From the IMG/VR virus record IMGVR_UViG_3300042934_000861, positions 17,705 through 81,704 of that record: a stretch of 64,000 nt of DNA. One strand, written 5' to 3'. This DNA comes from a virus. A program made the translations under genes and the position numbers. Numbering within the stretch: position 1 is the stretch's first letter; the number at the start of each line of letters is the position of its first letter. Positions 1-64,000 of this stretch are shown in pieces. A model generated the notes under the pieces. That model saw only the letters and a list, made by a program, of their open reading frames with translations, made no database searches and had not been told where the DNA came from.

Positions 1-1
1 T

Positions 2-265
2 GCAATCTCGCCCCTGTCCTGCGGCAATTCTGCCAAGGCAATTCAGGTAACTGATGTTTATACGGTGGAGAAGGGAGATACCCTTTGGAGCATTGCTGAC
101 CAATACATAGCGAAGAACACATACGGTAAACGGGATATTCGGGAGTTTTATCACGGGATCATTGAGCGCAATTACGAGACAGTGTTTAAAAACAGGGCTC
201 CCTATTACTTCATTTACCCGGGAGATAAGCTTGAAATCAGCTATTGGATAAAAGTGGAGGAGTAA
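2..265 (+). CDS. LysM-domain protein (YneA-like), 5' partial
   Basis: Frame open from position 2; YTVEKGDTLWSIA...IYPGDKLEI LysM signature. Confidence 0.8.
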   Translation, partial: AISPLSCGNSAKAIQVTDVYTVEKGDTLWSIADQYIAKNTYGKRDIREFYHGIIERNYETVFKNRAPYYFIYPGDKLEISYWIKVEE

Positions 266-267
266 CG

Positions 268-531
268 ATGCAGCAAGTCCGTGTAGGTGACTATGTAAGT
301 TGGACAAGCCGATCAGGCGAAGTTTCCAAAACAAAGGAAGGTGATGTGGTTGCATTGGTTGCTCGATCACATGATGCCTACCAATGTGTTCCTCAGAACA
401 CTCCTCCAAGAAGACTAAAGTTTAAGTCCGTTAATATGCAGTATGACCGTGTGTTAGTGGCCGTGAGGCGTAAAAGTGGTATTTACGATTACTATGCACC
501 GTCAATCAATATGGTTAAGGTGGTGGATTAG
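268..531 (+). CDS. hypothetical phage protein
   Basis: GGAGG SD before ATG 268; packed operon. Confidence 0.65.
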   Translation: MQQVRVGDYVSWTSRSGEVSKTKEGDVVALVARSHDAYQCVPQNTPPRRLKFKSVNMQYDRVLVAVRRKSGIYDYYAPSINMVKVVD

Positions 532-532
532 A

Positions 533-859
533 ATGGCGGTTGATTATAAAAAGCTTGAAAGGGATTTGGACAAAGCGAGGTTGGCGGCAATAGATGCAAT
601 ACCGGGAGACGATGGTGGCTCCTGCAATCGTGATACATTGGTGCTGCGCGTTCCATCGGCCAGAGAAAAGCTTGTTTTAAAAGCTATAAAGGCGGCTGGA
701 CTGCATTGCCGTGGTAAAAGTGAATGGTTGGGGCCTTGTTACTTTGTTTCTGGTCCTACCGGTGGACAGGGAAATGGGCGAACCAGGACCATTAAGGCAA
801 TGGAAAAAAGTTTAGAAGGCAATGGCTGGGATGCAAGTGTGTTTTATAAGATTGATTAG
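533..859 (+). CDS. hypothetical phage protein (DDGGSCNRD motif)
   Basis: ORF in operon, AGGTGG SD. Confidence 0.65.
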   Translation: MAVDYKKLERDLDKARLAAIDAIPGDDGGSCNRDTLVLRVPSAREKLVLKAIKAAGLHCRGKSEWLGPCYFVSGPTGGQGNGRTRTIKAMEKSLEGNGWDASVFYKID

Positions 860-870
860 GAAGTGAGAGT

Positions 871-1863
871 GTGGCTAAGACAAAAATCGAGTGGGCCGAT
901 AAGACCTGGAATCCTATTACCGGCTGCACAAAAATTAGCCCGGGATGCCATAACTGCTACGCCGAACGGATGGCAAAGCGATTGCAGGCAATGGGGCAAG
1001 AACGATACCGGAACGGATTTAAGCCTACTTGCCACATGGAAGTATTAGAGGAGCCTTTTCGCTGGCAAAAGCCGAAAAGAATATTCGTCTGCAGCATGAG
1101 TGACTTGTTCCATGAGGACGTGCCATTTGAATTTATAGCCAAGGTGTGGGAAGTATTTTACGAATGTGGACCATGCAAACGAACGTTTAATGATCATACT
1201 TTTCTGGTGCTTACAAAACGACCAGAGAGAATGCTCGAATTTTCCATTTGGTACCGGAAAGAAAAGTATATGCCGATTAACTATTCTAATGTCTGGCTTG
1301 GCGTAACTGCCGAGAATCAGGAGCAGGCAGACATACGGATACCAATATTGCTGCAGATACCGGCTGAAAAACGATTCGTAAGCGTAGAGCCGATGTTAGG
1401 ATCGATAGTTATCAATCAATATTTACCTCATTATCCGCGATTGTTTAGTGAGAGAAACGGATTTAAAAATTTCTTGGATTGGGTGATATGTGGCGGTGAA
1501 AGCGGACCGGGAGCGCGGCCAGTACATCCTGCCTGGGTAAGAGGATTAAGAGATCAGTGTCAGACAACAGGAGTACCATTTCTGTTTAAACAGTGGGGTT
1601 TATGGTGGCCGATATCGCAAATGCCAGATAATGCAGAAGACCTTTATTATCCAGGCCCCGAAGAAAGTCCTTACACTACTCGAAAGTGCCGTTATCAAAA
1701 TGGTGCATTGCAACTATCGGGAGAATTACTTCCGACACATAAATTTGGTTCTTGGGGCCATGGCGCTATGCAAACGTTTAAGGTCGGCAAAAAAAAGGCT
1801 GGACGCTTACTAGATGGTCATATGTGGGATCAGTATCCGGAGGCTAAAAACCATGTTGACTAA
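871..1863 (+). CDS. Phage Gp37/Gp68 family protein (DUF5131, radical-SAM-like three-Cys motif)
   Basis: TKIEWADKTWNPITGCTKISPGCHNCYAE; IFVCSMSDLFH; WVICGGESGPGARP; PFLFKQWG. Confidence 0.93.
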   Translation: MAKTKIEWADKTWNPITGCTKISPGCHNCYAERMAKRLQAMGQERYRNGFKPTCHMEVLEEPFRWQKPKRIFVCSMSDLFHEDVPFEFIAKVWEVFYECGPCKRTFNDHTFLVLTKRPERMLEFSIWYRKEKYMPINYSNVWLGVTAENQEQADIRIPILLQIPAEKRFVSVEPMLGSIVINQYLPHYPRLFSERNGFKNFLDWVICGGESGPGARPVHPAWVRGLRDQCQTTGVPFLFKQWGLWWPISQMPDNAEDLYYPGPEESPYTTRKCRYQNGALQLSGELLPTHKFGSWGHGAMQTFKVGKKKAGRLLDGHMWDQYPEAKNHVD

Positions 1864-2092
1864 ACGGCAAAGCGAACATTTAGCAAACCTTGCTGCGTTT
1901 TTGATCGCATTATTCTTTGGTTCTCTGATATGTTACAACACCGTGGATATTGAGAAGTTGCAGGATGATAGGAAACAACTAAAACAGGAAATTGTTCGTC
2001 TCAGGCAATTAATTGATGAACGTACTCATCCCGAAACAATACAGAAGCGCCAAATTGAATACTTGCTCCATGAAGGTGAGTTTAAGGAGTGA
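1853..2092 (+). CDS. small membrane-anchored coiled-coil protein
   Basis: GGAGG SD; one hydrophobic helix followed by coiled coil. Confidence 0.6.
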   Translation: MLTKRQSEHLANLAAFLIALFFGSLICYNTVDIEKLQDDRKQLKQEIVRLRQLIDERTHPETIQKRQIEYLLHEGEFKE

Positions 2093-2096
2093 TAGT

Positions 2097-2297
2097 ATGG
2101 CCGTTGCGATAGAAGAGTTAGAAATGATTCGTGAACTTCAGAGGGATGGTTTAACTGCAAAAGAAATTGGCCTGCGAATTGGTTATGCCCCGTCTACTAT
2201 TGAGGACCGTTTAAAACAGATGGGATATACATGCAACGGCGGCAGTGGGCATGGTGGTAGAAGGCCTGGCAGCGGGAGGAAAAAAGTTGGATTATAA
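2097..2297 (+). CDS. small HTH DNA-binding protein
   Basis: GLTAKEIGLRIGYAPSTIEDRL HTH; HGGRRPGSGRK tail. Confidence 0.65.
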   Translation: MAVAIEELEMIRELQRDGLTAKEIGLRIGYAPSTIEDRLKQMGYTCNGGSGHGGRRPGSGRKKVGL

Positions 2298-4785
2298 CGA
2301 GTTTTTAGCCAGCAAGATTATTCTTGCTGAAGATACCGGCTTTATAGTAAGCGACAGCGATGTTCACCCGATATTAAAACCGCACCAAAGGACTGCAGTA
2401 AAATGGGCTGTTAAAGGTGGCAGGAGAGCATTATTTGAAGCATTTGGGCTGGGCAAGACCGTACAGGAATTAGAGTGGTGCAGGCTTATTGTAGCTCGTG
2501 AAGGCGGCAAGGCGTTGATTGTTCTGCCTTTAGGTGTAAAGCAAGAGTTTACCCGGGATGCTGTCCATTTATTAGGAATAGAAAAACCGGAATACTGCCG
2601 TACGATGGCAGAGGTTGAAGCGGCAAAGACCGATATTATCATCACTAATTATGAACGGGTACGGGATGGGGATATTGAACCGACATATTTTATTGCCGCA
2701 AGTCTTGATGAAGCATCTTGCCTCAGGAGTTACGGCAGCAAAACGTATCAAACATTCTTGGATAAGTTTAAGGGAGTGCCTTATAAGCTGGTGAGCACGG
2801 CAACACCATCGCCCAATAAATATAAAGAGCTCATTCATTATGCCGGTTATCTTGAAATTATGGACACCGGTCAGGCGCTTACACGCTTCTTTCAAAGAGA
2901 TTCTACTAAGGCTAATAATCTAACATTGTACCCACATAAAGAAAATGAATTTTGGCTTTGGATGAGCAGCTGGGCGTTATTTATCACTCATCCCTCTGAC
3001 TTGGGATTTGATGATACGGGATATGCTTTGCCTCCGTTAAAAATTAACTATCACATGGTACAAGTAGATAACTCTACAGCTGGTGTGGATCGGGACGGAC
3101 AAGTAAAACTGATTCGTGATGCTGCAATATCCCTTGCAGATGCAGCAAAAGAAAAACGGGATAGCATTGATTCCAGAGTTGAAAAGATGCTCGAAATAAT
3201 CAAGGCTAGTCCGGATGAACACTTTATTGTATGGCATGACCTGGAAGCAGAGCGACATGCAATAAAAAAAGCACTACCTCAGGTAGTGGAGATATACGGT
3301 AGCCAAGAGTATGAACTCCGAGAGCAACATGTAATTGATTTTTCTGAAGGCCGTACTCAGTACTTAGCTACAAAAAAAGAGATAAGTGGTCAAGGCTGTA
3401 ACTTCCAGAAGTTCTGCCATAGGGCAATCTTCTTAGGCATTGATTATGAGTTTAATGATTTCATCCAAGCTATACACCGTATCTACAGGTACTTGCAAGT
3501 TAACGAAGTGGTTATTGATATTATTTGCACCGAAAGTGAGCAACAAATATTAAAGGCGCTCATGGAGAAATGGAAGCAACATGATCATATGGTTGGAAAA
3601 ATGGTTGAGATAATCAAGAAGCACGGTCTTTCAAGTACCTCAATGGCAGAAAAAATGGCAAGGACAATAGGAGTTGAGCGTGTGGAGGTAAGTGGAGAAC
3701 ACTTTACGATAGCAAACAATGATTGCATTTTAGAGACGGCACAAATGGAATCAGATAGTATTGACCTGATTGTTACTTCGATTCCGTTTAGCAATCACTA
3801 CGAGTATACGCCGAGTTACAATGATTTTGGTCATAACCAAAGTACGGAAAAATTCTTTGAACAAATGGATTATCTTTCCCCCAATTTATTAAGAGTGCTG
3901 CGGCCAGGTAGAGTATTTGCCTGCCATGTAAAAGATCGAGTGTTGTTCGGTAACGCTACTGGCACAGGAATGCCCACAATTGAACCATTTCACGCTTTGT
4001 GTATTGATCACTATATGAAGCACGGTTTTCACTATTTTGGCATGATTACGGTGGTTACAGACGTAGTTAGGGAGAATAATCAAACCTACCGTTTGGGCTG
4101 GACAGAACAATGCAAGGATGGAACTAAAATGGGTGTTGGTTGCCCTGAATATATTTTGTTATTTCGGAAGCTGCCAACTGATACCGGTAAGGCGTATGCA
4201 GATGTGCCGGTGGCTAAAACGAAGGGAGAGTATACCCGGGCTCAGTGGCAGATAGATGCGCATGCGTTTTGGCGATCGAGTGGTAATCGACTTTTGAGTA
4301 AAGACGAACTTTCCTCCATCCCGGTTGAAAATCTACAAGCTGTCTACCGGAAATATTCGAAAGAATATGCCTACAATTATGAGCAGCATGTTGAGTTGGC
4401 CAAGCGATTAGATGAAAACGGGAAGCTGCCAGCGTCCTTTATGGTGGTTGCCCCTGGATCATGGACTGATGAAGTCTGGGATGATATTAACCGAATGAAA
4501 ACCCTTAATACTTCTCAGAGTAGAAAACGACAACAGATGCACGTATGCCCGTTGCAGATTGATATTGTGGAGCGGATTATAAACCGCTATAGCAATCCTG
4601 GTGAGGTTGCCTATGATCCTTTTGGTGGGTTAATGACTGTACCTTTAGTAGCAATAAAGAAAGGGCGATATGGACGTGCTTGTGAGCTCAATTCGGATTA
4701 TTTTAGGGATGGTTTAGGTTATTTAAAAGTCGCAGAAGCAGAAAGTGAAGAACCAACACTATTTGATTTTATTGAGGTGAGCTAA
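2287..4785 (+). CDS. SNF2-like helicase fused to N4/N6 DNA methyltransferase
   Basis: FGLGKT Walker A, LDEAS, TATPSPN, QAIHRIYR; C-terminal half with TSIPFSNHY and YDPFGGLMT motifs (beta-class order). Confidence 0.9.
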   Translation: MDYNEFLASKIILAEDTGFIVSDSDVHPILKPHQRTAVKWAVKGGRRALFEAFGLGKTVQELEWCRLIVAREGGKALIVLPLGVKQEFTRDAVHLLGIEKPEYCRTMAEVEAAKTDIIITNYERVRDGDIEPTYFIAASLDEASCLRSYGSKTYQTFLDKFKGVPYKLVSTATPSPNKYKELIHYAGYLEIMDTGQALTRFFQRDSTKANNLTLYPHKENEFWLWMSSWALFITHPSDLGFDDTGYALPPLKINYHMVQVDNSTAGVDRDGQVKLIRDAAISLADAAKEKRDSIDSRVEKMLEIIKASPDEHFIVWHDLEAERHAIKKALPQVVEIYGSQEYELREQHVIDFSEGRTQYLATKKEISGQGCNFQKFCHRAIFLGIDYEFNDFIQAIHRIYRYLQVNEVVIDIICTESEQQILKALMEKWKQHDHMVGKMVEIIKKHGLSSTSMAEKMARTIGVERVEVSGEHFTIANNDCILETAQMESDSIDLIVTSIPFSNHYEYTPSYNDFGHNQSTEKFFEQMDYLSPNLLRVLRPGRVFACHVKDRVLFGNATGTGMPTIEPFHALCIDHYMKHGFHYFGMITVVTDVVRENNQTYRLGWTEQCKDGTKMGVGCPEYILLFRKLPTDTGKAYADVPVAKTKGEYTRAQWQIDAHAFWRSSGNRLLSKDELSSIPVENLQAVYRKYSKEYAYNYEQHVELAKRLDENGKLPASFMVVAPGSWTDEVWDDINRMKTLNTSQSRKRQQMHVCPLQIDIVERIINRYSNPGEVAYDPFGGLMTVPLVAIKKGRYGRACELNSDYFRDGLGYLKVAEAESEEPTLFDFIEVS

Positions 4786-5034
4786 ATGGTGATTGTCGAT
4801 GATGCGTTTTTAGTTGCAGAGATAAAAAATATCATTACCTCATTGCGGAGTCCGGCTTGCAATGTTGCTGATAAAGCAGAAAAAGAGCAAGTATTGTGGC
4901 AGGCAATACGGGATATCGCTGGTCCAAATATTCACTTGGTAGATCAGGTGACTTTTGAACGACTGTATCACAAGCACTATGCAATGAAATACGCCTTTTT
5001 GGAACGGCGACAAAGAAGTAGAGCAAGCGGTTAA
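4786..5034 (+). CDS. hypothetical protein
   Basis: GAGGTG SD, ORF in operon. Confidence 0.6.
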   Translation: MVIVDDAFLVAEIKNIITSLRSPACNVADKAEKEQVLWQAIRDIAGPNIHLVDQVTFERLYHKHYAMKYAFLERRQRSRASG

Positions 5035-5045
5035 GGAGGGGAACT

Positions 5046-6011
5046 ATGGCTTGTGGATATGATGATACCTACATACTGCTATACCGCAAGCTCTTACACA
5101 ACGGTCATTTCTCCTTACCGCATATTGCTTTTAAGATATTCATTTACTTATTGTTAAAAGCAAATCGATTTCCAGATATAAAATGGAAATTAGGAATTGG
5201 TGAATGTTGGGTTAGCTATTCAGACATTCAGGCTGATTGCGCAGAGGGAGATGGAAATGTTCTCAGTAAGGCTACTGTGGCAAAAATGTTAAATTTGCTA
5301 GAGCATGGAGGATATATTAGGCGCATTGTAACGGAAGGAGTTGGTATGAAAGTGAAAGTGCAAAACTATGGGGCTTATCAATTAAAAGACACCAGTTCAT
5401 TTAGTGAACCGATAGGCATAAATGACCAGTCAACCAGTTCATTAAATGAACCGCTTACCAGTTTAGTAACCAGTTCATTAAATGAACCGCTACATGAAGA
5501 AAAAAACTCTCGAATCCTTGAAGAGGCTGTGAGTAATGCCAGTTCAACGGTTGTCGGCGGTTCATCTACCGGTTCACTTACCAGTTCACTTACCGGTTCA
5601 TCTAGTGAACACATACAAGAAAGTAATAAAGAAAGTAAAAGAATAAAGAAACATACTGTGATGGATCATTATCATGACTTGTTTGTTGAGAAGTTTGACG
5701 AGAAGCCATTTATTAATGGTGGCAAAGATGGTACCTTGCTCAAAAAAGTGATAAATACCTACGGAGAAGATAAAACAAGGTCGCTGCTAACGACTTTCTT
5801 TAATAGTGAAGATAAATTTATTAGAGATAGCGGTTACTCAATTGGCGCTTTTGTCAGTCAGATTAATAAGTTAGTAATAGCTGCAAGGGAGGTAGGAAAT
5901 CGTGGAAAAAATCAGCAACATCACAATCCTGGGCGAGTGGCAGGAAAGAGCGAAGCAAGCAAGCCAAATTTCCTCCCATTCGGTGTCCGTTGTGCAGGTG
6001 AAGACGATTGA
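5046..6011 (+). CDS. phage replication initiator (replisome organizer)
   Basis: N-terminal wHTH (YILLYRKL...FIYLLLKAN), central iteron-encoded TSSLNEP repeats, upstream of DnaC-like gene. Confidence 0.85.
   Translation: MACGYDDTYILLYRKLLHNGHFSLPHIAFKIFIYLLLKANRFPDIKWKLGIGECWVSYSDIQADCAEGDGNVLSKATVAKMLNLLEHGGYIRRIVTEGVGMKVKVQNYGAYQLKDTSSFSEPIGINDQSTSSLNEPLTSLVTSSLNEPLHEEKNSRILEEAVSNASSTVVGGSSTGSLTSSLTGSSSEHIQESNKESKRIKKHTVMDHYHDLFVEKFDEKPFINGGKDGTLLKKVINTYGEDKTRSLLTTFFNSEDKFIRDSGYSIGAFVSQINKLVIAAREVGNRGKNQQHHNPGRVAGKSEASKPNFLPFGVRCAGEDD
5391..5651. repeat. Iteron array plus A-rich tract: probable phage replication origin
   Basis: ACCAGTTCATTAAATGAACCGCT at 5433 and 5469, variants at 5391 and 5592; 12-bp RGTTCAYYTACC repeats from 5559; A-rich run 5617-5651. 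Confidence 0.85.
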
Positions 6012-6744
6012 AGCGTGTCCTTGGCCAAATCGAGATTGTAGTATTTGTGATAATCGGGATGTAACTGATAAAGGTGTATTGACCCGTTATATAACAAACG
6101 AGTGTAAGGCTGCTCGAATGAGAGAATCGTTACTTGCTAAAAGTGGTCTGGAAGGAGTAGATATTCGGCAGACTTTTAGCAGTGCGATAGTAGACAAGTA
6201 TACCAGACGATTGTACCAATATCTGCAGCATGAATGGGATAGAAAGCAATGGATTTATATTTATAGCCCAAAGGATGTTCAAAGTATAAATCCAACTGGA
6301 AATGGTACGGGGAAAAGTTATACTGCGAATGCTATTGCTAACATGCTAATCGACGAAGGCATACCCGTTTTGGTAATTCGGGAGATTGATATGGCTTCTC
6401 AAATACAGGATACATTTGGCGATAAAACAGGTGAAAGTGAATATGCGCTGATGGGGAAGTATAAGGCCATTCAAGTTTTGATTGTGCAAGATTTTGGTAA
6501 ACAAGGTTGCAAGACAGAATGGTGGCCTATGAAACTATATGACATTATTGATAAACGGGTTATCAGTAATAAGACAACAATTTTTACAAGCAATCATGAT
6601 ATAACTAATCTTCGTGCAATGGAAGAGCGTTTTGGTGATAACCACGGGCCAGCCATAAGGTCAAGAATGGTAGGTAAGTGTGGTAGTAATCAAAACATCT
6701 GGAGATTAGAAGGTCCGGACAGAAGATTAAAAACAGGAGGATGA
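5902..6744 (+). CDS. DnaC/IstB-like helicase loader ATPase
   Basis: CSIC Zn motif, GNGTGKS Walker A, LIVQDFG Walker B, TIFTSN, AIRSRM. Confidence 0.85.
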   Translation: MEKISNITILGEWQERAKQASQISSHSVSVVQVKTIEACPWPNRDCSICDNRDVTDKGVLTRYITNECKAARMRESLLAKSGLEGVDIRQTFSSAIVDKYTRRLYQYLQHEWDRKQWIYIYSPKDVQSINPTGNGTGKSYTANAIANMLIDEGIPVLVIREIDMASQIQDTFGDKTGESEYALMGKYKAIQVLIVQDFGKQGCKTEWWPMKLYDIIDKRVISNKTTIFTSNHDITNLRAMEERFGDNHGPAIRSRMVGKCGSNQNIWRLEGPDRRLKTGG

Positions 6745-6890
6745 TTAAAGTGGAACAGTGCATTATGGGAGAAAAATGCGATTGCTCGTTTAATCGTAAT
6801 GGCTGCGTAAGTGCGCCGCAATTGCTAGACCTTGGACTTGGCTGCATAGCGGTATGCGGTAAATATCGACAGGGAATGAGGGGTAAGTAA
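6741..6890 (+). CDS. small Cys-rich protein (49 aa, not in ORF track)
   Basis: MIKVEQCIMGEKCDCSFNRNGC...; ATGA overlap with upstream stop; fills the gap exactly. Confidence 0.5.
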   Translation: MIKVEQCIMGEKCDCSFNRNGCVSAPQLLDLGLGCIAVCGKYRQGMRGK

Positions 6891-6891
6891 T

Positions 6892-7215
6892 ATGCAATTC
6901 GCTATTGAAACACTTGTTTCGTTACTCGTTGGGGCTTTTATGGGAGCTATGATTGCAAATATGCGGTCTGAAAAGCGCATAGCAAAGCTGGAAAGCGGAT
7001 TAGGAGATGTTCGTATGTATTCTGTTTTATTGGGTTTTGCTACCGAAAAGTTGATTCATCATGAATATAAACCTGTTTTTCACAGACAGCTTCTAGAAGT
7101 TGCGGTTGAAAGAATAAGTGATGTATTAAATATCCCTTTTAGCAATAAAAAACATACAGGTGGCCAGATAGGAAATAGTGTGATTATCAGCTTGTTTCCT
7201 GAAGATGAGAGGTGA
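6892..7215 (+). CDS. membrane-anchored hypothetical protein
   Basis: N-terminal hydrophobic helix; GAGGGG SD. Confidence 0.6.
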   Translation: MQFAIETLVSLLVGAFMGAMIANMRSEKRIAKLESGLGDVRMYSVLLGFATEKLIHHEYKPVFHRQLLEVAVERISDVLNIPFSNKKHTGGQIGNSVIISLFPEDER

Positions 7216-7220
7216 TATGA

Positions 7221-7826
7221 GTGAGTTCTGTATCAAAAGAATCGATATTGGCTGCGCAAAACGGGGATTTAGAAAAGCTTGAGGAAATCTTGGAATTGTT
7301 TTACCAGTTTGGTATGGAAACGGTTGTTAGCATGGGATTGCCGTCGTATGAATGGGAGGATGCAAGGCAATCAGGACTCATTCGGGTTGCTGCAGCAATA
7401 AAAAGATATGATTCTGCCCGCAATATGAAACCGATAAACTACTTGTTCATGGCATTAAAGGCCGGAATAAATACCTACCTTCGCGGATTGAATTTCCAGA
7501 AAAACAAAATGATGACCGGGGCGCTGCGATTGGATTCGGCTATTGATAAGGATTCTACTAATCAAAACACTTGGATGGATATTATCAAAGATCCGGATGC
7601 AAATGTTTTTGAAAGTGTTTCAAATTACTTGGATTTTGAAGGGTTTTACCTTGAACTGGATCAGTCGCTGTCTCCGCTTGAACGTGGAGTATTGGAATTG
7701 CGGTACCAAGGTATGCAACCACAGGCAATTTGTAAAGTGTTAAATGTTAAGCAAAAAACAGAAGATAATGCTTGGTGGAGAATCCGAAAGAAGGCAGTTT
7801 TACTCAGGCATAAAGTTGCTATATGA
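7221..7826 (+). CDS. sigma-70 family sigma factor, SigH/Spo0H-like
   Basis: AQNGD...EDARQSGLI...AIKRYD region 2; LSPLERGVL...KTEDNAWWRIRKK resembles SigH region 4 (KSIDNALQRVKRK). Confidence 0.85.
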   Translation: MSSVSKESILAAQNGDLEKLEEILELFYQFGMETVVSMGLPSYEWEDARQSGLIRVAAAIKRYDSARNMKPINYLFMALKAGINTYLRGLNFQKNKMMTGALRLDSAIDKDSTNQNTWMDIIKDPDANVFESVSNYLDFEGFYLELDQSLSPLERGVLELRYQGMQPQAICKVLNVKQKTEDNAWWRIRKKAVLLRHKVAI

Positions 7827-8092
7827 AACGATCAGAAATAAAGGTCGGGGGCATATATCGAGGTTCCAATAGAAAAATAGTAATAATAACAGATATTTAT
7901 CGCCCCGGCCCCGGGGATCAACGTAAAGATGATATCGTTGTATATCAAGTTATTCAGATGCATCGTAATCGTGGAAGTCGGCAGCGAGTCGGACAAGTGT
8001 ATGAAGTACAAATGCTGAGCTTTGCTTCATGGGTAATAAGAAAAGTTGAATTTGAGTTAGGAAATCTGAGTCTTTGGGATGGATATATGTGA
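7823..8092 (+). CDS. hypothetical protein
   Basis: ATGA overlap; EIKVGGIYRG...SFASW. Confidence 0.6.
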   Translation: MKRSEIKVGGIYRGSNRKIVIITDIYRPGPGDQRKDDIVVYQVIQMHRNRGSRQRVGQVYEVQMLSFASWVIRKVEFELGNLSLWDGYM

Positions 8093-8101
8093 TAAAGGAG
8101 C

Positions 8102-9034
8102 ATGGATATGAGTGAGCGCAAATTAGTGGTTGATACGGCTCAGGGATGGTTTGATTCTGCACGTAATGACAATTACTCAATGGCCGAAAAATTAATATGC
8201 ATGGAAAATGCCCTAAATCATACAGAGAACGCATTAGTTGCCGAACGGTCTAAAACAACACACCTGCAAAGCGTGGTTGCCATTGGGGCTGACAATGTTA
8301 GGGAAGCCTGGGGGGCTTTAAGGCTCGTACGGATGATCTTAGAAGAGTGTGCTCCACCAAGCAGTGTCCCAAATGATGAATATATAGATCCAAACTTCAC
8401 TTCGCATGGAATGGCATTGGTTGAGGGGATTGTAGCTTTAAGGGACCAGGCTGCGAGAGTGCTGCAGGAAAGGGATTCGGCTAGGGCCACTATAGCCGCT
8501 ATGCGCTCAGCCTTAAAGGACGCACATAATTATATATACGATAATGCACCTACCGGAACTGTAACTAATCAGTTTGTGCGTGATATAGCAAAAATAATGC
8601 AGACCATCGACCAAGCCCTATCCAATACAGCCGGGGCAGATATACTGCAAAGGGTGCGGGATTTGGAGCAGACATTGGAGCAGGAGCGGACAGAGGTTGC
8701 AAAAGGCGTTAATGCTATAAAGCAGGCTATAAAATTACGAAACTGGATGCTTGAAGGACGCGGACCATATGCCTATAACGATGACAGGTGGATAGGGGAG
8801 TTTGCAGATGCAATCAAAGAAATTGAGTCTGCATTAGATCCGCTCGAAAGAATTGCCCGTGACACATCCAATCGCACCACAGCCGGGGCAGAGTATGCAG
8901 AACGGGTTAAGCGGCTGGAAGAGGCGGCACAGGCGGTATTGGACAGGACGGGCGATTCCGGAGAAACGCCGAGCGTATCAGTTTGCGCTGTGAAGTTAAG
9001 GGGCCTACAGGCCGTACTAGGGGAGGGCAAGTAA
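8102..9034 (+). CDS. coiled-coil hypothetical phage protein with internal duplication
   Basis: AAGGAG SD; TAGA-x-RV-x-LE occurs twice. Confidence 0.7.
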   Translation: MDMSERKLVVDTAQGWFDSARNDNYSMAEKLICMENALNHTENALVAERSKTTHLQSVVAIGADNVREAWGALRLVRMILEECAPPSSVPNDEYIDPNFTSHGMALVEGIVALRDQAARVLQERDSARATIAAMRSALKDAHNYIYDNAPTGTVTNQFVRDIAKIMQTIDQALSNTAGADILQRVRDLEQTLEQERTEVAKGVNAIKQAIKLRNWMLEGRGPYAYNDDRWIGEFADAIKEIESALDPLERIARDTSNRTTAGAEYAERVKRLEEAAQAVLDRTGDSGETPSVSVCAVKLRGLQAVLGEGK

Positions 9035-9342
9035 TGGGATCAAAAATGGTCGATGCTGATATTTACGACTTTTTAAGGTGCCACGAATGCCATTTGTTTA
9101 AAAGAAATGTAGAGGTTTTTGGTTGGGTTGTGGTGCCATTCGATGATCTTGGTAAATTCCAAAGCATTGTAAATAAATACGAGTTTCAAGATGGATTGGA
9201 AGTCACCATGAAACTAGGTTATATCGCTATTGAATTAAACAACTTTATAGAAATAGAGAATTATAAAAATTGTTTTGATAATGACGAATGGCGTGATTAT
9301 TTCCCGGAATCGCCTACAGGGGAGGGTAAAGCAGATGCGTAA
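9034..9342 (+). CDS. hypothetical protein
   Basis: GGGGAGGG SD, TAATG coupling. Confidence 0.65.
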   Translation: MGSKMVDADIYDFLRCHECHLFKRNVEVFGWVVVPFDDLGKFQSIVNKYEFQDGLEVTMKLGYIAIELNNFIEIENYKNCFDNDEWRDYFPESPTGEGKADA

Positions 9343-9739
9343 CAGAGAGCAGGAAAAGAAGATTATGGTTAAGGCAACGGCTGGACCATGGGAAGTTGGT
9401 CATTTGTACAGTGAACATGCGTATAACGTTAAAACTACCTATCCCCGCGGTGTACGTGAAGATGAATTTATTCTTGGGATGATGTTTAACCATCGCCCTG
9501 ACGAAACGAATCCCCAAGACAAAATTGATGCTCAATTCATTGCCGCAGCCCGTACAGGATGGCCCGAGGATTTGGTCTGGCGGGAGAGAGCGGAAGAATT
9601 GCTAAAAAGGCTGGAATGGGCCAGCGATGATGGAGAGCATTGTCCATGCTGCGGTGGATACAAAGGGAATTGGTATCCAAACGGAAAAGGCCATTCCGTC
9701 GATTGTGAGTTAACATCCCTTATAGGGGAGGGGCGGTAA
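9335..9739 (+). CDS. Ead/Ea22-like phage protein
   Basis: KATAGPW...DAQFIAAAR motif plus CPCC. Confidence 0.6.
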   Translation: MRNREQEKKIMVKATAGPWEVGHLYSEHAYNVKTTYPRGVREDEFILGMMFNHRPDETNPQDKIDAQFIAAARTGWPEDLVWRERAEELLKRLEWASDDGEHCPCCGGYKGNWYPNGKGHSVDCELTSLIGEGR

Positions 9740-10011
9740 TGGTTGTTTACGGATACGAAATAAAAGCTTGTATAATCGGAGCTATTGCCGACTACATGTG
9801 GGAAAAGAAACAATTCAACTTTTATGATATTAAACATGAGCTTGAACGAATGGGAGTACCGGAAAATATTAAAACAAGCATATTGTATACCTATAGCGAT
9901 ATATCTAGTCGGGCTGCCAATCGGATAATCCAGCAGCAGAGGAGATCCGGAAACATTAAATATTACCAAAAAAAATTCCTATGGCAATGGGTAGGGGAGG
10001 GTAAGCAGTAA
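9739..10011 (+). CDS. hypothetical protein
   Basis: SD and TAATG coupling. Confidence 0.6.
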   Translation: MVVYGYEIKACIIGAIADYMWEKKQFNFYDIKHELERMGVPENIKTSILYTYSDISSRAANRIIQQQRRSGNIKYYQKKFLWQWVGEGKQ

Positions 10012-10274
10012 TGGCAAAACTAGTTAAAATATATGGTGGCGAGATAGAAAAGTACGAGCTAACGTTTCTAGGAGAGGTTTTTGACTTTTCGATGTTGCCG
10101 ACTGAATGCGGCAGCGAAAGCGATAAGCCAACATTTGATTCTCAAGTTGCGGATAAGTACCCAGAATTAGCTGAAGATGACAAATTGATGCAAATATTAG
10201 ATCGTCTTTCGAATGAGGATGATGCTGATGATATTTTGGGATTGCTTGATGAATTGGGCGGTTGGGAGGACTGA
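10011..10274 (+). CDS. acidic hypothetical protein
   Basis: SD and TAATG coupling. Confidence 0.6.
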   Translation: MAKLVKIYGGEIEKYELTFLGEVFDFSMLPTECGSESDKPTFDSQVADKYPELAEDDKLMQILDRLSNEDDADDILGLLDELGGWED

Positions 10275-10280
10275 GCAATA

Positions 10281-10325
10281 ATGCAAGGTTTAATATGGGA
10301 TAACCCAGAGCTATTAAGGTGTTAG
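10281..10325 (+). pseudogene. possible C-terminal remnant of a YopX-family gene
   Basis: Encodes MQGLIWDNPELLRC*, resembling the GNIxDNPELL C-terminus of YopX proteins. Confidence 0.45.
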
Positions 10326-10387
10326 TGCGTTTGATTATGAAACATATCGGATGAATAAATACAATGTGTTACATTGGGAGGAAGAGT

Positions 10388-12061
10388 ATGCTTCTTGAAA
10401 ATAAAGTGATTCATCTTTGTTGTGGTCTTGGCGCTGCAGCATATGGAATGCAGAAGTCAAAAGGGGAATACAAAGGTTCGGTAGGTAAGTTCAGGACATT
10501 AGTTGGAATCGACGTGGACCCGCTGGCTGTTCAAGACTTCCGAAGATTAACAGGTGCTCCGGCAGTACAAATGGATTTATTCAGTCGAAGGGATTATATC
10601 GACTTTCACGGGCATGTTCCTCCAGAAGGTTGGCGAGAAGTGGTACCTGAAGATATTTTTGAGGCTGCTGGCAGGGAGTATCCCAACACAGGTTTTATAT
10701 CCGCACCGTGCCAGGGGCTTTCGGCGTTATTGTCAATACAGGCAGCTTTGAGTAAAAAGTACCAAGCGCTAAATAATCTATCTATTCGATGTGTTCAATT
10801 AGCCCTTGAAGCATTTGAGTTTGATCCGATTGATATATTTCTGTTTGAGAACGTTCCGGGAATCCGAACCAGGGGCAAAAAACTACTTGAAGAAATACGA
10901 CGGTTGTTTAAGTACCACGGATATTTAACTGCTGACAAGAAGGATGAAATCTACAATTGTGGAGAGTTGGGTGGTCTTGGCCAAAACAGAAATCGATATT
11001 TATTCATGACACGCCATCCTAAAAAGGTACCAGCATTTGTTTATAAGCCGCCTAAATTACCATTAAAAACAATAGGGGATGTTATCGGTTCATTGCCTTC
11101 CCCAAATGACCCAGCAGGTGGTCCTATGCATCAACTGCCGAAACTGCAATGGAAAACATGGGTTAGGTTGGCTTTAATAAAAGCCGGTGGTGATTGGCGG
11201 GATTTAAGAGACATTAAGCCAGAACAATACCGGATTATGCATGTTCCGCGTAATAGCTCCTTCGGTGTAATGGACTGGAATAAGCCGAGTTCGACTATTA
11301 CTGGAAACGTTAGAACGGGTGGAAGTACATCAGCAGCTATCTCTGATCCGTGTATGTCTCTTTCTCGCGAGAATACGCATAAAGCTATTTATAAAGTCAG
11401 TCGATATGAGGAACCAGCCAATACCGTAACTGGAGCGCATGGACCAAACAACGGTGCAATAGTTATCCCTGACCCAATGCTAAAGTCATGCAAAGGGAAG
11501 CATCCTTCCGTATATAAGATTTGTCGAATCGATGAAACAAGCCCGTGTGTTACTGGTACAAAGTTTGGAAGCGGAGCGTTAGCAATAAGCGATCCGAGTC
11601 TTGGGTGCAAACCAAGGAATGGTACGTTAGGTGTTCAGGCTTGGAATGAGCCTGCAAAAACAGTGATTGCATCAAATGACATTCACGCAGGCACGTCTGC
11701 AGTGGCAGACCCACATATTCCGGCAGACGCTGAATCTGGAGTATATGTAATTATCGCAGAAGATGGATCGTGGCACCGGCCTTTGACTACGTTAGAATTA
11801 GCAGCATTACAAACAATCCCGTTATTTATGCCAGACGGAAGCCCCCTAGTGCTTGCTGGTAAATCAGATGCCCGTTGGAGAAAAGCGATAGGCAATGCAG
11901 TTCCTCCGGATGCAGCCGAGGCAATGGGAAATCAGGTTCTGGTTGCATGGATGGCAGGGAAGCTAGGCTGGGAATGGCAATTATCAAATCAAGAAATATG
12001 GGTAAAACCGAAAATTAAAGATGAATGGATAGATGAAAGTATAGGGGGTGCGCTGCAATGA
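10388..12061 (+). CDS. DNA (cytosine-5) methyltransferase with repeated target-recognition region
   Basis: HLCCGLG (I), SAPCQG (IV), FENVPG (VI), QNRNR (VIII), RPLTTLELAALQ (IX), IGNAVPP (X). Confidence 0.92.
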   Translation: MLLENKVIHLCCGLGAAAYGMQKSKGEYKGSVGKFRTLVGIDVDPLAVQDFRRLTGAPAVQMDLFSRRDYIDFHGHVPPEGWREVVPEDIFEAAGREYPNTGFISAPCQGLSALLSIQAALSKKYQALNNLSIRCVQLALEAFEFDPIDIFLFENVPGIRTRGKKLLEEIRRLFKYHGYLTADKKDEIYNCGELGGLGQNRNRYLFMTRHPKKVPAFVYKPPKLPLKTIGDVIGSLPSPNDPAGGPMHQLPKLQWKTWVRLALIKAGGDWRDLRDIKPEQYRIMHVPRNSSFGVMDWNKPSSTITGNVRTGGSTSAAISDPCMSLSRENTHKAIYKVSRYEEPANTVTGAHGPNNGAIVIPDPMLKSCKGKHPSVYKICRIDETSPCVTGTKFGSGALAISDPSLGCKPRNGTLGVQAWNEPAKTVIASNDIHAGTSAVADPHIPADAESGVYVIIAEDGSWHRPLTTLELAALQTIPLFMPDGSPLVLAGKSDARWRKAIGNAVPPDAAEAMGNQVLVAWMAGKLGWEWQLSNQEIWVKPKIKDEWIDESIGGALQ

Positions 12062-12324
12062 CGGATGAAGACAAAGAACTTAACCGCGAATTGCGAAAGC
12101 TTCAACGAAAGGCAAAGCGCCTTATTCTTAGTGATTTTTACGACAGTGTAAAGCTGTCAGATTTGCAATATGAAGTGTTGCGGAAGTTAACTAATGCAGA
12201 TACCCATAAAGACATTAACACTTACCTTTGGAACAGCGGCACAATTCAACTGGTGTTAAAACAGATTGAAGAACAGGTCAATGAAATGAAAAAGGCGGCT
12301 AGGAGGGATAACCCATATGACTAA
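12058..12324 (+). CDS. hypothetical protein
   Basis: GGGGGTG SD, ATGA overlap. Confidence 0.6.
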   Translation: MTDEDKELNRELRKLQRKAKRLILSDFYDSVKLSDLQYEVLRKLTNADTHKDINTYLWNSGTIQLVLKQIEEQVNEMKKAARRDNPYD

Positions 12325-12667
12325 CGACCTAATAAGCCAGATAGAGCAAGGTAAATATGCGTTAGTTCGGTCGCTGGCTGATGGATTAATTTGTGAGGCA
12401 TGGGATGAACAAGAAAAACTATTACACTTAGCCAAGTTAGGCCAGCAAAGGGACTGGATACCGGTAACGCCTGAGACTATGCCGGAGCCTGGAGAAAAGG
12501 TTCTTATTTTACACATGGGTATAGTATGTGAGGCAATTAACTCGCTGTATGAAGATCATAAAAGCTTTTATGTTGAACTAACGGATGAAATTGTGCCTTA
12601 TGAAAAAATATCGCTCTGGATGAAAAGACCGCCGATACCTGCACTACCGGAGCAAGGGGAGAGGTAA
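12317..12667 (+). CDS. DUF551-like phage protein
   Basis: WIPVTPETMPEPGEKVL...WMKRPPIP. Confidence 0.6.
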   Translation: MTNDLISQIEQGKYALVRSLADGLICEAWDEQEKLLHLAKLGQQRDWIPVTPETMPEPGEKVLILHMGIVCEAINSLYEDHKSFYVELTDEIVPYEKISLWMKRPPIPALPEQGER

Positions 12668-12670
12668 GGG

Positions 12671-12949
12671 ATGAACAGAGTGACTCACGTATGTTTATCA
12701 GTCCGTGGTGCGCTAAACTGGTCAAAGTCCGAAATGAGACGAATGGCATCGAGCATCACGGTAGATGGTAAACAGCTAAAATCAGCCGAGGAAGTGCGGA
12801 GCTTCCTTCTGGACGAATTGGCGCAAGGCCATGAAATGATTCCGATTGGAAAACAGGGTGTAGAGGGCATGAAATGGCGGGGGAGCGTGCGAAATGAAAG
12901 CTCTAACAATCTTGCAGCCGTGGGCAAGCCTTATTGCCTGCGGTGCTAA
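12671..12949 (+). CDS. hypothetical phage protein (possibly 3'-truncated)
   Basis: HVCLSVRGAL...LLDELAQGHEMIPIG, then reads into the next gene. Confidence 0.5.
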   Translation: MNRVTHVCLSVRGALNWSKSEMRRMASSITVDGKQLKSAEEVRSFLLDELAQGHEMIPIGKQGVEGMKWRGSVRNESSNNLAAVGKPYCLRC

Positions 12950-13346
12950 GAAGATAGAAACGCGGTCCTGGCCTACCAAGTATCGGGGGCCGATTGCAAT
13001 TCATGCGGCTAAGAAAAATCCTTGTAGGCTACCGCTTCTGGGAATGGAAAAGTTTGAGAAAGTGGCGAAAGAGGCCTTGGAAAAGGCGGGATTGACATGG
13101 TGTTTTCTTCCTACGGGGTGTGTAATCGCCATAGCTGAGCTTGTGGACTGCAGACCAGCAGAAAGTTATGTTTTTGGAGGAACATTACGAGATATCTCTG
13201 AGAATGAAATTATATTCGGTGACTATACTCCCGGCAGATACGCTTGGATACTGGAAAACATTCGCCCGATAGAGCCAGTGCCAGCCAAGGGCCAGCAAAG
13301 GCTCTGGGAGTGGCCAGTAGAAAAATGGAGGGATGATAATGGTTAA
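12894..13346 (+). CDS. ASCH domain protein
   Basis: MKALTILQPWASLIACGAKKIETRSW...YRGPIAIHA...KGQQRLW. Confidence 0.93.
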   Translation: MKALTILQPWASLIACGAKKIETRSWPTKYRGPIAIHAAKKNPCRLPLLGMEKFEKVAKEALEKAGLTWCFLPTGCVIAIAELVDCRPAESYVFGGTLRDISENEIIFGDYTPGRYAWILENIRPIEPVPAKGQQRLWEWPVEKWRDDNG

Positions 13347-13581
13347 AGCTATATTAGCGCTTGCAAGTAGTTTTTGCGGCCCATATTCTACCCTGGATTC
13401 ATTACAATTTACGGCGGCGATGCTTGCTCCAGCAATTAAAGAAGCATCTAAGCCAAATCAACCAGGCGTTGTCCGTTGTGCAACGTGCAATGCCCGGGGC
13501 GTTACGCTAAAGAAGGTTGCAACGAATAAATATCTCTGCAAGAAATGTTTGCCTAAGTGGTATGAGGAAGCTTATGAGTAA
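13339..13581 (+). CDS. small Zn-finger protein
   Basis: CATC...CKKC; GGAGGG SD. Confidence 0.55.
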   Translation: MVKAILALASSFCGPYSTLDSLQFTAAMLAPAIKEASKPNQPGVVRCATCNARGVTLKKVATNKYLCKKCLPKWYEEAYE

Positions 13582-13900
13582 TAAAAAGATTTATTTCCGT
13601 TTAAATCTCAAATGCGGACATAAATTGGGAAATTATTTCTCTAATGTATTACGAGAAATGAGTGATGTGAAAAACCATTGGAAGATGACTTGGAAACAGG
13701 ATTTGTTAAATGCAGCAAATTACATTGATAGCCAGGAACGCTATGTAGTTTTAGGGAAAATATTTCAGGCTGATTTAGACCGGTGCGCAAAATGGATGAG
13801 AGAGAGTTTTGATGATACATGGACTTGCGGAGATAACAGCTGTTCCGGTCATAAGTATTGTAAGGCCTATAAATCGGAATTTGAGGAGGGAGGGGATTAA
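13574..13900 (+). CDS. hypothetical protein
   Basis: ORF in operon, GAGG SD. Confidence 0.55.
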   Translation: MSNKKIYFRLNLKCGHKLGNYFSNVLREMSDVKNHWKMTWKQDLLNAANYIDSQERYVVLGKIFQADLDRCAKWMRESFDDTWTCGDNSCSGHKYCKAYKSEFEEGGD

Positions 13901-14412
13901 TGGCCGGTAAGCTATACGGCGCTGCAAGTGATTATGAAAAAAAGCTGAAGCGTGTTATGGAACGCTTGCAAGTAACAGAATATGACTGGAACTATGATCG
14001 TCATGGTGGACATGTAGATGTAATCTACAAAGGAGAGAAATACCGTTTTGAACATACGTTGACTAAGGCTGCGGAGAAGGGGCAGAAGCTCAACTTTGGT
14101 AGTGATGCATTTGCTCAGGTAGTGCTGGCTTTGGAGTCTTTAGCAAGGCTTAGTGAGCGCGGAATATACGATTTTGGTCAGTTATCTCAGGGTTTTAAGA
14201 TGCTGCCGGCTGCAATGGTTATTCCGGATTTTTTCAAAACATTGGGGTTTGAGCGGATTCCGAGATTAGAAGAGTGCAAAAATCAATTTAAAGAGCTCAT
14301 AAAAACCGCGCATCCTGATGTTGGCGGTAGTGCAGAGAATTTTAATAAGCTGACTGAGGCAAAAAGGTTGGCTGAAGATTATTTTAAGGGGGAAAAGAAT
14401 GAATTCAGTTAA
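13900..14412 (+). CDS. J-domain (DnaJ-like) protein
   Basis: C-terminal FKTLGF...KTAHPDVGGSAENFNKL with HPD motif. Confidence 0.85.
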   Translation: MAGKLYGAASDYEKKLKRVMERLQVTEYDWNYDRHGGHVDVIYKGEKYRFEHTLTKAAEKGQKLNFGSDAFAQVVLALESLARLSERGIYDFGQLSQGFKMLPAAMVIPDFFKTLGFERIPRLEECKNQFKELIKTAHPDVGGSAENFNKLTEAKRLAEDYFKGEKNEFS

Positions 14413-14812
14413 ACTTATAGGGCGTTTAGCGCAAGATCCTGAAGTGAGATATACCAAAACAGGTAAGGCAGTATGTTCATTTACCGTAGCAGTCTCTCGT
14501 AGTTTTGGAGCGCCTGGACAAGAACAACGGGAATCAACGGATTTTATCCCTGTTGTGGCATGGGGAAATTTAGCTGAGCATTGTGGCAATAACCTAGCTA
14601 AAGGACATAGGGTATTCGTAGAAGGGCGGCTGCAGGTGCGTTCGTATGAAACTACGGATGGGCAAAAGCGAAGAGTAACTGAGATAGTTGCAAACTTCGT
14701 AGCACAAAGTATGGAGTCGACCAGTAATGGTGGTGGATCATCGAACTCCAACAAGCCAGTTGATTTTGGCCAATTCGGGCGTGATGTGATCGACGAAGAA
14801 ATCCCGTTTTAG
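14399..14812 (+). CDS. ssb: single-stranded DNA-binding protein
   Basis: MNSVKLIGRLAQDPEVRYT...VEGRLQVRSYE...acidic DEEIPF tail. Confidence 0.97.
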   Translation: MNSVKLIGRLAQDPEVRYTKTGKAVCSFTVAVSRSFGAPGQEQRESTDFIPVVAWGNLAEHCGNNLAKGHRVFVEGRLQVRSYETTDGQKRRVTEIVANFVAQSMESTSNGGGSSNSNKPVDFGQFGRDVIDEEIPF

Positions 14813-14816
14813 GAGG

Positions 14817-15092
14817 ATGGCAATGGAAGAGAAAACAGTTCCAAGTCAGCATGCTCAGGCAGTGATTGAGAAAGCTATTTTGATTATGTATGGCCCGGGA
14901 GAAAGTCACGGATTATACGATATGGCTGAAAAGATACTAGGTGAAATGGGCGAGAAGTACAAACATAGTTTAACAAATGGATTATTTCGCCGTGGGTATC
15001 TGCAGCGTGATTATGCCGGTCAAAAAGTTAAGTTATCTTCAAGAGGGGAAAGGGCTTTAGCAATGATGGATAAGGTACACGCCGGGGAGTAG
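14817..15092 (+). CDS. hypothetical (winged-helix-like) protein
   Basis: AGGAGG SD; LFRRGYL...VKLSSRGE. Confidence 0.55.
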   Translation: MAMEEKTVPSQHAQAVIEKAILIMYGPGESHGLYDMAEKILGEMGEKYKHSLTNGLFRRGYLQRDYAGQKVKLSSRGERALAMMDKVHAGE

Positions 15093-15196
15093 TTTGTAAG
15101 TGTTGGTGGGGATGGTATTCAAGGAAGTTCCATCCCCTTATGATTGCTAAATTAAACAATTTAATTGCTGTAATAAGCAACGATGGAGGTGTGACA

Positions 15197-15883
15197 GTGA
15201 ATAATGATATAACGGTTGAACACCTGGTAAATGAAAACATTAGACTTCCTGCATATATAGTTGAAAAATACTGCTATATGCATCTTAGTTACTGTGAGTT
15301 TGAAGAGCTAGTCTCCGTAGGGAATATTGGATTGGTTAAAGCTGCAAAGCACTTTGACGTTTCAAAAGGTTTTAAGTTTAGTACATATGCGTGTTCAGCA
15401 ATACGCGGAGAGATTAGGAGGTTCTTGAGAGATTCAACAGACTCGTTAACATTCTCAAGGCCTACAAAAGAGCTTTATAATGTTATTCAAAAAAACGGAA
15501 TAGGTAATCTGGATGCTAATGAAATAGCTGGCAAAATGAAAGTGCCGGTAGAAAAAGTTAAAAAAGCTTTGGAATATGCAAAGTATCGCTATACATCATC
15601 TTTGAATGAAGTTGTTTATAGTAGCGGTGAGAGTATGCCGCTTACGTTAGGAGATTGTATTAAATCAGATGAAGATTTTGACTCACCATTATTACATTGC
15701 GATATAATGGCGCTTTTAAATGAACTTCAAAGAGCTGTTTTTGTTGGGTTGTATGAAAAACAAATGAAAAGACAAGATTTAGCTAAAGTGCTCGGCTTGA
15801 ATTGGCGCGTATATGAAAAAATTGTGCAACAGGTAAATGATAAATTAAAAGATTATTTTAGCCAAGACAGGCTTATTTCCTGA
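15197..15883 (+). CDS. sigma factor, sporulation SigF/SigG/SigB-like
   Basis: EELVSVGNIGLVKAAKHFDVSKGFKFSTYACSAIRGEIRRFLRD region 2; region 3 EIAGKMKVPVEKV; degenerate region 4. Confidence 0.9.
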   Translation: MNNDITVEHLVNENIRLPAYIVEKYCYMHLSYCEFEELVSVGNIGLVKAAKHFDVSKGFKFSTYACSAIRGEIRRFLRDSTDSLTFSRPTKELYNVIQKNGIGNLDANEIAGKMKVPVEKVKKALEYAKYRYTSSLNEVVYSSGESMPLTLGDCIKSDEDFDSPLLHCDIMALLNELQRAVFVGLYEKQMKRQDLAKVLGLNWRVYEKIVQQVNDKLKDYFSQDRLIS

Positions 15884-15903
15884 GTTGTGAGGTGATTGTA
15901 TAG

Positions 15904-16374
15904 GTGCTGCGTTTAACAGCGGCAGAAGCAAGAAAACTCGGTCTGATCGTAAATAAAAAAACTGGCCGCGCTAAGAAAAAAAGCACACGGCCAGAATCAA
16001 TAGTTAGATTAGAACCTGGTAAGCTCACTATCGTTATCTATGATGTGCCTCCGAGTTTAAATGTTTGGGATAAGTGGCACTACATGAAAAAAGCTGAGGT
16101 TAAGAAGCAGTGGGAAGAGTTGATAGGGGCCCTGCTGTCCGGTAAAAAAAGAATTAAAAGAGCGTTTGATAAGCCGATTGTACGGATAACGTTTTATTAC
16201 AATATTGATCGGGACCGGGACAAGGATAACATGGCTCCTAAGTGGATCATGGACGGACTGGTAAAGGCTGGCGTACTTAAAGATGATAACAGTAAAGAAG
16301 TGGATTTGGACTGGTGCGTGGATCCTGGTATATGGGAATGGTGTAGGACTGAAATTGTTGTTTGGGAGGGGTAG
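15904..16374 (+). CDS. RusA-like Holliday junction resolvase
   Basis: PPSLN...RDKDN...IMDGLVKAGVLKDDN. Confidence 0.85.
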   Translation: MLRLTAAEARKLGLIVNKKTGRAKKKSTRPESIVRLEPGKLTIVIYDVPPSLNVWDKWHYMKKAEVKKQWEELIGALLSGKKRIKRAFDKPIVRITFYYNIDRDRDKDNMAPKWIMDGLVKAGVLKDDNSKEVDLDWCVDPGIWEWCRTEIVVWEG

Positions 16375-16379
16375 AATTA

Positions 16380-17303
16380 ATGCCAAAAATAGATGATGTG
16401 TCCGGGCTCATCCGGGCGGTAGGAAACAGGGATTTTGATAAAGCCAAACAGTATGTGGAGGTTATGATCGCTAATGAGCGTAAGGGTGGAAGGGTTGGAG
16501 CAGCTACGCAACTGGAACACTCCCTTAGATCATGGGGAGATAATAACTCCAAGTTAATAGAACTGCCCCATAATATTAAATCGTCGCTATACCAACCGGC
16601 GGTAATTAAGGATATTTCCGAAGTGTGTATTGTAGATTCAGTTTTCCGGGCAGTGGATTCATTTCTTCATGAACGGAAAAACAGTGAAATATTGAAAAAT
16701 GCAGGATTATCGCCGCAAAACAGAATAATGCTTGCTGGTCCTCCTGGTAATGGTAAGACAACGTTAGCTGGAGCAATTGGAAAAGAATTAAACTTACCGT
16801 TTTATATACTAAAACTGTCGGAAGTCGTTAACTCGTATATGGGATCTACAAGTAAAAAGATAAGTGAGATATTTGATTATGCGTTAACAAACAGATGCGT
16901 CATATTGGTTGATGAAATAGATGCAATTGGGGGAACAAGGGACGGGAAAGAAGGGAGTGCGGGGCGCGAATATAACTTGATTGTGAATACCCTGCTTACT
17001 AATCTTGATAGATTGCCGGATACGTCGGTAGTAATTGGCGCTACAAACATGCCGGAATCTATAGATAGTGCATTGCTCCGTAGATTTAACATAAAGCTGT
17101 GGCTAGATAATCCGACTTTCGAGGCAATTGATGAGTATTTAACCGCATTCATGGATTCTCACGCGATTTGTTTTGAATATGATGCGCAGGCACTTGTTGG
17201 ACAACCTTGGTCGAGAATTGAAGAGTATTGCTTTCAACAACATAGGAGTGTTTTGCTCGGCTCTGCTGCTTTTGGCGGTGAGGCTTGGATTGGGAGGGCG
17301 TAA
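16380..17303 (+). CDS. AAA+ ATPase (IetA-like)
   Basis: GPPGNGKT, ILVDEIDAIG, IGATN...IDSALLRRF. Confidence 0.9.
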   Translation: MPKIDDVSGLIRAVGNRDFDKAKQYVEVMIANERKGGRVGAATQLEHSLRSWGDNNSKLIELPHNIKSSLYQPAVIKDISEVCIVDSVFRAVDSFLHERKNSEILKNAGLSPQNRIMLAGPPGNGKTTLAGAIGKELNLPFYILKLSEVVNSYMGSTSKKISEIFDYALTNRCVILVDEIDAIGGTRDGKEGSAGREYNLIVNTLLTNLDRLPDTSVVIGATNMPESIDSALLRRFNIKLWLDNPTFEAIDEYLTAFMDSHAICFEYDAQALVGQPWSRIEEYCFQQHRSVLLGSAAFGGEAWIGRA

Positions 17304-18055
17304 TGGGAAGATATCACGATGAGATTGCTGCAGACTTAGCTCAGTCTGTGGGGCCTACTCCCTTTCTAGGAGTGCCACTCGGTAGTGTATGGCTGGGGCA
17401 GTTAAGCAATAACACATCGCCCGGGCTGGCTGATGTGATAACTATTAAGCCATCGTACACGCGCTTTTGCCTCTCCATCTATGAGGTCAAGGTATCGCGA
17501 GCGGACTTCCTTGGCGATATCCGGAGCGAGAAGTGGCAGCGGTATCTGCCTCATTGTCACCGGTTTTATTTTGCAACGTTGCCCGATGTGGCAAGAAAAG
17601 AGGATATTCCACCTGAAGCTGGCTGGGTGGTTAAGGGGCCTAACAGCTGGACTTATAGAAAAGCTGCACCTGCAAGGGCTGTAGATATACCGGAGCATAC
17701 CATGTTGTCGTTATTGTTCGCTAAGGAGCGTGATCCGCGGGGATTGCATCTCAAGAAGCTTCGTGATGCTGATTGGGAAGCCACGAACCGGGGAAGGTTT
17801 ACCGATATTGGCAAGTTAGTTGGCAAAGAGGTTGCGAAAGCCTATGCTGACCGGCATGAGGTAAAAGATAAAATAATTAAATTGGATAACCAGATTTATG
17901 AAATGGACCAATATCTTGAGGCGATGAGGGAGGCTATACAGTTAGGCCTGGATATGCCGAAAAAGAAGTGGCTGTTTGTGTGGCATATTAAAGAGCGGCT
18001 GGAGCAGCTGAAGGCTGAGGCACTGAAATCAATCATTGACGGGGATGCATTATGA
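17303..18055 (+). CDS. MmcB-like PD-(D/E)XK nuclease-fold protein
   Basis: ADV...IYEVKVSRADFLGD...KWQRYLPHCHRFYFA...IPPEAG. Confidence 0.8.
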   Translation: MGRYHDEIAADLAQSVGPTPFLGVPLGSVWLGQLSNNTSPGLADVITIKPSYTRFCLSIYEVKVSRADFLGDIRSEKWQRYLPHCHRFYFATLPDVARKEDIPPEAGWVVKGPNSWTYRKAAPARAVDIPEHTMLSLLFAKERDPRGLHLKKLRDADWEATNRGRFTDIGKLVGKEVAKAYADRHEVKDKIIKLDNQIYEMDQYLEAMREAIQLGLDMPKKKWLFVWHIKERLEQLKAEALKSIIDGDAL

Positions 18056-18315
18056 ATGAATCAGTAAGAAGTGAATCGCCTCTTATAGCTATGATTGTTT
18101 CTACTAGTTTTCATCGCTGTTATGAATTTGTCTGTATCAATAAACTTAAACCGGCGAGTTTTAAAATAGCGTGCAGTGTCGATAAACTTAGAGGAATATC
18201 AAAAAAAACGCCAATTATCTTTCTTTATTCTCCATTTAGACACACTGAACAATATTTCGAGTTAATGTACTTTGTCGTGGAGCGATTTAAGAGGGTTAGA
18301 TTTATCGAATATTGA
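18052..18315 (+). CDS. hypothetical protein
   Basis: ATGA overlap, DKLRG motif. Confidence 0.5.
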   Translation: MNESVRSESPLIAMIVSTSFHRCYEFVCINKLKPASFKIACSVDKLRGISKKTPIIFLYSPFRHTEQYFELMYFVVERFKRVRFIEY

Positions 18316-18330
18316 TGTTGGCGATATGGA

Positions 18331-18576
18331 GTGTGGAACGATATGTCAGAACGTTGCCCTTACTGCGGATCGCTAATGACGGCCCCGCATCTTAAAAATT
18401 GCAAGCTGGTAAAGAGTAATCATCTTATAAAAGATAAGCCGACTTCGGCCATGATTGAATTTGCAAAAGACTTAATTCAGCAATTGGGTTATGACCAGGA
18501 AAGCTATAAAGTCAATGATATGAGCTATATAGAGTGCGCAAAGCTGCTGGATGAATTAAAAGAAGAGAGGGGTTAG
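18331..18576 (+). CDS. hypothetical protein (CPYC)
   Basis: ORF in operon. Confidence 0.55.
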   Translation: MWNDMSERCPYCGSLMTAPHLKNCKLVKSNHLIKDKPTSAMIEFAKDLIQQLGYDQESYKVNDMSYIECAKLLDELKEERG

Positions 18577-18580
18577 TAAT

Positions 18581-19243
18581 ATGGCTAAAAAACAATGCCC
18601 GAACTGCGGGATAACGTGGTTAGAACTTTCGGTTCCGGTAGAAGGGCAAAAGACTTCTTGTATGTGCGAGAAGACGTTTGTTTTCAAAAATGGGAATTGG
18701 TCTGAGGGATTTCCCTATTTTGAAGAGTATCAGCGACTTGCTGAACGAACTGCTAATAATGGGCAAGGTGCCATGCAAAGACTAGGAAATTTCGGTATGG
18801 GGATAGCAGGAGAAACAGCGGAGTTTATTGACGCAGTGGTAAATTTTGAAACTTCAGGTGAGCAGCATGCAGCGCTAATAAAAGAGGCCGGTGATGTGAG
18901 TTGGTATTGCGCAACACTCTGTACGACGGCAGGGATTAGTTATCAGGTGGTTGTAGAGGCGGCAGAAGAAGCTGAACCGGCTCTATTGTATGTGTGTATC
19001 GGGAGATTGAGTAAAGCAGCTGGTGATGTTACGGAATATCTAAAAAAGGTTGTATATCACGGGCATGAACTGGATCAGGCAAAGTTAGGAAATCTCATCG
19101 GTACTGTTTTGTCTTGGATGAAACTGTTTTGTAAGCGCTATAATCTCAATATGCAGGATATATGTGATACCAATATCGCTAAGTTGAAGCAGCGATATCC
19201 GGAAGGGTTTAATAGTGCCGGCAGCATTAATCGGATAGTTTAG
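18581..19243 (+). CDS. MazG-like nucleoside triphosphate pyrophosphohydrolase
   Basis: EYQRLAERT...GIAGETAE...KEAGDVSWY...NIAKLKQRYPEGF. Confidence 0.9.
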   Translation: MAKKQCPNCGITWLELSVPVEGQKTSCMCEKTFVFKNGNWSEGFPYFEEYQRLAERTANNGQGAMQRLGNFGMGIAGETAEFIDAVVNFETSGEQHAALIKEAGDVSWYCATLCTTAGISYQVVVEAAEEAEPALLYVCIGRLSKAAGDVTEYLKKVVYHGHELDQAKLGNLIGTVLSWMKLFCKRYNLNMQDICDTNIAKLKQRYPEGFNSAGSINRIV

Positions 19244-19244
19244 C

Positions 19245-19508
19245 ATGCAAGACAAAGAGGCTTTTGCGCGTGGATTGAAAGATATGATAGACGAGACTAT
19301 GTATGATATTTTGCTAGGGAAGGACCCGTTAGATCGGAGAAGGACACAAGATCGCATGTGGCAATGCGTCAATGGACATAAAGGGTATTGGGTGGATGTT
19401 GGTTGGAATGCCGATAGTTCGTTAAAAACGAGCATGGCTGACTGGTATCCGGTGTGTCCGATATGTAAATGCAATATTGATATGGCAAAGTCGGCGCCAG
19501 GTGGGTGA
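19245..19508 (+). CDS. hypothetical Zn-ribbon protein
   Basis: CVNGH...CPIC. Confidence 0.55.
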   Translation: MQDKEAFARGLKDMIDETMYDILLGKDPLDRRRTQDRMWQCVNGHKGYWVDVGWNADSSLKTSMADWYPVCPICKCNIDMAKSAPGG

Positions 19509-19518
19509 GGGGGATTTT

Positions 19519-19872
19519 ATGAAGCAGTGTGAGTTAAATGCAATCGAGCAACGGAACTTGTTTGTTAAAAAAGTAGGGGTAGGCAATCCTGAGCGTTTAT
19601 CGCAAGTAGAAGGTAATCAGCATGCTGAAGTTCTAACTTTACTAATTCAATATCAATTACAAGCAGGAGTAGATACATTCAATCAAATCGTTCAGGATAA
19701 TGTAGCCCTTGTTAATGAGTGCTTTCGATTGCGCAATATATTGATAAAAATATCTGAAACTGAAAGTTGTGGTTGCCCTGGCCAGTGCAATTGCAACCAT
19801 TGGACTTATTTCGCCAAGCTAGCTAAGGATACATTAGGCGGTGATTTTTTTGAGCAAAGCGAGAGCTCTTGA
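19519..19872 (+). CDS. hypothetical protein
   Basis: GAGGGGG SD. Confidence 0.55.
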   Translation: MKQCELNAIEQRNLFVKKVGVGNPERLSQVEGNQHAEVLTLLIQYQLQAGVDTFNQIVQDNVALVNECFRLRNILIKISETESCGCPGQCNCNHWTYFAKLAKDTLGGDFFEQSESS

Positions 19873-20023
19873 AAAAGAGCATGGCCAACCAATACGAAAG
19901 ATAATAGTTGATGCACTTAATATGCATGGTAGCGTTGAAATAGCAGCAGAAATATTAGGGTATTCGGATAGGCATATGCGATGCTTGGTGCGCAAATTTG
20001 GAATACATAGAAAGTGGATGTAA
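19841..20023 (+). CDS. Fis-like HTH protein
   Basis: IVDALNMHGSVEIAAEILGYSDRHMRCLVRKFGI. Confidence 0.7.
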   Translation: MIFLSKARALEKEHGQPIRKIIVDALNMHGSVEIAAEILGYSDRHMRCLVRKFGIHRKWM

Positions 20024-20066
20024 TAGAAAAGCCGCCACCCCCGAAGGATGAGCGGCATTACCCCGG

Positions 20067-20291
20067 CTATTGCTGGGGTTCTTCTACGTCCGGCACATAT
20101 TCCAATAGGTCCCCTGCTGAACACTTAAATAGTTTACAGAGAGAGTCCAATGTGCCGAAATTGATAGCTTTTACCTTATCGTGGTATAGGAATGCCACGG
20201 TATTTCTAGCGAGTCCTGTCTCGTCGCAAACATCTTGAATGTTCATTTTGTACATTCCCATATATGTAGATAAATTGCATTTTATTGCCAT
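20067..20291 (-). CDS. XRE/Cro-C1 (YozG/HTH_26-like) transcriptional regulator
   Basis: MAIKCNLSTYM...DVCDETGLARNTV...TLDSLCKLFKCSAGDLLEY; GGAGGG SD. Confidence 0.92.
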   Translation of the reverse strand: MAIKCNLSTYMGMYKMNIQDVCDETGLARNTVAFLYHDKVKAINFGTLDSLCKLFKCSAGDLLEYVPDVEEPQQ

Positions 20292-20310
20292 GATTATCCC
20301 TCCTGCCAAT

Positions 20311-20339
20311 ATAATAACAAACCGAACTAAAATAATCAA
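20311..20339 (-). promoter_or_regulatory. sigma-A promoter for XRE gene
   Basis: Minus strand TTGATT-N17-TATTAT with extended TG. Confidence 0.6.
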
Positions 20340-20367
20340 GTTTTTAATCATTTTAATTGATGTCCTA

Positions 20368-20396
20368 TTGACAATGTGAATAGACTTCGCTATATT
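20368..20396 (+). promoter_or_regulatory. strong sigma-A promoter of the small-gene island
   Basis: TTGACA-N17-TATATT; AATCA-TAT-TGATT palindrome just downstream (about 20411-20423). Confidence 0.8.
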
Positions 20397-20452
20397 ATAG
20401 TTAAGGAGTTAATCATATTGATTATGTGATTAAATAAGTGGAGGCGGTAAGA

Positions 20453-20842
20453 ATGGCAAACTATAAACTTAATGTTTTGATTGAGGCGGTAAACGAATAT
20501 TTTTATGCTGAGCAAGAACTAAAAATCTTTCTGAAAACTTGGGTCCCTGGCTGGTGGGAAAGTAAAACCGCTAAAGAGCGTGAGGATTATACGAAATATA
20601 CTGAGCGCAGCCAGGAAAAATACAACACAGTAAACATGCTTTGCAAATTAATAAACATTGATATGAAGGATCTGTTCTCAATAATAAAATGCATGAACCG
20701 TTACGAACGACTAACAAAATGGGAAAAGTGTCTCCACATCTCTCATCTCATTGACGAAAACGTCAGGCGTTTTTTAGCAATTAGTGATGAATTGGAACAT
20801 TATTACAAAAGCACAGGGCGCAGAAGAATGTACGCAGAGTGA
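20453..20842 (+). CDS. hypothetical protein
   Basis: GGAGG SD; first gene after the promoter. Confidence 0.7.
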   Translation: MANYKLNVLIEAVNEYFYAEQELKIFLKTWVPGWWESKTAKEREDYTKYTERSQEKYNTVNMLCKLINIDMKDLFSIIKCMNRYERLTKWEKCLHISHLIDENVRRFLAISDELEHYYKSTGRRRMYAE

Positions 20843-20901
20843 GCCAGGTTAACCCCTGGCCTAATGCTGGCAGGCAGACGGTCACAACCACCGATAGCCA
20901 G
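20834..20901 (+). ncRNA. candidate twister ribozyme (P5-type circular permutation, variant)
   Basis: GCAGAGTGA-[GCCAGG/CCTGGC hairpin]-C-TAATGC-TGG...CGG-TCAC-AA-CCA-CCG, matching twister element order. Confidence 0.5.
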
Positions 20902-20918
20902 ATAAAAGGAGTGATACG

Positions 20919-21092
20919 ATGAAAAAGCAATATTGCCCATATTGCGGGGCGCACCTTAACGAAAGATGTGGTTGCGAACGTGAATTGGCAGAAGCGGAAG
21001 CAGAATGGATTGAGGAATACGAAAACAGGCCAGACACGCAAGCAAGGGAACATTTCAACGATATACTTGAAATGTGGAGGAATGAGAGGTAA
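20919..21092 (+). CDS. small Zn-finger protein (57 aa, not in ORF track)
   Basis: AAGGAG SD; MKKQYCPYCGAHLNERCGCE. Confidence 0.7.
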   Translation: MKKQYCPYCGAHLNERCGCERELAEAEAEWIEEYENRPDTQAREHFNDILEMWRNER

Positions 21093-21130
21093 TTACAGTC
21101 CTGATAGCCAGAATATACGGAGGTAATAAA

Positions 21131-21403
21131 ATGAGAAGAGGAAACACATCAAGGTATGATAATAACAACGCCACTTTAGAAGAGGAAATTGAGCGCCGAA
21201 AATACATGCTCTCAGCTTTAAGGGCAGACGAAAACCCTGATGGCTCTAAGCCTTATGCTCTTGCATATGGGTTTGTCGATAACCAAGGGCGCAAGAAACT
21301 TTTAAGACGTTGCCCTGTTTTTCCCACATTCACAAGCTTTGACCGGTATATAAGGAGGCATAAGCAAACGGTTCTCGCTGTATACAATCTTAACGCAGAG
21401 TAA
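21131..21403 (+). CDS. hypothetical protein
   Basis: GGAGGT SD. Confidence 0.7.
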   Translation: MRRGNTSRYDNNNATLEEEIERRKYMLSALRADENPDGSKPYALAYGFVDNQGRKKLLRRCPVFPTFTSFDRYIRRHKQTVLAVYNLNAE

Positions 21404-21429
21404 CGGCATTCGGTAAGGAGGATTTTACA

Positions 21430-21627
21430 ATGGCAATGACAGTTAACGGCGTATCTACAACTAAGGATTTAGGCCAGGAGCAATACGAAAAATTCCGCAA
21501 TTCAGCTAATAAAAAAACATATGTAGCCTACGACTACCGGCACACTAACGGCAACCTATTTAGCTGTGTACGCCCTGCCTTGGAGGCTTGCCGAGCAGAG
21601 CGCGACAAGTGGATTACTAAACAATAA
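21430..21627 (+). CDS. DUF3873-like protein
   Basis: MTVNGVSTT...GQEQYEKF...YDYRHTNGNLFSCV...CRAERDKW. Confidence 0.75.
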   Translation: MAMTVNGVSTTKDLGQEQYEKFRNSANKKTYVAYDYRHTNGNLFSCVRPALEACRAERDKWITKQ

Positions 21628-21649
21628 CGCAATTAAAGGGGGATTTGAA

Positions 21650-21925
21650 ATGGACTTACCAGTATATGAAAAAATCGGTCAAATAACAGAGGATGAGTTT
21701 AAAAAGCTACAGTTTAGCACGAGACAACAAGCTATGCTTAAAAAATTTATGGGATTATCAGCCAAGGATAAGTACCAATTAGGGGACACTACGATAGTTA
21801 TTAAAGATGCTGAATTATACGGGCTATACAAATATGACCACAAAGGACGCAACATTTACTACTTAATAGCAAATATAATTGATGATCACATGGCCTTTTC
21901 CTGGAATCTATACCCAGTTAATTAA
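21650..21925 (+). CDS. hypothetical protein
   Basis: AAGGGGG SD. Confidence 0.65.
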   Translation: MDLPVYEKIGQITEDEFKKLQFSTRQQAMLKKFMGLSAKDKYQLGDTTIVIKDAELYGLYKYDHKGRNIYYLIANIIDDHMAFSWNLYPVN

Positions 21926-21948
21926 CTTGCCTACAAGGAGGAACTAAC

Positions 21949-22140
21949 ATGCGTAAGATAACACGGAAATATAAAGGATGGACAATTAAGCAGGATTTGG
22001 AATGCAGCGGCGACGGTATCAGTCACGACGTTTACCGTTGCTATACGCCGGATGAAATGGAATATCCGGCTAACATGAGATCATCTGAATGGGATGCTGG
22101 CAGTATGCAAGAGGCTGAGGTTTTTATTGATAGCTATTAG
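21949..22140 (+). CDS. hypothetical protein
   Basis: AAGGAGG SD; YKGWTI...EAEVFIDSY. Confidence 0.7.
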   Translation: MRKITRKYKGWTIKQDLECSGDGISHDVYRCYTPDEMEYPANMRSSEWDAGSMQEAEVFIDSY

Positions 22141-22169
22141 GAAAAAAATCTTGAGAATAATTGCAATTT

Positions 22170-22205
22170 GTCGCCTAACTAGTGTTGGGCGGCATTTTTT
22201 ATTTT
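22170..22205 (+). terminator. intrinsic terminator closing the small-gene island
   Basis: GTCGCCTAAC-TAGT-GTTGGGCGGC followed by T-rich tract. Confidence 0.8.
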
Positions 22206-22302
22206 CAACAGATACTTTGTAAATTTCATTTCGGAATCTCCGAAAACGGAGAAAACCCTGTTTTATACTACAAGTAAGATCAAGTAGTAGGGGGAATAAA
22301 CG

Positions 22303-22623
22303 ATGGGAATTAATGACGTGGGCAGAGCTTGTGGGATTGGAAGTATGGGCCCAACAAGTTCTAAGGTTGCGACAGTTGAATCGCTTATTCATCGACTAAG
22401 AGATAGTGCCGAAAGAAATCGGCGTTTATCAAATTCCTTATTGGATGCTGTTATCAGGCCTGAACCTGCAAAATGTCAGGTGCCATCTAATGAAGCGATG
22501 AAAGTCGTAACGCTTGAGGAACATTTACGCGACTTATTAAACGATATTGAAAGTAACAATGGGCGGCTAGAAGAAATGTGTGGAATAATCGATAGTCAGT
22601 TTGGAAGCTTGAAGTTAGTATGA
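22303..22623 (+). CDS. coiled-coil hypothetical protein
   Basis: AGGGGG SD. Confidence 0.6.
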   Translation: MGINDVGRACGIGSMGPTSSKVATVESLIHRLRDSAERNRRLSNSLLDAVIRPEPAKCQVPSNEAMKVVTLEEHLRDLLNDIESNNGRLEEMCGIIDSQFGSLKLV

Positions 22624-22709
22624 TCCTGATTAGTAAGATTATCTGTTTGATATTGGGGCATAAATACCCGCCTTATCGGTTCTCCCAGTGTGAGCGCTGC
22701 GGCAAGTGA
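22620..22709 (+). CDS. DUF1660-like mini protein (29 aa)
   Basis: ICLILGHKY...CERCGK; coupled to both neighbours. Confidence 0.5.
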   Translation: MILISKIICLILGHKYPPYRFSQCERCGK

Positions 22710-23110
22710 TGAAACAATCCCCATTGAAAAGGCGAAGCTCGCTGCAAGCTAAAACTAGGCTGAGCAGTCGAGCTTCGCTAAAGTCCCGGGGAAAGATTAA
22801 AGCTAAAAGCAATAAGAAGAAGCCGGGGCGCTTATATGGTGAAGAGTTAATAGAGCTCTATGAATTTGTTTGGAAAAGGGATAATAAACGCTGCATCTTT
22901 TGTGACCGGCCGATTCCACAAGGAACGATACCGCACCATGAGAAGCCAAAGGGCCGGGGTGGTAAGGATCGGAAAGAAGATATGGTAATGTTATGCCAGG
23001 ATGCGCCGGTGAATCCGTGCCACTACAGGCGACATAATGGTCCTGGTAGCCAAGAGTTACGGCAGTTTTGTTTGGACTATTTGTATAAACGGTATCCGGA
23101 TACGAAGTGA
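22709..23110 (+). CDS. HNH endonuclease-fold protein
   Basis: RDNKRCIFC...PHHEKPKGRGG...MLC...CHYRRH. Confidence 0.8.
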   Translation: MKQSPLKRRSSLQAKTRLSSRASLKSRGKIKAKSNKKKPGRLYGEELIELYEFVWKRDNKRCIFCDRPIPQGTIPHHEKPKGRGGKDRKEDMVMLCQDAPVNPCHYRRHNGPGSQELRQFCLDYLYKRYPDTK

Positions 23111-23679
23111 GGGTTGTTTCTATGAAAAAAGCAAGGCTATTGGTAACACTGGAATGTCCGCGGTCCTGTGAGGGCTGCTGCAACGATAATCTGAAGCTGG
23201 ACAAAATAGCGATTTTACCAAGCATTGATCAGCTGCTGCAGTACGATGAAGTGATTATATCAGGCGGGGAGCCAATGCTAATACCGGGAAAGGTAATGGA
23301 GTTTTGCCAAACTCTGCGTCAAATGGAGTATACTGGCCAGATTTATATGTACTCAGCATTGTATAACCATACGTTGCGAGAGGAATATGTTGGATTGCTA
23401 AGGCGTACAGGTGTGGGTATAAAGCCGCTTTTAAATGGTTTACACTTCACGGTTCACAACGAAGCCGGAGATAGGGAGATAAATGAATTAAAGCAGCTAT
23501 CTAAGTTCTTGCAAATATTCTCCGATAAGCAGCTGCGTCTTGCGATTGATGGCCGGTTATATGAACGATTCGATTTCTCTAACATTGAATTTTCGGCATG
23601 GGACGTTGTGAGGAAGTTGCAATGGAAAGACGATTGCCCTCTACCGAGCGGGGAAGAGTTGTTCATTTATAATTTATAG
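23107..23679 (+). CDS. radical SAM protein
   Basis: CPRSCEGC (CxxxCxxC) and IISGGEPM. Confidence 0.88.
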   Translation: MRVVSMKKARLLVTLECPRSCEGCCNDNLKLDKIAILPSIDQLLQYDEVIISGGEPMLIPGKVMEFCQTLRQMEYTGQIYMYSALYNHTLREEYVGLLRRTGVGIKPLLNGLHFTVHNEAGDREINELKQLSKFLQIFSDKQLRLAIDGRLYERFDFSNIEFSAWDVVRKLQWKDDCPLPSGEELFIYNL

Positions 23680-23713
23680 CGTATTTGTATGGTCCTAAAG
23701 TGAGGTAGAAGTT

Positions 23714-24157
23714 ATGACGTTGGAAGAAGTGCAAAAGTCAGTGTTGTCTCTACGTGGAGTCTATGCGGCAATAGCAGCGCTTGAAAATAAACCAATTACA
23801 TCGAAAGAATTTATCTTAACCAAATTGCAATATATTTCAGCTGTGAAGGTTAGAGTTGGCGAGTTGGCTGGTGAAGCACTGGAAATAAGTAAAATGGCAG
23901 AAGGGGATCGGAAATCTGATACCGCCAGTGAATGGACCAAAAGACATGTAGATTATGTTGAAACAAAAAAGTCTTTTACTGCTAAACAGTTAGATATGGA
24001 AGCGGAAGCAGCAATGCGACAAAAGCGCCGGGATGAGGCAGCAGCTGCAGGTCTGTATGAAAAGTTGAAAAATCTCCGAGCAGACCTTGAAGGGGTAGAA
24101 AATACCTTGAAATTCAAGGGGCGTATGCTTTACGGAGATTGGAAAGATTCGAACTAA
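23714..24157 (+). CDS. helical hypothetical protein
   Basis: GAGGT SD. Confidence 0.65.
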   Translation: MTLEEVQKSVLSLRGVYAAIAALENKPITSKEFILTKLQYISAVKVRVGELAGEALEISKMAEGDRKSDTASEWTKRHVDYVETKKSFTAKQLDMEAEAAMRQKRRDEAAAAGLYEKLKNLRADLEGVENTLKFKGRMLYGDWKDSN

Positions 24158-24172
24158 GGGGGATTATTCAAT

Positions 24173-24328
24173 GTGGTTGATAACCAAATTTTAAGGATAT
24201 GCGGTACATGTAAATTTTGGGCCGTACCCGGGCTAAAGGAAGTAATGCCGAAAGTGCCTGCTTGCGCAAAGTGCGGTTCCAACATTGAACGCCCTGGTTG
24301 GGAGCTCAAAGAGAAAGGAGATAAATAA
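24173..24328 (+). CDS. small Cys-rich protein (51 aa, not in ORF track)
   Basis: CGTCKFW...CAKC; AAGGGGG upstream. Confidence 0.45.
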   Translation: MVDNQILRICGTCKFWAVPGLKEVMPKVPACAKCGSNIERPGWELKEKGDK

Positions 24329-24330
24329 TT

Positions 24331-24525
24331 ATGGAATGGCCGACGGCAGTTACTATAGTTGGATTAGCAGTAAGTTCTCCTGTTTGGGTTGGCACTGTTT
24401 TTTTTCTGATTTTGTTAATTATTACATTTTCAATCGTAATATGTGCTTTGCTGGTATACGCATTTAAGAGGCTAAAAGACAAGTTCATTAATAGGAAAGC
24501 TCAGAGTAAGGCAGGGGCCAAATGA
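24331..24525 (+). CDS. small membrane protein
   Basis: AAGGAG SD; long hydrophobic stretch. Confidence 0.6.
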   Translation: MEWPTAVTIVGLAVSSPVWVGTVFFLILLIITFSIVICALLVYAFKRLKDKFINRKAQSKAGAK

Positions 24526-25034
24526 AGCCGTTAACATGGGAAGAGATGCAAGCGCAGGATAAGCAGGCTATTGATTGGTTGCTTAACTTCCCCGACAAAC
24601 GAAGAGCGTACTTTGAAAGCATGGCCAAAATGTACAATGCAAATGGTGAGTACGCGAGTGAAGTAGCCGCAACATTGTACACCGGCATGCCAAAAGGATC
24701 TGGAGTTGGCCGTCCGGCAGAAGAAAAAGCAATTGGCCTGGTTGAATTGAGTCAGCAAAACTTGTGGATTATGACGATTGAAGATGTCTATAAGGTGTTG
24801 TCGCCTAAGAAGCTTATATTCTTAGAGGCGCGTCGGCAGGCAGAAATAACCTATTACGATGCAAAGCAAGGACGGCCAGGTTGGGTAGAGGACACGGCCA
24901 AGCAATACTGCACACTAATTGAACGACAATTCTTTGGGTTTCACCATTTGCCAAGTGGTAAAACAGTGAAAAGCTGGTGGAAGGACATAGTTAATATAAC
25001 AGTGCGGATCGCGCAGCGCAGGGGGTGCTTATAG
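24522..25034 (+). CDS. RinA/ArpU-like late transcription activator
   Basis: GMPKGSGVGRPAEEKAI...IEDVYKVLSPKK; position at the end of the middle region. Confidence 0.6.
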   Translation: MKPLTWEEMQAQDKQAIDWLLNFPDKRRAYFESMAKMYNANGEYASEVAATLYTGMPKGSGVGRPAEEKAIGLVELSQQNLWIMTIEDVYKVLSPKKLIFLEARRQAEITYYDAKQGRPGWVEDTAKQYCTLIERQFFGFHHLPSGKTVKSWWKDIVNITVRIAQRRGCL

Positions 25035-25249
25035 TGCCAAAATGTTCTAATTGTGGTGTAGATGTTAATATAACACCAGAATACCGGTATAACAATGATC
25101 CGATGTTTCATAGAGTTGTAGATACATTACTCAGTCTTATTATTAAGAATGAGCTCACACCTATTGAGGTACGGGAGGCAGCTAATTATGCTGCATATAG
25201 GCATGAAATATTGAGCCCGCCGGTAAGTTGTTGGGGTGGGAGGAAATGA
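25034..25249 (+). CDS. hypothetical protein
   Basis: GGGGGTG SD; RYNNDPMFHRVVD. Confidence 0.55.
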   Translation: MPKCSNCGVDVNITPEYRYNNDPMFHRVVDTLLSLIIKNELTPIEVREAANYAAYRHEILSPPVSCWGGRK

Positions 25250-25512
25250 AACAAAAAAGGTTTTGGGCCAGCTGGTACTCAGGTAACTATGAGGACGAAG
25301 GTTGCACTAAGCCGCCCTTTAAATTTTGGGTAAGCGGGTATAGTGATCGCAACGATGATTCCGGCAGGGATGACTGTGCAATATGTGCGGTAGTTGATGC
25401 TGAAGATGAGGAAGCATTGTGGAAAGTGGTTGAAAAGCATTTCCCTGATTATCGAAAAAGGTTCTGTGATGAAAAGGCTGCGGATTATGTTCCAGGTGGA
25501 AGATTTCAATAA
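25246..25512 (+). CDS. hypothetical protein
   Basis: GGGAGG SD; RFWASW...PGGRF. Confidence 0.65.
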   Translation: MKQKRFWASWYSGNYEDEGCTKPPFKFWVSGYSDRNDDSGRDDCAICAVVDAEDEEALWKVVEKHFPDYRKRFCDEKAADYVPGGRFQ

Positions 25513-25552
25513 AAATGTTTTAGGGTACCCCAAAACCCCTATATAACTAAGA

Positions 25553-25558
25553 TATACT
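25553..25558 (+). promoter_or_regulatory. -10 box of putative activator-dependent late promoter
   Basis: TATACT with no consensus -35; TAGGG...CCCTA inverted repeat upstream (25521-25541). Confidence 0.4.
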
Positions 25559-25700
25559 GGGTTTGTGGGAGTATAGCCCAAGGCTTATTTTGCTTTCGCG
25601 GGGATTGAGAGCCCTTGTGAAAGGTACCTCCTCCTTTTATATATATGGTGCCAGTAGGGGATGGCTGGCACCAATGCAAATTGCCGAAAGGATGATATAT

Positions 25701-25940
25701 ATGAGTACGCTTGAAAAGGTAAGAGAAGTAATTGTCGATTGCCTTTGCGTGGATGAAGTAGATGTAACTATGGATTCCAGACTTATAGCGGATCTTGGTG
25801 CTGATTCACTTGATTTGGTAGAGCTTCTAATGGACTTGGAAGAAGAGTTCGATATAGAAGTGCCGGATGATGAAGCAGAAAAGTTTAAAACGGTTGGCCA
25901 GGTTGTTGAATACATTGATAAGCGGCAAGCCACAAAATGA
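25701..25940 (+). CDS. acpP: acyl carrier protein
   Basis: [42 protein letters not shown] with intact DSL phosphopantetheine site. Confidence 0.97.
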
Positions 25941-25970
25941 TAAGATGTTGTTTAATATGCCGAGGACTGC

Positions 25971-26507
25971 TTAATCGGAGAATGTTGGAGATTGATAATA
26001 AGAACTTGGGATAACCCTTTTAGTTTCTTCAAACTCAATTATTGCTTGCTTAAACTCTTTGCTATATAGCTTGTAAGTATATGCCTTGAGTAAACATAAA
26101 ACAGCAATGCTAAAGAGGTATTGGTAACTGACTGTGTTGTCAGAAACGAATTCGAGCATGCCATTTCGGCAGGATTCTGTGAGTATTTTAGTTTCGTGAT
26201 AGTAGGCTGATAACGTATGAAAGTGCGAATTATCCATGTTAACCATTGTGTTTTTAGATGCTTCCCACTCTTTTGTTTCTATGAAGATGTAGAGATCTTT
26301 GGATTGCAGCTTAGGTGTATTGCTCTTTTTACCCCATTTCGCTAAAATCTTTCCATGAGCTTCTACCTCAAATTGCAACAAAATAGCTGAATTACGGATA
26401 GCTTGATGTTCCTTTCTTTGTTGAAGCTTCATCGTAACATATAAAACAATTAAACTGGCTAACGCGCCTTGCAGTAAAATTTCAAATCCTTTTGATATAT
26501 AGTCCAT
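25971..26507 (-). CDS. membrane-anchored accessory (moron) protein
   Basis: AAGGAGGG SD; N-terminal TM helix; opposite strand to phage genes. Confidence 0.75.
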   Translation of the reverse strand: MDYISKGFEILLQGALASLIVLYVTMKLQQRKEHQAIRNSAILLQFEVEAHGKILAKWGKKSNTPKLQSKDLYIFIETKEWEASKNTMVNMDNSHFHTLSAYYHETKILTESCRNGMLEFVSDNTVSYQYLFSIAVLCLLKAYTYKLYSKEFKQAIIEFEETKRVIPSSYYQSPTFSD

Positions 26508-26596
26508 AATACCCTCCTTAAATCCACGAAATTAATTCGAGAATTGACAAATGAAAACCTGCAAGGTGCATTGTTATTATGAGATGGGAGGATATA

Positions 26597-26713
26597 ATGA
26601 AAGAGGCAACAAAGCAGCAGAGTAACGTAGAAAAGAACGAAGTACCTATTAAAAAGCAGCGAATCATAAGTGCAGCAGTGTTTAAATATTTTGAGTATGT
26701 GCCGTCCGAATAA
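26597..26713 (+). CDS. small protein (38 aa, not in ORF track)
   Basis: GGGAGG SD; followed by GCCGTCC/GGGCGGC hairpin and T-tract (26701-26730). Confidence 0.45.
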   Translation: MKEATKQQSNVEKNEVPIKKQRIISAAVFKYFEYVPSE

Positions 26714-26855
26714 GGGCGGCTTTATTATTTGTCGGGGGATGAACGAATGAGCGAAAGAACGTGCTATGAAAGAACTTGTCCGTACTATTCATCTGAGTAT
26801 CATGAGTGTGCGAGGCAACACCACATGCCTTGTAAAGATAGGAGGAAAGAGCCTA

Positions 26856-27155
26856 ATGGACCAAGCGCAAGGGAGATTTCAGGCAATAGGAAATCGAATC
26901 GGCCAACTGGTGGACCAAAAGGATAAAGCCTACGGTGAGGCCATAACAACAGTAGAAGGTGTACTGCGTATCTTGTACCCGGGTGGAATAAACCTGGAAC
27001 AATTCAAAGATGCTCTAATCATTGTGCGTATCTTAGATAAGTTCAGCAGAATAGCCAAAGGCGACAAAAAGGCATTTGGTGAGAATCCCTGGGCAGATTG
27101 CGCTGGTTATTCGATACAGGGCGTGGCCCGTTACGAGGCAGACGATAAAGCATAA
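26856..27155 (+). CDS. DUF1599/DUF6378-like nucleotide-modification-associated helical protein
   Basis: KDKAYG...DKFSRIA...ENPWADCAGY; AGGAGG SD. Confidence 0.65.
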   Translation: MDQAQGRFQAIGNRIGQLVDQKDKAYGEAITTVEGVLRILYPGGINLEQFKDALIIVRILDKFSRIAKGDKKAFGENPWADCAGYSIQGVARYEADDKA

Positions 27156-27161
27156 GGATGA

Positions 27162-35935: not shown

Positions 35936-36067
35936 GTTAGTCTCTTTTATTGTGCGCTGGTAGCGGCGTAATCGCTATATGGCTTAGTTCGTCCCGTGAT
36001 TAAGCCATAACTTAAAGCGGGAATATTTCGTGCCGCCGACGTTATGGGCGTAAGGGGGATTAGTAAT

Positions 36068-37246
36068 ATGCCTGACAACGATGTAGTAATACCCGAAGAA
36101 TTAGATGGTATTTCAAGAGAAATAGCGCTTGAAATAATGCAAGAAGCTGCTGAATTAGAAGCTTCAGCAAAACAAGAGTCTAACCAACCTGAAGTAAAAC
36201 AGCCGGATGTCGCTGCACCTGCTGCCACTACGGCAACTGAAACCAATGGCCAAAGCACTCAGCTTGAAGTCAAAACGCCTGATTCCACCGGGGCCTCTGC
36301 ACCCGACACCACGCAGAGTACGGATAACGGCGAAGATAAAGACAAAATGGTTCCACTGGCCGCACTTCATGATGAACGGCGTAAGCGTCAAGAAAATGAC
36401 AAAAGGCTAGCAGCTTTAGAAGCTGAGCTTCAACAATTGAGAGCAGCAAAAACAACACAGCCACAAGCTCTGCCTTCGCAACCGGTGCAGACTCAAATGG
36501 GGCAACAGCCCTTGAAGCAGCAACCAGAAACCGAAGACCAGAAGCTGCAGACTGGGAATTATCGCAAACAATTGATTCAAGCTGCTAAAGAAAAGTTCAA
36601 AGAAGATAACGGCAGAGAGCCAGATATGTACGGCAATGAAGATGATGGTGCTGAAATCTCTATCCTGGTAAATGAACTGCACAGTAGTGTGATGGCTGAA
36701 GCAAGCCGCATCAACAACGAACGTCAAACGGTTGTTAGTGCCTATCAAGAGTTCGCTACGCGGGAAACTGCTACACCTGAATATAATGACGTTTGGAATT
36801 ACATGGTGAATCGGGTTTCGCAACTTCCACCAGCGCAGCAACAGGCTTTAACGCAGGCTTTTGAAAAGGCAACCAACGGTACAGGTTCAATGGCTGATGT
36901 TCTGGCCATAACGAACCTTTGGGAAAGTTCTAAACTAATGTGGAAAGCGGAGAAGGCCACGAAGGTGCCTGATACTGTTGTAACTACCGCTCAGGCACCG
37001 CAAAACACAGCTGCCCCTGTACCGGCTGCATCCAATGTTGTAATGCCGGTGAATATTCCGGTTCAATCGCAACCAGCGAGTATTGAACAAAAACTGAATG
37101 AAATTGACAAGCACCCCAGAGTGAATCAAGTTAACGGTGGCAATTTGCAAGCCGGTCCATCAACGACCGAGTTAGAGCGAATGCTGCAGGAAACAGATTG
37201 GGACAAAATTCCTCCCGAGTATCGAAAGTTGTTACTCGAAGGATAA
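36068..37246 (+). CDS. capsid scaffolding protein
   Basis: Acidic disordered N-terminus, MVPLAALHDERRKRQE motif, located between portal and capsid genes. Confidence 0.85.
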   Translation: MPDNDVVIPEELDGISREIALEIMQEAAELEASAKQESNQPEVKQPDVAAPAATTATETNGQSTQLEVKTPDSTGASAPDTTQSTDNGEDKDKMVPLAALHDERRKRQENDKRLAALEAELQQLRAAKTTQPQALPSQPVQTQMGQQPLKQQPETEDQKLQTGNYRKQLIQAAKEKFKEDNGREPDMYGNEDDGAEISILVNELHSSVMAEASRINNERQTVVSAYQEFATRETATPEYNDVWNYMVNRVSQLPPAQQQALTQAFEKATNGTGSMADVLAITNLWESSKLMWKAEKATKVPDTVVTTAQAPQNTAAPVPAASNVVMPVNIPVQSQPASIEQKLNEIDKHPRVNQVNGGNLQAGPSTTELERMLQETDWDKIPPEYRKLLLEG

Positions 37247-37316
37247 ACCGATCGATTGATTCCTCCGCGTGGTGCATTTTTTATTACCAAATTTGTATTT
37301 AACGGAGGATGTTAAT

Positions 37317-38309
37317 ATGGCTGATACTGTAATTCCCGTAGCGCTCCGGCAAAAGGCCTGGGCGAAAGAAACTTGGACTGCTGCTGTAAAAGAAAGCTTT
37401 TTCGCTAACTTTATGGGTAAAACTTCTGACTCTTTAATTCAAATCAAAGAGGAACTGAAGAAAGAATCCGGTGACCAAATCACTATTTCCCTGCGCATGC
37501 CGCTTTTGGGTGAAGGCGTTGAGGACGATGATGTGCTGGAAGGCAATGAAGAAGCCATGCAGTACTTTGACTTTTCTGTCCAAATCAACCAGCTTCGCCA
37601 TGCAGTGCGATTGAAAGGCAAGATGGACGAGAAACGTACTGCTAAGAATTTAAGGGCAGAAGCAAAAGATGCTCTTAAAGATTGGTACACTGAAAAGATT
37701 GATAGCAAGATCTTTGGCGCTTTAGCTGCAAGTCCATCTGCTCGTCGGACTATTTACCCTGGAGCTGTCGTAGCCGCCAGTGCTCTAACTGATGCTGATA
37801 AATTTAGTACTGCGGTTATTTCTAAGGCTAAACGTGCTGCATCTAAACGTACTATTTATAACACAACCCATGTACTTCCTAAAATTCGCCCACTAAAGGT
37901 CAATGGTAAAAAGGCATATATTATGCTGATTACCTTAGAACAGCTGCGCGATTTGCGGAATGATCCGGTATGGGTGTCCGCGCAAGAGAATGCGAATGTA
38001 CGCGGTGAGGAAAATCCGATTCTTTCCGGATCTGAAGGCGTGTATGATGGCGTAATTATTTACGCACATGAAAGTGTGCCGGTGACTGCGACAGGTGCTT
38101 CTGGAGCCAATGTAGGACATGCTATGCTGCTCGGCGCTCAGGCCGGTGCCTTTGCTGTCGGCGGTGAACAAGAATGGAATGAAGAAACATTCGACTACAA
38201 AAATAAGACAGGTTTTGAAGTTGGTTCTATTTTTGGTATTGCTAAATCAAAATTTGATTCTGAAGACTTTGCGGTTATTCACGTTCTTACCGGCAACAAA
38301 GCTGACTAG
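37317..38309 (+). CDS. major capsid protein (N4-gp56/DUF4043 family)
   Basis: ELKKESGDQITISL...LEGNEEAM...QLRHAV...GVYDGVIIY...LLGAQA...EETFDY...DFAVI. Confidence 0.93.
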   Translation: MADTVIPVALRQKAWAKETWTAAVKESFFANFMGKTSDSLIQIKEELKKESGDQITISLRMPLLGEGVEDDDVLEGNEEAMQYFDFSVQINQLRHAVRLKGKMDEKRTAKNLRAEAKDALKDWYTEKIDSKIFGALAASPSARRTIYPGAVVAASALTDADKFSTAVISKAKRAASKRTIYNTTHVLPKIRPLKVNGKKAYIMLITLEQLRDLRNDPVWVSAQENANVRGEENPILSGSEGVYDGVIIYAHESVPVTATGASGANVGHAMLLGAQAGAFAVGGEQEWNEETFDYKNKTGFEVGSIFGIAKSKFDSEDFAVIHVLTGNKAD

Positions 38310-38319
38310 TTATGAAAAT

Positions 38320-38349
38320 GGCCAGGGTTTAATAGCCCTGGCCTATTTA
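38320..38349 (+). terminator. hairpin after capsid gene
   Basis: GGCCAGGG-TTTAATAG-CCCTGGCC-TATTT. Confidence 0.65.
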
Positions 38350-38368
38350 CTATATAGGTGGTGAATAC

Positions 38369-38797
38369 ATGTCTATACTCAATAAACTAGTGATTAAAGT
38401 ACGACTAAAGCTTAGAGATATGGATGCTGCTAAATATAGTGCTTATGAAGTTATGGACGCAATGAATGAGACAATTAGCGAACTACGGCAAGTGGTAAAG
38501 CTTTATTATAAAAAGTTGACTTTTCCCATTCCGGAACCAGCTAAGTTAAAAGCAGAGGATGAAACTGGTTGGCCGGATGATTTTGATAATCTTATAATCG
38601 AACACTGCATAATTCTGTTGGCACCTGGGGATTACTCAGCCAAAGAAGAAGCGAAAGTGTATTGGAAAGGAAAAGTGATTAGCCTTGCCGGCACGATGAG
38701 AAAGGAAAAAATCATGCAGGCAGATTGCTGGAATTTAAACTATAACGATGAAGTGGAGGAGGAAGAAGAGATAGTAGAGGAAGGTGAGGATGGTTAA
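38369..38797 (+). CDS. head-tail adaptor-like protein
   Basis: VRLKLRDMD...YSAYEVMDAMNE; position after capsid gene. Confidence 0.6.
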   Translation: MSILNKLVIKVRLKLRDMDAAKYSAYEVMDAMNETISELRQVVKLYYKKLTFPIPEPAKLKAEDETGWPDDFDNLIIEHCIILLAPGDYSAKEEAKVYWKGKVISLAGTMRKEKIMQADCWNLNYNDEVEEEEEIVEEGEDG

Positions 38798-41700
38798 TGA
38801 ACTGGAATAAGCTACCGGCCTTTATTGATGATGCATTGATAACCTTAACCTCTATATGGAGTAGTCAAAAGGTCAGCGATGAAATAAACAAGGTTCAATC
38901 GAATGTAGATGGTCATGCTGGCCGTACAGACAATCCTCATAGTGTTACTGCTATTCAAGTAGGAGCAGAAACACCTTCAGGTGCGCAGGCTAAAGCAAAT
39001 GTAGTACAGTCAAGTATAAATGCTCATACTGCGCGTATAGATAACCCGCATAGTGTTACAGCTGCTCAGGTAGGTGCGGAAACGCCTGCAGGTGCGCAGG
39101 CTAAAGCAAATGTTGTGCAGACCAATTTAGCTACGCACATTGCATCAGGAACTCATAGCTTTGTAACAGGGGTAACTGATAAGCCAAGTACTATTGGCGG
39201 CTACGGTATCACGAATGCCTACACGAAGACTGAGGTAACAAGCTTGCTTGCTGCTAAGGCAAATCTCGCAGCCACGTTAGCTGGCTACGGTATTACTGAT
39301 GCCTATACGAAGCCACAGGTAGATGCTAACATCGCAACGGCTGTAGCTGCACTTGTGAATAGTGCTCCGACCACACTGGATACCATAAATGAATTGGCGG
39401 AGGCTCTCGGTGATGATCCTAATTTCTCAACGACAGTGTTTAACTTAATCGGGACCAAACTTGGCTCCGATGAAGTTGTTACTGCTGCTACAGCTAATAA
39501 GGTGCTTCGCCTAGATGCCAACGGTAAATTCCCGTGGGCTGTATTAGCTAATGTGCCGAGTTCCTTCACCCCTGCTGCCCATAATCAGGCATGGAGCACC
39601 ATTACCGGCACGCCTACCACACTGGCAGGGTACGGAATCACCGATGCCTATACCAAAGCAGCAGCCGATGTGATAACCAATAACCACTTAAACAGCACTG
39701 CGGCCCACACAGCTATGAATATTACCAATGCACCAGGTAGTATTGTTAAATCGGTAAACGTGCAGAACGCCTTAGACGAGCTGGCGAATTACAATGGATT
39801 TGCTAGTACACAAATCGGTGCAGAGCAAGGTGAGCTAGGTGTAGAAATTAAAGGCCGTACTTTGGTAAATTTGTTTGGGAGTGGAAATTATGAGGATATG
39901 TTACTCTGGGCTGGATATCACGCTACTCTGGCACTCGACCAAACCAACGTTAGGTATGGATCGAGTAGAGTAAAAGTAACAATTAGTACAGGGTACACTT
40001 CTGGTTATCTTTTTAAAGCAATGACTGTGTATGTCGGTAAATACTATATATGCTTGGCTGATGTAATTAATGGCAATGCTACTAACGTAGGTGTGGCACC
40101 TAATACTTTTGGTGCAGGAAACCTAAATACTTCTACTACAGCTTATATGACTTCATATAAAAAATTTACTCCGTCAACAGAGATTACTACGGGAATACAG
40201 GTGGCTGTAAACGGCAGTGAAGGGCAATATGCTTATGTAGATGGATTTCGATTTTACGAGATAACTCAAGCAGAGTACAATGCTATTGATTCTATGACAG
40301 AAGCTCAAGTAGCCGCTAAGTATCCTTATGTAGATTCAGTACAGTTTAAGAAAGATGTTCTTGTAACGCAAATAGGGAAAAATCTATTTGATCCTACTAA
40401 TGTTATACAAGGATACTATTTAACTACTGGAAATGTTGTATCAGTAGACGCTACAAACTGGTACAGCCCGTCTTATATAGCAGTAAAGCCTTCTACCTCT
40501 TATTCACAAACTGCTGTAGGGCATAGTGTTCGTTTCTACGATAATAACTACAATTTCATATCTGCACTTCAAGGTGTTTCGACATTTACTACTCCTGCTA
40601 ATTGTACGTATGTTAGAGTAACAGGCCCTGTAACAAGCCTTGCAACTTACCAACTCGAACTAGGCGCTGTAGCTACAAACTTTGAACCACAAGTAAAATC
40701 ATATGCTCACACACCCATGCAAATAGCCGAAGGAGAAAGCGTATGGTTAACTCCTACTACTTCTGTGTATAAAGAAGTGTGGAAGAAGAATATTGTATTA
40801 GATGGAAGCAGACCTTATATATTTGGCTCTACTTATACGGGGTTTAAGCGTATAACCTATAGGCTTGAGTATGTAGAAAAGTTTCCTCATAGCGTAACAA
40901 CTGAATTTCCATTTTGTACAAAATATGACTCTTCCGTACTAGGGAGAAACTTCTCTAGTTGGAGTTCTGGTGATTTATGTATACTGGATAACAGTGATAC
41001 TTATTCAACCTCAAGGGTACATATCAGTATTTCTAACACTGATACTGGGTGGGCAGACGATATGTCACCAACAGTGGATGACATAAAAGCCTACTTCTAT
41101 GGCTGGAAAATGTGCGCTTCTAATGGCTCTACCTATGTATCAGGCACAAAATATTGGAAGAAGATCACGGACGGAACCGGAATAACTTCTACTGTACCTA
41201 CCGCAAGTTATGCTGGATATACTCCTTACGTTTTGCATTATAAACTTGCTACTCCTGTATATCACATTAATTACTATAATAATGATTCAACTAAGCCAAT
41301 AATGAGCGCAGGAAGTGTAGTAAATATTCTGCAGGGAGTAACACAGGTAGAGCAGAAAAGCGGAGTAGTGTGGAGATCAACAGAAGCTATACTGTTATCG
41401 TCCAGCTTATACTATTTCAATGGTGGAAGTGCATATGCTCTAAAGTACCGCGAAAAATCATTAGTTGATATCTATAAGAATGGAGCAAGCGATAGAAAAA
41501 ACTGGTCATCAGGGGATATATCATTAACAAACAATACACGTGGATTACACTTTTATAATATCCCTCAGGCAAATTATGATACCACAGCAAGTTACACAAT
41601 AAGCTATGAACAACTCGACAAGTATTTATACACTGTTGATGCTTTTGCTATTGATAATCCTATTCCTACTCGTCAACGCAATTTCTCCTTAGATTCTACA

Positions 41701-43428
41701 GAGCAAAAGATAGCTTATTTTAAGATTAACAATGTCGATCTTGTTGGAGCTATGGGAGTAAGAAATCCATCTACTTTAGCTGACTACGGAATACTTGACG
41801 CATACACAAAAGATGGTGTAGATGCCACTGTAAATATTATAAGTACTTCTATAAATACTAAATTAAGTACAGCAAACTCTATAGGAGGAGTTATATACAA
41901 CTATCGAGATGTAGCTTCATTTAGTAGCGCAGCAGCTACCACTACTGGGATACTAAAAATAATGTTGCCCGTAGGCTGGATTAACAGTTTAATGACTATA
42001 GATATAAAAGGTTTTAATTATGTAACTGCCTCCACAAACTGGCACGCTACACTCGCAGGTCAAAACGCCAATACTACATCAACCTGGATTGCAACCTCTG
42101 CAACTCTAAGTCCCAATTGCCCAGTAACAAGTGTAAGATTCGGTTATGACACTGTAGCAGGGAAAGCTTGTATACTTCTCGGAACTGCGTCCTCAGTATG
42201 GCAGTATCCTAAAATATTAATAAGTGCTATGGTAGGGCATAACAGTCCTAGTGTTTATAGTAGTGGTTGGGGCGTAGGTATCATAACTGACGAAACAGGC
42301 ATAACAGTTAGTTCCACACCTACTATAAAAACGCTTGCTTATGTAGAAAGCGGAGCTTTAACTGTTAACAATGCTTCTACCGGAAACACTCGCTCTGGAT
42401 ACTTTAATAACACTGATTATGCAGCAGGAAATCGTAACTATATCCAAGTAAGGCAGCAAGTTGCGTCTGGTAGTAGCTATAGCGCAATGCTTGGCGTGGA
42501 TAAGGATACCGGAAACGTATGGCTATCTAACGATGCAATTACTACACAACATTTAGCAATTTCCCCTGCTGGAAATGTTGGAATCGGAAAAACACCTACA
42601 GTAGCGTTAGATGTAAGTGGGGTCATAAATTCTGATGCGCTAATAAGCGTAATAAGGACAGCAAGCAATAATTCTGCGATAGTTAAAGTGCAAAACGATT
42701 CCTCTAAGGCACTTTCTTTGATTAGTCTAGGAAGTACTTATGCCTCCCCTTACCACTCCTTAAAACCTAATACGACCTCCCTTTATACAAATGCAGAATT
42801 AGGAATAGAAGTTGACGCAAATGCGCCTATCACTTTTTGGACTAATGCTGCTGAACGTATGAGGATTAATGCAAGTGGTAATGTAGGAATAGGAGTCACA
42901 GACCCTAAAGCTACTCTCCATAGTACGGGAAGTACAATATTAGGGTGTGCGCCTGGTCCAGTATGGGCAGATATAGGGACTAGTCAACTTGCTATGTATG
43001 CTCAAGATGGGAGCATGTTTCTTAGTTGGAAAGATGCCGGAGGTCTACAAAGAACAGTTGGTCTTACCTGCCCTAGTGGAGTAATCAGCACAGTATCAGG
43101 GACTAATTTATGGCTTTCTAGTGAATATACTCCTGTATTGAATACACCGACGACTGTAACCCATGGTTTGACTCTCGACCCAGTAAAATGTAAATGTGAT
43201 GTTTTGTTAAAGTGCGCTGTTGCACAAGGCGGGTACTCTGTAGGGGATTACGCAATTGGAGCGATAAATAGCACAGGAAACGCAGAGTACAGTTTTACTC
43301 CCGCACTAAACACAACAACTATTCAAGTTAATACAAGTGCAGGAATATATGCTATGACTAAAACCAATGGAACCCCTTTTCAATGTACCCCTGCTAACTG
43401 GAGGTATATCTTTAGGATTTGGTATTAA
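38797..43428 (+). CDS. long tail fibre / receptor-binding protein (mosaic)
   Basis: NPHSVTAxQVG repeats, YGITDAYTK repeats, APTTLDTINELAEALGDDPNF, carbohydrate-binding-like modules, GNVGIG repeats. Confidence 0.9.
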   Translation: MNWNKLPAFIDDALITLTSIWSSQKVSDEINKVQSNVDGHAGRTDNPHSVTAIQVGAETPSGAQAKANVVQSSINAHTARIDNPHSVTAAQVGAETPAGAQAKANVVQTNLATHIASGTHSFVTGVTDKPSTIGGYGITNAYTKTEVTSLLAAKANLAATLAGYGITDAYTKPQVDANIATAVAALVNSAPTTLDTINELAEALGDDPNFSTTVFNLIGTKLGSDEVVTAATANKVLRLDANGKFPWAVLANVPSSFTPAAHNQAWSTITGTPTTLAGYGITDAYTKAAADVITNNHLNSTAAHTAMNITNAPGSIVKSVNVQNALDELANYNGFASTQIGAEQGELGVEIKGRTLVNLFGSGNYEDMLLWAGYHATLALDQTNVRYGSSRVKVTISTGYTSGYLFKAMTVYVGKYYICLADVINGNATNVGVAPNTFGAGNLNTSTTAYMTSYKKFTPSTEITTGIQVAVNGSEGQYAYVDGFRFYEITQAEYNAIDSMTEAQVAAKYPYVDSVQFKKDVLVTQIGKNLFDPTNVIQGYYLTTGNVVSVDATNWYSPSYIAVKPSTSYSQTAVGHSVRFYDNNYNFISALQGVSTFTTPANCTYVRVTGPVTSLATYQLELGAVATNFEPQVKSYAHTPMQIAEGESVWLTPTTSVYKEVWKKNIVLDGSRPYIFGSTYTGFKRITYRLEYVEKFPHSVTTEFPFCTKYDSSVLGRNFSSWSSGDLCILDNSDTYSTSRVHISISNTDTGWADDMSPTVDDIKAYFYGWKMCASNGSTYVSGTKYWKKITDGTGITSTVPTASYAGYTPYVLHYKLATPVYHINYYNNDSTKPIMSAGSVVNILQGVTQVEQKSGVVWRSTEAILLSSSLYYFNGGSAYALKYREKSLVDIYKNGASDRKNWSSGDISLTNNTRGLHFYNIPQANYDTTASYTISYEQLDKYLYTVDAFAIDNPIPTRQRNFSLDSTEQKIAYFKINNVDLVGAMGVRNPSTLADYGILDAYTKDGVDATVNIISTSINTKLSTANSIGGVIYNYRDVASFSSAAATTTGILKIMLPVGWINSLMTIDIKGFNYVTASTNWHATLAGQNANTTSTWIATSATLSPNCPVTSVRFGYDTVAGKACILLGTASSVWQYPKILISAMVGHNSPSVYSSGWGVGIITDETGITVSSTPTIKTLAYVESGALTVNNASTGNTRSGYFNNTDYAAGNRNYIQVRQQVASGSSYSAMLGVDKDTGNVWLSNDAITTQHLAISPAGNVGIGKTPTVALDVSGVINSDALISVIRTASNNSAIVKVQNDSSKALSLISLGSTYASPYHSLKPNTTSLYTNAELGIEVDANAPITFWTNAAERMRINASGNVGIGVTDPKATLHSTGSTILGCAPGPVWADIGTSQLAMYAQDGSMFLSWKDAGGLQRTVGLTCPSGVISTVSGTNLWLSSEYTPVLNTPTTVTHGLTLDPVKCKCDVLLKCAVAQGGYSVGDYAIGAINSTGNAEYSFTPALNTTTIQVNTSAGIYAMTKTNGTPFQCTPANWRYIFRIWY

Positions 43429-43493
43429 AATTAAGGGGAATTACTTATGGCAATCAAATGTAAGTTCACAAGTATTCAAGGAGGCTTACTAAT

Positions 43494-43688
43494 ATGACAC
43501 CAGACCAGATTAAAGTTCAACTTTGTGATGTAATGCTGACCATGGAAGAGTTACACGGCCAGCTACAGTATTTATCACAGGTCAAGCAACAACTACAGCA
43601 ACAATTAAAAGAGGCTGTTAAAACTGAACAGCAGGAGGTGTTCCCCGTTGAAGAAGTTGTTACAACTGCTGAAGAAGATCCCGCCTGA
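43494..43688 (+). CDS. small coiled-coil protein
   Basis: AAGGAGG SD. Confidence 0.6.
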   Translation: MTPDQIKVQLCDVMLTMEELHGQLQYLSQVKQQLQQQLKEAVKTEQQEVFPVEEVVTTAEEDPA

Positions 43689-43896
43689 TAAGCTTATACA
43701 CTTGTTAGGCGGGTATTTTATTGCCTCGTTGTTTCCGGGGGATGTTGGCCTGTTGGTGGCAATATTAACCGGCATTGGTAAAGAAGTATATGACTATAAA
43801 ACAAAAACCGGCACGCCCGAATGGCGAGACGCTGCTTGCACTATTGCAGGCGGCGTTTTATATTGCGCAAAAGTGGCACTGTGGAGCCTACTATGA
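43648..43896 (+). CDS. small membrane protein (DKxxH...KE..D family)
   Basis: DKLIHLLGG...GIGKEVYD...WRDAACT; AGGAGGTG SD. Confidence 0.7.
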   Translation: MKKLLQLLKKIPPDKLIHLLGGYFIASLFPGDVGLLVAILTGIGKEVYDYKTKTGTPEWRDAACTIAGGVLYCAKVALWSLL

Positions 43897-44630
43897 TTAT
43901 CAGCAGCAATAGCGGTACTGGCAATCACACGAAAATGCTGCAGCAGTATGCCACACACATAAACGTCATAAATGATGCTCCTTCCGAATTGACGGTGACA
44001 GTAAGCGGACAGGTCGTAACGGTTCTTGGATTAGAACAATTTGAGGGTGATTTTGCTCCATTTATCACATTGTCTATTAGTGCTTCCGGACCATGGCGAT
44101 ATGTGATCGAGGCGTCTGAGTCCTTAATCGGTGATTCCTCTGCTACGCCTAACGGTGAGATCATCAAACGTATTAGAGAGTTGATTTCAGATAAGGATGG
44201 TATCGAATTTGAAACAAGCGCGGTAGTTGGTTTCCTGAACAGCGCAATAGCCTGGTTGAGTTTGCAACTTATTCAAAATAACAATGTCGAAATGATTAAA
44301 GAAATTGTCATAACGGATGGCGCAAATGTTCCTAATGACTATATAAAGCCATGCGGATTATATCCAGTCAAAAAGACAGGCAACACTTTCCGTTTCTTAG
44401 ATGACTCCGAAACGCTTGAATTTCAGTACTTTGCTAACAGGCCGTATATCACCGTAAATGAAGCCGATGTTTTTTTGCCTACATATTCAGTATTCAAGCC
44501 AATATATGATGCTGTACTAATACAGAAAACAGCTATCCTTGCACTTAATCGCGACGAATACGATATTACACAAGATGAGGCACTATTAGCTCAGTCGTTA
44601 CAGGCAATTGGGGTGATAGGCAGTGCCTAA
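43893..44630 (+). CDS. tail adaptor/tubular protein A-like with N-terminal beta domain
   Basis: IIKRIRELISD...FLNSAIAWL; upstream of nozzle-like gene. Confidence 0.6.
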   Translation: MIISSNSGTGNHTKMLQQYATHINVINDAPSELTVTVSGQVVTVLGLEQFEGDFAPFITLSISASGPWRYVIEASESLIGDSSATPNGEIIKRIRELISDKDGIEFETSAVVGFLNSAIAWLSLQLIQNNNVEMIKEIVITDGANVPNDYIKPCGLYPVKKTGNTFRFLDDSETLEFQYFANRPYITVNEADVFLPTYSVFKPIYDAVLIQKTAILALNRDEYDITQDEALLAQSLQAIGVIGSA

Positions 44631-46068
44631 ACGCTCATCTAAACATGCTAATGTGCAGCCTCTTTCAATTGACGATTATTCTGGAGGATTGCGATTAGAT
44701 ATTGCTCCTGTTTCAAATAAGTTCTTGCCGAACATGTTGCAAAAGTCAATGAATGTTGAACTTGACTATGTGACCGGTAAGCTAAAAGTTGTGGACGGCT
44801 TAGTGTCGGTATTGAAGCTGCCTGCCAAAGCAGATACTTTGTTTTACAATTACAAGGATAATTATTTCTTGGTTAATTGCGGCCGGAGCCTTTACCGCTT
44901 AAATGGGAACATATCGCCTAAGACAGAGCCTGTTTTAGTGGGGCAATTGAACAGTATAAAGCGACCATCCTATGCGGTCTATGGCTCTTATACGGCTGTA
45001 GTAACCGGGAGTAAAGTGCAATATCTCGACTATGCGAATAGCTTTAAAGAGGCAGCAGCTTCACCTGTAGCTGATATGTGTTATGTTAGGTCTGGTAGAT
45101 TAGGTATCTGTAATACTGGCAGTGATATTATAAATTGGTGTGGCACTGGTGACGTTGAGAATTGGAATTTTGGAACAGACAATGAGCAAAATGCCTGGTA
45201 CGCCGAAGTCGGATATCAGGATGGTGGCGGCATTGTAGCCGTCAAAGAGCTATTCGGCAATATAATAGTTGTTAAGCGTTCCGGTAAAACGTTTAGGCTG
45301 ACAGGGGATTATTACTGGCAAGCTTATGATGGCCCGAGTGGGGTTTATACAGTAGGGCAAAACGGTGTGATATTCGCCGGTAATGGACTGTACTACATCG
45401 GAAAAGATGGATTTAGCGCCATTGCCTTTAATTCTGGAGAGTACGGAACCTTGCGTTCATCTGAAGTAGGGGCAGCTGTCAACCAACTCCTGCTACAAGG
45501 TGTCAGCCAAAATGCTAAGCTATGGGATGTACAGCCCAAAAAGCAAATATGGATTCGTGCTGATGAGATGGGTACTACCTATCTCTTTCACTATTTTTCG
45601 GGGGTTTTTACCGTTCGGAAATTTAGCCAACCAATAGCTGATGTTTGTCTGGTTGGTAATACGGTCTATGTTCTGGCCGGTGATACCATTTACCGGATGG
45701 ATGAGGATGCAGATACCGAATTGGACGGCAATCCTATCCAGATAGATGTAGAAGGAAAGATTTACACTACTTTAAATGAGTTTCTCATCAAGAGAATAGC
45801 TGCTTCCATTGAAGCCCGCGGCGACGTGGATGCTAAGATTCAAATAGGTAAGTTAGAACTTCCCATACAATATACCGCACACAGTCCCTACGTTGCAGAC
45901 TGCACTGGATACTTAGCCGATGCCGATTATCCCTTGTGGACGCTTACTAGATTAACTCCGGAGGAAAAACGTCAAAACTATCGCACAAAACAGTTTGCTA
46001 TAAGAATTACCTCTACTAAAGGAGCCTTTTCGTTAAACAATATCACCTTAGAAGTGGTGGAGGTGTAA
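44623..46068 (+). CDS. tail nozzle/tubular protein B-like (beta-propeller)
   Basis: DDYSGGL N-terminus, beta-repeat pattern, size and position typical of podoviruses. Confidence 0.7.
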   Translation: MPKRSSKHANVQPLSIDDYSGGLRLDIAPVSNKFLPNMLQKSMNVELDYVTGKLKVVDGLVSVLKLPAKADTLFYNYKDNYFLVNCGRSLYRLNGNISPKTEPVLVGQLNSIKRPSYAVYGSYTAVVTGSKVQYLDYANSFKEAAASPVADMCYVRSGRLGICNTGSDIINWCGTGDVENWNFGTDNEQNAWYAEVGYQDGGGIVAVKELFGNIIVVKRSGKTFRLTGDYYWQAYDGPSGVYTVGQNGVIFAGNGLYYIGKDGFSAIAFNSGEYGTLRSSEVGAAVNQLLLQGVSQNAKLWDVQPKKQIWIRADEMGTTYLFHYFSGVFTVRKFSQPIADVCLVGNTVYVLAGDTIYRMDEDADTELDGNPIQIDVEGKIYTTLNEFLIKRIAASIEARGDVDAKIQIGKLELPIQYTAHSPYVADCTGYLADADYPLWTLTRLTPEEKRQNYRTKQFAIRITSTKGAFSLNNITLEVVEV

Positions 46069-46069
46069 T

Positions 46070-47446
46070 ATGGCTACTCAACAACAATTAGACACGCAAA
46101 TTACGCCTGAGAGCTTAGAGCGCAACTTTACGTTATTGAATCGGATCTTAGCTGCTAATACTGTAAAAATGGGTCGGCTTGAGGATTTACTTACGGACGA
46201 ACAAAAGCAGAGAATAAAAGCTATGGAAGAATCTATTAAAAAGGTCAGCGCTTTTATAAGCCAGCGAATTAGTGAAATTAATAATCATGTGGACGAGCTC
46301 ATAATTACACAGCAGGAGTTAGCTGTGTCTATTGATGCGGAAATCCGCGAAACATTGACAAGTGTAGAAGAAAACATTCGTAATGATACCCAAAACGCTA
46401 TTGACACATTAGATCGAGCAAAGGTTAGCGATGCTGAGTTTACTGAAGCTGTAAATCGCCTTACACAAGTAGACGATGAGAATCGTTCAAACATTGAACA
46501 AATCCCCGGGAAGATTACGCTGGCCGTAGGGCAAGTAGAAGAAAAACTGAACGGTGCTCCATCTATCAGCTATGGATCGATAGCAGCCTTAAAGGTAGAA
46601 TCGGATAATCTGTCTATGCTTGTACAATCAAATAAGCAAGATGCAGATGGTAAAATTAACACTTTATCATCGGACTTAAATCTTGTGCCTGGAAAGATAA
46701 CAGCTGCGGTAACCGAAGTTAAGGGTGAGCTAACAACTAAGATAGCTGCTGTTGAAGTAGATATAGATGGTATTCACCAAACCGTGGCAGATAATCAGGT
46801 TGATACTGACGGTAAAATAATGCAGCAGGCTACGCGTATTGACCAGCTACCAGAGCAGATTAACTTGGCCGTTACTCAATCACCTACAGACCCTTCAAAT
46901 GAAATGCCAAACCTAGCGAATTTAAGAATCGGTATAGAAGGATTAAGCTCTACGGTAAGTAATCAAGGTGGCCAAATATCAGCCCTAGATCAGAAAGCAG
47001 ATAGTATTGAAGCTACGGTAGCCTCAAAGGCAAATGCTGCCGCTTTGGAATTAACAAATCAGAGCATATCCCTCATGCTTGCAGAATTAAGTAAAAGCCC
47101 CGAGTTATGTGCATATACGGCAATTACTATGCTGACTGGCTTAATCGATCTTTGTGTGAAAGATACTGACTTAACAGGGCAAGAGGTTATTTCAAGAATA
47201 AATGTAAGTCCTGAAGGGGTACGAATAAGCGGTAAGCAAATTCATATTACTGGTGATACAGTCTTTGATGACGATGTAATTGTGGCCGGAGCGCTGAAGG
47301 TAAACTCGTTAAGTGCTATAGCAACTACAATTGGGATTCTACGGACAGCTGAATCGGGAGCTAGGACGGAAATTAGAGATAATTTAACATTGGTTTACGA
47401 TGCTAATGATGTGTTGCGTGTCAGGATGGGGGTATGGAATGAATGA
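46070..47446 (+). CDS. central tail fibre/needle protein (coiled coil, gp58-like segment, gpJ-like C-terminus)
   Basis: Coiled-coil repeats; ISRINVSPEGVRISGKQIHITG; VYDANDVLRVRMGVW terminus. Confidence 0.7.
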   Translation: MATQQQLDTQITPESLERNFTLLNRILAANTVKMGRLEDLLTDEQKQRIKAMEESIKKVSAFISQRISEINNHVDELIITQQELAVSIDAEIRETLTSVEENIRNDTQNAIDTLDRAKVSDAEFTEAVNRLTQVDDENRSNIEQIPGKITLAVGQVEEKLNGAPSISYGSIAALKVESDNLSMLVQSNKQDADGKINTLSSDLNLVPGKITAAVTEVKGELTTKIAAVEVDIDGIHQTVADNQVDTDGKIMQQATRIDQLPEQINLAVTQSPTDPSNEMPNLANLRIGIEGLSSTVSNQGGQISALDQKADSIEATVASKANAAALELTNQSISLMLAELSKSPELCAYTAITMLTGLIDLCVKDTDLTGQEVISRINVSPEGVRISGKQIHITGDTVFDDDVIVAGALKVNSLSAIATTIGILRTAESGARTEIRDNLTLVYDANDVLRVRMGVWNE

Positions 47447-47748
47447 CGCAAAAACAGGGATTGCAGCTATTTGATGCTAATGGCAACCTAATGCTAGAGG
47501 TTACGGATACACTGACTAGATTTTTAGGAACTGTAGATACTGATGCGGTTTCATCGACCGGAAGCTTTACTGATAATAGAATTATAGGTGGGAAAGCGTG
47601 GATAACATTCCACAAGACAGGAGCAAATGATTATCGGGATGCTAACTTTGCTGCGTGGTGTGAGGGAAATCAAATAAAGTGGCAACATACTGCTGGAATG
47701 TATGGTAGCCGGATAAAAAGTTATAGAATATATTATGGAGCGTATTAA
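47443..47748 (+). CDS. tail-tip accessory protein
   Basis: QGLQLFDANGNLMLEVTD...IYYGAY. Confidence 0.7.
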   Translation: MTQKQGLQLFDANGNLMLEVTDTLTRFLGTVDTDAVSSTGSFTDNRIIGGKAWITFHKTGANDYRDANFAAWCEGNQIKWQHTAGMYGSRIKSYRIYYGAY

Positions 47749-47750
47749 TT

Positions 47751-48509
47751 ATGGCTGCTGGAATCCAAGTTTTTACTCCTTCTGGAGATCTTCAAATTGA
47801 CGATAGTTTCTTAAACTACAGATTTTTAGGGAAAAGTACTATCATAGCCGATACTTACGGAGATTCTTTTAACTGGGCTGGTACATGGTATAAGGATGTT
47901 GCAGATTATTGTTATCCTGGCGAGTTGCTAGCTTTTAGAAGAGAGGATATAGAGTTCGAGCCTGACACGACTCGGAGGTTTGCAACAACCGCTTCTGCCA
48001 GTTATCTTATTTCAAACAACGGGAAAATAGGATTTCGGGTATTACCCGAAAGTAACTATGGTTATTTTGACACAAACCGTCCCCTTATTACTATATACAG
48101 GTTCGGACTAACCACCGAAAATGAAAAAGGAAAGCATTTCGAGGTATTTGACAGCACTGGAAAGCTAGTATTTTCGGACGGAAGAAATTACATGCGGGTA
48201 GTGCAGGGACTAAATGGATTAGATTTAGCCCTTCCTACTGGATACGGAGATAACAGACCGATTCCCGCTGTTTTCGCTAATATAAACCACTCACCATCAA
48301 TTAAAACAGCTATGGCTATACTTTCTACGGCTTTTTACTGGGAAACTGCTCCTGGATATACTTGGGAGGTTGCGCATGGATTCGCTTTTTACCCAGATAG
48401 AGTTGAAGTAAGGTACGTACTAAGCGGAGGATATTCAGAGGGCGGGGGTGTTCAGTGGGATTCACAAAGGCACTACCACATTTTAATGTTAGATGTAACC
48501 GGATTATAA
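47751..48509 (+). CDS. tail-tip receptor-binding protein
   Basis: MAAGIQVFTPSGDLQID...FEVFDSTGKLVFS...LDVTGL. Confidence 0.7.
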   Translation: MAAGIQVFTPSGDLQIDDSFLNYRFLGKSTIIADTYGDSFNWAGTWYKDVADYCYPGELLAFRREDIEFEPDTTRRFATTASASYLISNNGKIGFRVLPESNYGYFDTNRPLITIYRFGLTTENEKGKHFEVFDSTGKLVFSDGRNYMRVVQGLNGLDLALPTGYGDNRPIPAVFANINHSPSIKTAMAILSTAFYWETAPGYTWEVAHGFAFYPDRVEVRYVLSGGYSEGGGVQWDSQRHYHILMLDVTGL

Positions 48510-48523
48510 ACTCATATCCCATT

Positions 48524-48560
48524 GAGGACTAAGGTTAATTCTTTAGTCTTCTTTTTATTT
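48524..48560 (+). terminator. intrinsic terminator
   Basis: GAGGACTAAGG-TTAATT-CTTTAGTCTTC-TTTTT. Confidence 0.7.
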
Positions 48561-48580
48561 AACAAGGGAGGCGATCATAC

Positions 48581-48892
48581 ATGACTACCTTTTCTACTGG
48601 TTATCCGGTAGATACGCGTCCAGGGCCAAATGGAGATACGGTAAAACAAGCGGCAGAAAAGTTCATTTTAGAATTTGCAAAAGCTTACGGCGATCTGTCT
48701 AACTTCGAACAGCAGGTCGCTATTTTAATTGCGCACGGTGATGTGGATACTGTTGACGGTAAGCATGCAGACGGAACAGCAAATAATATTCCATTGCTTA
48801 ACGGCAGCACCAGGCTTACCAATGATACTGAGGGGACAGCCTGGAACATTCCTACATCTGACGTGGGCGGCAATATATGGATTGCGAAGTGA
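48581..48892 (+). CDS. short tail-fibre-like protein
   Basis: NGDTVKQA; DVDTVDGKHA; IPTSDVGGNIWI. Confidence 0.6.
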   Translation: MTTFSTGYPVDTRPGPNGDTVKQAAEKFILEFAKAYGDLSNFEQQVAILIAHGDVDTVDGKHADGTANNIPLLNGSTRLTNDTEGTAWNIPTSDVGGNIWIAK

Positions 48893-48896
48893 TAAC

Positions 48897-49565
48897 ATGG
48901 CGGTGAGTGACTACAAGCTTTATATCCGTAAAATAGATGATACTTTAGGCGCGGTATCTACGGCCCATAAGTTATACACAGCTACTGAAGATATAGCAGA
49001 TGGAAAATTTATTGAACTGAAAGATGTATCTGGTGCACTAGTCTATTTGCCGATTACAAAGAATTTGAACAGCTATTTTGCTTCTTCGTTAACCTTTAGG
49101 GGGCAAGATGGTTCGATCTACAAAGCTAAAACTGAGTATTCCCCTTTTGATGCCCAACAAGATTTTGTGTCAAATGCTTATCTGTACAATCTTAGCGGAA
49201 ATGTGCCAGGAAAGTATTATTATCTTGGCAATATTCCTTTTGTGTCTCAGGACAAAACCAAGCCCCTGCTTGTAACGCTTAGGCTTACGGGCTGGACTGA
49301 TACAGGTGGTGGATGGGCTGATCAGGTTTATACAAAGATAGGAATAAGTATAGATAATACACCTTACATGATTAGAGAATATGCGTCTTACGGTAAGACT
49401 GGGACTGTACATTATACAGGGGAGTTAATAGCTGATAAAAAGGCTTATACCGTAGACGCAGGGCCTCACACAATAGGGCTTTGCATATGGGCAAAGTGTA
49501 CGTCAAAAGATCATAATTCGTGCTATATTGAATCTATTTCAATAAGCGTTGAACAGGAGGGATAA
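48897..49565 (+). CDS. putative tail fibre tip/structural protein
   Basis: Beta-rich ORF following the short fibre gene. Confidence 0.5.
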   Translation: MAVSDYKLYIRKIDDTLGAVSTAHKLYTATEDIADGKFIELKDVSGALVYLPITKNLNSYFASSLTFRGQDGSIYKAKTEYSPFDAQQDFVSNAYLYNLSGNVPGKYYYLGNIPFVSQDKTKPLLVTLRLTGWTDTGGGWADQVYTKIGISIDNTPYMIREYASYGKTGTVHYTGELIADKKAYTVDAGPHTIGLCIWAKCTSKDHNSCYIESISISVEQEG

Positions 49566-49566
49566 C

Positions 49567-50148
49567 GTGGGATTTTTGAGTGGACTATTCGGGTCAAGCC
49601 CGAAGGTTAAAAATATAGCTGCACAAATTCAGCCTGAAACCGATTATGAGAAAGCTATGCGAGAGCAGCTTACAGGAGTTGCTACTGGGCTTCTTGGGTC
49701 AGCGAGTGGGTTAATTAATCAAGGGACAGACTTAATGTCGCAAACCGCTAATGGGCAAGTAAATGGCGATGTCGCGGCTAATCTGCAGCGCTTGAGCTTG
49801 GATAACTATAACAAGCAAGTTGGCTCAATTGCTAATAATATGGCGTTTCGCAACCTTGGCTCTAACTCTATGACGCAAAACGCATTAGCTCAGGCTGGTA
49901 CAGATGCTAATAATTGGGTAATGGATAACCTGCAATCGGTACTTAATCAGCAGGGGCAAACTGCACAAAGTTTATATAGTATGGGGCAAGGCAATACATC
50001 TTTGGCTAGTGGTTTGTACGATAATTGGTTAGGCTTTAGGCAAAGTATGAGCCAGCCAGCTCAGACTGCGGTTACTCAGGGCAGTAGCGGCTTGTTAGGT
50101 TCCGCGTTAAGTGGGTGGGCTTCAGGTGGTTTTAAAGGATTGAAATAA
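49567..50148 (+). CDS. internal virion (ejection) protein
   Basis: AGGAGGG SD; Gly/Ala/Gln/Asn-rich, GFLSGLFG N-terminus. Confidence 0.7.
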   Translation: MGFLSGLFGSSPKVKNIAAQIQPETDYEKAMREQLTGVATGLLGSASGLINQGTDLMSQTANGQVNGDVAANLQRLSLDNYNKQVGSIANNMAFRNLGSNSMTQNALAQAGTDANNWVMDNLQSVLNQQGQTAQSLYSMGQGNTSLASGLYDNWLGFRQSMSQPAQTAVTQGSSGLLGSALSGWASGGFKGLK

Positions 50149-50175
50149 ACTGAACAATGAGAAGGGGGTGTGCTT

Positions 50176-51303
50176 ATGGCTATTTTGATCCCAGCTGATA
50201 ATCGCTGGGGAGATATAGGAAGTTTAGTAGGAAGTTATTTGGGGTATGAACGTGCTAAAAAGAGAGAAAGAGAAGGGATGAATCAGCTATTAACTGCTTA
50301 TAATGCCAAGGAACAGGGTTTGCAAACGCAGCAGCAAAATGTTTTACAATCTATTGATAATACTTACAGTGGCGGTGTTCCAACTTTGGAAGCTGGAATG
50401 TCTGCAATTTTAGGTGAAGATAACTCTGGTGAGCAGCAGGCTGTCTCGCAACAAGCGCTACAAGCGCGCAATCAATACACAACGCAAAAACGTAGTGCAG
50501 AGTTGAATCCGCTAAAACTCAATGCCGCAGATATACTCTCTATAGCAACCACGGGAGCAAAAGCTGGAATGTCAGCTGATCAAGCCTATAAACTAGCTGG
50601 AACGATGGCCGGTGATTTTAATGCAAAACAGGATCAAGCTAAGCAAGCGCATTTACTTAATTCTTTTTTGACTAAATACCAAGCATCTCCTGATTATAAT
50701 TCACGAAACAATGCACTAGTTGAATATATGGCACTTACAGGTAACACAAAAGACTTGCCGGATGTTTATAAAGCCGGGATAGGTGACTATACTGTAAAAG
50801 AAGATGATCTTGGCGATCGAGTGATACAGACAATGTATGATAAGAAATCGGGTCCATATGGAAAAGTATCTATGCAGCAATTTGGGAAAGGATTAGATCC
50901 TACCAACAAATATACTGCCGACATGGGATATAAAGGTAGAATTGATGCTGCTAATATAAATGGTCAGTATGGTTTGTTGCGTAAGCAAACTCCTAGTGCT
51001 GCAGGTTCTGGTAAATCAAGTAAAGGGTCTGCTAGCGAAGAAAAGTATTATGCTGGGCCTAGCACTAACGCCAAAGATATTGATACTGCTAAAGCTATGC
51101 TAGCCGGTATTGCTAGTATGGATGATGCCGGTCAAATACGTGAGAATCTGGAAGCATATGAAAACTTTTTTAAGAAGTCATTAGGAACTGAAGCTGCAGA
51201 AAATCACATTGCATATATACTTATGGAAGCTGAACGTAGAGGGTTGCCTAATTCGTATGTGAGTAGCAGTGCTGCAGATGGATGGCAAGCAAAGAATCGT
51301 TAG
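50176..51303 (+). CDS. internal virion (ejection) protein
   Basis: Helical Ala/Gln-rich; between the small and giant ejection genes. Confidence 0.65.
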   Translation: MAILIPADNRWGDIGSLVGSYLGYERAKKREREGMNQLLTAYNAKEQGLQTQQQNVLQSIDNTYSGGVPTLEAGMSAILGEDNSGEQQAVSQQALQARNQYTTQKRSAELNPLKLNAADILSIATTGAKAGMSADQAYKLAGTMAGDFNAKQDQAKQAHLLNSFLTKYQASPDYNSRNNALVEYMALTGNTKDLPDVYKAGIGDYTVKEDDLGDRVIQTMYDKKSGPYGKVSMQQFGKGLDPTNKYTADMGYKGRIDAANINGQYGLLRKQTPSAAGSGKSSKGSASEEKYYAGPSTNAKDIDTAKAMLAGIASMDDAGQIRENLEAYENFFKKSLGTEAAENHIAYILMEAERRGLPNSYVSSSAADGWQAKNR

Positions 51304-51318
51304 GGGGTATAATGGCAT

Positions 51319-54300
51319 ATGAGTTTTACACGTAATTTTTCGCAGGATTTACAGGCTGCAATCAAAGAAAACGAACAAAAAATATTGGATATACAATCGG
51401 AACAATATGCAAATATACCTTTAACCATAGAAAGGCCGTCAGCTGACGGCCTTTCTTCCAATCAACCTAATCAAACCTTCGTTGACTTTGGTGGATTGCA
51501 ACCATGGGAACTATCTTCTGAGGCAAATGTTGCTAATTATGATCAGCCTAAATTATCAGGGGTTTCTAAGGCAGTTGTTGATGCTTTGCCATATGGTGTT
51601 GGTAGTGCAATTTCGCTCATCAATAATGCTGTAAAAACAATGGGCAAACCTCAATATATTTCTGATAAAGAGTGGGATGCAAAGCAGCCCCCTTTAATTA
51701 AATGGATCGACAATATCGGAGAAGGTTTGCAAAAGGCATCCCCAATACAGAAGTATGAGAGTTATACTCCAGAGTGGTGGGCTCAAACTTTAACAACTAT
51801 GGCACCGCTTAGTGTTGGACTTGGCGCGGCTACCTTGGCGAGTATGAGATCTGGGAATCCATCCGCACTAGCGCAATCAGGAGAATATGCAGCAATGAAT
51901 GTACTTGGCCGTGGAATTGGTGCTGCCAAGAATGTACCTGCTGCAGCAAATGCTTTCGAAAAACTATCAGGGCTTTCGCCAGCAGCTGCTAAAATTGCTG
52001 CTAATGCGCCGGCGGCTTTATCTAAATATGCAGGTAATGTTTTAAGTGGTGCATATATTCAAGCGCCAGCTGCTTATGCTGAAGCGCAAGTTGAAGGAAA
52101 CGATGCCTATACTGAAGCGGTTGAGTCAGGACTTTCACACCAGCAAGCAGACCTTGTTCGCAAGAAAGTTGTTGAGTTGAATTTAAAACTTTTGACAGGC
52201 TCTAATGCTCTTGAAATTGCAACAGCCTTTACGGAATTGCCTTTTAAGGGACCCCAGCGAATATTGCGGAATGCGTTGGGTGAAACTGCTCGGTATGGAA
52301 TAAATGGAGTGCAAAACGCCGCGGAGGAAGTTGGTCAGGAGAACGTTAAGCGCTCAGCTTTGCTTGAAGCCTTAGATAAAGAAATACAAAGTACTGACGC
52401 AACAACTCCTGAAGGAACACAACGCCAAAAGAATTTAATTGAAGCTCGCAGTAAGATTCCAGAAGCGCAATGGAATCCTTTAAAATTGGATGATAATTTG
52501 ATGGAGCAGGCTGCAGGTGGGTTTGGGGCTGGTGTTCTGTTTAATGTTCCAGGGACGGTTTCACGTGTTAGAAAAGGTGATTTTTCAAAAGAAAAGCCTG
52601 CTGAGAATGTTACCTCTGAAATGAATGGGCTTATAAATAAACAGTCTGAAGTCAATGCTCAATCGTCACTGCCTGAAATGAAAGTACCTAGCTTTAAAAC
52701 AGAAGAAGAATTGAACAACTATGAAGTTGATGCAATCATGCAAGCTATTGATAGTGGGGATATATCGGCAGAAGATGGCATAACGCCCATAACGCCTAAA
52801 GGTACGGAACTTCTTTCGAACCTTGAACAGCAACGGAATACTTTTTTTGATAGTATTCAGCAAGCTGCTTTGCCGGTTGACACACAACAAACACCTCATG
52901 AGTATTCCATTCTGCAAAAGCCGGACTTGTCAAGTGTTGAACAAATACAGCCTTTTATAACTCCAGAGCAAAAGCAGCAGGAATTAGTGCAACAGGAGTC
53001 TTTAAAGCAAAAAGAAGGGCGACTACAGGCAGAAAAGCAATTGCTGGACATTACTGGGCAGAGTGCGGCAAATATTATAACTCCGGAATCGCCGCGAGCA
53101 ACAGATATAATTTTACCTGGTCAAACTCCTAATGAAGCTGGCATTCAAGCTATAGCTGAACTAAGGCAAAAGCTCATTCCTCAAAAACCTGAACCATTAC
53201 CGGATTCTTGGCAGGCTGGCATGAGGAGGCGCTTGGCAAGTTCTGTTCAGCGCAAAGACTTAGCAACTGCAGCGAATATTGCGCGGGAGCTTGGCTTAAA
53301 TGATAAAGTGAAACTTTATGAGGGGGCTGTTATTCAGCCTAATGTTCGTGAAAAAATAACGGTAGATGAGCTTAAACGGGCAGACAACTATAATAAGCTT
53401 GACGATTTAAGCAAGTTGTTCGTTGATGTGTTAGATCATCATAAAGCACCTCTTAACCTTGTACAAACTGAAATTGAGACTGCTCATAATCACATGGTGG
53501 ATAATTATATAAATCTTTTGCGCAACCAAATGAAACAAGGTGTTATTAGTCGTGGTGGTTCCATGAACTATAAGTGGTACCGGGATGCGCTTGAAACCTA
53601 TAAGCGCCAGATGACTAGTAAAAGCACAGGAAAAGAATATATCGGTTATCCTAAGAAGGATGATTGGGAATATATCCTTCATCAGACAGCTTTGGATCAT
53701 TTGCGTAATGGATACAATGATCCTACATATGGACCACAGATATCTGACCAGGACTTAAATTTATATAATGATTTGGAGGCTGCCATTGATGGAATCAAAC
53801 AAGTCAGAGAAAAAATCACCCCTGCCCTCGATGGGTCTTTACGAGCAAATGAGTCCAGTGGCACAAAAGGCAATCGAAGTCTTCAAGCAGCAGCACAAGA
53901 CGCAATACCGGTTGCCAGAGAACTTGGAAAACCAGTAAATAGTGATGTCTCGCCAAAGGCTCTGACAAATGAAGTAATAAAAGCACCAGTTAACAATGTT
54001 GTTTCAGAAAAAGTACCAGGTTCAGAAGAAACCTTAATTGCAGAGTCTAAATTACCAGTGCCAAAAGAGTCGAAGGTTGAATCTCCTGAAATATCTTCAC
54101 GTAATGTTGGCGAGGCTGGTTTTAACAGCAGTGAGGAAAATCGCAATCGCTTAAAAGACAAATTACTTGAAAGGGCTGGTAAAAAGCCAAAGGAATCGAA
54201 AAAAATCAACATCGTTGATGATTCGGATGCTGCATTGCAAGCTGCACTAAATGATTTACAGAAAGAACTATCAAACATATCCTCGACACCTGTTTTTAAT

Positions 54301-57300
54301 CCTGCATTGATGAGTGCTGCATTTAAAGTTGGGGCGATTCATTTGCAGCGTGGTATTAATTCTTTTTCTTCTTGGTCGGATAGGATGGTACAAACTGTTG
54401 GTAAAAAGATTGAGCCCTTTTTAAACAGTGTCTGGAAATCGATATCATCATGGCCTGCTGATGTTAAATATGACAGCGAATTGGCAAATACGTTATTTGA
54501 GTACGTTGGTGTTCTATATCAAGATGGCATTACTGGAAAAGAGGAAGTCAGGCAACGTATCAATGAAGATATTGGCTCCGAGTATGATAATCTAATCGAT
54601 GCCATTTACAATGGCGTTTCTGAATGGCCAGGATTTAAAAAGGATGTTGCGGAAATTGCAAGTTCTGGAGTAGAATCAAAGAAAGAGGGTGAGGTTAATG
54701 ATAGGGATAGCGTCAAGGATATGGAACGAAATAGCCCAGACGTGTCCGATAGAGACGGAATGGGGGCAACAATACTTCCCGATGGATCAAGAGGAGCTAG
54801 CCGAAGCGATGGAGGAAGAAGCGACAAGACTGGAAGCCAAGGGGCTGGATCAGACAGTGGTGTTGGCGTATCTGACAGTAGCTCCATTAGTGGCAGAAGC
54901 TCAGGGGATAAGGGAGTACGCCAAAACTCATCCGTGGATAAGAAACGCTCTTCCGGAAGTGACATCTTTGGAGGAAGCGACAATTCTAGCAACACGGGAG
55001 TACCGGCTGACCCAAGAGCAGCAGAAGCAGTTGATGAATCTGCTGCAGACCGAACCGAAACTTCAGAGAAGTTAGAAGCGCAGAAAAAAGCTGAATCTAT
55101 TAATGTCAAGGTAGCTGACCTGGATAACATCCGGAAAACGCTACCTTTTTTGATGCCCGAACAACAAGATGATGTTTATTTTGCTGAGCAGAGATTCACA
55201 GTGCCAGATGGTTACGGTGTGCTGTTTACAAACGGGACCGGTACTGGTAAAACATATTCCGGACTTGGGGTTGTAAAGAGATTTGCTATGCAAGGCAAGA
55301 ATAATATTCTTATTGCGGCTCCAAACAGTAAGATTATTGATGGATGGATTAGCTCTGGCAGAAACTTAAATTTGTCCATATCAAAATTGGATGATACTAA
55401 ATCAGCAGGTGCCGGTATAACAATTACAACATATGCTAATCTTGGCCAAAACCAAGAACTATCTAATCGTAATTGGGACCTGATTGTTACCGACGAATCA
55501 CATTATTTGGCTAGTAGTCAAAGTGGTGGTGTAACTGGCGCCGCAGATAATCTTCGGGCAATTGCGGTTCATAAGCGGGGATATTACTCTCGTTTTAATA
55601 ATATTGAAAAAGAACTTGTACAACAAGAAAGTGATGCATGGGACGAAGTGAGGCTTAGCGAGAAGTCGGAAGACAGGACAGCTATCGCAAAAGTACCCGC
55701 TCTTGAGAATAAGGCGAGAGAAATATCGACAAAAGTTCATGCGCTGCGTGATAAGTATTATAAAGAGTGGGATGAAATTAAGCCACAAGATAAGCCGAGG
55801 GTTTTATTTTTATCTGCTACGCCATTTGCTTATGTTGAAAATATCGACTATGCAGAAGGGTTTCTTTTTAACTATGGTGAAAGCTCGAATTCTCAGGCTT
55901 ATAATGCTCCGGATGCGAGGGAAAAGTTCTTCATTAACCATTTTGGCTACCGTATGCGATACAATAAGCTAACAAAACCTGATTCACAAGTCGATAATGA
56001 AGTAATGGAGCAGCAATTCCATGAGTGGCTGCGTAAACAAGGTTCTTTATCTGGCCGTATGCTTTCAGTAGACAAAGATTATGAGCGTAAATTCTCCCTG
56101 GTTAATGATGCTATAGGCGCTAAAATTGATGAAGGTCTTCAGTGGCTGTTTGAAACTGATAGTGGTAAATATCGCGAGTTATACGACTTTGTGATGGAAC
56201 GCTTTAAGTATCATGACCGAATGTATCTTTTGGAATCTATTAAATCGCGGCATGCCGTGAACATGATTAAAGACCATATTGCGCTAGGCCGCAAGGTAGT
56301 GGTATTCCATGATTTTAACAAAGGCGGGGGGTTCCATCCGTTTAAGTTTGACTATGTTCCAAATGATATTCGGGAACAATACAATAACTTTTCATCAAAG
56401 CGGCGTGACTTAATCAATCTGGATTTTAGTGATCTGAAGTCTCCAATTGCTCAAATGAAGGCTTCCTTTGGAGAAAAAGCTCTATTCTTTAATGGTACAG
56501 TTCCAGATAAGGTGCGTAGGAATAATGTTGATATATTTAATCAAGATGACGGCGAAAAGAGTTTACTTGTGGTTCAGTCTGATGCTGGCCGGGAAGGGAT
56601 TAGTTTACACGATACTACAGGCAAACACCAAAGAGTACTCATCAATCTTGGCATGCCTGTAAAACCGACTGCTGCGATACAAATTGAAGGACGCATTTAC
56701 CGAGTAGGGCAAAAATCGGATGCTATATTTAGGTATCTGAACACAGGAACGAGTTTTGAACGTTATACATTTGCGACTAAAATAGCTGAACGTGCTACGA
56801 CGGCTGAAAACCTTGCATTAGGGCAAGATGCGCGGAGATTAAAAGAGGCTTTTATTGATGCATACCAATTAAGTGACGATTATCCTGCTGGTGCTCAGGG
56901 TGAGGGTAGAGGTGGCAAGGCCGGGGACCGGGCAAGTCGTCAGGAAATGACCAATTTTAAAAGAGCTATATCGTATTACTTCGGTCAACAAAAGAAGACA
57001 AATAGGAACAAAGCAGCCGAGGGGACTGATTATTTTGCTACGCCAGAGCCAGTAGGCTTAAAAATGGTAGAGTGGGCTGATATGAAGGAGGGAGAAAGAG
57101 CGCTTGAACCATCGGCTGGCCATGGAGCGATTGCGAGATTTTTCCCTGAAAAAGGCGATCATGTAATGATTGAGCCGAGTTATGAACTTGGCCCATTGGC
57201 GGCTATGAATAGTCCTGCAAAGCTTGTTGCTGAACGTTTTGAAAACTATCATATAGTTAATAAGTTTCATTCTATTATAATGAACCCGCCATATGGCCAT

Positions 57301-60300
57301 GGTGGTAAGACGGCTATTGAGCATGTTGCTAAAGCCTTTCAACATTTATATAATGGCGGTAGAATCGTTGCGTTAATACCAGACGGTGGAATGACTGATA
57401 AGCGGTTTGAACGTTGGCAGGAATCAGATGCTGCTGATGGAGCTTATCTTGTAGGGGAAATAAAACTTCCGTCCGTAACCTTTGAACGCGCCGGTACTGG
57501 TATCAGAACTAAAATTGTTATTATTGAAAAGCACAAAGAAAAAGACAGTGAGTTGCTTCATAAATTACAGCAGCGTAATGTCGATCTTTCTAACGTCGAT
57601 AATATCAATGAGTTGTTTGAGCGACTAGAGAACCTATCAATGCCTGGTCGAGTTTTAAAAGACGAACAAGCTCAAAGAATGGAAGTCGTTAAGGAGCAAA
57701 AAACGGAATCTATAACTTTTGAACTTGGCGAATTTAAGCATACAAAAACTCTAAAACCTATATATGTTGCTACACCTATGAAGCACTTAGGTGATGATTT
57801 TAGTAAAATATCAAAAATCGCAAAACAACATGATGGGTGGTATAACAGTTTTAATAAGGGGGGAGCTCTAAAGGGGTTTGCATTTGAAAATGCTGCAGCC
57901 AGAAAAGCCTTTATGGATGAGATTAGTGAAACTAAACTAATTGGACAAGCAGACAAGCTTGCAGTTGGCTTTGACCCTACCTTTGGTAAATTTGATAATG
58001 TTGATATTGAAGCTGCTCTTCGCCCGTATATCAAAAAAGCGACAGATGCTATTCCGCGTTTAGTTCGATTAGGTGAGCATCTAATGGAGCAAGGATATGT
58101 AACCGGTAAACAGTGGATGGCAAAGATGCATGAAACTCTTGGCGATATGTGGAATAACTTTAGATCGGTCATTGGTAGGGTTTGGAAGGAAGTGCGGGAT
58201 GCTGCAGCAAATAAACGTACGAATAATGTAGTTGGGGGTGGTAATGGTGGACAAGGTGGAAAGCAAGCGCCTGGAGGAAGAGGCCCGTCAGAAGATAATC
58301 GAAATAACAGGAGAAGATCCGATGGAATCGGAGTGGGCAGAAACGAACATGAGGAATCTGCTGATGAAGGGGCAAGAGTACGAGAACGCTTTGAGAGCAG
58401 CTTATCAAAAGAACAAGTAGAACTGATTTTAAAGGCGATTAAAGATTATCATGGTGATCTGGCACAACAGGTTAAAACATTCATAGCTGCCGGCAAGGTC
58501 ACATATGCAATGGGAACTGTTGAAGACTTCTCTGGAATTCGTTCTCAGCAAATGGCCAGATACTTACCGCTTGATAGAAAAATCATCTTCAATCCAAACC
58601 TTTTTGGCGACGATTTAGCTCAGATATTCCTTCATGAAACTATTCATAGTATGGACCATAATGGCGTGTTTGACAGTGAAGTTCTTGGTTATATAAAAGG
58701 CAAGTGGATAACAGAAGGGACTGCTGTTATTCAGGAGCTTAGAGCTAATGATAAAATCACATATGAAAAACTTGTTGATATCATTAAAAATGAGCGAAAT
58801 TTAGATAAGTTAATAAAGCGATTTATTCAAAACCAGGATCTTGATATTCGTGCTATTAATTCTAAATTGCGTAGCTTTAGCAATGAAGATAAAACATATA
58901 CAGATTTAGTGTCTGTTTATGCGTTAGCTAAAGTGACTTTGAGTAAGCAGCAGTTTAGCCTGTTTGATAAACTCTTTGAACAAGAGGGATTAGCTTACTA
59001 TCTCTCCGAGAATCCGGATGTTGCTGCAGATGTATTAAGTCAAACACGTGGAGGCAGTCAATCAACTGACGTAGAGCCTAAAGCTGCAGAAAACAGAAAG
59101 TCATCCGTAAAAGGTGAAATGACCTTTCGTCCTGCTGCCAAGGATGGAAAAACCGATTTTACTGAACAAAACAAGCGTATGATGGCTGGCCTTGAAAAAC
59201 GTGGATGGAGTAGAAGTGAAAATCAAGACGGATCTGTAACCTATAGACAATTTGATCAGCAGGCACCCAAATCTGAAACACCAACTACTGCGGAGAGTAA
59301 CCAGGAAAGGACTGGAACTAATCAATTTAAAGTCCCAGAAAAGCTGGTGTTTAAATTTACGAAGCCTAATGTTCAAAAAATTAGTCGTAGAGAGATCCGT
59401 GATAAGATTACTGAATTATTTGCACCGGTGAGGTGGGGAAGAGCTTCGTCTTCAAATGAATTCAAAGAGTTTGCAAATGTCATCCGCAGTCAAAAAGCGT
59501 TTGACTTTCCCGGTCTGTTAAATTCAATTGGAGAGCTCTTAGACAATCAATTTAAGCTAAATGAATTGCCTCATGCCGTGGAAGTTAAAGATGGCGTAGG
59601 GCAATTTTTTATTGACTACATTACGGGGAATACCGCTCAATATCCGAACTATGCAAAAGAGTTCGAAAAGGCCATAGGAGCCAAATTGCGGGATGTTAGA
59701 ACTATTCAAGATATGATGTATCGTTGGTATAATCAAACATCCAGAGAAAGAGTAAGCGGGGTTATTTCCTGGGATCAAAAAGAAAAATTGACGATTCGAT
59801 CCTTGTCAGCTAAAAGTAAAGAACAAGCTGGTAAAGCGATGGCTTATGTTTATCGACAGCTAGTTGAGCGCCGCTTTCCTATGAAACAAGCAATTGATCA
59901 AGTAGAAAAGATGATTGGCAAAAAGCTTCCTATTGAACAGAATCCATATATTCAAGCCTTATTAACCCGTGGCTTAGCTGGTAAGGCTAATGCTATGCTT
60001 GGGATCGGTAAAAACAAAAGTACTAGTGTGCAGACTGTACGTGATGGCTTAAGGGCTGTTCACCCGAATGTAGATTTTAGCAAATTTATTCCGTTGTCTG
60101 ACATTATTAGTTCGATTGGTGCGGACCGGAATGAAGAGGTTTACCAAGAGTTATTTGAATATGTTGTTTCTAAGCATATGCTTACTGTAGCAAGTAAAAA
60201 AGAAGCACCTCTTGATTACGAAGATTGGTTAAATACGGTTGAGTCTGCACGGCCGGAAATTGTAACCGCTGGAAGGCAAATCGTTGATTTTAGTAATAAC

Positions 60301-62631
60301 CTTATGGATATCATGGTTGATTATGGTGTTGTATCTAAAGGGAAAGCTGAAGGCTTACGCAAGGCGTATCCGAACTACGTTCCCCTAATGCGTGTTTTTG
60401 AAGAAGCTGCTTATGAAAAGTTAGGCGATAGTTTAAAAGAAATGGTTGGCAGTGTGCGTGACATTGTTAATCCAGCAGAGTCTATAGTGCACAATGTCTT
60501 TAAAATGCTTGAGCAAGCTGAACGCAATAAAGTGAAGCAGCTGTTTGCTGGCATTGCAGACAATCATTCAAATATGGGGTGGCTAATAGAAGAGGTCCCT
60601 GAAATAGCATATTCCGAAAAAGAGGTTGCTCTCGAAGAGGTTGCCGAAACCATTACTAAAAAAGGCGAGACATTTGTTGAATATGATAGCCAAAATGAGC
60701 CTAAATGGTTAAATGCCGATAAGGTTGGTAATCCGGTTGATGAAAAGGGAAATGAGCTTATAATTACCCGTGGTGATGGTGGAAAGATAGAATCTATTAT
60801 TGCTAAGCGTCCTGTAAGAAATGGTGCATCGGATAAAGATAGCGTATTTAAGGTATTGGTTAATGGTAAGACCAAGTTTTATCAAATTGGGGTACCGGAA
60901 GTTTACAAGTCTATGATGGAGCAGGAAGTAGATACCTCAAACCTTTTCCTGAAATTTTTAAGTATGGTTGTACGCATTGCTAGGGCGGGTTTTGTTTCTC
61001 TGAATCCGGCTTTTCTTGCTGTGAATGTTTCGCGTGATTTGGTGACAAGCTATGTCAATTCTCCATCCGGATATATACCTAAAGGAGATTTTTTCCGTGG
61101 AATGATGGCCATTGCCAAACAGGATAAACTCTGGTGGGAATATGTATCATCCGGAACGGCCATGAGTGATTTTTATTCTACTGACCGCAATTTTGCTCAG
61201 GAAGCGATAAAAAAGATACGCAAGCAAACTGCATTAGGAAAGTTCAGCCCTATGCATATGATTGAAATGTTGGAACGTGTAGGGCAAATGGTAGAGTCTG
61301 CTCCGCGTGTTGGTGAATATATTCGTGAAAAGGAAGAAGGTTTTAGCTTACCTGAGAGAGCTCTAAATGCAAGAGATTTAACAATTGACTTTTCTAAAGG
61401 TGGCCCTGCGTCTGTTGTGTGGAATCGGGTAGCAGTATTTAGTAAAGTTACTATTCTTGATTGGGATAAGGTGTTTAGGGTCTTATTTACTGGCGGTAGT
61501 GAATTGAAAGAAAAAGTAAAAGATGTAGCTAAGGGCGAAGGTAGCGTTAAGGATGTAATGTACGATCGCACGATGCAGGCGTGGGTAAAACATATCGTGC
61601 TGCTAACGATTCCTTCGCTGCTTCTGTGGTGGATGTATAAAGATGACGATCGCTATAAGAAACTTCCGCAATGGCGTAAGGATATGTTTTGGAATGTTCC
61701 TATCAACGATACATTTACTTTTAGCGTTCCAAAACCATTTCTAGCCGGTACGATGTTTGCAACGATGCCGGTCCGGTTCATGGAGTGGTCTGTTCAAAAT
61801 AATCCTGATGCTTTCAAGGAAATGGGTAAGCTGCTCACTAATCAACTGCCTACTCTTTTGCCTACTGCGATAACGCCCGTATATGAACATATGTCAAATT
61901 ACAGTTTGTTTTCGGACAGGGGCATCGTTCCTCAGAATGAAAAGACATTGCCACCCGAGCGTCAATACGGTCCGAGTACGACACTGGTTGCACGAAAAAT
62001 TGGTGAAATTTTTGGCGTTTCTCCCCGGTTTGTTGATAACTACATCCGAGGTTACACTGGTGGTGTTGGTACTACCATGACTGAATCAATCGACCTCGCA
62101 TATGGTAAATATGAAAATGCACCGATGAGATACTGGCAGGAGTGGCCGGTAGTTCGACGCTTCTTTACTCAAAATTATCGCAATGCAGACAATATCGACG
62201 AGTTCTATAAACACTTGGAAGAATTAGAGCAAGCACATAAGGTTCAATTGATGGATACGGCTGCAGCAACCGGCAAAAGTACAAAAGAGCTACGGGATGA
62301 AGTTCCTGTTCCTCCGGATTTAAAAATGTATCGGCTAGCGAGTAAGGCTTTGCAGGACAATAGGGATCAATCTCAGACTGTACTGTTATCGCAGACAATT
62401 GATTCTAAAACTAAGCGAGAGCAAATTGATCAGCTGAGTCGTGAAGCTGTTGTGCTAGCTGACCAGGCGCTAAAAGGTGAGTTTCTTCCTGAAAAGCAGA
62501 CCCCGGCTAAAAAGAAAAATATTACCGGTGGTATCTTTGAGAAAGCTCAAAAGGAGCTACGGGAGAAGCAATCTGGAAATAGCATCTATAAGCAGGCTAT
62601 GGATAACGTACTCAAAAAAGACAAGAAGTAA
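51319..62631 (+). CDS. giant DarB-like polyvalent virion protein: SF2 (strawberry-notch-like) helicase, N6-adenine methyltransferase, HExxH zincin, LPD38-like C-terminus
   Basis: NGTGTGKT (about 55230), TDESH, LSATP, AGREGISLHD, QIEGRIYR; DYFATP/LEPSAGHG/MNPPY (57283); HETIH (58633); LPQWRKDMFW...VPKPF. Confidence 0.9.
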   Translation: MSFTRNFSQDLQAAIKENEQKILDIQSEQYANIPLTIERPSADGLSSNQPNQTFVDFGGLQPWELSSEANVANYDQPKLSGVSKAVVDALPYGVGSAISLINNAVKTMGKPQYISDKEWDAKQPPLIKWIDNIGEGLQKASPIQKYESYTPEWWAQTLTTMAPLSVGLGAATLASMRSGNPSALAQSGEYAAMNVLGRGIGAAKNVPAAANAFEKLSGLSPAAAKIAANAPAALSKYAGNVLSGAYIQAPAAYAEAQVEGNDAYTEAVESGLSHQQADLVRKKVVELNLKLLTGSNALEIATAFTELPFKGPQRILRNALGETARYGINGVQNAAEEVGQENVKRSALLEALDKEIQSTDATTPEGTQRQKNLIEARSKIPEAQWNPLKLDDNLMEQAAGGFGAGVLFNVPGTVSRVRKGDFSKEKPAENVTSEMNGLINKQSEVNAQSSLPEMKVPSFKTEEELNNYEVDAIMQAIDSGDISAEDGITPITPKGTELLSNLEQQRNTFFDSIQQAALPVDTQQTPHEYSILQKPDLSSVEQIQPFITPEQKQQELVQQESLKQKEGRLQAEKQLLDITGQSAANIITPESPRATDIILPGQTPNEAGIQAIAELRQKLIPQKPEPLPDSWQAGMRRRLASSVQRKDLATAANIARELGLNDKVKLYEGAVIQPNVREKITVDELKRADNYNKLDDLSKLFVDVLDHHKAPLNLVQTEIETAHNHMVDNYINLLRNQMKQGVISRGGSMNYKWYRDALETYKRQMTSKSTGKEYIGYPKKDDWEYILHQTALDHLRNGYNDPTYGPQISDQDLNLYNDLEAAIDGIKQVREKITPALDGSLRANESSGTKGNRSLQAAAQDAIPVARELGKPVNSDVSPKALTNEVIKAPVNNVVSEKVPGSEETLIAESKLPVPKESKVESPEISSRNVGEAGFNSSEENRNRLKDKLLERAGKKPKESKKINIVDDSDAALQAALNDLQKELSNISSTPVFNPALMSAAFKVGAIHLQRGINSFSSWSDRMVQTVGKKIEPFLNSVWKSISSWPADVKYDSELANTLFEYVGVLYQDGITGKEEVRQRINEDIGSEYDNLIDAIYNGVSEWPGFKKDVAEIASSGVESKKEGEVNDRDSVKDMERNSPDVSDRDGMGATILPDGSRGASRSDGGRSDKTGSQGAGSDSGVGVSDSSSISGRSSGDKGVRQNSSVDKKRSSGSDIFGGSDNSSNTGVPADPRAAEAVDESAADRTETSEKLEAQKKAESINVKVADLDNIRKTLPFLMPEQQDDVYFAEQRFTVPDGYGVLFTNGTGTGKTYSGLGVVKRFAMQGKNNILIAAPNSKIIDGWISSGRNLNLSISKLDDTKSAGAGITITTYANLGQNQELSNRNWDLIVTDESHYLASSQSGGVTGAADNLRAIAVHKRGYYSRFNNIEKELVQQESDAWDEVRLSEKSEDRTAIAKVPALENKAREISTKVHALRDKYYKEWDEIKPQDKPRVLFLSATPFAYVENIDYAEGFLFNYGESSNSQAYNAPDAREKFFINHFGYRMRYNKLTKPDSQVDNEVMEQQFHEWLRKQGSLSGRMLSVDKDYERKFSLVNDAIGAKIDEGLQWLFETDSGKYRELYDFVMERFKYHDRMYLLESIKSRHAVNMIKDHIALGRKVVVFHDFNKGGGFHPFKFDYVPNDIREQYNNFSSKRRDLINLDFSDLKSPIAQMKASFGEKALFFNGTVPDKVRRNNVDIFNQDDGEKSLLVVQSDAGREGISLHDTTGKHQRVLINLGMPVKPTAAIQIEGRIYRVGQKSDAIFRYLNTGTSFERYTFATKIAERATTAENLALGQDARRLKEAFIDAYQLSDDYPAGAQGEGRGGKAGDRASRQEMTNFKRAISYYFGQQKKTNRNKAAEGTDYFATPEPVGLKMVEWADMKEGERALEPSAGHGAIARFFPEKGDHVMIEPSYELGPLAAMNSPAKLVAERFENYHIVNKFHSIIMNPPYGHGGKTAIEHVAKAFQHLYNGGRIVALIPDGGMTDKRFERWQESDAADGAYLVGEIKLPSVTFERAGTGIRTKIVIIEKHKEKDSELLHKLQQRNVDLSNVDNINELFERLENLSMPGRVLKDEQAQRMEVVKEQKTESITFELGEFKHTKTLKPIYVATPMKHLGDDFSKISKIAKQHDGWYNSFNKGGALKGFAFENAAARKAFMDEISETKLIGQADKLAVGFDPTFGKFDNVDIEAALRPYIKKATDAIPRLVRLGEHLMEQGYVTGKQWMAKMHETLGDMWNNFRSVIGRVWKEVRDAAANKRTNNVVGGGNGGQGGKQAPGGRGPSEDNRNNRRRSDGIGVGRNEHEESADEGARVRERFESSLSKEQVELILKAIKDYHGDLAQQVKTFIAAGKVTYAMGTVEDFSGIRSQQMARYLPLDRKIIFNPNLFGDDLAQIFLHETIHSMDHNGVFDSEVLGYIKGKWITEGTAVIQELRANDKITYEKLVDIIKNERNLDKLIKRFIQNQDLDIRAINSKLRSFSNEDKTYTDLVSVYALAKVTLSKQQFSLFDKLFEQEGLAYYLSENPDVAADVLSQTRGGSQSTDVEPKAAENRKSSVKGEMTFRPAAKDGKTDFTEQNKRMMAGLEKRGWSRSENQDGSVTYRQFDQQAPKSETPTTAESNQERTGTNQFKVPEKLVFKFTKPNVQKISRREIRDKITELFAPVRWGRASSSNEFKEFANVIRSQKAFDFPGLLNSIGELLDNQFKLNELPHAVEVKDGVGQFFIDYITGNTAQYPNYAKEFEKAIGAKLRDVRTIQDMMYRWYNQTSRERVSGVISWDQKEKLTIRSLSAKSKEQAGKAMAYVYRQLVERRFPMKQAIDQVEKMIGKKLPIEQNPYIQALLTRGLAGKANAMLGIGKNKSTSVQTVRDGLRAVHPNVDFSKFIPLSDIISSIGADRNEEVYQELFEYVVSKHMLTVASKKEAPLDYEDWLNTVESARPEIVTAGRQIVDFSNNLMDIMVDYGVVSKGKAEGLRKAYPNYVPLMRVFEEAAYEKLGDSLKEMVGSVRDIVNPAESIVHNVFKMLEQAERNKVKQLFAGIADNHSNMGWLIEEVPEIAYSEKEVALEEVAETITKKGETFVEYDSQNEPKWLNADKVGNPVDEKGNELIITRGDGGKIESIIAKRPVRNGASDKDSVFKVLVNGKTKFYQIGVPEVYKSMMEQEVDTSNLFLKFLSMVVRIARAGFVSLNPAFLAVNVSRDLVTSYVNSPSGYIPKGDFFRGMMAIAKQDKLWWEYVSSGTAMSDFYSTDRNFAQEAIKKIRKQTALGKFSPMHMIEMLERVGQMVESAPRVGEYIREKEEGFSLPERALNARDLTIDFSKGGPASVVWNRVAVFSKVTILDWDKVFRVLFTGGSELKEKVKDVAKGEGSVKDVMYDRTMQAWVKHIVLLTIPSLLLWWMYKDDDRYKKLPQWRKDMFWNVPINDTFTFSVPKPFLAGTMFATMPVRFMEWSVQNNPDAFKEMGKLLTNQLPTLLPTAITPVYEHMSNYSLFSDRGIVPQNEKTLPPERQYGPSTTLVARKIGEIFGVSPRFVDNYIRGYTGGVGTTMTESIDLAYGKYENAPMRYWQEWPVVRRFFTQNYRNADNIDEFYKHLEELEQAHKVQLMDTAAATGKSTKELRDEVPVPPDLKMYRLASKALQDNRDQSQTVLLSQTIDSKTKREQIDQLSREAVVLADQALKGEFLPEKQTPAKKKNITGGIFEKAQKELREKQSGNSIYKQAMDNVLKKDKK
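53789..53938 (+). CDS. putative nested (+1 frame) 49-aa ORF inside giant gene
   Basis: GGAGG SD at 53775; MESNKSEKK...YEQMSPVAQKAIEVFKQQH. Confidence 0.35.
   Translation: MESNKSEKKSPLPSMGLYEQMSPVAQKAIEVFKQQHKTQYRLPENLENQ
54698..55075 (+). CDS. putative nested (+1 frame) 125-aa helical protein inside giant gene
   Basis: GAGGGTGAGG SD; globular-looking sequence while the host frame is a Ser/Gly/Asp/Arg low-complexity linker. Confidence 0.6.
   Translation: MIGIASRIWNEIAQTCPIETEWGQQYFPMDQEELAEAMEEEATRLEAKGLDQTVVLAYLTVAPLVAEAQGIREYAKTHPWIRNALPEVTSLEEATILATREYRLTQEQQKQLMNLLQTEPKLQRS
58244..58420 (+). CDS. putative nested (+1 frame) 58-aa helical protein inside giant gene
   Basis: GGGGGTG SD (used by other genes here); MVDKVESKRLEEEARQKIIEITGEDPM...; host frame is a Gly/Arg-rich linker. 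Confidence 0.5.
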   Translation: MVDKVESKRLEEEARQKIIEITGEDPMESEWAETNMRNLLMKGQEYENALRAAYQKNK

Positions 62632-62668
62632 AAAAAGGAGAGCTGCTAATTAGCGGCTCTCTTCTTTA
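62630..62668. terminator. bidirectional intrinsic terminator
   Basis: A-tract, GGAGAGCTGCT-AATT-AGCGGCTCTCT, T-rich tract, between convergent genes. Confidence 0.8.
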
Positions 62669-62868
62669 TTGCAATATTGTTCGTACAACCATTTTAAAAA
62701 ACGATATGGCCATATGACGAATACCCACACAAAAGTTGATATGACTAAGGCAATGAATAGGGCTTCAACAATGAATTGGTATAGGAAGATAACAAGTGGT
62801 ATTAAAGGCAGGGTTATCAACCAGAGTAAGATTCCTTTAGGCTTTTCTTTGAACCATATCAAAGGCAT
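62650..62868 (-). CDS. small two-TM membrane protein (moron)
   Basis: AGGAGGG SD on minus strand; very hydrophobic. Confidence 0.7.
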   Translation of the reverse strand: MPLIWFKEKPKGILLWLITLPLIPLVIFLYQFIVEALFIALVISTFVWVFVIWPYRFLKWLYEQYCNKEESR

Positions 62869-62965
62869 CCCTCCTAACGAGCTAATTCTTTCTTAGTGGG
62901 GTGAGCAATATGCCACGGGAACCGTGTTAATCAATTAGGATAGAATAATATTTTTTGGGGGTGGA

Positions 62966-63241
62966 GTGTTGGGAGAGGAAAAATCCTTCGAACGCGAGGT
63001 TTTGGACAGGTTGATTACAATTGAAACAACGTTGAAAAGTTTAACTGTCCAATGTCCGCGTTGTCAAGATGAGTTAATTGCCCACGGTAAGTCTATTGTC
63101 AGTCTTGATGCTAGCACGAAATCCGCGCATCACCGCATTGATGGTGTATATAAGACGGCAGGAATAATTAGTGCTACTGTGGGCTTGTTAGTGTCGGTTT
63201 TAAGCTTCTTATTTAACAATATCCCGAAGGGAGGACACTAA
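62966..63241 (+). CDS. XhlA/hemolysin-like lysis protein
   Basis: EVLDRLITIET...STKSAHHRID plus C-terminal TM helix. Confidence 0.7.
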   Translation: MLGEEKSFEREVLDRLITIETTLKSLTVQCPRCQDELIAHGKSIVSLDASTKSAHHRIDGVYKTAGIISATVGLLVSVLSFLFNNIPKGGH

Positions 63242-63573
63242 TGTTTTGGCAGAATGTACGGCAGGTTGTATCTAACCTGCCATTAGTATTATGCGAGAGC
63301 GACGATGCCAAAGACGTATCTTTAAATCGCGTTATCATTGCTATGTTGGCTGTTACCGTGCTAGTAATTGTTTATCGTATGCTTTTGTATCCAGATACGG
63401 CTGTAAACCTTACTAGCATGCTGGATAAGGTTTTAACTGCGCTGGGACTACAATTAGGAAGCAATACGATTAAACGTGGCTTAGATACATGGCGACAAAT
63501 TGAAGGAGGGAAAGGGAATGCGGAAAGTAACATTAATGGAACTCAGGCAAATTGCACTGCAGAGCAAAAATAA
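63241..63573 (+). CDS. putative holin
   Basis: Two hydrophobic segments; upstream of amidase. Confidence 0.6.
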   Translation: MFWQNVRQVVSNLPLVLCESDDAKDVSLNRVIIAMLAVTVLVIVYRMLLYPDTAVNLTSMLDKVLTALGLQLGSNTIKRGLDTWRQIEGGKGNAESNINGTQANCTAEQK

Positions 63574-64000
63574 ACTCTGGTCAGCTGCTAAAAGTTGCGG
63601 GAGAGACGTGAAATTATACTTACATTGGAGTGCTGGCCATTATGGCCAGTTTTCTCCTTCCTATCACATTCACATTGATCATGATGGGAGTATTTATGTG
63701 AATGGTAATGATCTATCGCAAATCTTGTCTCATACCTATAAACGCAATACGGGTGCAATTGGGATATCGCTTGCATGTTGTGCCGGAGCCGCAACTAATG
63801 ATTTTGGATCTGAACCGCCAACTGAAACTCAGTTAGAAGTTATGGCACAAGTAATAGCGGTGCTGGCGGGAGTTTTAGATTTGACAATCGATGTTGATCG
63901 AGTTATGACACATGCTGAAGCAGCTAATAATGCTGATGGCATTAATCCTGGATACGAGTATAATGGTCATCCTAACGGCATGTATGGGCCTGGTTATAGT
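63518..64000 (+). CDS. endolysin, N-acetylmuramoyl-L-alanine amidase (Amidase_2), 3' partial; not in ORF track
   Basis: MRKVTLMELRQIA...LYLHWSAG...YHIHID...SHTYKRNTGAIGISLACC...VMTHAEAA. Confidence 0.9.
   Translation, partial: MRKVTLMELRQIALQSKNKLWSAAKSCGRDVKLYLHWSAGHYGQFSPSYHIHIDHDGSIYVNGNDLSQILSHTYKRNTGAIGISLACCAGAATNDFGSEPPTETQLEVMAQVIAVLAGVLDLTIDVDRVMTHAEAANNADGINPGYEYNGHPNGMYGPGYS

What the first reader, a model, noticed from the sequence alone, without database searches (positions are those of the whole stretch)
53789..58420. Three RBS-bearing nested ORFs in the +1 frame inside the linkers of the 3770-aa virion protein
Seen: ORFs at 53789-53938 (GGAGG), 54698-55075 (GAGGGTGAGG) and 58244-58420 (GGGGGTG) all lie in the same +1 frame and encode helical, protein-like sequences. 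Over the second and third ORFs especially, the giant protein becomes a low-complexity S/G/D/R linker (for example 'EVNDRDSVKD...', 'GGGNGGQGGKQAPGG...'). The same signature appears where real neighbouring genes overlap elsewhere in this window (5902-6011, 35531-35679, 63518-63573). Inference: these are overprinted genes, possibly inhibitors, immunity proteins or chaperones for the adjacent helicase, methyltransferase and peptidase domains, retained when modules were fused into a polyprotein. This would be an unannotated gene-within-gene control layer of polyvalent proteins.
Basis: partly seen in the sequence, partly recalled or inferred. Interest (0 to 1): 0.78.

Follow-up and report, generated by a model that had tools for sequence, protein, structure and literature searches.

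The report
Hidden genes inside giant phage gene
Inside the 11-kb gene for a giant injected phage protein, at least two small genes are written one base out of frame across its floppy linkers, so the same DNA encodes two proteins where annotation sees one.

Summary
The three +1-frame ORFs exist as described. Their length alone is not beyond chance (synonymous shuffles, P = 0.09, 0.14, 0.44). Comparison with relatives shows they are special.

ORF B (54698-55075):
- Substitutions fall on the wobble position of the +1 frame. dN/dS is 0.08 in the nested frame and about 2 in the giant frame.
- The giant frame is still kept free of stops by selection.
- A homologue sits in the +1 frame of a giant ORF in all 33 related loci examined. 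These include six cultured phages that do not annotate it.
- An ATG with a Shine-Dalgarno motif is conserved.
- A profile finds 416 database relatives and matches no known family.

ORF C (58244-58420) shows the same signature (0.06 against 1.0), but from a single relative. ORF A (53789-53938) is an outlier but ambiguous.

So B, and very probably C, are real nested genes. The "linkers" are neutral spacers of the giant protein. Function is unknown. The inhibitor, chaperone and fusion-relic ideas remain untested.

Earlier notes of this scan report the same phenomenon on other DNA. I found no paper that describes it.

The parts
51319..62631 (+). Giant outer gene, 3770 aa polyvalent DarB-like protein: SF2 helicase, NPPY methyltransferase motif, HExxH motif, LPD38 end. 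It contains no cysteine.
   Evidence: Pfam ResIII, Helicase_C, Helicase_C_4 and LPD38. Motifs GTGKT at aa 1308, DESH 1392, NPPY 1989 and HETIH 2439, and 0 Cys.
54698..55075 (+). Nested gene B, +1 frame, 125 aa, pI 4.6. Member of a widespread unnamed family of about 120 aa proteins.
   Evidence: W against L003: codon-position changes 39/13/10 against 430/272/1403 gene-wide. dN/dS 0.076 nested against 2.06 giant frame. Nested in the +1 frame in all related loci. 416 profile hits.
54685..54694 (+). Shine-Dalgarno-like GAGGGTGAGG ahead of the ATG of B.
   Evidence: An SD core lies at -16..-4 in 28 of 32 loci, against 221 of 2198 other +1-frame ATGs.
54698..55075 (+). Giant-frame spacer over B (aa 1127-1253), rich in S/G/D/R. 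It shows no amino-acid constraint but is kept free of stops.
   Evidence: Giant-frame dN/dS 2.06. Resampling B's codons gives a mean of 7.3 giant-frame stops and none stop-free in 5000. 0 of 37 at-risk junctions carry T. 0 giant-frame stops in 32 of 32 loci.
58244..58420 (+). Nested gene C, +1 frame, 58 aa, pI 4.9, just upstream of the HExxH region.
   Evidence: Changes 12/5/5 (Fisher P = 4.7e-5). dN/dS 0.064 nested against 0.99 giant frame. ATG and GGAGG/GGGGG conserved in L003. Only one relative is available.
58234..58241 (+). SD-like GGGGGTGG ahead of C.
   Evidence: L003 has GGAGGTGG.
53789..53938 (+). Candidate nested gene A, +1 frame, 49 aa, pI 8.1. Status open.
   Evidence: Changes 12/4/12 (P = 0.0055). 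0 of 652 control windows reach its ratio. However, dN/dS is 0.43 nested against 0.66 giant frame. L003 and L005 keep an ATG right after a +1 stop at the same place.
53775..53779 (+). GGAGG ahead of A. It may be a by-product of the giant-frame residues Leu-Glu-Ala.
55216..56886 (+). Helicase module of the giant protein, directly downstream of B. It always travels with B.
   Evidence: Pfam ResIII at aa 1300-1400 and Helicase_C_4 reaching aa 1856. All 8 phage records (six phages) that cover at least 53% of the giant-protein query, including the helicase (H1-H8), carry B.

Best explanation
The gene for the giant polyvalent DarB-like protein is dual-coding at its linkers.

Shown:
- Over 54698-55075 (B) and 58244-58420 (C), amino-acid selection acts on the +1 frame. 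The giant frame is constrained only to stay free of stop codons.
- The giant protein is therefore still made as one chain, with a neutral hydrophilic spacer at these places.
- B belongs to a conserved family of acidic proteins of about 120 aa that is always found nested just upstream of the helicase module.

Inferred:
- Each small protein is made on its own, by ribosomes that start at a conserved internal Shine-Dalgarno plus ATG on the giant gene's mRNA.
- Hydrophilic linkers are natural cradles for such genes, because a +1 stop needs a hydrophobic codon in the giant frame.
- Because B travels with the helicase-methyltransferase module when modules are exchanged between phages, its product most likely acts together with that module, as a trans-acting partner (regulator, assembly or packaging helper, or specificity subunit). 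I put that last step at about one in three.

A (53789-53938) is probably a third such gene (about 0.5).
For: Codon-position test, W against L003 (about 83% aa identity):
- Gene-wide changes at giant codon positions 1/2/3 are 430/272/1403 over 3763 codons.
- B has 39/13/10 (P = 5e-17), C 12/5/5 (P = 4.7e-5) and A 12/4/12 (P = 0.0055).
- The seven other long +1 open stretches give P = 0.04-0.84.
- 0 of 652 control windows reach the ratios of A, B or C.

dN/dS:
- B: nested 0.076 (dS 0.80), giant frame 2.06.
- C: nested 0.064, giant frame 0.99.
- Helicase control: giant frame 0.054 (dS 0.78), its +1 frame 2.55.

The flip over B recurs in W against L005 and in four independent pairs: L023-L030 18/8/7, L002-L007 31/15/14, L032-L035 30/18/14 and L016-L017 24/15/11. 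W against L002 gives a BLOSUM62 local score of 182 in the +1 frame and 95 in the giant frame.

The giant frame is kept open. Resampling the nested codons gives a mean of 7.3 (B) and 6.0 (C) giant-frame stops, with none stop-free in 5000. 0 of 37 (B) and 0 of 26 (C) at-risk junctions carry T.

Nesting:
- The giant frame has 0 stops across B in 32 of 32 loci, and in 17 of 17 metagenome loci including L034.
- The offset of B from the annotated giant CDS start is 1 modulo 3 in 6 of 6 cultured phages: ZX1, 45A6, 1.232.O, Skulduggery, Parlo and D274. None of them annotates B.

Start signals:
- A conserved start codon lies 8-10 residues before the conserved IWN motif: ATG in 31 of 32 loci, GTG in L019.
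- An SD core is present in 28 of 32 loci, against a background of 221 of 2198.
- In 7 of 32 loci a +1-frame stop directly precedes the ATG.

Family: 416 hits at E <= 1e-3 and 183 at E <= 1e-10. Most of the 150 listed are 115-140 aa long, match over their full length and begin at the same Met.
Against: - ORF length alone is within chance.
- There is no direct evidence of translation. No RNA run holds the stretch, and no Ribo-seq or proteomics was available.
- C and A rest on one relative, L003. Other relatives are not homologous there.
- For A the two frames look alike (dN/dS 0.43 against 0.66; identities 42/59 against 43/59). Its GGAGG and ATG can follow from the giant-frame residues Leu-Glu-Ala and (Asp/Asn)-(Gly/Ala).
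- The promoter scan shows no excess: 11 found against 12.0 +/- 3.2 expected.
- No Pfam, PHROG, NCBIfam, PADLOC or PDB match exists, so function is inference only.
- Among the 12 of the 150 listed hits whose sequences I read, seven were longer than 200 aa. Two (P0046, P0069) carry the B domain in the same frame as an upstream domain, and others (P0007, P0042, P0055) carry long C-terminal extensions. B is therefore not always a free 125-aa product, or these copies are broken. I could not fetch their DNA.
- Nesting was verified in 33 loci, not in all 416 hits. Several loci are near-duplicates (L021/L022, L026/L027, L028/L030/L031, L029/L033, L011/L038).
Confidence: 0.85

Rival explanations
1. The ORFs are chance by-products of hydrophilic linkers. 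A +1 stop needs an NTA or NTG codon in the giant frame, so linkers poor in Leu/Ile/Val/Met are open in +1 without any gene being there.
For: Synonymous shuffles reach the observed lengths with P = 0.086, 0.141 and 0.442. NTA/NTG codons are 9 of 135 in B against 11.6% gene-wide. For A the two frames are about equally conserved.
Against: Chance does not explain several results. The wobble position flips. dN/dS in the nested frame is 0.06-0.08. The +1 peptide is conserved down to 33-40% identity across phages of different hosts. 416 profile hits exist. T is avoided at all 37 junctions that could create a giant-frame stop.
Confidence: 0.03
2. Programmed ribosomal frameshifting. Either the +1 segments are read as part of the giant protein (a shift in and a shift back), or they give a truncated or N-terminally new isoform. 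They would not be free small proteins.
For: A few database proteins carry the B domain in frame with an upstream domain (P0046, P0069) or with long C-terminal tails (P0007, P0042, P0055).
Against: In 7 of 32 loci a +1-frame stop lies directly before the ATG, so a ribosome shifted upstream would terminate. An ATG with an SD motif is conserved. 0 of 32 loci have an in-phase XXXYYYZ heptamer in the last 20 codons of B, and B's tail varies in length and sequence. If the segment were read in +1 only, the giant frame would not need to stay open, yet it does.
Confidence: 0.05
3. B and C are real nested genes, but A is not. Its signal would come from a short stretch constrained in the giant frame plus a neighbouring hypervariable segment.
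For: A's dN/dS is 0.43 nested against 0.66 giant frame. The flip is confined to about 30 codons (53840-53935) with 8 substitutions. The SD and ATG are explainable from giant-frame residues. The +1 similarity to L005 scores 51, against 54 for the giant frame. A has no database homologue beyond L003 and a marginal L005 hit at E = 0.09.
Against: 0 of 652 control windows reach A's ratio. Three genomes keep an ATG right after a +1 stop at the same place, followed by an open frame of 49-62 codons. Giant-frame third positions are almost invariant in its second half, with 1 change in about 30 codons.
Confidence: 0.45
4. The constraint is on the nucleic acid, for example an RNA structure or a regulatory or packaging signal in the linkers, and not on a second protein.
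For: Giant-frame third positions are unusually conserved over B and C: 0.07-0.08 against 0.37 gene-wide.
Against: Changes keep a strict period of three, with a free position every third base. The +1 peptides remain alignable at 33-40% identity where the DNA is no longer similar (no megablast match; tblastn hits). No RNA fold or Rfam search was run on these segments, so this reading is rejected on the periodicity alone.
Confidence: 0.02

Closest known systems
Rz/Rz1 spanin genes, embedded class (phage lambda and many others). Seen here in passages of PMC9144972, which describe Rz1 lying wholly within Rz in Bcep22-like phages. That Rz1 of lambda is in the +1 frame is from my own recall.
   Same: A small gene lies wholly inside a larger gene on the same strand in another frame, has its own start, and is missed unless looked for.
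   Different: B, C and A have no lipoprotein signal. The single Cys of B is not conserved. Here the outer frame is an unconstrained spacer rather than a functional domain. The host gene is an 11-kb polyvalent protein gene, not a lysis gene.
Spacer of the hepatitis B virus polymerase overlapping the preS/S envelope gene.
   Same: A tolerant spacer of a large multidomain protein shares its DNA with a constrained gene in another frame. The spacer evolves as the passive frame.
   Different: That is an animal virus with a compact genome in which most genes overlap. Here the genome is an 82-kb phage without such pressure for compaction, and the nested product is a new family.
comS inside srfAB of Bacillus subtilis
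   Same: A small out-of-frame ORF is embedded in a giant multimodular gene and co-transcribed with it.
   Different: comS is a 46-aa regulatory peptide in one lineage. B is a folded-looking protein of about 120 aa, conserved across phages of several bacterial phyla.
Polyvalent proteins and P1 DarB (Iyer et al. 2017, PMC5512222, searched by terms only). DarB-like virion protein of Bcep22-like podophages (PMC9144972, passages: gp69 found in virions with 51 unique peptides).
   Same: The outer gene is of this kind: helicase, NPPY methyltransferase, HExxH peptidase-like region and LPD38 in one chain.
   Different: The 2017 survey has 0 occurrences of 'overlapping' and of 'frameshift', so the nested layer is not part of the described system. 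Two tblastn queries of the B family against 50,697 phage records hit only six phages. P1 is not among them.
Nested genes in other DarB-like giant genes noted earlier by this scan (e1-5356815, e1-3777897, e1-5974219, e1-6095772, e1-5901457, e1-6093053, e1-6093044, e1-2771386). These are AI notes and are unpublished.
   Same: A +1-frame gene lies over a low-complexity linker of a giant methyltransferase-helicase gene, both frames are kept, and it is unannotated.
   Different: Whether B belongs to the same protein families is untested. The TnpV model named in e1-5974219 finds nothing in this genome. The word look-up with B and with P0050 found no look-alike beyond this genome and its L003-like relative.

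Membership tests
Same-strand nested (embedded) overlapping gene pair | The inner ORF lies wholly inside the outer ORF, on the same strand, in a different frame | tested here: met
   A, B and C all start at positions that are 2 modulo 3, against 1 modulo 3 for the giant ORF. The same holds in relatives and relative to the annotated CDS in six cultured phages.
Same-strand nested (embedded) overlapping gene pair | Purifying selection on the amino-acid sequence of the inner frame | tested here: met
   B has dN/dS 0.076 and C 0.064. The flip over B is replicated in five further pairs. For A the result is inconclusive (0.43 against 0.66).
Same-strand nested (embedded) overlapping gene pair | The outer frame is kept open by selection across the overlap | tested here: met
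   None of 5000 resamplings is stop-free for B or C. 0 of 37 and 0 of 26 at-risk junctions carry T. 0 giant-frame stops in 32 of 32 loci.
Same-strand nested (embedded) overlapping gene pair | The inner gene has its own translation start signals | tested here: met
   The start codon is conserved (ATG in 31 of 32 loci, GTG in L019). An SD core is present in 28 of 32 loci against a 10% background. C's ATG and SD are kept in L003. This is sequence evidence only.
Same-strand nested (embedded) overlapping gene pair | The inner product is shown to be translated | not testable with these tools
   No RNA holder was listed. No Ribo-seq or proteomics was at hand.
Rz1-type outer-membrane spanin | N-terminal lipoprotein signal with a conserved lipobox Cys | tested here: not met
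   Read from the alignments. The Cys of B (residue 16) is present only in W, L003 and L005, and there is no hydrophobic signal. C and A have no Cys.
TnpV (Pfam PF14198) | A match to the family model | tested here: not met
   The six-frame search of the whole 81.7-kb record gave 0 matches at E <= 10.
PrmC/HemK N-terminal helical domain (Pfam PF17827) | A match to the family model or to solved HemK chains above threshold | tested here: not met
   2 of 60 family members match, best E = 0.0097, below the cut-off. The profile against PDB 2b3t_A and 1t43_A gives E = 0.41 over profile positions 68-120. This is a lead only.
Programmed -1 frameshift site | An in-phase slippery heptamer XXXYYYZ near the end of the inner frame, conserved among relatives | tested here: not met
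   0 of 32 loci.
Polyvalent protein (outer gene) | Several unrelated enzymatic and LPD domains in one very long polypeptide of a phage or plasmid | tested here: met
   Pfam ResIII, Helicase_C, Helicase_C_4 and LPD38. NPPY and HExxH motifs. Homologues are annotated as DarB-like antirestriction protein.

The most novel reading that the evidence does not exclude
The disordered linkers of injected polyvalent proteins would be a general, hidden coding layer. Each enzymatic module of the giant protein would carry, nested in the spacer in front of it, the gene for its own small trans-acting subunit. B would serve the helicase-methyltransferase module, for example as a HemK-N-like substrate or specificity domain, or as a packaging or activity switch. 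C would serve the HExxH peptidase module. Module and partner could then never be separated by recombination. Anti-restriction by DarB-like proteins would require these unannotated proteins.
Probability: 0.2. Interest if true: 0.85.

Novelty: new variant of a known kind. Interest (0 to 1): 0.72.

Why it matters
DarB-like polyvalent proteins are widespread anti-restriction weapons of phages and plasmids, and they are always annotated as one gene. This report shows a conserved, unnamed protein family (416 database relatives) that exists, as far as examined, only as a gene hidden in the +1 frame of these giant genes. Six cultured phages of Klebsiella, Serratia, Pseudomonas, Vibrio and Ruegeria are among the carriers, so it can be tested directly.

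Three consequences follow:
- Gene callers that forbid same-strand nesting miss real genes systematically.
- "Low-complexity linkers" in giant proteins can be the passive frame of another gene rather than designed spacers.
- Knockouts or truncations of DarB-like genes may also destroy a second gene, which affects how such experiments are read.

The case is also a clean natural example of how hydrophilic linkers favour overprinting.

Tried and rejected
Length statistics. Uniform and synonymous-shuffle models show that the ORF lengths are not significant. I therefore did not use length as evidence.

Antisense ORFs over the same places (54606-55130, 57672-58172) lie in the antisense frame that has the fewest stops gene-wide (137 against 157 and 242). 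I did not pursue them.

Function:
- Pfam, PHROGs, NCBIfam, PADLOC and PDB sequence searches gave nothing significant.
- The HemK-N resemblance is below threshold.

Own promoters: there is no excess of sigma-70-like sites.

Frameshift sites: none were found.

More relatives for A and C:
- The viral-contig scan with the flanking protein found only the L003 contig.
- tblastn of C against phages gave no match.
- The protein search with C found no candidate in the 31-102 aa range.
- phmmer of A and C against all ORFs of the fetched loci found only L003 and a marginal L005 hit for A.

Sequencing runs. No RNA holder was listed. The second soil run X2, laid on 53700-58500, gave contigs identical to the window (0 other letters in the 8 pieces shown). 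It added no variation.

A search of 400 genomes of one class with the B profile found it only in the genome already known.

tblastn of P0069 against plasmids gave no match.

Literature. Searches (listings and abstracts), plus term look-ups in PMC5512222 and PMC9144972, found no description of a gene nested in a DarB-like or polyvalent gene. Subscription journals are not covered. Supplements were not asked for.

Counting notes:
- L004, L006, L012, L013 and L018 are re-fetches of loci already counted and were left out.
- L034 was left out because its start was not set, but it is counted.
- One search kept only pairs with 55-97% identity in B and left out the short loci L036-L038.
- One search dropped windows with fewer than 8 changes at positions 1 plus 3.

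Full report
WHAT IS THERE

The window is bases 17705-81704 of an 81.7-kb viral record with direct terminal repeats. The same sequence occurs in contigs of two soil metagenome studies.

The ORF 51319-62631 (+) encodes 3770 aa. It carries Pfam ResIII, Helicase_C, Helicase_C_4 and LPD38 domains. It also carries the motifs GTGKT, DESH, NPPY and HETIH. Homologous giant genes of cultured podophages are annotated "DarB-like antirestriction protein" or "PLxRFG protein". A protein of this kind was found in virions of a Bcep22-like phage (PMC9144972, passages).

The three ORFs of the finding lie in its +1 frame, with the stated purine-rich motifs upstream.

IS LENGTH ALONE MEANINGFUL? NO

A +1 stop requires an NTA or NTG codon in the giant frame, that is, a Leu, Ile, Val or Met. 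Hydrophilic linkers are therefore open in +1 by default.
- The giant-frame peptide over B has 9 such codons in 135, against 11.6% gene-wide.
- In 2000 shuffles of synonymous codons, open stretches at least as long arose at the same places with P = 0.086 (A), 0.141 (B) and 0.442 (C).
- B's 133-codon stretch, the longest of the gene, was matched somewhere in the gene in 19.7% of shuffles.

THE DECISIVE EVIDENCE IS COMPARATIVE

A scan of viral contigs gave two relatives. L003 has a giant gene of 3766 aa at about 83% identity and later proved to be a prophage of Anaerospora hongkongensis DSM 15969. L002 has a giant gene of 3501 aa at about 20-65% identity. Both keep a +1 ORF at the place of B.

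Counting differences between the window and L003 by codon position of the giant frame:
- The gene as a whole gives 430/272/1403 over 3763 codons, the normal third-position wobble.
- B gives 39/13/10 (Fisher P = 5e-17).
- C gives 12/5/5 (P = 4.7e-5).
- A gives 12/4/12 (P = 0.0055, with the flip confined to about 53840-53935).
- The seven other long +1 open stretches, used as controls, look normal (P = 0.04-0.84).

In a gene-wide scan, 0 of 652 control windows of 61 codons reached the first-position share of A (0.50), B (0.80) or C (0.71). The maximum was 0.444, inside a tract of generally low divergence.

Nei-Gojobori estimates say the same:
- B has dN/dS 0.076 in the nested frame, with dS 0.80. 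In the giant frame it is 2.06.
- C has 0.064 nested against 0.99 in the giant frame.
- The helicase region, as control, has 0.054 in the giant frame (dS 0.78) and 2.55 in its +1 frame.

Over B and C the giant frame therefore behaves like an off-frame. These estimates are biased in overlaps and serve as illustration. The position counts are the test.

BOTH FRAMES ARE KEPT

If only the +1 frame mattered, the giant frame should contain stops. Resampling the nested codons from the window's own codon usage gives a mean of 7.3 giant-frame stops in B and 6.0 in C, and none of 5000 resamplings was stop-free. The same holds for B in L003 and L002.

The mechanism is visible in the sequence. A giant-frame stop needs a nested codon ending in T before a codon starting AA, AG or GA. 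0 of 37 such junctions in B and 0 of 26 in C have T. Nested third-position T is 12% in B, against 36% in the window's long ORFs.

So the giant protein is made as one chain, and the spacer sequence is whatever B and C leave.

B IS A CONSERVED, ALWAYS-NESTED GENE FAMILY

B is the only +1 ORF of the window whose peptide matches all distant relatives: E = 2e-16 to 2e-60 in L005, L002, L007 and L008.

Further relatives came from several sources:
- viral contigs;
- cultured phages, by tblastn;
- bacterial genomes and MAGs of Anaerospora, Selenomonas, Selenomonadaceae, Desulfovibrio and a gammaproteobacterium;
- metagenome contigs.

In 32 of 32 loci tabulated, the giant frame has no stop across B. 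In 17 of 17 metagenome loci, including L034, it spans the whole match, usually the whole locus. Several loci are near-duplicates.

In the six cultured phages the offset of B from the annotated giant CDS start is 1 modulo 3. No feature other than the giant CDS is annotated over it.

All 8 phage records (six phages) that cover at least 53% of the 1701-aa giant-protein query, including the helicase (H1-H8), carry B.

In three loci (L015, L025, L035) the outer ORF begins only about 170-210 codons upstream of B. The constant unit is thus a short upstream domain, then B, then the helicase.

L005 shares only this central module with the window and is unrelated elsewhere. B therefore moves with the module.

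The wobble flip over B recurs in W-L005 and in four independent pairs. B is about as conserved as the adjacent helicase.

A profile of six B sequences found 416 representatives at E <= 1e-3 and 183 at E <= 1e-10 among 1.84 billion. Most of the 150 listed are 115-140 aa long and begin at the same Met. The ten I looked up come mostly from contigs of 0.5-15 kb, where gene callers cannot see the giant ORF whole.

HOW THE SMALL PROTEINS ARE PROBABLY MADE

A conserved start codon lies 8-10 residues before the conserved IWN motif: ATG in 31 of 32 loci and GTG in L019. A GGAG, GAGG or AGGA core lies at -16..-4 in 28 of 32 loci, against 221 of 2198 other +1-frame ATGs in the same giant ORFs. The loci are not all independent, so the binomial P is only indicative.

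In 7 of 32 loci a +1 stop directly precedes the ATG. No in-phase slippery heptamer occurs near B's end in any of the 32 loci. Together with the need to keep the giant frame open, this argues against frameshifting and for internal initiation.

There is no excess of promoter-like sites. I therefore assume translation from the giant gene's own mRNA. None of this is direct evidence of expression.

C AND A

C (58 aa, pI 4.9) has a conserved ATG and SD in L003. From residue 20 on there is 1 difference in 43 residues, where the giant frame has 8. It has no other relative. I rate it about 0.8.

A (49 aa, pI 8.1) is an outlier in the gene-wide scan. In L003 and L005 it keeps an ATG immediately after a +1 stop. 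However, the two frames are equally conserved, and its GGAGG and ATG follow from the conserved giant-frame residues. I rate it about 0.5.

FUNCTION

B is 125 aa, 14.3 kDa, pI 4.6 and net charge about -9. It has conserved motifs (IWNxIA, T.W, APLLAER.AI, ALPEV.S..EA) that suggest a helical bundle. This is read from the alignment and was not predicted by a tool. Nothing matches in Pfam, PHROGs, NCBIfam, PADLOC or PDB.

A sub-threshold resemblance of its C-terminal half to the N-terminal helical domain of the HemK/PrmC methyltransferase is a lead only (PDB E = 0.41; Pfam PF17827 in 2 of 60 members). It is of interest because the giant protein carries an NPPY methyltransferase. The TnpV model is negative.

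My best guess, from the obligate linkage with the helicase-methyltransferase module, is a trans-acting partner of that module. This is inference.

WHAT IS KNOWN

Nested same-strand genes are known in phages. One case is Rz1 within Rz (PMC9144972, passages). Another is the overlapping genes of phiX174 (recall).

A tolerant spacer that shares DNA with a constrained gene is known from the hepatitis B virus polymerase (recall). A small ORF inside a giant modular gene is known from comS in srfAB (recall).

The survey that defined polyvalent proteins does not mention overlapping genes (PMC5512222, term search). My six literature searches found no description of genes nested in DarB-like genes.

Earlier AI notes of this scan report the same phenomenon on other DNA. 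I took two leads from them, TnpV and own promoters. Both tested negative here.

VERDICT

- The overprinting claim is supported for B (about 0.95) and C (about 0.8), and open for A.
- The functional and fusion-origin claims are untested.
- This is a new variant of a known kind.

Noticed in passing
window 51319-62631: The 3770-aa giant protein contains no cysteine at all, while the nested B has one. Strict Cys avoidance may relate to passage through the tail and periplasm.
   Followed up: no
window 56179-56900 (giant aa about 1621-1860): A tract of unusually low divergence from L003 at all codon positions (third position 0.08-0.23, against 0.37 gene-wide). It looks like recent recombination between the two phage lineages rather than a further nested gene. 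The +1 ORF 56459-56662 inside it has the normal pattern, 1/1/7.
   Followed up: partly
window 53929-54200 (giant aa about 871-960): A hypervariable segment just after A. About 40-55% of bases differ from L003 at all three codon positions, so it is effectively unalignable or replaced.
   Followed up: no
L005 (IMGVR_UViG_651324002_000003) against the window: The giant gene is mosaic. Only the central module (giant aa about 900-2100: upstream domain, B, helicase, methyltransferase) is shared, at 50-88% aa identity. The N- and C-terminal thirds are at about 20% identity.
   Followed up: partly
database proteins P0046/P0157 (Bradyrhizobium japonicum chromosome, 309/329 aa), P0069 (413 aa), P0007 (557 aa, Bacillota MAG): These carry the B domain in the same frame as an upstream domain resembling the giant-frame domain before B, or with long C-terminal extensions. 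They may be unnested, fused or broken forms. Their DNA could not be fetched.
   Followed up: no
window 54606-55130 (-) and 57672-58172 (-); L003 8543-9067 (-): Long antisense ORFs (174 and 166 aa) overlap B and the region before C, and one is retained in L003. They lie in the antisense frame with the fewest stops gene-wide, so they are probably compositional.
   Followed up: no
Their true extent was not examined.
   Followed up: no
L013 (NZ_SLUI01000001.1, 141946-154320): The close relative L003 is a prophage in a 455-kb contig of Anaerospora hongkongensis DSM 15969. This points to Negativicutes as hosts for this phage group, and further relatives occur in Selenomonas genomes.
   Followed up: partly
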